Below are positions 1-40,687 of a stretch of DNA of 40,687 bases, piece after piece (the stretch's first letter is position 1; the number at the start of each line of letters is the position of its first letter). The DNA is from a virus (lineage: Duplodnaviria > Caudoviricetes). The translations under genes were made by a program, and so were the position numbers. The notes beneath the pieces are model-generated. The model was not told the DNA's origin, searched no databases, and worked only from the letters and a program-made list of their open reading frames with translations. The stretch spans positions 1 through 40,687 of the IMG/VR virus record IMGVR_UViG_3300026737_000004; one strand, written 5' to 3'.

Positions 1-24
1 TGTATACGCTAAGCTGACGCCGCG
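1..24 (-). repeat. Inverted copy of 40547-40570 (fold-back at contig start)
   Basis: TGTATACGCTAAGCTGACGCCGCG is the exact reverse complement of CGCGGCGTCAGCTTAGCGTATACA at 40547-40570. Confidence 0.95.
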
Positions 25-150
25 GCGTATACAAAATCCCCTTTTCAACATATCCCTTTTAAATAAGTTGGAGGTGAAAAAATGTCCAGAAACGCAAAAC
101 CTATTTCGCTTAGCGTAATAGAGGGCGGTAAAAAACCGCACCGCAGTAAT
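25..150 (+). repeat. Terminal direct repeat, 126 bp, identical to 40562-40687 (circular assembly overlap)
   Basis: Exact match GCGTATACAAAATCCCC...CCGCACCGCAGTAAT at both ends. Confidence 0.95.
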
Positions 151-585
151 AAAGAAATTAAAAAAAGAAAAAAAGCGGAAAAAAAATTAAGGCCAAAATC
201 TGATGACATTGATCGCCCCGACTGGCTTAAGCATGATACTATTGCTCAGCGAGAATGGAGAAAAATAGTACCAGAACTAAAACGATTGGACCTGCTTTCT
301 AATATAGATACAACTGCTTTAGCTTTATATTGTGAAGCTGTATCCGAATATGTAGATGCAGTAAAACAATTAAGAAAAGAAGGAACAACTATTAAATATA
401 CAAACACCAAAGGTGAAACAAACACTATCAAACATCCAGCGCTGCAGGTAAAAAAAGATAATTATCAAGTCATAAAAGATATGCTGAAAGAGTTTGGATT
501 AACTCCATCAGCCAGAGCTAGTTTAGCAATAAATTTTGAAGGAGCTGATAATGAAGCTGAGGATGAAGAATTCAGCGATATATAA
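82..585 (+). CDS. terS: Phage terminase small subunit, P27 family
   Basis: PDWL...AQREW...LALYCEA...HPAL...EFGLTPSAR pattern; GGAGG RBS; directly upstream of TerL. Confidence 0.9.
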   Translation: MSRNAKPISLSVIEGGKKPHRSNKEIKKRKKAEKKLRPKSDDIDRPDWLKHDTIAQREWRKIVPELKRLDLLSNIDTTALALYCEAVSEYVDAVKQLRKEGTTIKYTNTKGETNTIKHPALQVKKDNYQVIKDMLKEFGLTPSARASLAINFEGADNEAEDEEFSDI

Positions 586-591
586 AGAGAT

Positions 592-2310
592 GTGATTATT
601 GTGGAGTTAAAAGATTTGTTGGTTGAGTATTCAAAGCAAGTTATTAATGACCAAGTACCTAGCTGTCAAAAGCACAAATGGGCTTGTCAAAGATTTCTGA
701 ATGATTTAGAAAAAGAAAATACAAAAGACTTCCCGTATATCTTTGATAATGATAAAGCTATGCGGTTTTTTAGGTTTATGAAAAAGTTTAAACATACAAA
801 AGGAATATTAGCCGGAGAATATAAAGATCCGGCGCCTATAGAATTATTTATTTTTGGAAATATATATGGCTGGTATCATAATGAAACTGGGTATAGGAGA
901 TTCAGAAAAGGATACTGGCAAGTCGGCAGAAAAAACGCTAAGTCGCAAGATCTATCAATTGTTGGTTTATATGAAACTGCAGGCTTAAAAGTTAATGCAA
1001 GCGAAGTTTATATCGGAGCCACAAAATCAGACCAGGCTAAAATAGTCTGGAATGAAGCTAATATGATTTATCCTAAAAGTGATTTTGCAAATAAATTTGA
1101 AACAAAATACGGAAAAATTATTCACCCTAAATCAAATTCTTTTATGAAAGCATTATCCAAAGAGGACCAGAAAACTGGAGACGGTTTAAATCCTCAATGC
1201 GGAATTATTGATGAATATCATGCTCACAAAACATCAGAAGTATATGACATATTAGTTTCTGGAATGGGGGCTAGGAGACAGCCTTTATTAATGACAATCA
1301 CAACAGCTGGTTTTGAAATTAGCAATCCATGCTACAGAGTCGAATATAAATATATATCACAAATATTAAATCCAAACAACCCAGTTAACAATGAAGAATA
1401 CTTTGTAATGGTTAATGAGCTCGATAAAAATGAAGATGGAGAACTTGTAGATGATATAAAAGACGAAAGCAGCTGGATAAAAGCTAATCCAATTTTAGCA
1501 AGCTATGATGAAGGTATAAACTATTTAAAAAGCGAATTAAAAACTGCCTTAGATGTTCCTGAAAAAATGAAAAACTTTCTTACTAAAAATATGAATGTCT
1601 GGGTTAATGCAAAAGATAATGGCTACATGAATTTAGGTAAATGGAAGTCTTGTGGTAACAAGGAAATACCAGATTTATCAGATGCAACAGTGTTTTTAGG
1701 ATTAGATTTATCAACCAAATTAGATTTAACAAGTGTAGGATTTGTATTTTTATTGCCTTCGGGAGAAATAGTAGTTAAATCTCATTCTTTTTTGCCTGAA
1801 GATAGATTAGAAGAAAAATTAAAAACAGATAAAATAGAATATGATTTATGGGTTAAACAAGGTTGGATTACTCTAACAGATGGCTCAACTATAGATTATA
1901 GATATATAACAGACTACATTATAGAACAAGAAAAGAAATCAGAATGGAGCATTAATGAAATTTGTTTTGACCCGTATCAAGCTACTCAATTTGCGCAGGA
2001 ATTAGCCGATTATGGTTATGAAATGGTTGAAATAAGACAGGGTGTAAAAACCTTAAGCGAACCTACAAAAGATTTTAGAGCTCAAGTTTATACTAAAAAT
2101 GTAATCCATGATAATAATCCCGTTTTAACATGGGCTATAGGAAATGCGGTTACTCGTCAAGACCATAATGAAAATATTCAGCTTGATAAAGATAAATCAG
2201 TCCAAAGGATTGATCCAATTGCAGCTGTTGTAAATGGATATGTTAGAGCAATGGTAAATGAACCTCCTAAAAAATCAGTTTATGAAGAAAGAGGTATCAG
2301 AACGCTTTAG
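592..2310 (+). CDS. terL: Phage terminase large subunit (Terminase_1, cos-type group); start may be GTG 601
   Basis: Walker A GRKNAKS, Walker B IIDEYH, ITTAG coupling motif, GLDLS..DLT nuclease motif, C-terminal RIDPIAA. Confidence 0.95.
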   Translation: MIIVELKDLLVEYSKQVINDQVPSCQKHKWACQRFLNDLEKENTKDFPYIFDNDKAMRFFRFMKKFKHTKGILAGEYKDPAPIELFIFGNIYGWYHNETGYRRFRKGYWQVGRKNAKSQDLSIVGLYETAGLKVNASEVYIGATKSDQAKIVWNEANMIYPKSDFANKFETKYGKIIHPKSNSFMKALSKEDQKTGDGLNPQCGIIDEYHAHKTSEVYDILVSGMGARRQPLLMTITTAGFEISNPCYRVEYKYISQILNPNNPVNNEEYFVMVNELDKNEDGELVDDIKDESSWIKANPILASYDEGINYLKSELKTALDVPEKMKNFLTKNMNVWVNAKDNGYMNLGKWKSCGNKEIPDLSDATVFLGLDLSTKLDLTSVGFVFLLPSGEIVVKSHSFLPEDRLEEKLKTDKIEYDLWVKQGWITLTDGSTIDYRYITDYIIEQEKKSEWSINEICFDPYQATQFAQELADYGYEMVEIRQGVKTLSEPTKDFRAQVYTKNVIHDNNPVLTWAIGNAVTRQDHNENIQLDKDKSVQRIDPIAAVVNGYVRAMVNEPPKKSVYEERGIRTL

Positions 2311-2327
2311 AAGGGAGTGATCTGAAT

Positions 2328-2474
2328 GTGAATATAAATTTTAATGATTTTGTATTTTTTATAGGAATGATAATTTCAGGTGCTGGTTTATGGTTATGGA
2401 GCCCGGCGCTTAGTCTTACAGTAATAGGAATAATACTAATGCTGGCTAGTTGGTTTTGGGAAGGTGGTAATTGA
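2328..2474 (+). CDS. Small two-TM membrane protein between terL and portal (48 aa, not in ORF track)
   Basis: GTG...TGA; translation MNINFNDFVFFIGMIISGAGLWLWSPALSLTVIGIILMLASWFWEGGN; GGGAGTGA RBS; stop overlaps portal ATG. Confidence 0.75.
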   Translation: MNINFNDFVFFIGMIISGAGLWLWSPALSLTVIGIILMLASWFWEGGN

Positions 2475-4450
2475 TGGGTATTATATCAAGTATAAAAAGC
2501 AATATAAGCAGTTTAAATAGTCCAGGTCAATGGCTTTTAAATATGTTCTCTGGACCAACTTCAAGCGGTGTCAATGTAAATGAAGATAATGCTATTACTT
2601 ATTCAGCTGTTCATAATGCAATTACTATATATTCTGAAATTGCAGCAATGTTACCTCTTAATATATATAAAAGATTAGATCCTAGAGGTAAAGAAAAAGC
2701 GACCACTCATCATTTATATAAAATTTTACACGATCAACCAAACCCAGAAATGACATCATTTGTGTTTAGGGAAACTTTAATGGGACACTTATTGACTTAC
2801 AGAAACGCTTATGCAGAAATAGAATATGATAATGCTAACCGAGTTAAAGCATTATGGCCGTTACTGCCAGACAGAACATGGCCGGAAAGGGACAAAAAGA
2901 CTCAAGAACTATACTATAAAACTGTTTTGCCAGGTGGAAAAGGGGTAAAGCTTCCTTCAAAAAGAGTATTTCATGTGCCAGGCAGAAGCAACAATGGAGT
3001 GAAAGGGATTAATTTAATCCAATTGATGAAAGAATCTATAGGAACAGGTTTAGCTCTTGAAAAATATGGTGCTAAATTTTTTGATAACAATGGTACACCT
3101 AGCGGTGTTTTAGAACATCCGGGTGAATTGTCGGATCCCGCTCATGATCATCTTAAAAAAGACTGGGAATCGAAACACGGTGGATTAGATAATGCTCATA
3201 GAATTGCGATTCTTGAAGAAGGATTAACTTGGAAACAAATTGGAATTTCTCCAGAAGATGCGCAAATGCTAGAAAGCAAAAAATTTCAAATAACTGAAAT
3301 AGCTCGTTGGTTTAACATACCTCCTCATATGCTTAAAGATATGGAAAGAGCAACTTTTTCAAATATTGAGCAGCAATCTTTAGAATTCGTTATTTATTAT
3401 TTAACTCCTTGGCTAAAAAGATTTGAACAACAAATACAAAAAGATTTAATTAAAAACAATTCTTATTTTGCTGAGTTTCTTGTAGATGCTTTATTAAGAG
3501 GGGATATTGAAAGCAGATATAACGCTTATTCCAAAGGTATTCAAAATGGTTTCTTAAGTCCAAACGATGCAAGAGAAAAAGAAAATATGAATCCTAAAGA
3601 AGGTGGAGACCAAACATTTATTCCTTTAAATTTAATTCCTTTAAATGCTGATAACCCTAAAATAAATGATAGAAGCAACAAATCTGTAAAAAAAAACAAA
3701 ATTGAAATGAAAGCTAGAAGATCAGCTGCCGGAAGAAGAAATATTGCGTTAAGATATCAAAAAGTAATAAAAAATTCTGCTGAACAGATGGTTGATAAAG
3801 AAGTTAAAATTGTTAGGGATAAAGCAATTGAAGAATTATCAGAAAGAAATGCAGGTGGTTTTCAAAGATGGCTAGAAGAGTTTTATGAAAAATTCAAAAC
3901 AGAAATAAAAAATTCAATGAAACCAGCAATTAAAACAATGGCAGAAGCTATTGCAGAAGAGGCGGGCAAAGAAGTAAATATAGAAGATTTATCAGACATC
4001 AAAGGACTTGATAACTTTATTGAAAAGTATATTGAGTCTTTTTCTTATAGATATAGTAGTTATTCAAAAAACCAGTTAAATGCATTAGTTAAAGAAGCTT
4101 TAAATTCAGATCAAGATCCACTTGAGTTAATTGAGCAACGGCTCGATGAGTGGAAAGAGAAAAGACCGAATAAAGTAGCTAAACAAGAAAGTATTAAAAG
4201 TGCTGGTGCTTTTAGCAAATTTGCTTTTTCAGCTGCAGGAATTTCAGAACTAATATGGGTGACAATGGGTAACGACCCTTGTCCATATTGCATTGAAATG
4301 AATGGCAAAAGAATTGGAATTGAAAGCGATTTTCTGAGCGCAGGAGAAAGCTTGAATCCAGAAGAAGCTGAAGGAGAAATGCAGGTATCCAGCAACATAG
4401 GTCATCCTCCATTACATGAAGGGTGCGAATGTGGGATTAGCCCAGGTTAA
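2474..4450 (+). CDS. HK97-family portal protein fused to a C-terminal MuF/SPP1 gp7-like head morphogenesis domain
   Basis: First ~390 aa carry portal motifs (QPNPEMT, ILEEG, IARWFNIPP, TFSNIEQ, SPNDAREKEN); C-terminus has WVT...CPYC...HPPLHEGCEC. Confidence 0.9.
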   Translation: MGIISSIKSNISSLNSPGQWLLNMFSGPTSSGVNVNEDNAITYSAVHNAITIYSEIAAMLPLNIYKRLDPRGKEKATTHHLYKILHDQPNPEMTSFVFRETLMGHLLTYRNAYAEIEYDNANRVKALWPLLPDRTWPERDKKTQELYYKTVLPGGKGVKLPSKRVFHVPGRSNNGVKGINLIQLMKESIGTGLALEKYGAKFFDNNGTPSGVLEHPGELSDPAHDHLKKDWESKHGGLDNAHRIAILEEGLTWKQIGISPEDAQMLESKKFQITEIARWFNIPPHMLKDMERATFSNIEQQSLEFVIYYLTPWLKRFEQQIQKDLIKNNSYFAEFLVDALLRGDIESRYNAYSKGIQNGFLSPNDAREKENMNPKEGGDQTFIPLNLIPLNADNPKINDRSNKSVKKNKIEMKARRSAAGRRNIALRYQKVIKNSAEQMVDKEVKIVRDKAIEELSERNAGGFQRWLEEFYEKFKTEIKNSMKPAIKTMAEAIAEEAGKEVNIEDLSDIKGLDNFIEKYIESFSYRYSSYSKNQLNALVKEALNSDQDPLELIEQRLDEWKEKRPNKVAKQESIKSAGAFSKFAFSAAGISELIWVTMGNDPCPYCIEMNGKRIGIESDFLSAGESLNPEEAEGEMQVSSNIGHPPLHEGCECGISPG

Positions 4451-4455
4451 AGGAG

Positions 4456-5079
4456 GTGAATCACTTGGGAAAAGGATTTGAATCTAGATTAGTAAAAACA
4501 AATTTTGAAATCAAAGCCGAAGAAGAAAATAGCAAAAAAATTGTTGGCTATGCAGCTTTATTTGATGACCCAGCTCCAGAAACATGGGGCTTTATTGAAA
4601 AAATAGCGCCTGGAGCATTTGAAGAAGCACTAAAAACATCAGATGTAAGAGCTTTAATAAACCACGATGCTAATTTGCTATTAGGAAGAAATAAATCAGG
4701 AACTCTACAGTTGAAAGAAGATGAAAGAGGTTTATATTATGAAATTGAACCTCCAAATACTACTTATGCTGCCGATTTAATGGAATCTATGAAAAGAGGA
4801 GATATAAATCAATCCTCATTTCAATTTAAAGTTGATATCGAAGAATGGGATGAGACTGGAGATATTCCAGTTAGAACAATAATTAAAGTAAAAGAATTAA
4901 GAGATGTAAGTCCAGTTACTTTTCCCTGGTATCCAAATTCAGAGTCTGGCTTAAAATCTAAAGAAGATGTCTATAAAAGGCATCTTGAAAACAAAAACAA
5001 TGATCATGAAGTTATAGAAAAAAGAAAAAAAGAATTAAAAAGAATAAAACACCACAATATATTATTAGGAGTTGATTGA
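4456..5079 (+). CDS. HK97-family prohead protease
   Basis: IVGYAALFD, FIEKIAPGAF, LINHD, LLGR, SSFQF, DVSPVTFPWY motifs. Confidence 0.93.
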   Translation: MNHLGKGFESRLVKTNFEIKAEEENSKKIVGYAALFDDPAPETWGFIEKIAPGAFEEALKTSDVRALINHDANLLLGRNKSGTLQLKEDERGLYYEIEPPNTTYAADLMESMKRGDINQSSFQFKVDIEEWDETGDIPVRTIIKVKELRDVSPVTFPWYPNSESGLKSKEDVYKRHLENKNNDHEVIEKRKKELKRIKHHNILLGVD

Positions 5080-6338
5080 GAATGACCCTTGAAGAATTAA
5101 GAGCGCGTTTAGCAGAAATAGAAGAAAGAATGGAAGAATTAGCCGGCGAAGATTTTCAAATGAAAGATTCAGAAGCTAAAGAATATGATGAATTAGCCAA
5201 AGAACATTCTGAAGTTCGCAAAAAAATAGAAAGAATTACTGCTTTAGAAGGAGTGAGAGATTATAACTCTCAGACTCAAAATTCAGCTATAAGACCACCT
5301 GTTCCAGAAGATGATAACGGCGGCGAAGGTAGAGAAGGCATGCCAAAAGATGGAGAATTCAAAAACCTTGGAGATTTTTTGTATCACGCTAGATATGAGC
5401 CAAATGACTCTCGGGTAAAAGAATTAAGAAATATGGCAATGGAAGATGGAGCCTCTGGAGGGCTTTTAGTTCCTGAAAAGTTTTCTACAGAAATATTAAA
5501 ACTAGATCCTGAAGCGGCAATAGTAAGGCCGAGAGCGACTGTTATTCCTGCTGGTTCTAATCCGGACGCTGCAATGAATTTTCCTGCTATGCAGCAGGGC
5601 AGTAAAGGAGTATATGGCGGCGTTAATTTCAGTTGGACAGCTGAGCAAGAAACAAAACCAGAAAAAGACGGTCCTAAATTAAGAGACATCAAACTAGAGC
5701 CTGAAGAAGCTTCTGGTTGGATTTCTGTTTCAAATAAACTACTTAGAAATTCCGAAGCTGCATCACAGTTCTTAACAACCACATTAAGAAATGCTAAATT
5801 AGGGTTTGAAGATTTCCATTTCTTAAGAGGCGATGGTAACTCTAAACCGTTAGGTATCGTGAATTCTAAAGGTGCCATGACTGTAAACAGAAACACATCT
5901 TCAAAGATATTATATGAAGATGTTATAGGTATGGAATCGAAAGTGTATCCAGAGTCCCAAAGCAATGTTATGTGGATTGCAAGTCAAAGCGCTTATTCTG
6001 ATATCAAAGATATGAAAGATTCCGATGGTAAAAGAATTTATACAGATGGGAACTTAGTCAAAGGAGTTCCGGCTATGTTAGATGGAATACCTTTAAAATG
6101 GACAGGGAGAGTTCCTACTTTAGGAAACAAAGGCGATTTAATGCTTGTTGACTTGAGATATTATCTTATCAAAGACGGTTCAGGGCTTTATATTGCAGCT
6201 TCTGAACATGCTGAGTTTAAAGCTAATAAGACAATCATCAAAGTTGTATTTAATGTTGATGGTCAAAGTTGGTTAGAAGAGCCTTTAACTCTAGAAGATG
6301 GAAATACTCAGGTAAGTCCATTAGTTATGTTAGGTTAA
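5076..6338 (+). CDS. Major capsid protein, HK97 fold, with N-terminal coiled-coil delta domain (start TTG 5076 or ATG 5082)
   Basis: GGLLVPE, FLRGDGNSKPLGI, LDGIPL motifs; follows the protease. Confidence 0.93.
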   Translation: MRMTLEELRARLAEIEERMEELAGEDFQMKDSEAKEYDELAKEHSEVRKKIERITALEGVRDYNSQTQNSAIRPPVPEDDNGGEGREGMPKDGEFKNLGDFLYHARYEPNDSRVKELRNMAMEDGASGGLLVPEKFSTEILKLDPEAAIVRPRATVIPAGSNPDAAMNFPAMQQGSKGVYGGVNFSWTAEQETKPEKDGPKLRDIKLEPEEASGWISVSNKLLRNSEAASQFLTTTLRNAKLGFEDFHFLRGDGNSKPLGIVNSKGAMTVNRNTSSKILYEDVIGMESKVYPESQSNVMWIASQSAYSDIKDMKDSDGKRIYTDGNLVKGVPAMLDGIPLKWTGRVPTLGNKGDLMLVDLRYYLIKDGSGLYIAASEHAEFKANKTIIKVVFNVDGQSWLEEPLTLEDGNTQVSPLVMLG

Positions 6339-6346
6339 TTAAAATA

Positions 6347-6369
6347 TAAGGGAGGTTTAGCCTCCCTTA
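6347..6369 (+). terminator. Stem-loop after capsid gene
   Basis: TAAGGGAGG-TTTAG-CCTCCCTTA perfect 9-bp stem followed by an A/T run. Confidence 0.7.
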
Positions 6370-6399
6370 ATTATTTAAAAATTGAGGAGATGAAAATAA

Positions 6400-6849
6400 A
6401 TGAAACGATTGACAGAACAATTAAAGTTAGATAATGCTGTAGAGAGTCAACCTTTAGGAGCTTCCAACACTACAGGAGATTATTTTGATATGACCCAGTA
6501 TAGAGATGCAATGTTTGTATTAAACTCTGGAGCTTTAGCGAACACTAATCTAATTAAGCTAGAGATTTTACAGGCTAAAGATGAGTCTGGAACTGATTCC
6601 AAAGCTGTTAAAGATGCAGACGGCAACCCGATTATTGTTGAATTTACTAATGAAACTGGAGCTGGTGTTGATTCAGCTAAGCTAATTGCAGAAGTGCAAG
6701 GACCTTTAATGGATACCAATAACGGATTTACTCACTTGGCAGCTAAAATAACTTCTGATGATGCTTCTTCAAATTTATCTTGTGATTTAATTAGAGGAAA
6801 TGCAAGGTTTATGCCTACACAAGATGCAGATAATATGGTAGTAGCTTAA
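6400..6849 (+). CDS. Putative capsid decoration/cement protein
   Basis: Position right after the capsid gene, beta-rich 149 aa, GAGGAG RBS. Confidence 0.55.
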   Translation: MKRLTEQLKLDNAVESQPLGASNTTGDYFDMTQYRDAMFVLNSGALANTNLIKLEILQAKDESGTDSKAVKDADGNPIIVEFTNETGAGVDSAKLIAEVQGPLMDTNNGFTHLAAKITSDDASSNLSCDLIRGNARFMPTQDADNMVVA

Positions 6850-6856
6850 TAATTAT

Positions 6857-6878
6857 AGCCCCTTAATTGGGGCTTTTT
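6857..6878 (+). terminator. Rho-independent terminator
   Basis: AGCCCC-TTAATT-GGGGCT-TTTT. Confidence 0.75.
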
Positions 6879-6893
6879 CATGGAGGTGAAAAC

Positions 6894-7178
6894 ATGGATG
6901 TTATAAGCAATGGGTTACGATATAAAGGTAAAGAAATTCCTAAAGGCAAAGAAATCAAAAGTGTTCCAAACGGGTTGGCAGCTAGGTGGTTAAGAATGGG
7001 ATTTGCAAAAGCTAAAGATGGTTATGAAAAACAAGTAAAACCTCCAGTTGAAAAAGCAGAGGATAAAAAAGAAGTTGAGTTTCCAAAGCATACTGGTGGA
7101 GGTTGGTATGTTTTAAGCAATGGTGAAAAAATTAGAGGAGAAGATGAAGCGATAGCTGCAGAAAAAGAATTGGGGTGA
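6894..7178 (+). CDS. Hypothetical head-region protein (start ATG 6894)
   Basis: GGAGGTGA RBS before ATG; C-terminal PKHTGGGWYVLSNGEKIRG module. Confidence 0.7.
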   Translation: MDVISNGLRYKGKEIPKGKEIKSVPNGLAARWLRMGFAKAKDGYEKQVKPPVEKAEDKKEVEFPKHTGGGWYVLSNGEKIRGEDEAIAAEKELG

Positions 7179-7182
7179 TTAA

Positions 7183-7758
7183 ATGCCTCTAAATGAAAAT
7201 GCTTTAACTACAGTCGATAGATTAAAGCTGCCAATAGACAATACAAGTATTGAAATCTATATAAATGCTGCAAGTGATGTAATAGAAAATTATTGCAACA
7301 CTAAATTCAATAAAAAGCCCAGGAGTTTAAATTTAAAATCAGATGGCGGCAAATATCTTATGATCAATTACTGGAATATTGAATCAGTAGAACAGATCTT
7401 AAATGATGATGAAGAAATTACTGAATATACTATTTTAGCTGAAAAGGGTATGTTATACAAAAAAGATGAGTGGCCTGAATTAGATGATTATGATTTAGAA
7501 GTTAATTTTACAGCCGGGTTTATTTTACCAAAAGATGCTACTGCAGAAAGTCCATCTACATTGCCGGGCGGAATAGAAAATGCCTGCATCTTAATTGCTC
7601 AAGATTTATATTGGGAACAGCAAAGAAATCCAATAATCGAAAGTCAGTCCAGAGGTGGTGTCTCTACAAAATACTTAAGCAAAAGAGTTACTGTATATGA
7701 AAAACTACCAGGTCCGGCATTGGCTTTGCTTAAGAATTGGAGGTTTACTCCATGTTAA
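7183..7758 (+). CDS. Head-tail connector/adaptor (gp6-like)
   Basis: LTTV..LK, INAASDVIENYC, LP..IENAC..IA pattern; synteny. Confidence 0.8.
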   Translation: MPLNENALTTVDRLKLPIDNTSIEIYINAASDVIENYCNTKFNKKPRSLNLKSDGGKYLMINYWNIESVEQILNDDEEITEYTILAEKGMLYKKDEWPELDDYDLEVNFTAGFILPKDATAESPSTLPGGIENACILIAQDLYWEQQRNPIIESQSRGGVSTKYLSKRVTVYEKLPGPALALLKNWRFTPC

Positions 7759-8099
7759 TTAAAGATGAATCCTTTGAAACAGTTTTAATAAAAGAAAAAA
7801 TTGAAAATGGTTACACAGATACTGAGACTGGGCAATGGGTTTCTGCAGGTGAAAAGTTAGTCGCCACTTGTGAAGCTGATATCCAACCTTCAAATTCTAA
7901 TGTAAAACACACCGAAACGCAGACTGAATTTGAATCTGATCATATTATGTTTGTTAATAAAACAGATATAAATTATGAAGATTCATATTCAAAAATAAAA
8001 AAAGGATATGCGGCTATTGATGAAACGGGAAATGAATATGATATTGTTTTCTCTGGCGATTGGCTTGAACACCTAGAAATAGAATTAAAAAGGAGTTAA
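7752..8099 (+). CDS. Head closure/stopper protein (start ATG 7752)
   Basis: Synteny; GGAGG RBS; beta-rich ending HLEIELKR. Confidence 0.65.
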   Translation: MLIKDESFETVLIKEKIENGYTDTETGQWVSAGEKLVATCEADIQPSNSNVKHTETQTEFESDHIMFVNKTDINYEDSYSKIKKGYAAIDETGNEYDIVFSGDWLEHLEIELKRS

Positions 8100-8101
8100 T
8101 T

Positions 8102-8575
8102 ATGGAAGATGGCATTAGTGCAGAAATGCTTGGAGCTGAAGAAGCAATAGCAAATACTGAAGCTTTTTTGCAATCTGAAGAAAAAATGGTTGAAGAAGCA
8201 ATAAAATTTCTTTTAGAAATGATGTATGAACATGCACAATTAACTGGAGACTATAATGACATAACCGGTGCTTTAAGAGCTAGTTTATCTATAAATATTG
8301 AAGCAATGGACACTTACAAAACTAAAGCAGAAGCATTATCTCATCTGCCAGAAAATAGAGAAGCAAAAGTAAAAGTTGATGGTGATGATTATATCGGTGC
8401 TTTATATGCTGGAATGTGGTATGCGGCTATTGTAGAAAGCAAAAAAGGATACAGCGTTATTCAGGGGACTATTGATAATTTCGAACCCTTAGCTGAACAA
8501 TATCTTGCTTACAAAATGAATGCCAGGAGTGTTAGACAGCAAGCTGCTATCAGTCTGAAATACTATAACGGGTGA
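8102..8575 (+). CDS. Tail completion protein, HK97 gp10-like
   Basis: YNDITGALRASL and AGMWYAAIVE motifs; synteny. Confidence 0.7.
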   Translation: MEDGISAEMLGAEEAIANTEAFLQSEEKMVEEAIKFLLEMMYEHAQLTGDYNDITGALRASLSINIEAMDTYKTKAEALSHLPENREAKVKVDGDDYIGALYAGMWYAAIVESKKGYSVIQGTIDNFEPLAEQYLAYKMNARSVRQQAAISLKYYNG

Positions 8576-8579
8576 TTAA

Positions 8580-9020
8580 ATGAATGTAGATAAAATTTTA
8601 ACGGCAGTCATACTCAGAATTTTAAATGACAAAAACATTATTGATGAAACTGATTTATTAGATATTCTCGGAGAATTAAAAGGTAACAAAGGTGCTAAAA
8701 AGCCAACTGGAGCGACTAACCCTTATTTTACTGTCAATAATATGCCAGTGAATAATAATACCGATACTACTGCAAAAAACGGCACAATATTAATTAGTTG
8801 CTTTGTAGATAATTTAGACGGCGGAATTGCAGATACTCAAAAATTAGGAGAAGTTGGGAGCCGCCTTGAAGAATTGTTTGATGATAAACCTTTAGAGATT
8901 GAAGGTTATACTAACTATAATTTAGAAGTTAACTCAATTTCTAACCCTCAATTTGACCCTGATGATCCGGATGAACATTTTATTACTGTAAGGCTTGGAT
9001 TTAACATTATTAAAAAATAA
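8580..9020 (+). CDS. Tail terminator protein (putative)
   Basis: Directly upstream of the tail tube gene; ~146 aa with PYFTV motif. Confidence 0.65.
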   Translation: MNVDKILTAVILRILNDKNIIDETDLLDILGELKGNKGAKKPTGATNPYFTVNNMPVNNNTDTTAKNGTILISCFVDNLDGGIADTQKLGEVGSRLEELFDDKPLEIEGYTNYNLEVNSISNPQFDPDDPDEHFITVRLGFNIIKK

Positions 9021-9033
9021 GAGGTGAATATAA

Positions 9034-9804
9034 ATGCCAGGAACTAAAACAGAGTTAGATACTAAAAAAATTAATTTAGGACCATGTTTGGTTAAATATG
9101 GCGGCGTTGAATTAGGAAGAACAGAAGGAGAAACAATATTCAGGTTTACTACTGAATATCAAACCGAATCAACTGAAGAAGATGGAGACGTTATGGATAT
9201 TGTATTAAACCATAACGGAGAATTAGAAATTCCGATAGTGTACACTGACCCTGCATCTGTTGCAAAAACAATACCGTGGGCTGAATTAACCACTGGAGCT
9301 AATGGAGATGATCTATTAAAAGTAGGCTCAGCGATTGGAGAAGTAATGAACAATTATGCTGATGTAATCACTATACATCCATTAGCTAAAGATGATGCTG
9401 ATAAATCAGCGGATATTGTCCTGCCATCTGCTTATCCAATGCCACAGACATTAGAATTTGGCCACAGTAGAACAGGCAAAAGAATGAACAATACTAACTT
9501 TAAGTGTCAGAAAGACTCCAATGGAGATTACTTTACTCTTGGAGACAATTCTATTGTTGCTAAACCAGTTGCAAGTGTTGAGTCAGGAACTTATGACACA
9601 GCTCAAACAGTAGAATTAACATCAAGTACTACAGGAGCAGAAATTTATTACACAACTGATGGTACTGAACCTACTACAGGCAGCACATTATATGCTGGTT
9701 CAATTACAGTTGATAGTGCTCAAGAAATCAAAGCATTTGCTACTAAGGCAGATATGATTGATTCTGAGATTGTAAGTTACTTTTACGCTGGTACATTAAC
9801 TTAA
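9034..9804 (+). CDS. Major tail (tube) protein with C-terminal Fn3-like (CHB_HEX_C-like) domain
   Basis: INLGPC.V.YGG.ELGRTEG tube start; C-terminal SGTY...VELTSST.GAEIYYTTDGTEPT...IKAFA. Confidence 0.85.
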   Translation: MPGTKTELDTKKINLGPCLVKYGGVELGRTEGETIFRFTTEYQTESTEEDGDVMDIVLNHNGELEIPIVYTDPASVAKTIPWAELTTGANGDDLLKVGSAIGEVMNNYADVITIHPLAKDDADKSADIVLPSAYPMPQTLEFGHSRTGKRMNNTNFKCQKDSNGDYFTLGDNSIVAKPVASVESGTYDTAQTVELTSSTTGAEIYYTTDGTEPTTGSTLYAGSITVDSAQEIKAFATKADMIDSEIVSYFYAGTLT

Positions 9805-9813
9805 TAACAATTT

Positions 9814-9839
9814 AGCCCTGGGAAACCAGGGCTTTTATT
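9814..9839 (+). terminator. Rho-independent terminator after tail tube gene
   Basis: AGCCCTGG-GAAA-CCAGGGCT-TTTATT. Confidence 0.85.
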
Positions 9840-9870
9840 ATGATTACTTACAAATCGAAAGGGGATATTT

Positions 9871-10320
9871 ATGGCTAAAACTTTATCGAGAATTAAAAAA
9901 GTTGATATTACTACAGTAATTGAATTAGATGATGATATAGAAGAAAGATCTAGAACAATCACTGTTAAGAAAGCGCCACTGGGTAAATGGAAGCAGCTAA
10001 CTGATAATGTTAAGGTTCTTTTTGATTTGCTTCCAGAAGTGTTGGAGGAAAAAGGAATTGAAAATCCGCAAGAATATATGATGCAGATGAGCGAAAAGGA
10101 GATCATAAGCTATTTGCCTGACATGTTTAGAGTCGCTACTGATGAAGTAATCGACATACTTTCTTTAGGAACTGGAGTAGATGTTGAAACTTTAGAAGAT
10201 GAAGTCGGAATAGATGAGGCAATCGAGTTATTTGAAGCAGTTATTGAAGTTAATAATCTGGTTAAGGTTGTGGAAAAGGGAAAAAACTTAATGAAGCTCC
10301 TGAAGAATATCAAGAACTAG
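9871..10320 (+). CDS. Tail assembly chaperone (gpG-like)
   Basis: Between tail tube and tape measure genes; slippery site near the 3' end. Confidence 0.8.
   Translation: MAKTLSRIKKVDITTVIELDDDIEERSRTITVKKAPLGKWKQLTDNVKVLFDLLPEVLEEKGIENPQEYMMQMSEKEIISYLPDMFRVATDEVIDILSLGTGVDVETLEDEVGIDEAIELFEAVIEVNNLVKVVEKGKNLMKLLKNIKN
10278..10287 (+). other. -1 programmed ribosomal frameshift site (G GGA AAA / A AAA AAC)
   Basis: In-frame X XXY YYZ heptamers; the -1 frame is open from 10284 into ORF 10374-10766. Confidence 0.85.
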
Positions 10321-10766
10321 ATCCAGAAAATCAGTTTGATAAATTAGTCTGGGATATTCATAAAATAACTAAAATGTCGAAAAATGAAGTTTTAAATCAA
10401 ATATATCCAGATGAAATTGAATATATTTTTGATATCCAAAGGAGAAATGAATTAGAAAAATATACTGGTTATTTAAATCAGTTTATGGCTGCAAGTTCTG
10501 CCTTTGGCGGTGGAGATAATGCTAAAGAATACATTGAAGATTTGATTGATCACATTAATTTATTATCTGGGAATGAAGAAAGTAGCTCTAATATAGATGA
10601 TTGGTATCAAGAATATGAAGAGCTAAAAGAAAAAGAAACTAAAACCATCAAAGATGAAAAACGGATTAAAGAATTGAAAAAGAAAATGAATAATCATATC
10701 GATAGCGAAATCAATAAACTTAAAGGTTTAAAAGATGCTCCAGGAGGTGCAGCAAATAATGGCTAA
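10284..10766 (+). CDS. gpT-like frameshift extension of the tail chaperone (G-T fusion)
   Basis: 30 stop-free codons from 10284 to the annotated ATG 10374, which has no clear RBS. Confidence 0.8.
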   Translation, partial: KLNEAPEEYQELDPENQFDKLVWDIHKITKMSKNEVLNQIYPDEIEYIFDIQRRNELEKYTGYLNQFMAASSAFGGGDNAKEYIEDLIDHINLLSGNEESSSNIDDWYQEYEELKEKETKTIKDEKRIKELKKKMNNHIDSEINKLKGLKDAPGGAANNG

Positions 10767-13700
10767 TTTAGGTTCTCTAGTATATTATATTCAAAACAAA
10801 AACGCTCAATTCAAACGTGGAATGAGAGAAAATCAGCAAGAAATTAAAAAATTAGATAGAGAAGCTAAAAGAAGCCAGGGAACTTTAAGGCAATATTCTG
10901 CTGCATTTAAAAAGACCGGGATGGCTTTAACAGCTTTTGGCGCAATAATAACCGGTGTAAGCTTTAAACTGGCTAAAATGGCATCTGATGCTAATGAGAT
11001 ACAGTCCAGGTTTAATTATGTTTTTGGTGAAATGTCAAAAGATGCAAATAGTTGGGCCGAAGATTTTGCAGACAGCTTTAATCAGTCAACTTCTGAAATT
11101 AAATCAATGATGGCTACATTGCAAGATACACTTGTTCCGATGGGAGTAGCTGAAGAAAAGGCTTTCAGACTAAATAAAACAATAACTCAATTAGCGATAG
11201 ATATGAGTTCTTTTGCTAACGTGCCTTTAGAACAGGCAATGAATGACATTCAAAGTGCAATTGTAGGACAATCAAGACCAATGAGAAAATATGGATCTGT
11301 ACTGACTGAAGCTCGAGTTAAAGCAAATGCTTTAAAAGAAGGTATTATTGATACTGATAGAGAGCTAACTGAACAGGAAAAGATATTATCAAGAGTTAAT
11401 TTGATGATGCAGGACATGTCCAAAGCTCAGGGAGATTACAAAAGAACTCAAGATAGTTTTGCGAACAGATTAAGAGAAACTAGAAATTTATTAAAAAATA
11501 TTGGAGAAGAAATAGGGCGATATGTATTACCTCAAATTAGCGTTTTATTAAGCCATGTTCAATCTGGTATTAACTGGTTTGACCAACTGCCAGCTCCTCT
11601 AAAAGAAGTTATAAGCCAGTTTGCTGTATGGTCAGGAATTATGGCAGGCATTGTTGGGCCCCTGGCATTATTCGTAGGATTTTTACCTCAAATAGCAGCA
11701 GGTTTATCAATGGTTAGCGGAGGCTTTGCACCTTTCTTAATCGGTGGGGCTGTAATAGCTGGCGTAACCAAACTTGTAAGTATTTTTAATGATTTAAATG
11801 ATACTCAAGATGATAATTTGGAAAGCACTAAAAACCTTGTTGAAGAATATGAAAATTTAAGCAGTAAAGAAAATAAATCTAAAGAAGAAAAAAACAAATT
11901 GCTCGAAATTTCTCAGGACTTAGCCGATCTTTACCCAGATGCTGTAGAAGGAATAAATGATGAGACTGAAGCTTATGAGCTTAATACTGAAAAAATTATA
12001 GAAAATGCGAAAGCTAGAAATTTAAAATCAATGGCTCAAACTATTGAGGAAAATATCGATAGAATTGAAAGAGAAAAAGAAGCACTAAACGATCAGACCA
12101 AAGCTCTTAAAGATTATAATGATGAGTTAAAAAATGTAGGTCAAATTGACAGTATTGCTTTGGAAAATGCTATGGGAGTAATTTCCCAGACAAGCTTTGT
12201 TGATCAGATAGGAAATTATAAAACTCCCGAAGATTTTATTGAGCTCGGAGCAAATGAACAGTTTCAAAATGAAGTTTCTAAACTACCTAAAGTTGTTCAA
12301 AATAGGTGGAATGTTGCTTTAGAAACAATGCGTAAATTCTATAATGCTTCAGCTGATGGCAAAAATATAATTGGCACAAATGAACAAAAAATAAAAAATT
12401 TAAATAAGCAATTGTTAGTCTGGCAAAAGAGATCAGAATTAATTAATCAGAGATTAGAAGGAGTCATTAGCAATAAAGAATTCGAAAAAAGAATGGCTGC
12501 ACTTGCCGGTAACAAAACAAGCAGCTCAAGTAGTGATGATGAAGAGGAAGAGGAAGAAGATGAAACCGATCCAGAAAAAGCTGAAAAGCTAAAAGAATTT
12601 AAAAAAGAACTGCAGCAAGATATCGAAGATTATAATTTTGATAGAGAACTAAAAGGAATTAAAAATGCATCTCAAAAAGCTAGAAGAGAATTAGAAAAAG
12701 AAAAAGGTGAGAAACTGCTTAATGCCAAAAGTCTTGGGGCTAGCGATGAACTTCTGCAAGAAATAAGAGATTTTTATAACAGAAGAATTGGAAATGCTAT
12801 TAATGATATTACAGAAGAAAATAATAAAGAATCATTAGAAGCTGAAAAAGAATATCTAAATCAGAGACTATTATTGCAAAAAGAAGGCAAAGAAAAGGAA
12901 ATTGAGCAGGTAGAACAATGGTTTGAACAGGAAAAAGAAAAAAGAAAAAATCAAACCGGCGCTTTAGAAGAATTGCGCAAGCTAAGAGAACAAAAACTTC
13001 TAGAAATTGATAAAGAATATGCAAAAAAAGAACAGCAACTTCAAGATGAAATAACTGAAAATAAATATGAAGCTGGAAAAATATCGCTTGAAGAATATAT
13101 AAATTATTTAAAGACCAGGCTAAAAGATTATAAAAAAATGACAGATGAATGGGTAGAATTAAATGCTAAAATTAATGATTTAGAATGGGAATTAGGATTT
13201 CAGAATGAGACCACTACTGATTTTTACGGTTTATGGAAAACTGGCGGGCCCAGTGGCTCTGAAAATGAAGAATCGAAACCTTTAAACTGGCTAGTTGATT
13301 CATTAGTAGAAATAGGATATGAAGTTGATCATGTAAATCGAAAATTTAAAGACTGGCAAGATAATCTGATTACTGGTTTATCTGATGCAATAGCTCGTGG
13401 CGAAAGCTTAGGAGATGTCTTTAAGAATTTAGCTAATCAAATATCATCTATGGTACTTCAAAAAGCAATAGTTGGTCCTATGGTAAATTGGGCTTTAGGC
13501 GGAATTGGTCTTGATGGAATTGCCCACAGTGGTGGCTTAGTCACCGTCAATGGTGTTGAAAGTTTAGATAATTTTCATGTAGGCGGAACTGTTGGTGGCA
13601 AAAAACTTAGGCCAGATGAAAAAGTTGTTAAAACTAAAGTCGGTGAATTAATCTTAACTGAAGATCAACAGCGAGGTGCAATTAATGCTCAAGGGGGCGG

Positions 13701-13854
13701 CGGAGACAATGTTGAAGTGTATCAGATAAATTCTCCTGATGCCCAGTCATTCCAAAGACTATTAAAACAAAATAAAGCGACTATAGTAAATATTGCAGGG
13801 GAAGACATAATGGCAAACGGTAAGCTGAGAAAAATAATGCAGAAATTCACTTAA
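10759..13854 (+). CDS. Tail tape measure protein (start ATG 10759)
   Basis: >1000 aa helical/coiled-coil protein, central hydrophobic segment, C-terminal FHVGG motif; GGAGG RBS. Confidence 0.92.
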   Translation: MANLGSLVYYIQNKNAQFKRGMRENQQEIKKLDREAKRSQGTLRQYSAAFKKTGMALTAFGAIITGVSFKLAKMASDANEIQSRFNYVFGEMSKDANSWAEDFADSFNQSTSEIKSMMATLQDTLVPMGVAEEKAFRLNKTITQLAIDMSSFANVPLEQAMNDIQSAIVGQSRPMRKYGSVLTEARVKANALKEGIIDTDRELTEQEKILSRVNLMMQDMSKAQGDYKRTQDSFANRLRETRNLLKNIGEEIGRYVLPQISVLLSHVQSGINWFDQLPAPLKEVISQFAVWSGIMAGIVGPLALFVGFLPQIAAGLSMVSGGFAPFLIGGAVIAGVTKLVSIFNDLNDTQDDNLESTKNLVEEYENLSSKENKSKEEKNKLLEISQDLADLYPDAVEGINDETEAYELNTEKIIENAKARNLKSMAQTIEENIDRIEREKEALNDQTKALKDYNDELKNVGQIDSIALENAMGVISQTSFVDQIGNYKTPEDFIELGANEQFQNEVSKLPKVVQNRWNVALETMRKFYNASADGKNIIGTNEQKIKNLNKQLLVWQKRSELINQRLEGVISNKEFEKRMAALAGNKTSSSSSDDEEEEEEDETDPEKAEKLKEFKKELQQDIEDYNFDRELKGIKNASQKARRELEKEKGEKLLNAKSLGASDELLQEIRDFYNRRIGNAINDITEENNKESLEAEKEYLNQRLLLQKEGKEKEIEQVEQWFEQEKEKRKNQTGALEELRKLREQKLLEIDKEYAKKEQQLQDEITENKYEAGKISLEEYINYLKTRLKDYKKMTDEWVELNAKINDLEWELGFQNETTTDFYGLWKTGGPSGSENEESKPLNWLVDSLVEIGYEVDHVNRKFKDWQDNLITGLSDAIARGESLGDVFKNLANQISSMVLQKAIVGPMVNWALGGIGLDGIAHSGGLVTVNGVESLDNFHVGGTVGGKKLRPDEKVVKTKVGELILTEDQQRGAINAQGGGGDNVEVYQINSPDAQSFQRLLKQNKATIVNIAGEDIMANGKLRKIMQKFT

Positions 13855-13860
13855 TAGGAG

Positions 13861-14220
13861 GTGGTCTTTTTGGAAAAATTCCAATTTAGCCATAACAATG
13901 AATGGACAGACGGAATAAAATTTAAAACACTTGTCACAGAATTCGAAGGCGGCAAAGAGCAAAGAAGAACAAAAGGACTGCCTAGACGTTTTTTTAGACT
14001 TAACTTTGAGAAATCAACAATGACATCTGATCATGCTAATTATATCTATAATTTTTTCGTAGCTAGAAAAGGAAAGACTGAAGCATTTTTATGGGATTAT
14101 GAAAAAGACGATGGGACCATTGAAGAAGTAACAGTTAGATTTGACCAAGATGAGCTAGAAAGAACAGTTTTTATGAATTATATTTATAGGTTTGGTCTTA
14201 AAATGATAGAGGTGTTATAA
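13861..14220 (+). CDS. Distal tail protein (lambda gpM / DUF2460-like)
   Basis: FKTLVTEFEGGKEQRR...FFVARKG..EAFLW...VRFD pattern; follows the tape measure gene. Confidence 0.75.
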   Translation: MVFLEKFQFSHNNEWTDGIKFKTLVTEFEGGKEQRRTKGLPRRFFRLNFEKSTMTSDHANYIYNFFVARKGKTEAFLWDYEKDDGTIEEVTVRFDQDELERTVFMNYIYRFGLKMIEVL

Positions 14221-14221
14221 A

Positions 14222-15061
14222 ATGCCTAAAACACTATCGCCAGATATAATTGAAGAAAAAAATAAAGATTATAACTGGCCTATAGAGCTTTATCAAATTT
14301 TTCTTGATGAAGAAACATTGTATTTTGCTATGTTTCCTAAAAATATAGAGTTTTTTGATGAAAATGGAAATCCACAAACTTATTATGCTGCATCAATAAG
14401 CCGGTCGGAAATAAATAAAAACAACAATACTTCCCCGGACTCAGTAACAATCACTTTTGATAATGTTATGAAAGAATTCTCCGGTTTAATTGCGAATGTA
14501 AACTTCGAAGGCAGAGAAATGACAATCTGGCAAGTTTTTAAAAATAGGCTAGATAAACCAGAAAACTATAGAGAATTATTTACAAAAGGTGAAATAGACT
14601 CTTTTAGCACTGATGATTATAATTTTACAGTTGAATTAAGATCTAACTTAGATAAATTAGAATTGCAGCTACCTGGCGGAACTTATGGAATTAATTGTTC
14701 TTGGCCGGGCGGTTTTGGAGGGGAAGGCTGCGGCTATAATGTACCAACCCTAGAAGGAACTGTTGATAGCATCGTAAATCAAAGAGTTTATGATAGCAAA
14801 ATGAATCAGCCTGCAGACCGCTGGAAACACGGAACTATTAAAATAGGAAACGAAAGCAGAAAAATTGTTTACTCAGCCAGCGGGTTTGTAGATGTTGAAT
14901 ATCCATTTCAAAGAGCTCAGCCAGGAGATAACTACTATCTTGAAGCTGGGTGTGATTTTACCTGGAATGGAGGTCATGGCTGCAAGTACTGGGGCAATCA
15001 AAAATATTACAGAGGTTTTCTTGATATTCCGAAGATCAGGAATGTGAGGTTGGTTGATTAA
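14222..15061 (+). CDS. Tail tip hub protein (lambda gpL / BR0599-like), probable Fe-S cysteines
   Basis: C.W...GGEGCG and AGCD......C..WGN...YRGF..IP cysteine pattern. Confidence 0.75.
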   Translation: MPKTLSPDIIEEKNKDYNWPIELYQIFLDEETLYFAMFPKNIEFFDENGNPQTYYAASISRSEINKNNNTSPDSVTITFDNVMKEFSGLIANVNFEGREMTIWQVFKNRLDKPENYRELFTKGEIDSFSTDDYNFTVELRSNLDKLELQLPGGTYGINCSWPGGFGGEGCGYNVPTLEGTVDSIVNQRVYDSKMNQPADRWKHGTIKIGNESRKIVYSASGFVDVEYPFQRAQPGDNYYLEAGCDFTWNGGHGCKYWGNQKYYRGFLDIPKIRNVRLVD

Positions 15062-15447
15062 TGAACCCAGAAAAGTATCTTAATAAAAAATATAAGTTTA
15101 ATGGTAGAGGAAAAGGTGGTTATGATTGCTTAGGTTTAGTTGTTGATTTTTTAGCTGATAACGGCGTCATTTTGCCAGATACTGACGGCAGGATTATAGA
15201 ATCTGATTGGATGACAAAAGATAAAAACAGACTTCCGAATGGATTAAGTTTATATTGTGATCAAGTAGATATCAAAGATAAGCAACCCTTAGATGTGGTT
15301 GTTTTTTTAGTTGGCGGGATTCCAAGACATGCCGGCGTCCTAATAGATAATTATAAATTCATACACATATTTGATAATTCGACAGCAAGAATCAGTAAAT
15401 TTGATAAGTGGAAAAAAAGATTACATTCAATCTGGAGAGTGAGGTGA
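15061..15447 (+). CDS. NlpC/P60 tail-associated peptidase (gpK-like)
   Basis: GRG..GYDCLGLV catalytic Cys, HAGV, FIH. Confidence 0.88.
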   Translation: MNPEKYLNKKYKFNGRGKGGYDCLGLVVDFLADNGVILPDTDGRIIESDWMTKDKNRLPNGLSLYCDQVDIKDKQPLDVVVFLVGGIPRHAGVLIDNYKFIHIFDNSTARISKFDKWKKRLHSIWRVR

Positions 15448-15454
15448 GCAAGCA

Positions 15455-18181
15455 ATGGGAGTAGGAGCAATAGTAGGATTAGCAGCAGGCGCTGCAGCAG
15501 CCGCATCTACAGTAGGAGGAATGACTGTAGCAGCCGGAGCAATGTTGGGCTTTTCAGTCGGTAACTCTTACGATAATTATAAAGAGGCCAAAGAATTCCA
15601 AGAGAGCATGAATCAGTCAAAGAATTCACCAACTTATAGCTTTGGCCCGATATCTAATACTAAATCGCATCAAATACCGATACCTGTAGCTTATGGCCGC
15701 AATCTTGCAGCAGGAAATATAATCAACCAAAAAATTCACGGCGAAAATGATAGATACATGGATCTTCAGGTTGGGATTTCTGAAGGACCAATTGAAAGCA
15801 TTTCAGAAATTAAAGCAGATGATAAAGATGTTTCTGCAGAGGTTAAGTTAGGCTACCGAAGTCAAACAGCCTGGAGCAAAAATGAACACGGACAAACCTT
15901 CCCATATCTTGCTTATTATTCACTAACCTTAGATGCAGAAAAATTAAAGACATCAGGTACTCCAACAATGACCGCGATAATCAAAGGACGTCACGTTAGA
16001 GTGTGGACCGGAAGTAGATGGGTCACTAAATACAGCAATAACCCTGTTTGGTGTGTTTTAGATTTCTTAACAAATAAAAGATTTGGTTTTGGAGTTAAAG
16101 ACAAGTTTATTAATTTTGATTCATTCAAGGAAGCGGCTGAATATGCAGATGAAATAGTAGATGGGGAAAGAAGATTTGAACTAGATTTTATGATTGACGC
16201 AAAAAGTTCAGCGCTTGACATATTAAATGAAATACTTTCTACTTTTAGAGCTTTTTTAATTTATTCAAACGGGCAGCTAAAATTAAAAATTGATAAACCA
16301 GAGATAGCAGCTCAAAGCTTTACATTTGAAGAACATATTATTGCAGAAAGTTTTGTTAGATCAAGAACATCAAGAAAAGATAGATATGAATCAGTAATTG
16401 TAGAATATACAGACCCTAACGAAAACTTTGAAACAATCGGGGCTAGATTTTTAGATAAGAGTGTTCCCGGGGAAACGATTAAAACAATAACTTTAAACGG
16501 TGTAAATCGATTTAGCCAGGCTGGTAGAGAGGCGCGGTATTATCAAAAGAAATCGAAGTATTGCGTAGAAGTTATAAACTTCAAAGCCGGCATAAATTCA
16601 GTTGAGGCAGAAGTTGGGGATAAAGTCCTAATAACTCATCCAAGACCAGGTTGGACTGATAAACCATTTAGAATTATGGAAATCAGTGAAAGCGAAAATG
16701 AAGAGCTGGCTATTACTGCTGTCGAATATAACGAAGCAATATATACTGACAATGGTATAGTGCAGCAAGAAAATTATGGTTCAGAACTGGAAAACCCTTT
16801 GGAAGCTCCTAGAGAAGTATCTGATCTAAAAGTATCAGAATATGGATATACAACTGTAGATGGAAATTTAATGTCAAATCTGATTGTCGAGTTCAGCACT
16901 CCAGACGATGAAAGATTTGCTAAAGCAATAATAGATATATCCGAAAACGGTGGGCCTTATAGAATCAGAGGAGAAACAGAAGGCGGCAGTTTCGAAATTG
17001 AAAATCTTAAAGTCAATGTGTCTTATCAAGTTAGAGTGCGAACAGTTTCTAAATATAGAAGCATAACCAGCGATGGTGTAGTTTCAAGAGAAATAGTTAT
17101 ATCCGGTAAAGACAACAAACCCGCAGCACCTGAAACTTTGCAAGTCGCTCAAAAAGGTGCAAAATTAATATTCAAATGGCAGGAAGTAAATGAGCCAGAT
17201 GTTTTAGGTTATGAAATTAGAAAAGGAACAGACTGGGATAATGGAGAAGTTCTCGGGACTAAACTTACTGGAGACAGATGGACTTCTGAAAATGAAATTG
17301 ATGGAACACATATGTATATGATTAAGACAATTGATAGAGTTAGACAGTATTCAAGTGATTTCACATCAGTAATTTTTGAAGTTTCAGGTACTGGCCAGGA
17401 GCTTAATATAATTATCGAAAGAAATGAACTTGATTATATAGATAATGCAACACTAGATAATATAGATAATATTAACGGCAAGATAGCATTCTTCCACATG
17501 TATAATTTAGAAGACTTAGCCGGCTATAATCTTGATGATTGGCCTGATATTCCTGCTTTTGCAGACGGTTTGCCTGATTATGACTTTAGTGCCGAATATA
17601 TGACAGAAATTATCGATACAGTCAGAATTGGAAGGACAGATATAAGACTCAAAAAAGACTGGTTCTTTCAGGACTTAGGATTAAGTTTATTGAGTTTTCC
17701 TAATCGCGGACTTGATGATTTCCCTAATAATAGTTTAGACAATCCACCTGCTATTTATGAGACTGAAACATATGTTAGATTTTCTGATGATAGTGTGGAA
17801 TGGTCAGACTGGCAAACATACATGACCGGAGAATACAAATTTAGATACTGCCAGTTTAAATTTACTTTTCAGCTGGAGACAGAAACTGCTGAATTTGAGC
17901 TGAATGAAATCAAACAATTTTTTGATGTCCCTGATTTAGAATTGGAAATTGATAATTTTGTAATACCAGTAGGAGGAGCAACAATTAATTATAGTGATTA
18001 CGGAATAGAATATTATGAAATTCCTAGAGGGTATAATTATTACTTGCTACAGGATGGATCAACAATGAAATATGCTGATTTTCAAAACAAAACTATAGAT
18101 AGTGTAGATGTAGTTATAAAAGATATCAATAATAATGATGTCGGAGGAACTGCAGAAAAAATTATAATCGAAGGATATTAA
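15455..18181 (+). CDS. Tail tip/central fibre protein (gpJ-like) with Fn3 domains
   Basis: IPVAYG, ISEGPIESI, YSNNPVWCVLDFLTN, Fn3-like YQVRVRTV and GYEIRKG. Confidence 0.85.
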   Translation: MGVGAIVGLAAGAAAAASTVGGMTVAAGAMLGFSVGNSYDNYKEAKEFQESMNQSKNSPTYSFGPISNTKSHQIPIPVAYGRNLAAGNIINQKIHGENDRYMDLQVGISEGPIESISEIKADDKDVSAEVKLGYRSQTAWSKNEHGQTFPYLAYYSLTLDAEKLKTSGTPTMTAIIKGRHVRVWTGSRWVTKYSNNPVWCVLDFLTNKRFGFGVKDKFINFDSFKEAAEYADEIVDGERRFELDFMIDAKSSALDILNEILSTFRAFLIYSNGQLKLKIDKPEIAAQSFTFEEHIIAESFVRSRTSRKDRYESVIVEYTDPNENFETIGARFLDKSVPGETIKTITLNGVNRFSQAGREARYYQKKSKYCVEVINFKAGINSVEAEVGDKVLITHPRPGWTDKPFRIMEISESENEELAITAVEYNEAIYTDNGIVQQENYGSELENPLEAPREVSDLKVSEYGYTTVDGNLMSNLIVEFSTPDDERFAKAIIDISENGGPYRIRGETEGGSFEIENLKVNVSYQVRVRTVSKYRSITSDGVVSREIVISGKDNKPAAPETLQVAQKGAKLIFKWQEVNEPDVLGYEIRKGTDWDNGEVLGTKLTGDRWTSENEIDGTHMYMIKTIDRVRQYSSDFTSVIFEVSGTGQELNIIIERNELDYIDNATLDNIDNINGKIAFFHMYNLEDLAGYNLDDWPDIPAFADGLPDYDFSAEYMTEIIDTVRIGRTDIRLKKDWFFQDLGLSLLSFPNRGLDDFPNNSLDNPPAIYETETYVRFSDDSVEWSDWQTYMTGEYKFRYCQFKFTFQLETETAEFELNEIKQFFDVPDLELEIDNFVIPVGGATINYSDYGIEYYEIPRGYNYYLLQDGSTMKYADFQNKTIDSVDVVIKDINNNDVGGTAEKIIIEGY

Positions 18182-18193
18182 AGGAGTGATGAC

Positions 18194-18895
18194 ATGTCTC
18201 AAGATTTTGATATAAGAACGACAAATAAAGATGGGCTTGATGCTAATGGGCCCGGTCTTAAACAAGTTTTATATGGCAACTTTTTAGCTATTGTAACTCA
18301 ATTTGCAGGAGAGACTGCTCCAACCGACACTTATCAGGGAATGCCCTGGTTAGACATTTCGGAAGGTTGGGCAAATGCAAAAATGAAGTTTTGGAATGGG
18401 TCTGAGTGGGTGCTGCAGAATGAATATAATCCTTATATTAAGGATTTAAGAGTTTCGAGAGGAACAAAAAACACTCTCTGGGAGCGGCTAGAAGTTGCTC
18501 TTAATGAAGACGGAACTATCAAATCTGACCTTGCTGAAAATATGACTGAATGGATTGACAGCGCATTAACTGCAACTTATGTAAGCGCTGATACTTTTAC
18601 AGTGCCTGGTGACTATATAGATACATTCGTCACTAATAGAAAAATCAAAGCAACTCTAGACGCAAGCTCAGTTTATTCAGCTGTAGAATCAGCAAATTAT
18701 GATGGAGTCAATGATGAAACAACTATAGTGCTGTTTGATACAGTGATAGATGCAACAATTCAGAAAGTCGAATATGGGCTTGTGAAGGCTGGCCCGGACG
18801 GCTCAAATCCAGAAAACAACTTGATAGATGAGACAACAGGCGATATTTACGAGCTAAAAATGATTGACGGCTCATTAGCAATGGAGGTTAGATAA
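18194..18895 (+). CDS. Tail fibre/baseplate-associated structural protein
   Basis: FAGETAPT..YQGMPWLD...KFWNGSEW motif seen in fibre N-termini; synteny. Confidence 0.6.
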   Translation: MSQDFDIRTTNKDGLDANGPGLKQVLYGNFLAIVTQFAGETAPTDTYQGMPWLDISEGWANAKMKFWNGSEWVLQNEYNPYIKDLRVSRGTKNTLWERLEVALNEDGTIKSDLAENMTEWIDSALTATYVSADTFTVPGDYIDTFVTNRKIKATLDASSVYSAVESANYDGVNDETTIVLFDTVIDATIQKVEYGLVKAGPDGSNPENNLIDETTGDIYELKMIDGSLAMEVR

Positions 18896-18898
18896 TAT

Positions 18899-19210
18899 AT
18901 GAGAGGTTTTTCAAAAGTGCTTAATTCAAGACAGGATTATGAAAATGTGATTAATGACTTTGGCTACACACCAAAAGTAAAAAGAGCATACCAGGGGCTG
19001 CTAAATACAGCCAAAAAGTATGAGTTCGACAAAGAACTTGCAGCAGAATCTGATAGAACTGGCCCTGAGCCTGAGTACAAAGTTATGACTCAGGAAGAAG
19101 AGGGAGAAGAAAAGATAGTGCAGTTCAAGCTGGTAGATAATCCAAACGGAAAGATATTTAGATTAGGATTTACAGTCGATGAAGTCCAGGAGGTGATTGA
19201 CCAATGTTAA
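18899..19210 (+). CDS. Hypothetical protein upstream of the DGR target (possible fibre adaptor)
   Basis: ORF with GGAGG RBS, overlapping the start of the target gene. Confidence 0.65.
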   Translation: MRGFSKVLNSRQDYENVINDFGYTPKVKRAYQGLLNTAKKYEFDKELAAESDRTGPEPEYKVMTQEEEGEEKIVQFKLVDNPNGKIFRLGFTVDEVQEVIDQC

Positions 19211-20241
19211 GTTTCGTAGGAGCTGATTCACCTTCATTCTACAATTTCAAAGGACATATAGAAAAAAGCGCTGCTGATGAAATTACAGTACCGCCTCTGG
19301 CCCTGAGGATTGACAGACAAAATCTTAAAAAAGAAACTGATACTATTCTGACAGCCGCTGACAATGATGGGAGCTTTGCAAGTTTCACTCTTGGTGAAAA
19401 CTATTATATATATGCGCTGCAACCATCAGCTGATGCTGAGCCCGATTTTGTTATTTCAATCAATTCTACTTACCCGGATGGTTATACTGAAAACAATTCA
19501 AGAAAAATTGGAGGTTTTCACTACGGGCGTATTAGAACCACTGCTCAAAGATATGATGATACTGCTTCAATTGCGGTTAATATACTACCTAATTCAGTAT
19601 GGTCTCTTAATTATCGACCGGCTTGCGATCCAACCGGAATGGTCAAAGTATCTAACTTCTGGGCTGACATATACCTTGCCAGTGAAGGGAGTGGGACTTG
19701 GCCAGAAACTGAACTTGTCAGTGAATACAATGCAACTCCAGTGTCAGGAACTGAAGGTTATAACGATTATGATTTTATTAGAGGTCTTGCTAATGTTGGA
19801 AAAAGCAAATTGACCAGGCAAGAATGGTTGATGGCTGCTTACGGTAGCCCGGAAGGTCATGAAAATGACAATAATGCTGCATGGTCTAGCTCAAGCAACT
19901 CAGGCAGAACCGCAACTGGAACTGTAGAACAAGCAGTTTCTTGTTATAACCTAGTCGATTGTGCTGGTAACCTTTGGGAAAGGCTAGATGAGTATACTTA
20001 TAGATATACTGGAACTACATCATTTAATTGGTTTGATGTTTTAAACGCGGGGAAAGACTCTTCGCATCAACACGGAGAAGCCTATATACAAGGAAATCCT
20101 TCTATTATTGGGGTCCTCGCCGGTGGCCACTTCAACCATGGTAGCATCTGCGGTGCTCGGACGGTCCACTCGAACAATAGCCCGTGGTACGTGTACACTA
20201 GCATTGGCGTGCGTGGCGCCTGTGCTCATCAGAGTGCCTGA
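19204..20241 (+). CDS. mtd: DGR target: Mtd-like receptor-binding tail protein, C-type lectin (FGE-like) fold, VR at C-terminus
   Basis: IGGFHYG, PNSVWSL.YRP.CDP.GMV...FWADIYL, DCAGNLWE, C-terminal LAGG.F...CGAR......PW....IGVRGAC; contains VR. Confidence 0.88.
   Translation: MLSFVGADSPSFYNFKGHIEKSAADEITVPPLALRIDRQNLKKETDTILTAADNDGSFASFTLGENYYIYALQPSADAEPDFVISINSTYPDGYTENNSRKIGGFHYGRIRTTAQRYDDTASIAVNILPNSVWSLNYRPACDPTGMVKVSNFWADIYLASEGSGTWPETELVSEYNATPVSGTEGYNDYDFIRGLANVGKSKLTRQEWLMAAYGSPEGHENDNNAAWSSSSNSGRTATGTVEQAVSCYNLVDCAGNLWERLDEYTYRYTGTTSFNWFDVLNAGKDSSHQHGEAYIQGNPSIIGVLAGGHFNHGSICGARTVHSNNSPWYVYTSIGVRGACAHQSA
20112..20230 (+). repeat. DGR variable repeat (VR), 119 bp, ending in a GC-rich IMH-like tract
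   Basis: 112/119 identical to TR; mismatches at 20128, 20137, 20167, 20180, 20188, 20194 and 20201, all opposite TR adenines. Confidence 0.97.
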
Positions 20242-20291
20242 TAATCTGAAAATGGTTTTTGGTTAGTTTTTGAACTTGAAGGAGTGGTGAT

Positions 20292-20645
20292 TTGGCAGAC
20301 ACAGATGATCTAGTGATATTCAGAAAACATTATGACTTTACTCTTTATTTCTATCCAGTAATAGACAACTTTCCAAAAAGAGAAAAATTTGCGATGTGCA
20401 CCAAATTGAAAAATAAACTCTATAGAATTATGGATTTGATAATAGACGCAAATGAAACTCAAGGAAGCAAAATAAGGTTTTTAGACAGGATAGATGATGA
20501 GTTAAAAAAGCTAAAAGTTCAGATAAGGCTTGCTAAAGACATGCATTATTTATCAATAAGGAAACATAAAATTGTAGTAAAAAAATTAGACGAAATTGGC
20601 CGTCTTCTGGGCGGCTGGATTAAGTCTTGTAAAAATAAAAAATAA
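20292..20645 (+). CDS. avd: DGR accessory variability determinant (four-helix bundle)
   Basis: FPKREKFAM and LDEIGRLLGGWIK motifs; basic 117 aa; lies between VR and TR. Confidence 0.92.
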   Translation: MADTDDLVIFRKHYDFTLYFYPVIDNFPKREKFAMCTKLKNKLYRIMDLIIDANETQGSKIRFLDRIDDELKKLKVQIRLAKDMHYLSIRKHKIVVKKLDEIGRLLGGWIKSCKNKK

Positions 20646-20667
20646 ATTTTACAGGGCTAAGGGCGTT

Positions 20668-20786
20668 GGTCCTCGCCGGTGGCAACTTCAACAATGGTAG
20701 CATCTGCGGTGCTCGGACGGTCAACTCGAACAATAACCCGTGGAACGTGAACACTAACATTGGCGTGCGTGGCGCCTGTGCTCATC
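20668..20786 (+). ncRNA. DGR template repeat (TR), 119 bp
   Basis: Copy of VR with 10 AAY codons; 26 adenines, none at third codon positions. Confidence 0.96.
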
Positions 20787-21000
20787 TAAAAATTTATCAG
20801 ACAGTATGGGGTCAAGGCCTCTGCTGCAGTGTTCAAAAAGATGAACAGGCCTTTAGTCCTTCCTGAGATACATTTTGTCCCTCCAGGAAAAAATATAAAT
20901 CACTAATTAGATAGCAAGTAGCGAAATATCGAAAGCTGTCACGATTAGTTATGAGCTCGCTCTCATTTGAGCGGGCTTGAATATTTCACCCAAATATAGA
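20787..21000 (+). ncRNA. Structured DGR spacer RNA between TR and RT
   Basis: Stems AAGGCC/GGCCTT with TGTTCA/TGAACA (20814-20853), TTCCTG/CAGGAA (20860-20889), GATAGC/GCTGTC (20910-20940), AGCTCGCTC/GAGCGGGCT (20954-20977). Confidence 0.7.
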
Positions 21001-21017
21001 GAAAGTGGTGATTATTT

Positions 21018-22130
21018 ATTCCTAAGACAGTCAAAAATTTGTTTGAGAAGATAACTGATTATCATAACTTGGAAATAGCAACTCAAAATGCTCAAAAGAG
21101 AAAAAGATATAAACCAGAAGTGTTAAAGTTTAATTACAATTTAGAGAGAAATCTTATTGAGATACAAAATGAATTGATGTGGAAAACATATGAACAGGGA
21201 AAATACAGACAGTTTTATGTTTATGAGCCGAAAAAGAGACTGATTATGGCCTTGCCTTTTCGTGACAGAGTGGTCCAGTGGAGCATATATCAAAACCTTT
21301 ACCCGATATTTGATAAGACATTTTATAGATATAGCGGCGCTTGTCGCAAAGGAAAAGGAACTCATTTTACTGCATATCAGCTGCAGGACAAGTTAAGAAT
21401 AATGGACCGCAAGCCAGGGAAAACATATTTTTTAAAAGCTGACGTATCAAAATATTTTTATCGGATAGTTCATAAAAGATTATTTCAACTAATCAAAAGG
21501 AAAATCAGCTGCAGAGATACATTAGAATTAATCTGGCAGATAATCAAAAGTGAAGATGGTGAATTTGGCATCCAGTTAGGGGATCACTTCTTTGAAAATG
21601 AAAAAATCAAAGGAATTGGCACACCAATTGGTAACCTAATGAGTCAGCTTTTTGCAAATATTTATCTTGATTTTCTAGATAAGTTTGTAAAACACACTCT
21701 AAAAGTTAAATACTATGTTCGTTATATGGATGACTTTGTAATTTTAGGAAAAGACAAAAATAAACTTCATACTATTAGACAGGAAATAGAGATTTTTCTT
21801 GCTGATTATCTCCAGCTGCAGCTTAACAATAAAACTACCGTCGGCCATGTAGATGAAGGGATAGATTTTTGCGGATATGTTTTATATCCGAGTTATAGTA
21901 AATTGAGAAAATCAACTAAAAAGAAAATGAAAAAACGATTTAAGTATCTTAACAAAAAATATTTTGAAGGGAAGGTGGATATCGAGGATATTAATGCCAG
22001 TGTTAATTCCTATCTGGGAATTATTAAACACTGCGATAGCTATAATTTAAAAATGTCAGTGATAAGTAAATTAGATGATCATATACTGGAACAACTTGAT
22101 TTAGGCGACCGGTTAAAATTAAAAAGTTGA
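21018..22130 (+). CDS. brt: DGR reverse transcriptase (start ATT 21018 or TTG 21039)
   Basis: EPKKRLI.ALPFRDRVVQ, CRKGKGTH, ADVSKYF, DGR-type PIGNLMSQLFAN, YVRYMDD, GIDFCGY. Confidence 0.96.
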   Translation: MPKTVKNLFEKITDYHNLEIATQNAQKRKRYKPEVLKFNYNLERNLIEIQNELMWKTYEQGKYRQFYVYEPKKRLIMALPFRDRVVQWSIYQNLYPIFDKTFYRYSGACRKGKGTHFTAYQLQDKLRIMDRKPGKTYFLKADVSKYFYRIVHKRLFQLIKRKISCRDTLELIWQIIKSEDGEFGIQLGDHFFENEKIKGIGTPIGNLMSQLFANIYLDFLDKFVKHTLKVKYYVRYMDDFVILGKDKNKLHTIRQEIEIFLADYLQLQLNNKTTVGHVDEGIDFCGYVLYPSYSKLRKSTKKKMKKRFKYLNKKYFEGKVDIEDINASVNSYLGIIKHCDSYNLKMSVISKLDDHILEQLDLGDRLKLKS

Positions 22131-22190
22131 TGTGATACACAGATAAACAAAAACTTTTGCCTTGTAGCGGGGCTGTTTTGAGGTGATTTG

Positions 22191-22565
22191 ATGGAAAGCA
22201 AAGGGCACAGTATTGATGATTGCCCCTTAAGAGAAAAAATAGAAGATAATCATGATAGATCAAAAGATAACGAAAGAAAAATTAAAGAGCTGATGTCAGG
22301 AGACTGGTACTCAAACAAAGAGCTATACAAAATGATACAAAGCTTAACTTCTCAGCTGACTGAGTTCAATGGAAAATTTGACAAATATAATGGACTAATT
22401 GAAGAAAGAAAAAAAGACAGGAAATTACTTAATCAACTTAATGAAAAAGTAAATAAAATAGATACTAAAGGAAAAACAAAAAAGGAAATTACTACGAATT
22501 GGAGAGAATGGATTGGCTGGGTAATTGCAATTTTATTAGCATTATCAAAACTGGGGGTTTTTTAA
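22191..22565 (+). CDS. Coiled-coil protein with C-terminal TM; holin-like/lysis accessory
   Basis: First gene of the lysis cassette; single C-terminal hydrophobic helix WIGWVIAILLALSKLGVF. Confidence 0.55.
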   Translation: MESKGHSIDDCPLREKIEDNHDRSKDNERKIKELMSGDWYSNKELYKMIQSLTSQLTEFNGKFDKYNGLIEERKKDRKLLNQLNEKVNKIDTKGKTKKEITTNWREWIGWVIAILLALSKLGVF

Positions 22566-22566
22566 A

Positions 22567-23085
22567 ATGGATAATATTTTTAAAAAAGCTTTTGAAGAAG
22601 TAATGGAAATTGAAGGTGGCTATGTTAACCACAAAGATGATCCTGGTGGTGCCACTAATTTTGGCATCACAGAAGCAGTAGCAAGAAGAAATGGCTATGA
22701 AGGAGATATGAGAGACTTAAAACTGCACCAGGCCAGAGACATCTATTATTATGAATTTTGGCTTGACCAGAAATATAACAAAATTAAAAACAGAGATGTA
22801 GCAATTGAAATGTTTGATCAGGCAGTAAACATGGGACCTGGCCGAGCTAATAGAAATTTACAAAAATCTTATAATTTACTTTCTGATAATCAAATTTCAG
22901 TTGATGGAGCAATCGGCCCTAATACTTTAAAAGCTGTTAATAGCTGTAATAAGCCGGTGGGATTGTTTAATCTACTTAATGGCTATCAAATTATGCATTA
23001 CATTAACCTTGCTGAAAACAGCCAAAAATATAGGTCATTTATTCGTGGCTGGGTTAATAAAAGAATAGAAATTATAAGGAAGTGA
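22567..23085 (+). CDS. Endolysin, glycoside hydrolase family 108 with C-terminal PG-binding domain
   Basis: EGGYVNHKDDPGGATNFGIT motif; FD.AVN.G; VDGAIGPNT; FIRGW.NKR. Confidence 0.92.
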   Translation: MDNIFKKAFEEVMEIEGGYVNHKDDPGGATNFGITEAVARRNGYEGDMRDLKLHQARDIYYYEFWLDQKYNKIKNRDVAIEMFDQAVNMGPGRANRNLQKSYNLLSDNQISVDGAIGPNTLKAVNSCNKPVGLFNLLNGYQIMHYINLAENSQKYRSFIRGWVNKRIEIIRK

Positions 23086-23090
23086 CTACT

Positions 23091-23330
23091 ATGGAAGAAC
23101 AAAAAGTAAATGAAGTTAATCTAAAAGAAGACTCTAATAATAACAATATTCCTGACTGGGCAGAGTTTACAGCTACATATCTAATTGCAGCTGTTTGCGT
23201 TAGTATGGCTGTAGCTGGTTACATCAGGCAGGATTTAGACGGTTCAATTATTAAATGGTTGTTAGGTTTTGGTGTCGTTCTGACTGGCGGCCGTGATGCT
23301 ATCAAAGCTTTCATTAAAAGAAAGGTGTAA
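23091..23330 (+). CDS. Putative holin (two TM segments, basic C-terminus)
   Basis: Two hydrophobic helices, KRKV tail, adjacent to endolysin; start GTG 23082 or ATG 23091. Confidence 0.6.
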   Translation: MEEQKVNEVNLKEDSNNNNIPDWAEFTATYLIAAVCVSMAVAGYIRQDLDGSIIKWLLGFGVVLTGGRDAIKAFIKRKV

Positions 23331-23334
23331 TAAA

Positions 23335-23775
23335 ATGTACCTAATAAAATACTTGCTTTATATCTTAGAGCACAAATGTAATGTTTTTAAAATCTCAATT
23401 AAAAAAGGATATTATTTGCATGCTTTAACTCATGATTTAAGTAAGTTTAGCGGCAGTGAATTCTTGGCGTATGCTGGTTATTTCTACAAAGATAAGGCAA
23501 AATATAAACATCGCTTTGAAATGGCTTGGAGACATCATTATTACAACAATCCACATCATTGGCAGCATTGGCTGGATACAGATGGGAATCCAATAGAAAT
23601 TCCAGATAAATACATTGAACAAATGATAATTGACTGGGAGGCTATGGGTATCAAATTTAATGACACTGCAAAAGAATATTATTTAAAAAATAAAAATAAA
23701 ATAAAATTAACTCCGCATACAAGAACTAATCTAGAAATAAAATTAAAAGTGGGTGGTCAAAATGCTAAAAACTAA
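23335..23775 (+). CDS. HD-like metal-dependent hydrolase (DUF5662-like); start ATG 23335
   Basis: HK...HDLSKFS..EF..Y...AWRHHY..NPHHWQHW...MIIDW pattern. Confidence 0.7.
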   Translation: MYLIKYLLYILEHKCNVFKISIKKGYYLHALTHDLSKFSGSEFLAYAGYFYKDKAKYKHRFEMAWRHHYYNNPHHWQHWLDTDGNPIEIPDKYIEQMIIDWEAMGIKFNDTAKEYYLKNKNKIKLTPHTRTNLEIKLKVGGQNAKN

Positions 23776-24118
23776 GCATAAAATCATATTAATTGTTATT
23801 GCTGCACTGTTAGTTATTGGTGCTCTATTTTTTGGAGGTTGGAAGCTGGCTTCTCTTTTAGGTATCGGAGCTGCAGCTGGTGGGTACAAAGCTGCAAGCA
23901 AACAGGTCCAGAAGCAAGCTGATCAGGAAAAAGAAGTAGTTAATGAAGTAGAAAAGGATATCGATAATAGAAAAGAGAAAGACCAGGAGCTGCAGAAAAA
24001 GTCAGAAAATCGCAAAGAAAAAGCTGAGAAACTTAATAATAATCAAAAAAACAGGCAGAAAAGAGCTGAAAGTTTAGAGGATAGGCTTAATAACCACACA
24101 GAAGGTGATAACAATTAA
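23762..24118 (+). CDS. Membrane-anchored coiled-coil protein (i-spanin-like)
   Basis: Basic N-terminus, hydrophobic segment(s), ~70 aa charged coiled coil; in the lysis cassette. Confidence 0.55.
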   Translation: MLKTKHKIILIVIAALLVIGALFFGGWKLASLLGIGAAAGGYKAASKQVQKQADQEKEVVNEVEKDIDNRKEKDQELQKKSENRKEKAEKLNNNQKNRQKRAESLEDRLNNHTEGDNN

Positions 24119-24545
24119 ACGTCTACTTGTATTTTTAATAGTTTTATCTTTGCTTTTTGTGCCGATTGTTGTCAATGCTCAGGAGTTAGATCCTCCGAAA
24201 GAATATGATCAACTCCTGAAAGATTATCGTGATATGTATGACATTGCCCAGAAATATAAGCAGCTTTATGAAGAAGCTGAGCGGGATGTTACCGAATATA
24301 AAAAGTTATACAACCAGGCAGAAGCAGATGTTGAGGAATACAGGCAATTATATAAATCAGCTGAGGAGAACAATCGAAAATTAATAGACTCTAATAATAG
24401 GTTGCAGGATTTGATTGATACTCAAAAGCAAATGATAGACGATATATTAAATAAAAAGAACATTGGAATAATAACAGGGGTCAATGTGGTCCCTGCTGAC
24501 ATAAAAAATAGTGGAGTAATACTCGGGTTTGATTTTAGGTTCTAA
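24105..24545 (+). CDS. Secreted coiled-coil protein with C-terminal beta-strands ending in Phe (o-spanin analogue?)
   Basis: SPase I-like signal ...VVNA/QE, no Cys, three 14-aa repeats (YKQLYEEAERDVTE-type), ends GVILGFDFRF. Confidence 0.55.
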   Translation: MITIKRLLVFLIVLSLLFVPIVVNAQELDPPKEYDQLLKDYRDMYDIAQKYKQLYEEAERDVTEYKKLYNQAEADVEEYRQLYKSAEENNRKLIDSNNRLQDLIDTQKQMIDDILNKKNIGIITGVNVVPADIKNSGVILGFDFRF

Positions 24546-24584
24546 AAAGGAATTTTAAAGATAATATAGAACTATATAAACAGT

Positions 24585-24814
24585 AAATCCTGCACAAATC
24601 CTGCACCCAACCGGTTAATATATGTTAATATAATAAATTTGGAAAGAAAATAAAAACCCTATAATCGCCGTTATAACGAAGATTAGTTAATAATCGTTAA
24701 TAATAGTAATTTGTACTCGCATAACATGGGATTATCCGCATAAAAACAATAAAATCTTAATATAACAGGGATTATAAAGGATAGTCAGTGCAAAATCCTG
24801 CACTAATCCTGCAC
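24585..24814. other. attP region: four arm-type repeats AATCCTGCAC around a candidate core at 24718-24738
   Basis: Repeats at 24585-24595, 24596-24606, 24793-24803 and 24804-24814; core CGCATAA-CATGGGA-TTATCCG; next to the integrase 3' end. Confidence 0.75.
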
Positions 24815-25975
24815 TGAGAAAACGGACCCTACAGCTTTTGAAATATCATTTCTTGCTCTTTCAAAATCTTTCTTTAGAAAATGGCTGTAAGTATCAGCAG
24901 TAATTACGTAAGAAGAGTGGCCTAATAATTTTTGCAGCTCCTTAATATTTTTGTTTTCAGCCAAAAATAGAGATGCAAAAGTGTGTCGGAATATATGAGA
25001 TGTGATCCAGTCAGGGAAGCCTCCAGCTTCTCTGGCTTTTCTGATTTTATTCTGTACAGTTCTAGGAGCATAATGTTCTCCATCATCTTTGCATAATATT
25101 AAATTATGGTCCTTATATTCATCGCCTAAGTGCATTTTCATTTCCTGCTGCCTTTTCCAAATACCCCGATAAAAGTTAGCCAGGCTGTCCGATATTGGTA
25201 TATTTCTAAACCTATCAGCTGCTTTCGGAGTTTCCTTAAATACAGTCCCCCTGCCAGTAACATAGACAGCAACCTGTTCAACGGTTATAATCCCCTTGCT
25301 AAAGTTTAAATCCTTCCACCTGGAGCCTATCATTTCTTCAAGACACATTCCAGTATTAATAGCAATGTAACAATAATCAAATAAATACTGATCATAATCC
25401 TGAACAAACTCCAGCCATTTTTTCAACATGTCTCTATTAATTGCTTTAACTTTTTTCTTTTTCTTTGTAACTTTTCGTTGAGTTTTGCCACCAGGCTTTC
25501 TAACATTCTGCATTGGGTTCTGATAAATATAATTCATTTCATCAGCATAAGTTAGAGCAGAAGAGATGATCGCATAATGATATTGCTGAGTTTTAGTGCT
25601 TCCGCCACGCTTACGAATAGAAGTAAGATAAGACTGAATGTGAGCAGGCTGAATCTCTTTAAGCTTCAACCTGCCTAGCACCTTCAAAACTTGATGATAG
25701 AATACATTATAGTAGCGATCGTGAGTAACTGGAGACAACTGCTCATCTACATACTCATCAAACCACTTGTCGACATACTGCTTAAAAGTCATGTTAGCAA
25801 ATTCCATAAGGATGCCAGTCTCTTTTTCTAATTCTTTATCTCTTGCCCACCTTTGGGCTTCTTTTTTTGTATCGAAAGTGGCGCTCTCCCTAATTTGTTT
25901 GCCGTCAGAATCCCGGCCCATATAAACAAATACTTCCCAGTTGCCAGCTTTAGTCTTTCTGGGGTCGCTTGCCAT
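24803..25975 (-). CDS. int: Tyrosine recombinase/phage integrase
   Basis: N-terminal arm-binding domain, SAM-like domain, HIFRHTFAS, LLGHSS...T.DTYSH; the box I Arg position reads TGMC rather than TGMR. Confidence 0.92.
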   Translation of the reverse strand: MASDPRKTKAGNWEVFVYMGRDSDGKQIRESATFDTKKEAQRWARDKELEKETGILMEFANMTFKQYVDKWFDEYVDEQLSPVTHDRYYNVFYHQVLKVLGRLKLKEIQPAHIQSYLTSIRKRGGSTKTQQYHYAIISSALTYADEMNYIYQNPMQNVRKPGGKTQRKVTKKKKKVKAINRDMLKKWLEFVQDYDQYLFDYCYIAINTGMCLEEMIGSRWKDLNFSKGIITVEQVAVYVTGRGTVFKETPKAADRFRNIPISDSLANFYRGIWKRQQEMKMHLGDEYKDHNLILCKDDGEHYAPRTVQNKIRKAREAGGFPDWITSHIFRHTFASLFLAENKNIKELQKLLGHSSYVITADTYSHFLKKDFERARNDISKAVGSVFSVQD

Positions 25976-25978
25976 TGA

Positions 25979-26239
25979 TTAATCACCTTCTTTTAATAGT
26001 TCTTGTCTAGTCCGCCTGACTTCTGAAATTAAAACCGCTATACTGGCGAAAAATGTACCCGAAATAAGCAATGCAATTCCAAAGCCACCAATTCCCAGAG
26101 TGCTAAAATACATCGGGAAACTAGTAGAATATAGAGCGGCATCTTGCATGCTTACAAAAGCAAGATATAAAACTAAGCCTCCACCTATCCAATTTCCAGC
26201 TACAAAAAACCAAAGTATTCCTAAAATTACATCAGTCAT
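25979..26239 (-). CDS. Small membrane protein in the lysogeny operon
   Basis: Two long hydrophobic stretches; AAGGGG RBS; between cI and int. Confidence 0.7.
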   Translation of the reverse strand: MTDVILGILWFFVAGNWIGGGLVLYLAFVSMQDAALYSTSFPMYFSTLGIGGFGIALLISGTFFASIAVLISEVRRTRQELLKEGD

Positions 26240-26255
26240 AATTTATCCCCCTTTT

Positions 26256-26891
26256 TCAAAATGATCTTGTGAGTCCAACAACTTTACCAATAATTCTTGC
26301 ATCTTTACTTTTAATAAAAATTGGATCATACTTTTTATTCTCTGGCTGTAATATTACATTGCCGTTCTGCTTAAAAACTCTCTTTAAAGTGGCATCATGA
26401 GCATTAACCATGACAACAGCTATTTCTTTATGATTAACATCGCTTTGCCTTTTTACTAAAACTAAGTCTCCTTCATATATGCCAGCTCCGATCATACTAT
26501 CACCCGAAACTTCTAAATAAAAATACTGACCATCTTTAACTTTTTCGGAAGGAACTTTTTCATATCGCTTTATGTTCTCCTCGGCTAATACAGGTTGGCC
26601 AGCTGCAATTGAGCCAAGTACAGGGATTTCCTCAAAATCTTGATAACCATCAACTTTTTTATGCTTTGGTTCATCATACCCAAGCAACCAAACGGGGTTT
26701 ACATTAAAATAATCTGCAATAACTTTCACTGTTGGAATTTTAGGGACCATTTTATTATTTTTATATCTAGAAATAGTTGCTGCAGATAAATCAGTAATTT
26801 CGGCCAAAACGTCTAAATTTATATCCTTTTCTTTAATCAGCTGGCTTAATCTCTCAGCAAAAACTTCACTTTTCAATTTATTATCTTTCAT
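26256..26891 (-). CDS. cI: CI/LexA-like repressor (HTH_3 + S24 autopeptidase)
   Basis: N-terminal HTH; IAAG cleavage site; GDSM catalytic Ser; TLKR catalytic Lys. Confidence 0.93.
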   Translation of the reverse strand: MKDNKLKSEVFAERLSQLIKEKDINLDVLAEITDLSAATISRYKNNKMVPKIPTVKVIADYFNVNPVWLLGYDEPKHKKVDGYQDFEEIPVLGSIAAGQPVLAEENIKRYEKVPSEKVKDGQYFYLEVSGDSMIGAGIYEGDLVLVKRQSDVNHKEIAVVMVNAHDATLKRVFKQNGNVILQPENKKYDPIFIKSKDARIIGKVVGLTRSF

Positions 26892-26924
26892 TTTTACACC
26901 TCCAACTATTAATAATGTAATTAT

Positions 26925-26953
26925 ATTATAATACTTACCATTGCATTTTGCAA
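26925..26953 (-). promoter_or_regulatory. Leftward sigma-A promoter for cI-int
   Basis: Minus strand TTGCAA (26953-26948), 17-nt spacer, TATAAT (26930-26925). Confidence 0.7.
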
Positions 26954-26992
26954 GAATAAATTAAAAATTATAAGAAAAAATTGCGAAAAGTA

Positions 26993-27021
26993 TTGACAAG
27001 TTTTTTTAGTTATGTTAGTAT
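26993..27021 (+). promoter_or_regulatory. Rightward lytic promoter
   Basis: TTGACA (26993-26998), 17-nt spacer, extended TG-n-TAGTAT (27013-27021). Confidence 0.75.
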
Positions 27022-27053
27022 TTTAATTAAGAATTACGAAACGCAAAAAGGAG

Positions 27054-27278
27054 GTGGCGGTTTTGGCTGATTATACAAAAATGTGGGAATTGAAAAGAAA
27101 AATAAAAGAAGAAGGATATACTTATGAAAAATTAGGCGCTGAAATAGGTATGGGCTCTAATACTCTAAGTGATAAGTTGAATGGTAAATCAACTTTTACT
27201 ATTGATGAAGTCCAGAAAATTGTTGAAATTTTAGATATTAACCCAAGGGAAATTCCTAAATATTTTTTTAGTTTATAA
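27054..27278 (+). CDS. cro: Cro-like HTH regulator
   Basis: GYTYEKLG.EIG....TLSDKLNGKSTFT.DE HTH; divergent from cI. Confidence 0.85.
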   Translation: MAVLADYTKMWELKRKIKEEGYTYEKLGAEIGMGSNTLSDKLNGKSTFTIDEVQKIVEILDINPREIPKYFFSL

Positions 27279-27298
27279 TTACGTAACGCAATAAAGAG

Positions 27299-28414
27299 GT
27301 GAAAAACATGAAAATTAATATTAATAAAATCCAAGTTAAAGACCGGATCAGAAAAGAATTTGGGGATATAGAAGAGCTTGCTGCAGATATTAAGAAAAAT
27401 GGACTCATTAATCCAATTACAGTTGTTGAAATTAATAACAAATATAGATTAATTGCAGGCGAAAGAAGATTGAGAGCTTGCAGAAGTCTAGGTAAAGAAA
27501 AAGTAAAAGTTAATGAAATATCTGTTGACGATGCTGAGCAGGCTTTAAGAATTGAAATTGCAGAGAATGAAAACAGAAAAGATTTCACTTTTAGCGAAAG
27601 ACTAGAATGGGCTGAAAAGATTGAAGAGATTGAGAAAGAGAAGGCTAGAAAAAGAAAAAAGGTTGCTTTAACTCAAAACACCGACCCGGAAAATTTTCCG
27701 GAACGGGAAAAGGGCGATTCTAGAGATAAGGTAGCTCAAAAAGCTGGTTTTGGCAGCGGAAGGAATTATTCCAAGGCTAAATTTATTGGCAAAAATGCTG
27801 ATGAAGAATTAATAAAAGAACTTGATGAAGAACAGATCAGTATTCATGGGGCTTACCAAAAACTAAAAAAAGAAAAAGAGCAGCTGGAAAAGAAAAAGGA
27901 GATGCTTGAGCAACGAGCTGAGCGGATTGGTGAGATGTATGAAAAAGAAAAAAGGGAAAAAGAAGAACTTGAAAGAAAAGAGCCGGAAGTAATCGAAAGA
28001 GTTGAAGAAGTTGAGGTTGTGCCGGAGGATGTTCAAAAAGAGATTGATGAGCTCAGAGAAAGAGCCGGAGACTTAGAAGAATATAAAGCTGATATCAAAA
28101 ACTATAGAGAAAAGAAGAAAAAAGTCGATGAAGAATTAAATGAACTTCTGGAATACAAAAGGAGATTAAAAGAAGAAAACGAGCTAATAGCCAAAAGGGC
28201 AGAAATTGTTCAAGGTGTCAGAAGCAAGATTAATAAAATTATTGATGAAAAAGGAAGCCTGGAGCAGCTGCTAAAAAAAGATGTTGAGTTAAGAAGTGTT
28301 GATCTATATAACATCAATGAAATGGCTGATTCTTTAACTGAAATAGCTCAACTCATTTACGAATATGTAAATTCCCAAAATCAAAATAAGGAAGGTGAGA
28401 TAGTAGATGTCTAG
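27299..28414 (+). CDS. ParB/Spo0J N-terminal domain protein with HTH and long coiled coil (start may be ATG 27308)
   Basis: IEELAADIKKNGLINPITV, LIAGERRLRA, ENENRKDFT. Confidence 0.85.
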   Translation: MKNMKININKIQVKDRIRKEFGDIEELAADIKKNGLINPITVVEINNKYRLIAGERRLRACRSLGKEKVKVNEISVDDAEQALRIEIAENENRKDFTFSERLEWAEKIEEIEKEKARKRKKVALTQNTDPENFPEREKGDSRDKVAQKAGFGSGRNYSKAKFIGKNADEELIKELDEEQISIHGAYQKLKKEKEQLEKKKEMLEQRAERIGEMYEKEKREKEELERKEPEVIERVEEVEVVPEDVQKEIDELRERAGDLEEYKADIKNYREKKKKVDEELNELLEYKRRLKEENELIAKRAEIVQGVRSKINKIIDEKGSLEQLLKKDVELRSVDLYNINEMADSLTEIAQLIYEYVNSQNQNKEGEIVDV

Positions 28415-29066
28415 CACTTATGAGATTATTCAAAAACAGCGCAAAGAGAGAAACCTGCTGCAGAGAGAAAAAGAAGCTGAAGAAAGATATTTACCGGTCC
28501 TTGAAATGACTCTCAGAGATACCTGCAGGACTAAAATAGGTAGACAAAATTACAGAAGCATTGCCAGTCAGCTAAATAGCTGGATTAAAAGTCTATCAAA
28601 AGAGCAAAAAAGAAACAAATTATTTTTTGTTGAATTAGACACCGCCATTGAAGAATTCAAAAGTCATGTTTTAGAAAAGTATAAATCAAATAAAAGCCAG
28701 AGAAATAAATTTGAGTCATTATTTTCTCAAGAAGGTTACATTAAAGATTGTCGAAGAATTTTGGCTCACAAAATCTACGATTATAAAACTGATCAGTCAT
28801 TAAATAATCCTGATAATGGTTTTTTGAGTGCTACAGCTTATAGAGTTGCTATGACTAATCATTTAGAAAGGGAGCTTAGAAAGCTGGCTCATGAAGGAAT
28901 GGCTTCCACAATTAAGAAATTGAATGCTCCCAGACTACCAGATGATATAGAAAAAATGGTTATAGATAATTTTAAAAGATTATTTGTTAACTATTTAGAT
29001 GAATTTATGAGCGTCCAAAAGCAAAATTTATTATCTGATTCAGACAGACCGGACTTGCTAAATTAA
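28407..29066 (+). CDS. Hypothetical protein coupled to the ParB-like gene
   Basis: 219-aa ORF with overlapping start and GAAGGTGA RBS. Confidence 0.75.
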   Translation: MSSTYEIIQKQRKERNLLQREKEAEERYLPVLEMTLRDTCRTKIGRQNYRSIASQLNSWIKSLSKEQKRNKLFFVELDTAIEEFKSHVLEKYKSNKSQRNKFESLFSQEGYIKDCRRILAHKIYDYKTDQSLNNPDNGFLSATAYRVAMTNHLERELRKLAHEGMASTIKKLNAPRLPDDIEKMVIDNFKRLFVNYLDEFMSVQKQNLLSDSDRPDLLN

Positions 29067-29076
29067 GGAGGAAATA

Positions 29077-29415
29077 ATGGATATATTAGATTTTGAAATA
29101 ACCACAGATGAAATTCAAGCAGTTGGAATGGTTGAAAAAGTTAATGTATTTTTAAAAGAAAATGATATTTTGCAGCTAGATAATTTTGAATTTAAAAATG
29201 CCACTAGAATAGAACTTGATAAATACAAGGATTGCGACGGATTTAATAGAGCTTATATTTATGAAGGCGAAAATCAAATCGGATTACTCAGAGTAGAAAA
29301 CAGACTTTTTTTAGAAAAGATTGCCGACGTAACAAATAAAGATACTGGAGATAAAGGCAGGTTAATTAATTTAACAGAAAATAAATTTGAAATTAACGAG
29401 TTAAATGAAATCTAG
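29077..29415 (+). CDS. Hypothetical protein
   Basis: AAGGAGG RBS, 112 aa. Confidence 0.75.
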   Translation: MDILDFEITTDEIQAVGMVEKVNVFLKENDILQLDNFEFKNATRIELDKYKDCDGFNRAYIYEGENQIGLLRVENRLFLEKIADVTNKDTGDKGRLINLTENKFEINELNEI

Positions 29416-29701
29416 GCAGGTGAGAAAATTGGGTATAACTATTAAGGCTAGAGAAATTTTAAAAGAAAAGATAGAAGAAGAGAGAATGAAGCTCCCTTTT
29501 GCTTTAACTGCTAATCATTTATCTGAACTTTTGGGAATCAGCAAAAGAAAAGTTTATGATGCATTAGCAGCTGGAGATATACCAGGGGCTAAGAAAATCA
29601 ATCAGTCCTGGCGGGTGCCGAGAGATACGTTTTTAAGTTGGTTTTATGGAGAAGAAGTAATAAATAAAAAGCCGTTTAAAGATATGAGGAGGGTAAAATA
29701 A
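29405..29701 (+). CDS. xis: Excisionase-like HTH_17 DNA-binding protein (start may be TTG 29429)
   Basis: LTANHLSELLGISKRKVYD....GDIPGAKKI..SWRVPR. Confidence 0.8.
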   Translation: MKSRQVRKLGITIKAREILKEKIEEERMKLPFALTANHLSELLGISKRKVYDALAAGDIPGAKKINQSWRVPRDTFLSWFYGEEVINKKPFKDMRRVK

Positions 29702-29926
29702 ATGGAAGAAGTTTTAATCAAAATGTTCAAAAATTTCAACAAACAATCTAAAGTCACTTACTATGTTGATCCAGTCGAAAAAGAAGTTAGATATTCAGAC
29801 GGAAAGCACTCACATCCAATTACTGAGGTAGAGCTGGTAGAAAGTGCTGCAGATACCGGAGAAGGAATTATATTCTTAGAGGCTGGGGATAGTATTAAGT
29901 TAACGGCTGCTGGCCCGGAGGTGTAG
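29702..29926 (+). CDS. Hypothetical protein
   Basis: GAGGAGG RBS, abuts xis. Confidence 0.7.
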   Translation: MEEVLIKMFKNFNKQSKVTYYVDPVEKEVRYSDGKHSHPITEVELVESAADTGEGIIFLEAGDSIKLTAAGPEV

Positions 29927-29929
29927 ATA

Positions 29930-30067
29930 ATGACAAAATTAGAACAAATAAAGAATCAATTAGAACTGGCGAAAAATAAAAAAGTTACTGAAAGCCTTGA
30001 AGAATGGATGGAAGGCTATATAGACGGACTAAAAAGAGCAATTGAAATTATAGAGGAGGAAAACTAA
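29930..30067 (+). CDS. Small hypothetical protein (45 aa, not in ORF track)
   Basis: GGAGG RBS; MTKLEQIKNQ...IIEEEN; stop overlaps the next ATG. Confidence 0.65.
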   Translation: MTKLEQIKNQLELAKNKKVTESLEEWMEGYIDGLKRAIEIIEEEN

Positions 30068-30288
30068 TGCCAATTTTAAACTTAATAGCGAGGGGCATCA
30101 TAATAATTGGATGGTTATTCATTATATTTGTGGCTGCTCCTCTCTTTTTTGCAGACTGCAGAAGTTATTGGGAAGAATACAGAAAAAGCTCAACTGAGGG
30201 CAAATCAGCTGAGCAAGTTAAGAAAAAACAATCTAACTATAATATATCAGAATTTAGAAATATTAACAACCTGGAGCGATGGAAATGA
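30067..30288 (+). CDS. Small membrane protein
   Basis: GAGGAGG RBS; N-terminal TM. Confidence 0.65.
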   Translation: MPILNLIARGIIIIGWLFIIFVAAPLFFADCRSYWEEYRKSSTEGKSAEQVKKKQSNYNISEFRNINNLERWK

Positions 30289-30653
30289 TGACAATTAATA
30301 AAAAAATAGCATTTAGCTTTATGATCATGATTCTATCAATTGGAATTGCGGCCGGAACTGTTTTAACAGCCGACGAATATTTGGATAATCTCGTATCAAA
30401 TGAGCAGACGATTGAGATTAAGATACAAAAGGCTATTGAAAAGAAGATTGACGAGAAAGAGGCAAATATGGAACTTTATGAGGCAATTTATTTTGATAAG
30501 GAATTAGGCCAGACAATGTATTTCTTTTTCAGGTCTGATGATAATCCATTCTGGCGGGCAAATGAAATACTGGAGAAAGAAAAGATTAAGTTTAGCAATC
30601 TGAGGTTGAGAAAATCAAAACTATTAGAGGAGGAAAGACCTAATGAAAATTAA
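30279..30653 (+). CDS. Hypothetical protein with N-terminal TM/signal
   Basis: Hydrophobic N-terminus; operon packing. Confidence 0.65.
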   Translation: MEMMTINKKIAFSFMIMILSIGIAAGTVLTADEYLDNLVSNEQTIEIKIQKAIEKKIDEKEANMELYEAIYFDKELGQTMYFFFRSDDNPFWRANEILEKEKIKFSNLRLRKSKLLEEERPNEN

Positions 30654-31197
30654 AAAAGCAATTAAGGAATTAAAGAAAGGCGATCTACACTGCTGGAGGG
30701 AAGATAAAAAAACTTACTGGGTAACAGACTCTTTTTTGTTAGTCAAAATGAACCAGAAACAGTTTAATTTTTTCAAGAGTAAATATTCATCTCTTAAAAG
30801 AAATGCTTATATTCCTGATTTAGAAGTTGGAGAAAAATGTTCGACTTTTGGAACGATGTTAAATGATGGTGGCCCGGATTTTGAAAAATTATTTGCAACT
30901 CTAGATAAATATAGGCCAGCTGAAGTATCGGACTTTATATTTGACAATGACAAAAGAATTTATCATTCAGGCGTTTTTGTGAGTGTGATTTCAGAAAAAT
31001 ATTATCAAATATTTGAAGAACATGAGTGCGAAATCAATAGTGAAAACAAAAGATTTACACCTGTTGCATTTTATAAAAATAATGGTGAATTAGTCGGGAT
31101 GGTTGGCCCAATAGAATTAAAGTTAGACGAAAAAGAAAGACTACATTCCGGGTTAGATGCTCTTTTAAAATCATTTGAAGGTGACACAAGGGGTTGA
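30643..31197 (+). CDS. Hypothetical protein upstream of the replication initiator
   Basis: GAGGAGG RBS, 184 aa. Confidence 0.75.
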   Translation: MKIKKAIKELKKGDLHCWREDKKTYWVTDSFLLVKMNQKQFNFFKSKYSSLKRNAYIPDLEVGEKCSTFGTMLNDGGPDFEKLFATLDKYRPAEVSDFIFDNDKRIYHSGVFVSVISEKYYQIFEEHECEINSENKRFTPVAFYKNNGELVGMVGPIELKLDEKERLHSGLDALLKSFEGDTRG

Positions 31198-31204
31198 TGA
31201 CTAG

Positions 31205-32014
31205 ATGGCTAGGCCACAAAAATCAGGGATAGATTACTTCACTATAGACACCAACATGGAAGACAAAATTAAACTTGTAGAGGCTAAATATGGCTTAGAA
31301 GGATTCGGGTTTTTGATTAAACTCTGGCAGAAAATTTACAGCCAGAAGTATTACATCGACTGGACAGAGGAAATCCAATTACTATTCAGTAGCGAGGTTA
31401 ATGTCAACATTAACAAGATTAATGACATCATTAACGATTGTGTCAAATGGGGCGTTTTTAACCAGGAACTTTTTGAAAAACACAATATATTAACCAGTCA
31501 CGGAATCCAGTTAAGATATAAGGAAGCCACCTATAGACGCAAAAAAGTGGAGATGAAAGAGGATTATTTGCTGCTAAAAGATGATGAAATTAACTCAAAT
31601 ATAGTTAATGAGAACAATAACCCGATTAATGATAACAAAAACCTAAAAAATGATGACAAAAGTACACAAAGTAAAGTAAAGGAAAGTAAAGTAAAGGAAA
31701 GTAAAGTAAAAGAAGAAGAGAAAGAGAAATCTGAATCTGAAAAGTTATTCACAAAAAATGTGGATAAGTTCGAAAAATACCTGCAGCAAATGTCAGAGGC
31801 AGTAATTTTAAAAGCCTGCAAGATTTCAGCCGAAAAAGATAAACCCCTGGCATATTGTAGAGCAGTATTAAACGACTGGACCCAGAAAGGAATTGAAGAT
31901 ATTGACGATCTTAAGACAGCTGCTAAAAATGCTAAAAATAAAGACAGTCCTGATAATTGCGACTACAAGTGGAAAGACCATTTTATAGAAGATTGGGATA
32001 GATTTAAGGAGTGA
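31205..32014 (+). CDS. Replication initiator (DUF4373-like N-terminus, DnaD-like C-terminus)
   Basis: MARPQKSGIDYF...KYGLEG...LTSHGIQ.RY; SKVKE repeats; YCRAVLNDW..KGI. Confidence 0.85.
   Translation: MARPQKSGIDYFTIDTNMEDKIKLVEAKYGLEGFGFLIKLWQKIYSQKYYIDWTEEIQLLFSSEVNVNINKINDIINDCVKWGVFNQELFEKHNILTSHGIQLRYKEATYRRKKVEMKEDYLLLKDDEINSNIVNENNNPINDNKNLKNDDKSTQSKVKESKVKESKVKEEEKEKSESEKLFTKNVDKFEKYLQQMSEAVILKACKISAEKDKPLAYCRAVLNDWTQKGIEDIDDLKTAAKNAKNKDSPDNCDYKWKDHFIEDWDRFKE
31398..31712 (+). repeat. Candidate replication origin: iterons with 21-bp period plus 15-bp tandem repeats
   Basis: AATG-N3-(A/T)CA units at 31400/31421 and 31607/31628/31649; AAAGTAAAGTAAA(G/A)G x3 at 31668-31712. Confidence 0.6.
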
Positions 32015-32018
32015 GAAA

Positions 32019-32231
32019 ATGAAACCAGTGATAGTGAATGGGAATGTTGATCAGGTAACTAAAGATGATATGGCAGATTTGATTAAGAGCGTGAAGCGGG
32101 AAAATGAAGGTAAAAGAATTAAACTTGCTGGCCCGGTCATTGAAAGAGCGCTGGAAAGTGCTAATTATACAGACTTTGAGATAGAACTCAGCGAAACCAT
32201 TAATCAGATTAAACTAGAAATAAAGGTGTGA
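32019..32231 (+). CDS. Hypothetical protein
   Basis: AAGGAG RBS. Confidence 0.65.
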   Translation: MKPVIVNGNVDQVTKDDMADLIKSVKRENEGKRIKLAGPVIERALESANYTDFEIELSETINQIKLEIKV

Positions 32232-32560
32232 TTAATATGGGGTGGACTATGGCAGATGCGGTTAAAACTGCTAAAGCTGCAGCCAAATGGAGTGGACAAA
32301 AAGATTTATCTTATAGAACCTATAAGCGATACAAGAAAGAATTTGGAGGTCCGAGCATAGGCTTTATAACGAAAAAGCTAAAATGGACAGAATTCAAGAG
32401 TGAATATCTTGGCGTTGAAAAGATAAGCGCTAGAGAAAGAATGCTTAAGAAGCTCGAAAATGATTTTTGCGGTCATTGTAGAGAAAAAGACAGCTGTAAA
32501 ATAGAACTTGAAAATTGTGATCACTGGGAATATTGGAAGAATCAAAGAAATACAGGCTAA
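32228..32560 (+). CDS. Hypothetical protein with Cys-rich C-terminus
   Basis: CGHC....C......C; PS...I..K..W resembles a homing-endonuclease-associated repeat. Confidence 0.65.
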   Translation: MINMGWTMADAVKTAKAAAKWSGQKDLSYRTYKRYKKEFGGPSIGFITKKLKWTEFKSEYLGVEKISARERMLKKLENDFCGHCREKDSCKIELENCDHWEYWKNQRNTG

Positions 32561-32574
32561 AATAGGAGGTTGAC

Positions 32575-32697
32575 ATGAATCTTGATCATATCAAAGAAAA
32601 GTTAAGCAAAGAGAATCCAGGACTGCCAAAGTCAGTAATTGATGACATAGTCGAGGAAAAGTATAAAAAGCTGAAAGAGGAAGAAGATGGACAGTAG
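32575..32697 (+). CDS. Small hypothetical protein (40 aa, not in ORF track)
   Basis: AGGAGG RBS; MNLDHIKEKLSKENPGLPK... Confidence 0.6.
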   Translation: MNLDHIKEKLSKENPGLPKSVIDDIVEEKYKKLKEEEDGQ

Positions 32698-32771
32698 TAT
32701 TGTGTTTTGGATATTTATAATTCGGTTTATAGCGAGATTTACAGAATTCAGAAAATAAGAAAGGGATAAAT

Positions 32772-32972
32772 ATGAAAGTTAAAGATTTGAGAAATTTGTT
32801 AGGAGAATATAACCAAGAAGCTGAAATTTCAATATTAATTGCCAACAAAAAGCAAGAGATAAGATCAATATTATTTGGCGGCGCTGAAGGTTCAACTATG
32901 GAGACTGCTGAGGATGTTTTGATTGAGCCTGGTAATTCTAGAAATAGGCATGAGGAGGTCAATAATGGTTAA
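32772..32972 (+). CDS. Hypothetical protein
   Basis: MKVKDLRNLL..Y..EAEI, a common phage small-protein pattern. Confidence 0.65.
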   Translation: MKVKDLRNLLGEYNQEAEISILIANKKQEIRSILFGGAEGSTMETAEDVLIEPGNSRNRHEEVNNG

Positions 32973-33219
32973 CTGGGAATGCAAGAACTGCAGAAAAGAA
33001 ACTGATCATCGAATTAAAGAAACTGAACTAGAAAGCTATTCTGATTACAAAATATTAATTTGCCAGGAGTGCGGCGAGAAAGAAATGATACCAGAAAAGG
33101 TGCTAAAGAATGATAAAGATCAAGGTACTGCAGTTGAAGAAAATAAAGTTGCATCTGATGGTGGGTTTGATAGGGAAGTAGACCCAGATTGTGAAAGTGG
33201 AATTTGTGGAGCCAGATAG
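32965..33219 (+). CDS. Zn-ribbon hypothetical protein (start ATG 32965)
   Basis: GAGGAGG RBS; CKNC...CQEC; C-terminal CESGIC. Confidence 0.65.
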   Translation: MVNWECKNCRKETDHRIKETELESYSDYKILICQECGEKEMIPEKVLKNDKDQGTAVEENKVASDGGFDREVDPDCESGICGAR

Positions 33220-33228
33220 GAGGAAATA

Positions 33229-33519
33229 ATGAAAATAGAAAAATTAGATTCAATAAATGACCCCTGGCATTTAGAAGAATACCAAAGATCAATGTATTAT
33301 ATTTTTGATGTCAGAAACAATGAGGACAAGCTAGTCGCTAGATTTGTAGCTGATGAGGAAACAAAAGATGATTTAAGGGCAATACCTAAGTTAATTTCAA
33401 GAGCTCCTGCAATGAGGAATCTTTTAGAAGGGGTGCTTCAGGATATTCAAATGGCTAATGCAGTTCAGGCTGATACTTTTGAAACTATAGAGGCTTTGCT
33501 TAAGGAAGTGGAGGTATGA
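33229..33519 (+). CDS. Hypothetical protein
   Basis: AGGAGG RBS; LISRAPAM motif. Confidence 0.7.
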   Translation: MKIEKLDSINDPWHLEEYQRSMYYIFDVRNNEDKLVARFVADEETKDDLRAIPKLISRAPAMRNLLEGVLQDIQMANAVQADTFETIEALLKEVEV

Positions 33520-33522
33520 TTA

Positions 33523-33750
33523 ATGAAAATAATTATTAAAAAAATAACAGCGGTCACTTATGATCAACAATCTTATCAGAATCCTATTGACATAATGGTA
33601 GATCATCACGAAGTTGATTATTTGGTTATAGTTAATGGCAAAACTCAATTGAAAGGTAAAATTAATACCAATATGAAGAATAAGACTTTTGATGATTTAA
33701 AAATTGAGATAAAAAATAATTTAGAAAAGGATATTTTGGGCTATGAATAA
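33523..33750 (+). CDS. Hypothetical protein
   Basis: GGAGG RBS. Confidence 0.65.
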   Translation: MKIIIKKITAVTYDQQSYQNPIDIMVDHHEVDYLVIVNGKTQLKGKINTNMKNKTFDDLKIEIKNNLEKDILGYE

Positions 33751-33883
33751 ATATTATACAACTGGTTTTTGGTGCGGCAAATATAATTGTTGGTGTGAAG
33801 ATGCGCCGGAATTAATGGATAATCAGAATAATTGCAATGGCAACTGTAGTGAATGTGTATTTTGCGAGGAGGTGGAGGTATAA
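33743..33883 (+). CDS. Small Cys-rich protein (46 aa, 7 Cys; not in ORF track)
   Basis: MNKYYTTGFWCGKYNCWCEDAPELMDNQNNCNGNCSECVFCEEVEV; overlaps upstream gene; stop precedes the next ATG. Confidence 0.6.
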   Translation: MNKYYTTGFWCGKYNCWCEDAPELMDNQNNCNGNCSECVFCEEVEV

Positions 33884-33884
33884 G

Positions 33885-34202
33885 ATGGGAGAACATACAC
33901 CAGGACCATGGAAATTACAAGAATGCTATGACGGTAAATATGAAATGACTCATCCAGGGGAAACACTTGAGGAAACTAGATTGATTGGAGTTATTGCGCC
34001 GGCATGTAATATCAAAAATGATGCACCATTAATTGAGGCTGCACCAGATTTATTAGATGTTGCAGAATATAGCCTAAAAATAGTTGAAAACTTACCATGT
34101 GAATGTGATTCTTACAATGGATTCACATGCAAGAAACATGAGTGGGAAAGAAAATTGAGGTTAGTGATTAATAAAGCAAAAAGCAGCAATCAAGATGGGT
34201 AA
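33885..34202 (+). CDS. Hypothetical protein (HTPGPW...LIEAAPDLL family); start ATG 33885
   Basis: GGAGG RBS; widespread phage motif. Confidence 0.7.
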   Translation: MGEHTPGPWKLQECYDGKYEMTHPGETLEETRLIGVIAPACNIKNDAPLIEAAPDLLDVAEYSLKIVENLPCECDSYNGFTCKKHEWERKLRLVINKAKSSNQDG

Positions 34203-34548
34203 GTATATAGAAATGCTTTTATATATGCAGGATGATACCCAGTGGTGCGAGCCGGAGTCTCAAGAAGAAATAGAAAAAAATATGGATATTTTCGAAAAAT
34301 CTAAAATGGCTAGAAGAAAAAGGAGAGGGTCAACGATGGCAAATTATATGGATAAAATTTTATATGATGATGAAGAATATCAGCCTAAAGAATTTTCTAA
34401 AGATGATGTAATTCACGATATTATGTTAGCTGGTTTAGAAAAAATAGCTCAATCAAAATCTCACGAAAAAGCAGTTGAGATAGCAGAGGATAGGTTGGAA
34501 AGAGTTAAGGAAATTAGAGAAAAAGGAGATGGTGAAAATATTAAATAG
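34195..34548 (+). CDS. Hypothetical protein (may start at ATG 34336)
   Basis: ORF; internal AGGAGAGG RBS before ATG 34336. Confidence 0.55.
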   Translation: MGKYIEMLLYMQDDTQWCEPESQEEIEKNMDIFEKSKMARRKRRGSTMANYMDKILYDDEEYQPKEFSKDDVIHDIMLAGLEKIAQSKSHEKAVEIAEDRLERVKEIREKGDGENIK

Positions 34549-35023
34549 AATTGTACTTATTGGAAGACTTACTAAAGATCCTTCGCTCCGCTATACAGAA
34601 AATGGAACCCCGGTCTGTAATTTTACCCTGGCCGTAGAGAGAAATTATACTAACCGTGATGGAGATAGAGATGTTGATTTTATCAATATCGTGACCTGGA
34701 GGGGGCTGGCAGAAAATTGTGCTAGGCACCTGGGAAAAGGGAGACTCGTTGGAGTAGATGGGAGTCTGCAGATTAGAAAGAGCCAAAATAACAACAGAAC
34801 TTATATAAATCCTGAAGTAAATGCAGATAATGTTCGATTCCTGGACTTTGCAAATGATAACAATCAGAGAAAAAATTCACAAGCTAAAGGAAATAAGCAG
34901 CAAAGTAATAATCAGGGACCGGGCCAGCAATCTAATGGCAAAAACCAACAGAGTAACGGCCAGCAAGTAAATGAACAGTATAACGATAACTTTGAGGGGG
35001 ATGATTTCGATGTTCCGTTCTAA
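34529..35023 (+). CDS. ssb: Single-stranded DNA-binding protein
   Basis: NRIVLIGRLTKDP.LRYT.NG..V..FTLAV; Q/N/G linker; acidic DDFDVPF tail. Confidence 0.95.
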   Translation: MVKILNRIVLIGRLTKDPSLRYTENGTPVCNFTLAVERNYTNRDGDRDVDFINIVTWRGLAENCARHLGKGRLVGVDGSLQIRKSQNNNRTYINPEVNADNVRFLDFANDNNQRKNSQAKGNKQQSNNQGPGQQSNGKNQQSNGQQVNEQYNDNFEGDDFDVPF

Positions 35024-35249
35024 GCAAAACCCAAAACCAATATATATAGTGCTAGATTATCAAAAAAGAGCCGGTGAAAAACCAGTAATATATTCTATGG
35101 GAATAGTAAAAGCTGGAAATTCCTATAAAGCAAAAATTAAGTATGCGAAAAGAATAGATAAAAAAGAATGTGAAGCTGCTAGATTTACAACTGTTAGGCC
35201 AGAAGAGGTAGGTTTTGTATCTCTTTGGGATTTAAAAAATCCGAATTAA
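35010..35249 (+). CDS. Hypothetical protein (start probably ATG 35010)
   Basis: GAGGGG RBS; overlaps the ssb end. Confidence 0.6.
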   Translation: MFRSKQNPKPIYIVLDYQKRAGEKPVIYSMGIVKAGNSYKAKIKYAKRIDKKECEAARFTTVRPEEVGFVSLWDLKNPN

Positions 35250-35264
35250 ATAGAAGGTGTTGAA

Positions 35265-35396
35265 ATGAACTCAAAAGTAATCAGAAAAAAGTTTGGAATA
35301 CTTATCATAAACGGAATCAAAATGAGGTCACCGACAACAATAGAACATGATCGCCCGGGCCAGCTAAAAATAATCTATATACCAGAAAAAGTTTAA
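35265..35396 (+). CDS. Small hypothetical protein (43 aa, not in ORF track)
   Basis: GAAGGTG RBS; MNSKVIRKKFGILIINGIK... Confidence 0.55.
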   Translation: MNSKVIRKKFGILIINGIKMRSPTTIEHDRPGQLKIIYIPEKV

Positions 35397-35513
35397 GAAT
35401 TTTTGTGCCCGGCATTGGAGGATTGGAGCAATAAAAAATGTTTACTTTCTCTAATTCTAACAGTTGAGTGGGCTCCAACTAGACATTGCTCCAATTTTCC
35501 AGAAAGGAGGCAG

Positions 35514-35774
35514 ATGAAAGATTATTATATTTGCGAGATAAAAGATTGTGATGAACAAATCAGAAAAGGAACGCTTTGCCACTATCACAGCTCAATAACT
35601 AACCGGCCATGTGCCTGGTATTATCATAAAGAACTAGGGACAGCTGCAGTTGAGTGGTGTGATAAGAAAGTAGAAAGGTTTGATGATGTTAACTGCGAAG
35701 GATGTAAAGACTATATAGATCCGAAAGATGGAATAAAAATAATTGAGAGACTAACTGGCCTTAATCAAGGGTGA
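35514..35774 (+). CDS. Cys/His-rich hypothetical protein (start ATG 35514)
   Basis: AAGGAGG RBS; CEIKDC......LCHYH; CEGC. Confidence 0.65.
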   Translation: MKDYYICEIKDCDEQIRKGTLCHYHSSITNRPCAWYYHKELGTAAVEWCDKKVERFDDVNCEGCKDYIDPKDGIKIIERLTGLNQG

Positions 35775-35804
35775 TGGCCCGGGCCAGCAGGAAGGAGCAG
35801 AGAA

Positions 35805-35960
35805 ATGAAGAAATGCCCTGAATGTGGAGTAATGTATGCAGAAGAAGATGGTAGAGGAGGTGTCTGCCGTAGATGTTATGAAAGACAGCAAACTGGAAGT
35901 ATGGAAAAAGACATGAGTTGGTTTGCCCAACGAGCGGGCCAGCCTGAAAAGAAATTTTAA
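35805..35960 (+). CDS. Small Zn-finger protein (51 aa, not in ORF track)
   Basis: GAAGGAG RBS; MKKCPECG...CRRC. Confidence 0.65.
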   Translation: MKKCPECGVMYAEEDGRGGVCRRCYERQQTGSMEKDMSWFAQRAGQPEKKF

Positions 35961-36064
35961 GCTAACTGGAAGCTAAGACCTTAAGAACTTAAGATCTTCC
36001 CCCGGCCGGTCTTGAACTGAGGTCTTATTAAACAGAGAGCGATATATTAGAGGGTGAAAATTAA

Positions 36065-36229
36065 ATGAGCAAAATCAAGAAAAGAATACCTTGCCCAAAT
36101 CCATATTGTGATCCAGAAGAAGGTTGTTGTATTTGTGAATATACAAATCATATCTATGTATTTGTAGAAAATAAAGATGATGAAGTAAAATTTAATTTTG
36201 ATGTTGAAGGAGGCAGAAATGATATTTAG
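36065..36229 (+). CDS. Small Cys-rich protein (54 aa, not in ORF track)
   Basis: GAGGGTGA RBS; CPNPYC.....CCIC. Confidence 0.6.
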   Translation: MSKIKKRIPCPNPYCDPEEGCCICEYTNHIYVFVENKDDEVKFNFDVEGGRNDI

Positions 36230-37052
36230 ATGCAGCTTAAAAAAATGGAAGACTAGAAAAAACTCAGGAGTAGTAAGCCTGATCATAAAAGATATACCAG
36301 ATGGATTTGATAAATTTGAAGATAAACCATTAATTGTGAACTTCAATCAGATGGCCCTGGCCTCAGCTAAAATCAAAAATATAGAACAGTTGGCTAATGG
36401 AGATCATGAAGTTATATTGATAACTGGGAAAGACAGTAAAAGGATTTTGATTAATGTTGGACCAAAATTCAAAGAGATGGAAGAAATCAGAGTTAAATTT
36501 GAGATAAATGAAAAAGAGCAGAAAAGATTAATGGAAATGATAACTGACAACCAGAGAAAGAAAGCATTTGCAGTCATTAAAGATATGGGTGACTCAATAG
36601 GTTATGAAAAGATGGAGATGAAAGAGGCCCTGATTATGAGGTTTGCTGAGGTTTCGGAGCATGGGGAAATAAGTCTATCAGATTGTTCTAAGACTGCTGC
36701 AGCTGATTTTATTGATTTTTCGATAAGGTTAGGTTATGAGTTGGGAGTGCAGTGGGAAGAAAACCCCAGAAAGAGATTAGACAGCTTAGATAGATGGTTA
36801 AGGATGTGCCTGGATAAGAAAATATGTGCTGTCAGTACTAAGCCAGGTAAAAACTACTATATAGACAATTCAGGCGAGATAGTCCATGTTCATCATGGTA
36901 ATAATATTGGAATGGGAAGAAACAGGCAAAAAATTGATGACAGTGAGTTGGAGAAAATATGTTTATCGGCTGAATACCACTATATAGCTCACAAAATGGG
37001 CTGGGAATCATTCAAAAAGAAGTATCATGTTTATGCTATTGTTTATCCTTGA
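36219..37052 (+). CDS. Putative HNHc-type nuclease (DUF968-like C-terminus); start ATG 36219
   Basis: ITDNQRKK.FA..KD, SLSDCSK..A..FID, C.....CAV, HVHH...IGMGRNR, ICLSAEYH..AH..GW..F..KYH. Confidence 0.75.
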   Translation: MIFRCSLKKWKTRKNSGVVSLIIKDIPDGFDKFEDKPLIVNFNQMALASAKIKNIEQLANGDHEVILITGKDSKRILINVGPKFKEMEEIRVKFEINEKEQKRLMEMITDNQRKKAFAVIKDMGDSIGYEKMEMKEALIMRFAEVSEHGEISLSDCSKTAAADFIDFSIRLGYELGVQWEENPRKRLDSLDRWLRMCLDKKICAVSTKPGKNYYIDNSGEIVHVHHGNNIGMGRNRQKIDDSELEKICLSAEYHYIAHKMGWESFKKKYHVYAIVYP

Positions 37053-37079
37053 TGGCCCGGGCAATGAAAGGAGATAATA

Positions 37080-37319
37080 ATGCCTGATTTAAAAGTTTAT
37101 TGTACTAAAGATTGGTATTTAAGTTATATGATCACTGGCAGAGTTATAGCATGTAGTCCAGGCACCAGAAATGAATTATTGCTTGAAGATAGAAAAACAC
37201 ATGATGATTTGAATGTTAGACTTTCTATCGACAAGAAAAGCCATAAAATAAGCAAAATTGATAAAGAGTGGTTAGGCTGTGAACCTGAGGGGAATTGGTA
37301 TGACATTATAAGGAGATGA
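37080..37319 (+). CDS. Hypothetical protein flanked by 23-bp direct repeats
   Basis: AAGGAG RBS; repeats at 37038-37060 and 37340-37362. Confidence 0.65.
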   Translation: MPDLKVYCTKDWYLSYMITGRVIACSPGTRNELLLEDRKTHDDLNVRLSIDKKSHKISKIDKEWLGCEPEGNWYDIIRR

Positions 37320-37379
37320 ATATTATGGAGAAGTTTGGAATTGTTTATCCGTGATGGCCCGGTAATTTGAGGTGAAATA

Positions 37380-37775
37380 ATGACAGAGAGAATGAGTGCT
37401 GCAGAATATAGAAAAAAGAAGGATCTATCAGAATATGATGAGCAAGTTAAGTTAGCAAATTATTTGGATATGAAAGGCTATTTGTGGTGCCATGTACCTA
37501 ATGGAGGAAACAGAGATGCTAAGACCGGCAGGAAAATGAAAATGCAGGGAGTTAAGCCGGGCGTGCCTGATGTACTGATATTTGATGATCCAACTTCTGA
37601 ATATACTATGAACTTTAGTGGAATAGCAATCGAATTAAAAAAAGCTAATGGAAAACCGTCAGATGTTAGAGAATCGCAAAAAGAATGGTTAAAAGCTTTA
37701 GAATGGAGAAACTGGCAAACTAAAATTGCTTTCGGAGCTGATGATGCAATTGAGTGGCTTGAAAAATTAGAATAG
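37380..37775 (+). CDS. VRR-NUC domain nuclease (Holliday junction resolvase-like)
   Basis: E..EQ, HVPNGG, GVKPGVPD, IELK...GK.S....QKEW. Confidence 0.88.
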   Translation: MTERMSAAEYRKKKDLSEYDEQVKLANYLDMKGYLWCHVPNGGNRDAKTGRKMKMQGVKPGVPDVLIFDDPTSEYTMNFSGIAIELKKANGKPSDVRESQKEWLKALEWRNWQTKIAFGADDAIEWLEKLE

Positions 37776-37828
37776 AAGAAATTTAGGGCGCTGGCCCGGT
37801 AATTAGAAAAAGAAAGGGGTTAATTATA

Positions 37829-38143
37829 ATGAATAGAAGCGAAATGTTATGTTTTTTAGAGGAACTGCTGGAAGAATCGGCAAAAATGAGTCATAAAACT
37901 GGCAAATCATTTTTGGAGGAGGGAATTGATGAACTGCAGGACAGGTTGGTTGCGGAAGACTATAATAGCAAGCCGATTAGTAATTTAGTTGTCAGAGTGA
38001 ATGCTGATACTTCAGAAGCTATGACCGAACTGGTTCAAATTGAAAGCAAATTAGAGAAAATTAATCAGCTTTTAGAAGAAATCAATGGTAAGTTTAAAAA
38101 TGAAAATACTATAAAAATAGGAGTTGAAGTTAATGGGCGATAG
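37829..38143 (+). CDS. Hypothetical coiled-coil protein
   Basis: AAGGGG RBS. Confidence 0.65.
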   Translation: MNRSEMLCFLEELLEESAKMSHKTGKSFLEEGIDELQDRLVAEDYNSKPISNLVVRVNADTSEAMTELVQIESKLEKINQLLEEINGKFKNENTIKIGVEVNGR

Positions 38144-38591
38144 AAATAAAGGTGCTGGCCCGGGGACCGGGAAAGAATTTCAAGAAAATATGATTGATAA
38201 GCTTTTAGATGAAACTAAGGAAATGAAAATATCTAAAGAAACTAAAATGGTTTTAAAAGAAATAATGACTAAAAAAACTTGCTTAAAGCAATTAGATAGA
38301 ATTATTAACGAAATTGAAACAATCCATAGAGGCAGACCATCTGAAAAGTTTTACTTTTTGCAGGCTTCTTTATTGTTTGCTAAAAAAAATCTTGAAGAAA
38401 ATACATTTCAATATAGCTTAGAAGATAAAGTGAAAATAATAAAAGATGGTCACTTTAAAGGGAAAACAGGGAAAATAATAAAAAGGCGCTTATCAAACTC
38501 TGCTACCAACAATTACATCCATTATAAATTAGATAGCATGGAACATTATTGGATATTAGAAGATAATTTAGAGGTGGTTGAGTATGCTTGA
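38133..38591 (+). CDS. Hypothetical protein with C-terminal KOW/SH3-like motif
   Basis: DKVKIIKDGHFKGKTGKII; AGGAG RBS before ATG 38133. Confidence 0.65.
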   Translation: MGDRNKGAGPGTGKEFQENMIDKLLDETKEMKISKETKMVLKEIMTKKTCLKQLDRIINEIETIHRGRPSEKFYFLQASLLFAKKNLEENTFQYSLEDKVKIIKDGHFKGKTGKIIKRRLSNSATNNYIHYKLDSMEHYWILEDNLEVVEYA

Positions 38592-38832
38592 CGAAGCCAG
38601 AAAAATATGCAAATATCAAGGAATTAAAACCCATATTCAAGTGCCGGTTATTTGCCCTCACTGTAGCCGGAGAACAATGATATTAGACAGTGTTAAGAAT
38701 AAAGGCACTTGCATTAGGTGTGGAAGAGAAAAGCCTATCAATGAGCTTTTGAGGGAAGAGGAAGCAGACTGGCTGGAAAGGCATAAAGGAACAGATATAA
38801 AAATGAGGACTAACAGGGGTGATTGCGGTTGA
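38578..38832 (+). CDS. Zn-ribbon hypothetical protein
   Basis: CPHC...CIRC. Confidence 0.65.
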   Translation: MSMLDEARKICKYQGIKTHIQVPVICPHCSRRTMILDSVKNKGTCIRCGREKPINELLREEEADWLERHKGTDIKMRTNRGDCG

Positions 38833-39119
38833 AAGTTGAAGATTTGTGGTATAGCAAAATAGGAAAGTTAGAAATAGATGTCGATTCTCTTAGAGATTTA
38901 GATTTAAAAGCTGCCAAAAAATTAAATAAAAAAATTATAGTTTTAAATGCAGAACATAATTTTATAAGCAATAAAATAATTTATACTGCAATATCTAATG
39001 AATTTGACAAAATAGAAAAAGGAGAAATTCACCCGATTTATCATGTTGAAGTAACCAAATTTGAAATTGAAAAAGATAATTTTGATTATGAAATAAAATT
39101 TGTTAGAGAAAGCGAGTGA
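38823..39119 (+). CDS. Hypothetical protein
   Basis: GGGGTGA RBS, TTG start. Confidence 0.65.
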   Translation: MRLKVEDLWYSKIGKLEIDVDSLRDLDLKAAKKLNKKIIVLNAEHNFISNKIIYTAISNEFDKIEKGEIHPIYHVEVTKFEIEKDNFDYEIKFVRESE

Positions 39120-39123
39120 TTAG

Positions 39124-39561
39124 ATGCAAGACTACTATTCGAGAGTGGTCAAAGAGTTACTTAACTACAAAGAATATAAACAGAGATGCGCTGTAATCAG
39201 AATAGAATTAGATGAATTAATCGAGTCAAATCGAGGGGTAAGTTATGAAGGAGTGAACGTTAAAGGCAGCAATGATTTTAGATCAGCTACAGAAAATGCA
39301 GTTATTAATCGGGATGAAAGCGAGCTCAAAGAAGAATTAAAAAGTAAAGAATGTATGATAGCCAAAATTGAAGAAGCTCTTGAAGGTTTATATACAATGG
39401 AAAGATTTGTAGTGGAAAAAAAATATATGAATGGGACTATTGAGAAAGATGTGAACATATATACTCACCCAAAATTTGAGTGGGGAAGAAACAAATATTA
39501 TGATTTTAAAGACCAGGCAATAGAAAAAATAGCAAGAATTCTCGGATATGCAAAAAAATAA
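39124..39561 (+). CDS. ArpU/RinA-family late transcriptional activator
   Basis: SATENAVI, IEEALEGL...ER.VVEKKY, YY..KDQAIEKIARILG; last early gene before HNH/terS. Confidence 0.82.
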   Translation: MQDYYSRVVKELLNYKEYKQRCAVIRIELDELIESNRGVSYEGVNVKGSNDFRSATENAVINRDESELKEELKSKECMIAKIEEALEGLYTMERFVVEKKYMNGTIEKDVNIYTHPKFEWGRNKYYDFKDQAIEKIARILGYAKK

Positions 39562-39615
39562 ACAGTTAGTAAACGATTAGTAAACATTTAAAGCTTTAAA
39601 AGATGATATATTAAT
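39561..39615 (+). promoter_or_regulatory. Putative activator-binding repeats and late promoter
   Basis: 11-bp period AAACAGTTAGT/AAACGATTAGT/AAACATTTAAA where a -35 would be, then TG-A-TATATT. Confidence 0.55.
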
Positions 39616-39665
39616 ATCATGGAAAGTATAAGATTTTTTCAATAACTTTCCTCCTTTATTGTTTT

Positions 39666-39697
39666 ACCCGGCTTGCCACCAGACGAGCTGGGTTTTT
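39666..39697 (+). terminator. Rho-independent terminator-like hairpin
   Basis: ACCCGGCTTG-CCACCAGA-CGAGCTGGGT-TTTT. Confidence 0.7.
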
Positions 39698-39812
39698 CTA
39701 TGCCACAAACTAATAATTACAGAAATCGTTGTGGGCGTCTGTTGGATACCTCTTTTATAGAATATACTACTGCCGGCCAGCCCAGCCGGTTTATACTTTG
39801 AGGTGTATTAAT

Positions 39813-39983
39813 ATGCCAACCTACAAATACAAATGCAAAAGTTGTGGGGAGTTTGAGGTTTTTCATAGCATTAATAATAAATTATATAACTGCCCAACTT
39901 GTGGAAATGAAGTTAAAAAAATCTTAACTAATTGTAATTTCATTTTAAAAGAAGGCAACTTCTATAAAAAGAGTGGTGATTAA
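39813..39983 (+). CDS. FmdB-family zinc-ribbon protein (start ATG 39813)
   Basis: MPTYKYKCKSCG.FEV...CPTCG..VKK.......KEGNFY; GAGGTG RBS. Confidence 0.8.
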   Translation: MPTYKYKCKSCGEFEVFHSINNKLYNCPTCGNEVKKILTNCNFILKEGNFYKKSGD

Positions 39984-39984
39984 T

Positions 39985-40368
39985 TTGCCAAGAAGATTAA
40001 ATAAGCCATGCTCTTATCCAGGATGCCCGGAACTTGTTAGTGCTGGCAATACTTACTGCGAAAAGCATAGAAAGAAAACTAAAAAAGCTAGAGATAAAGA
40101 ATATAACAGATATAGAAGGAATCCAAAGACCAGAAAATTTTATGGTTCATCAACCTGGAAGAAAGCCAGGGCTAGAAAATTATCTAAAGATCCTATCTGT
40201 GAATATTGTTTACCGGAAGATGTAACTCCAGCAACTGAAGTTGATCACATTATTCCAATTGAAGTTGATTGGTCATTAAGGTTAGTTGAAAGTAATTTTA
40301 AGAGTGCGTGCCACAGCTGCCATATGAAGAAGTCTGCTGAAGATAGGAGGAAATATGATGAGCTCTAA
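39985..40368 (+). CDS. Terminase-associated HNH endonuclease (start TTG 39985)
   Basis: PCSYPGC...YCEKH; FY.S..W...R; PICEYC...ATEVDHIIP...N...ACHSCH..K. Confidence 0.92.
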   Translation: MPRRLNKPCSYPGCPELVSAGNTYCEKHRKKTKKARDKEYNRYRRNPKTRKFYGSSTWKKARARKLSKDPICEYCLPEDVTPATEVDHIIPIEVDWSLRLVESNFKSACHSCHMKKSAEDRRKYDEL

Positions 40369-40519
40369 ACATCCATGCCCTTATCACGATACGCTCCGAT
40401 GCAGAATGATACAGCTTAGATATTATTTCAGACAATTATTAGATGAAATTGCCTGTATTTTAGGTATTAATAGGCTAATTTGCTGGTTAAACGACAATTT
40501 AAAGGGGGAGGGCGGGTAA
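40355..40519 (+). CDS. Small hypothetical protein (54 aa, not in ORF track)
   Basis: AGGAGG RBS; MMSSKHPCPYHDTLRCR... Confidence 0.5.
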   Translation: MMSSKHPCPYHDTLRCRMIQLRYYFRQLLDEIACILGINRLICWLNDNLKGEGG

Positions 40520-40546
40520 AATCCCTGTAATCTGATGAATTTCTGT

Positions 40547-40556
40547 CGCGGCGTCA
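40547..40556 (+). other. Candidate cos (3' cohesive end) site, about CGCGGCGTC(A)
   Basis: GC-rich patch between HNH and terS; the fold-back at contig start pivots at 40547. Confidence 0.55.
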
Positions 40557-40561
40557 GCTTA

Positions 40562-40687
40562 GCGTATACAAAATCCCCTTTTCAACATATCCCTTTTAAA
40601 TAAGTTGGAGGTGAAAAAATGTCCAGAAACGCAAAACCTATTTCGCTTAGCGTAATAGAGGGCGGTAAAAAACCGCACCGCAGTAAT
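40562..40687 (+). repeat. Terminal direct repeat copy (includes duplicated terS start at 40619)
   Basis: Identical to 25-150. Confidence 0.95.

Follow-up and report, generated by a model that had tools for sequence, protein, structure and literature searches.

The 3′ end of the late operon of this phage carries, in order, an XhlA-like gene, a GH108 endolysin gene, a holin candidate, a DUF5662 gene and two overlapping genes referred to here as gene 1 and gene 2. All lie on the + strand of the window, which is the whole 40.7 kb virus record (40,687 nucleotides). The first is a candidate XhlA/hemolysin-like lysis accessory gene (22188..22565), whose product has a coiled coil, a hydrophobic C-terminal end and a weak match to phrog_937 (E 0.03). 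The endolysin (22567..23085) contains Glyco_hydro_108 and PG_binding_3, and the holin candidate (23091..23330), a small two-helix membrane protein without a family match, is assigned from its shape and position. The DUF5662 gene (23335..23775) is situated between the holin candidate and the gene pair. Genes 1 and 2 are the final + strand genes ahead of a convergent integrase gene (24803-25975). The ends of the record, 1-150 and 40538-40687, are an imperfect repeat of each other (133/150 identical), so the record is probably a circular genome whose ends overlap.

Gene 2 copies with 92-93% identity are found in prophages of the named genomes of Halanaerobium saccharolyticum and H. salsuginis, and the host is therefore very likely Halanaerobium. 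The Halanaerobiales are described in the available excerpt of PMC5007114 as Firmicutes with an LPS outer membrane.

Two further features border the lysis genes. DUF5662 recurs within such a lysis cassette in distant phages (the window, L015 and L045) and is missing at the corresponding place in L007 and L067. Immediately upstream of the cassette is a diversity-generating retroelement (19204-22130, + strand), made up of an Mtd-like target, bAvd, a template-like repeat near 20657-20800 which matches the end of the Mtd-like target, and a reverse transcriptase. A reverse transcriptase upstream of the cassette is also present in L007, L015, L066, L067 and L069.

Gene 1 (23762..24118) encodes the predicted inner-membrane subunit, a protein of 118 aa. 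A hydrophobic block, H1 (residues 8-41; 23783-23884), is followed by a charged coiled coil, CC1, which continues to the C-terminus. An N-terminal anchor with a downstream coiled coil is the build of an i-spanin. The charges flanking H1 resemble those of the i-spanins lambda Rz, P2 LysB and Mu gp23, all of which are N-in/C-out. As a test of topology this flanking charge was set aside as uninformative, the known i-spanins looking alike. The H1 of the window spans 34 residues, has a Lys at its centre and might form a re-entrant hairpin, in which case CC1 would stay in the cytoplasm. Gene 1 matches Rz-like PHROGs (E 3e-5 to 6e-3, and down to 1e-7 for its relatives), but the ‘Rz-like spanin’ matches are unspecific, since phrog_739 also matches 8/14 control genomes, monoderms included. 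PF28006 is found as a precomputed annotation on gene 1 homologues. Neither the gene 1 nor the gene 2 protein contains a Cys residue.

Gene 2 (24114..24545) encodes the predicted outer-membrane subunit, with 143 aa when read from an ATT codon and 146 aa when read from a GTG at 24105. The latter is the start chosen by ORF callers. It is contained in a Shine-Dalgarno-type motif, GAAGGTGA (24101..24108, + strand), located 5 nt upstream of the ATT; among 13 GGTGA+ATG starts within the window, the spacing is 4-8 nt. The GTG is changed to GCG in 2/13 close loci (L009 and L014), and in L069 and L070 an ATG occupies the position of gene 2 codon 4. An ATT is found at codon 4, behind a similar motif, in L007, L008, L015, L066 and L067. 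Because the GTG falls inside the motif, is lost in the two close loci and is matched by an ATG in L069 and L070, translation probably begins at ATT 24114, so that the two genes overlap by 5 nt. As a start codon ATT is rare and weak, which suggests a low output of gene 2. A programmed frameshift joining the two genes of the window was considered and rejected, the frame offset being +1 in 10/13 and -1 in 3/13 close loci.

The predicted signal peptide of gene 2 (24114..24179) is of the SPase I type, with a basic n-region, a hydrophobic core and V-N-A before a Gln, and contains no Cys. A coiled coil, CC2 (24201..24458), follows and corresponds to AF2 helix 34-117. Within it lie three 14-aa repeats (residues 51-92 in the 146-aa numbering; 24255..24380) with 20/42 pairwise identities, a value reached by 0/10,000 plain and 0/10,000 heptad-preserving shuffles. 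The number of repeats varies among relatives, P0036 having one fewer, so they look like a length extension. The C-terminal region consists of two amphipathic predicted beta-strands (residues 120-128 and 136-146; 24462..24542), closing on a beta-signal end with Gly at -6 and Phe at -1. This architecture, from the overlapping genes and the anchored coiled coil to the signal without Cys, the repeats and the two strands, had been claimed in the original prediction and is confirmed, the overlap being 5 nt when counted from ATT 24114. Gene 2 is under purifying selection (dN/dS about 0.08). Tests for kinship to known spanin families gave no match for gene 2 at 1e-3. In the ESM Atlas the nearest clusters are unnamed viral proteins (0.95-0.90), with DUF6808 at 0.88 as a lead only.

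The C-terminal pattern extends across the family. Of 55 members, 46 end in an aromatic residue, 50 have a hydrophobic residue at -3 and 37 have Gly at -6, a combination that corresponds to the beta-signal. Patterns of a cleavable Sec signal and of a C-terminal beta-signal are thus both present, as would be expected of a BAM-inserted beta-barrel protein; for gene 2 these two readings draw on sequence pattern and family conservation. A lipobox-like 4-mer is found in 1/55 members, located inside the internal hydrophobic segment of a fused protein. A regex scan found no lipobox in any frame of the 40.7-kb window, using a pattern that caught 3/4 control o-spanins (lambda, T7 and Mu; P2 was missed). 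With no Cys in gene 2 and no lipobox in any frame of the window, the pair includes no lipoprotein and therefore falls outside the o-spanins.

The lipid-free beta-strand anchor first proposed for gene 2 is partly borne out. It is favoured by the family-wide beta-signal and by the C-terminal hairpin in the AF2 model of a relative, P0048, whereas the hairpin in the AF2 model of the window's own gene 2 has a pLDDT <50. A closed barrel would in this case have to be oligomeric. Prediction of a complex of four copies of mature gene 2 gave 0.34 against a mark of 0.42 (runs 0.35, 0.09 and 0.34), a result that counts neither for nor against such an oligomer. The low confidence of the window's hairpin, together with the lack of any sequence or fold match to a solved barrel, would suit a protein whose C-terminal strands are a soluble oligomerisation knob or a membrane-active tip, with no membrane barrel, and which acts like a secreted disruptor. 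Such a protein is highly improbable here, given the strict alternation, the Gly at -6 and the terminal aromatic residue across the 55 members, and the co-occurrence with Omp85 described below.

A family profile built from 19 close homologues was searched against 1.84 billion representatives and returned 50 proteins, of which 34 are single fused ORFs of 169-292 aa. The order within these ORFs is H1, CC1, H2 (an internal signal peptide), CC2 and two strands predicted to form a beta-hairpin. Most of the distant relatives consist of one fused ORF. The N-terminal part of the fused profile detects gene 1 in split loci; gene 1 is homologous to its N-terminal 76 positions, with E 5e-10 to 2e-8 per genome among close relatives. 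The split locus L086 is 64-65% identical to the fused L078 and P0053 in both halves. P0083 (1235 aa, matching the repeats alone) was left out of all alignments, and the tail of P0034 was judged by eye to be an assembly artefact. A tblastn search of 50,697 GenBank phages with two members gave no match, nor did viral scans with P0047 and P0088. In the fused members P0085 and L038 (revcomp 1462-2178), longer C-terminal tails resemble four strands, not two. A proline-rich stretch, reminiscent of the proline-rich Rz1, replaces the first half of CC1 in a fused clade comprising P0065, P0074, P0088 and P0091.

In a tree built from the C-terminal 95 residues of 63 members, the fused and unfused states require 11 changes, at least 6 of them forced by strong branches, with the proviso that 11 of the 24 unfused rows are known from the protein alone and may be truncated gene calls. 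Counting DNA-read loci alone, split forms occur in three separate supported clades. Judged from these sequences, fused and split forms interconvert repeatedly. In three larger phages gene 1 and gene 2 are separated by 1.2-2.2 kb, and gene 1 is present in 3/3. The changes between fused and split states, and the keeping of both genes where they are not adjacent, indicate that the two act as one unit.

The lengths of CC1 and CC2 co-vary. Across 32 fused proteins with <50% mutual identity the Spearman coefficient is 0.81, with P0085 left out for its longer tail, and independent contrasts give r 0.75 (21 agreeing and 7 opposing; sign-flip p 0.0003). As a control, the correlations with neighbouring linker lengths are 0.24 and 0.34. 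The link is weaker in 12 split pairs (Pearson 0.63, Spearman 0.30), among which the long L066 and the short L086 shift in both coils together. The summed coil lengths are 103-195 residues. The correlation could reflect scaling to the width of the periplasm instead of zipping of the two coils.

The AF2 model of the fused P0048 (31 rows; pLDDT 81.5, pTM 0.53) contains helices 2-88 and 108-162 and a hairpin at 167-174/184-191. Over residues about 25-167 it can be aligned with antiparallel helical hairpins, with a best Z of 9.9, below the level of about 13 which the fold tool calls meaningful for helical bundles. From this alignment CC1 would lie on CC2, and the antiparallel fold would bring H1 close to the beta-hairpin, as in a post-fusion state. 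The coil pairing in this model is weak evidence, as two connected helices are often folded together by AF2, and such Z-scores are generic. No viral structure matched the fused model in a fold search at E<=0.001, and a PDB sequence search with the family profile gave no match at the same threshold.

The fused proteins complicate the placing of CC1. In 33/33 of them, Lys and Arg amount to 6.0 before H2 and 0.9 after it per 15 residues, and H2 is followed by acidic residues; a small-x-small site usually accompanies it. H2 therefore reads as an outward-pointing internal signal that would export CC2, which would leave CC1 cytoplasmic at synthesis, the wrong side for an i-spanin. H1 and H2, pointing outward in succession, cannot both insert at once. 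A search of 10 fused loci for a conserved internal start or a -1 slippery site that could resolve the topology of CC1 found neither; a CTG with an SD-like word occurs in 3 of them and an A-run heptamer in 4, at differing places. The cutting of a polyprotein at an internal signal has a bacterial precedent in Bradyrhizobium fbcH. The original prediction of a separate gene 1 of the i-spanin type thus holds in part. Its partnership with gene 2 is backed by the fusions, and the charges of H1 match those of control i-spanins, yet the fused homologues place CC1 before an outward signal, and the simple picture of a periplasmic i-spanin does not stand unaltered.

The orientation of the H2 signal in all 33 fused proteins would also agree with a division of labour in which the hairpins of gene 2 assemble into an oligomeric pore or lesion and break the outer membrane on their own. 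Gene 1 would then be a membrane-tethered cytoplasmic coiled coil, chaperoning CC2 before export or tuning the timing of the holin. A cytoplasmic chaperone wrapping CC2 would likewise give matched coil lengths, and the rare ATT start fits a toxic product. Against this, the lumen of a barrel with two strands per subunit would be narrow, a pore needs no long periplasmic rod, and H1 resembles known i-spanin anchors. A pore with a cytoplasmic helper is accordingly considered unlikely.

A different resolution is that the fused protein is not cut, or not fully. One helix would remain in the inner membrane and the hairpin would sit in the outer membrane, with CC2 spanning the periplasm, making an inverted unimolecular spanin; split forms would keep the gene 2 signal as the anchor. 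Fused forms are the majority of the distant matches, an uncleaved H2 anchor requires no change of topology, and the A-x-A sites are weak in some fused members (L030 and L031). Small -1/-3 residues and acidic mature starts are, however, kept in most fused and split members. This arrangement also leaves unexplained both the retention of gene 1 when the genes are split or separated and the link between CC1 and CC2 lengths, and it is regarded as distinctly unlikely.

The setting of the family argues for a role in lysis. A cell-wall hydrolase lies within about 2 kb of the gene or genes in 14/16 family loci, for which selected neighbouring ORFs were scanned; the ORFs scanned in the 2/16 loci without a hydrolase are probably antisense. 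Two further family loci with a cell-wall hydrolase were found beyond the 14/16. The adjoining hydrolases belong to 7 unrelated families, namely GH108, Amidase_2, Amidase_3, Hydrolase_2, phage lysozyme, glucosaminidase and peptidase M15. As with spanin genes, the linked pair is placed in or near the lysis cassette. In one phage group, a gene for a thioredoxin bearing a signal peptide lies between the endolysin and the fused gene (L079:1871-2323, L080:698-1126, L081, L082 and L084); the exported part of the fused protein nonetheless lacks Cys.

Some copies are found away from phage genes. In five loci (L041-L044 and L048; genomes G234, G154, G382, G331 and G301), all from genomes that have both Spo0A and Omp85, the split pair faces one and the same LacI-type gene in convergent orientation. 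Two wider stretches around LacI-adjacent copies (L053 and L060) contain no phage structural genes that were seen, and one has no endolysin. Two more copies, L050 and L052, likewise have non-phage surroundings. In the LacI-adjacent chromosomal copies gene 1 has a dN/dS of 0.11-0.23 (5 loci). The LacI-adjacent pairs possibly represent a domesticated lysis module, for example for mother-cell lysis in diderm spore formers. Purifying selection on chromosomal copies outside recognisable prophages would equally fit an envelope ‘moron’, serving superinfection exclusion, receptor masking or envelope tethering, which is no lysis machine and lies behind the lysis genes by chance. That the genes are co-oriented and tightly coupled to seven endolysin families across unrelated phage types makes this very improbable, as does the absence of another spanin candidate in the window phage.

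The distribution among hosts was examined in 401 genomes from the phylum of G001 (Bacillota), 400 without the seed. Omp85 is carried by 100/401 genomes, and 15/401 match the family profile, 14 of these 15 being Omp85-positive. The remaining match, in G187, was set aside because the protein is a membrane protein built differently and the matching stretch contains 2 stops. With the seed excluded, the family is present in 13/99 Omp85-positive and 0/301 Omp85-negative genomes (Fisher p 7e-9, or 8e-8 with the false G187 match counted), in a sample whose genomes are mutually related and incomplete and for which no more than 7 candidates were scored per genome. No family match was found in 86 Omp85-positive genomes. 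Omp85 is present in 5/5 Halanaerobiia carriers and LpxC in 5/5 other carriers tested, and BamA/Omp85 is found for the host deduced through the Halanaerobium prophage copies. The expectation that homologues would be confined to diderm hosts is therefore upheld within the sample, where the family occurs solely in Omp85-bearing genomes. Within the class of G001, a full match occurs in 5/102 genomes, of which three have the split and two the fused form. One fused protein has a named source, Iocasia. One fused cluster comes from MAGs labelled Elusimicrobiota and Bacteroidales, where it is found on short contigs that may be mis-binned.

The reading preferred here, and considered moderately probable, is a spanin-like membrane-fusion system in which the outer subunit is a BAM-inserted oligomer of beta-hairpins, the two coils pair by zipping and SPase I cleaves the fused forms. 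The gene 2 protein would be exported by Sec and trimmed by signal peptidase I. Several of its hairpins would be inserted by BAM together, as a single small barrel from which the CC2 rods project into the periplasm, and the gene 1 protein would be located in the inner membrane. CC1 would pair with CC2 antiparallel and side by side, placing the inner-membrane anchor beside the barrel. Once the endolysin has removed the wall, the zipped coils would pull the membranes into fusion. In fused relatives, one polypeptide would carry both subunits and be cut at the internal signal. H2 would insert first, SPase I would free the outer subunit, and H1-CC1 would correspond, after removal of a stub, to the product of split gene 1. 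CC1 would reach the periplasm late, in a second step, or would meet CC2 via the holin lesion, or would have a mixed or second topology. In the split form, the rare ATT start may keep the outer subunit scarce.

A broader and tentative proposal, less probable than not, is that the family is a third spanin class ancestral to the phages of diderm Firmicutes. It would consist of a polyprotein cut by the host signal peptidase into an inner-membrane rod and a rod carried on a BAM-assembled beta-barrel. A deliberate topology conflict would hold the first rod in the cytoplasm until a second step or the holin lesion. Repeated splitting and re-fusion would have followed, with domestication in some diderm hosts bearing spore genes.

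The pair shares several features with the two-component spanins (lambda Rz/Rz1, P2 LysB/LysC and T4 PseT.3/PseT.2), as these are described in the available excerpts of PMC6139136. In both, coupled genes, overlapped or separated, end the lysis cassette, the first gene encodes a coiled coil anchored at its N-terminus, with flanking charges of the i-spanin kind, and the summed coil lengths could here also span the periplasm. The gene 2 product differs in having no lipobox or Cys, in carrying a signal of the SPase I type and a long coiled coil of its own, and in a predicted beta-hairpin at the C-terminus that bears a beta-signal; the N-terminus is its free end. In addition, the genes of this family are often fused with an internal signal peptide, and the pair has no Cys for disulphide-linked dimers. 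The unimolecular spanin T1 gp11 (excerpts of PMC6139136) resembles the fused members in deriving both membrane anchors from a single gene. Fused members are reversed in polarity, with the inner-membrane helix first and the outer-membrane anchor last, and have a helical rather than beta-rich periplasmic part and a probable internal cleavage site. Owing to the reversed polarity and the lack of a lipobox, they are not u-spanins of the T1 gp11 type.

In YadA-type trimeric autotransporters, a coiled coil leads into a small number of C-terminal strands that finish on an aromatic residue, and every subunit forms part of one barrel. The gene 2 product shares the coiled coil, the few C-terminal strands and the terminal aromatic residue. 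It differs in that each subunit has two strands in place of four (though P0085 and L038 may have four), in a rod predicted to be periplasmic and in its phage lysis context, and no sequence or fold match was found. A mechanistic analogy is provided by the hairpins of class I viral fusion proteins (gp41 and retroviral TM), in which two antiparallel helices bring two membrane anchors together. Class I viral fusion chains are among the top fold matches of the P0048 model, but these matches are to helical hairpins of a generic kind (Z 8-10) and do not indicate kinship. In Bacteroides phage B124-14, ORF016c (L065:6765-7370, - strand) is the gene after an M15 endolysin gene. Its product starts with a helix, continues as a coiled coil and has a C-terminal part rich in strands (DUF6549); inspection by eye showed no lipobox. 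ORF016c is a possible analogous single-gene system, in a phage listed as spanin-less in the excerpts of PMC6139136.

Kongari et al. 2018 surveyed 677 phage genomes, found no spanin in 91 of them and stated that ‘an OMP could act as an o-spanin’, treated in the available excerpts as an unexplored possibility (PMC6139136). A literature search on spanins, phage lysis and diderm Firmicutes, mostly outside subscription papers and in part through excerpts, found no such system described. The family is real, conserved and undescribed in the literature searched; the proposal of an OMP as an o-spanin predates it (PMC6139136). It offers a concrete, small and clonable candidate for replacing an o-spanin, suited to the standard lambda Rz/Rz1 complementation assay. 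If the preferred reading is true, this would be the first account, in the literature searched, of how phages pass across the outer membrane of diderm Firmicutes, and would explain how some phages without recognisable spanins escape. The combination of signal, coil and beta-signal would become a search pattern for spanin-less phages, and the hairpin would be a two-strand oligomeric substrate of BAM. If the fused form is cut as proposed, it would be a rare case of phage polyprotein processing by a bacterial signal peptidase.
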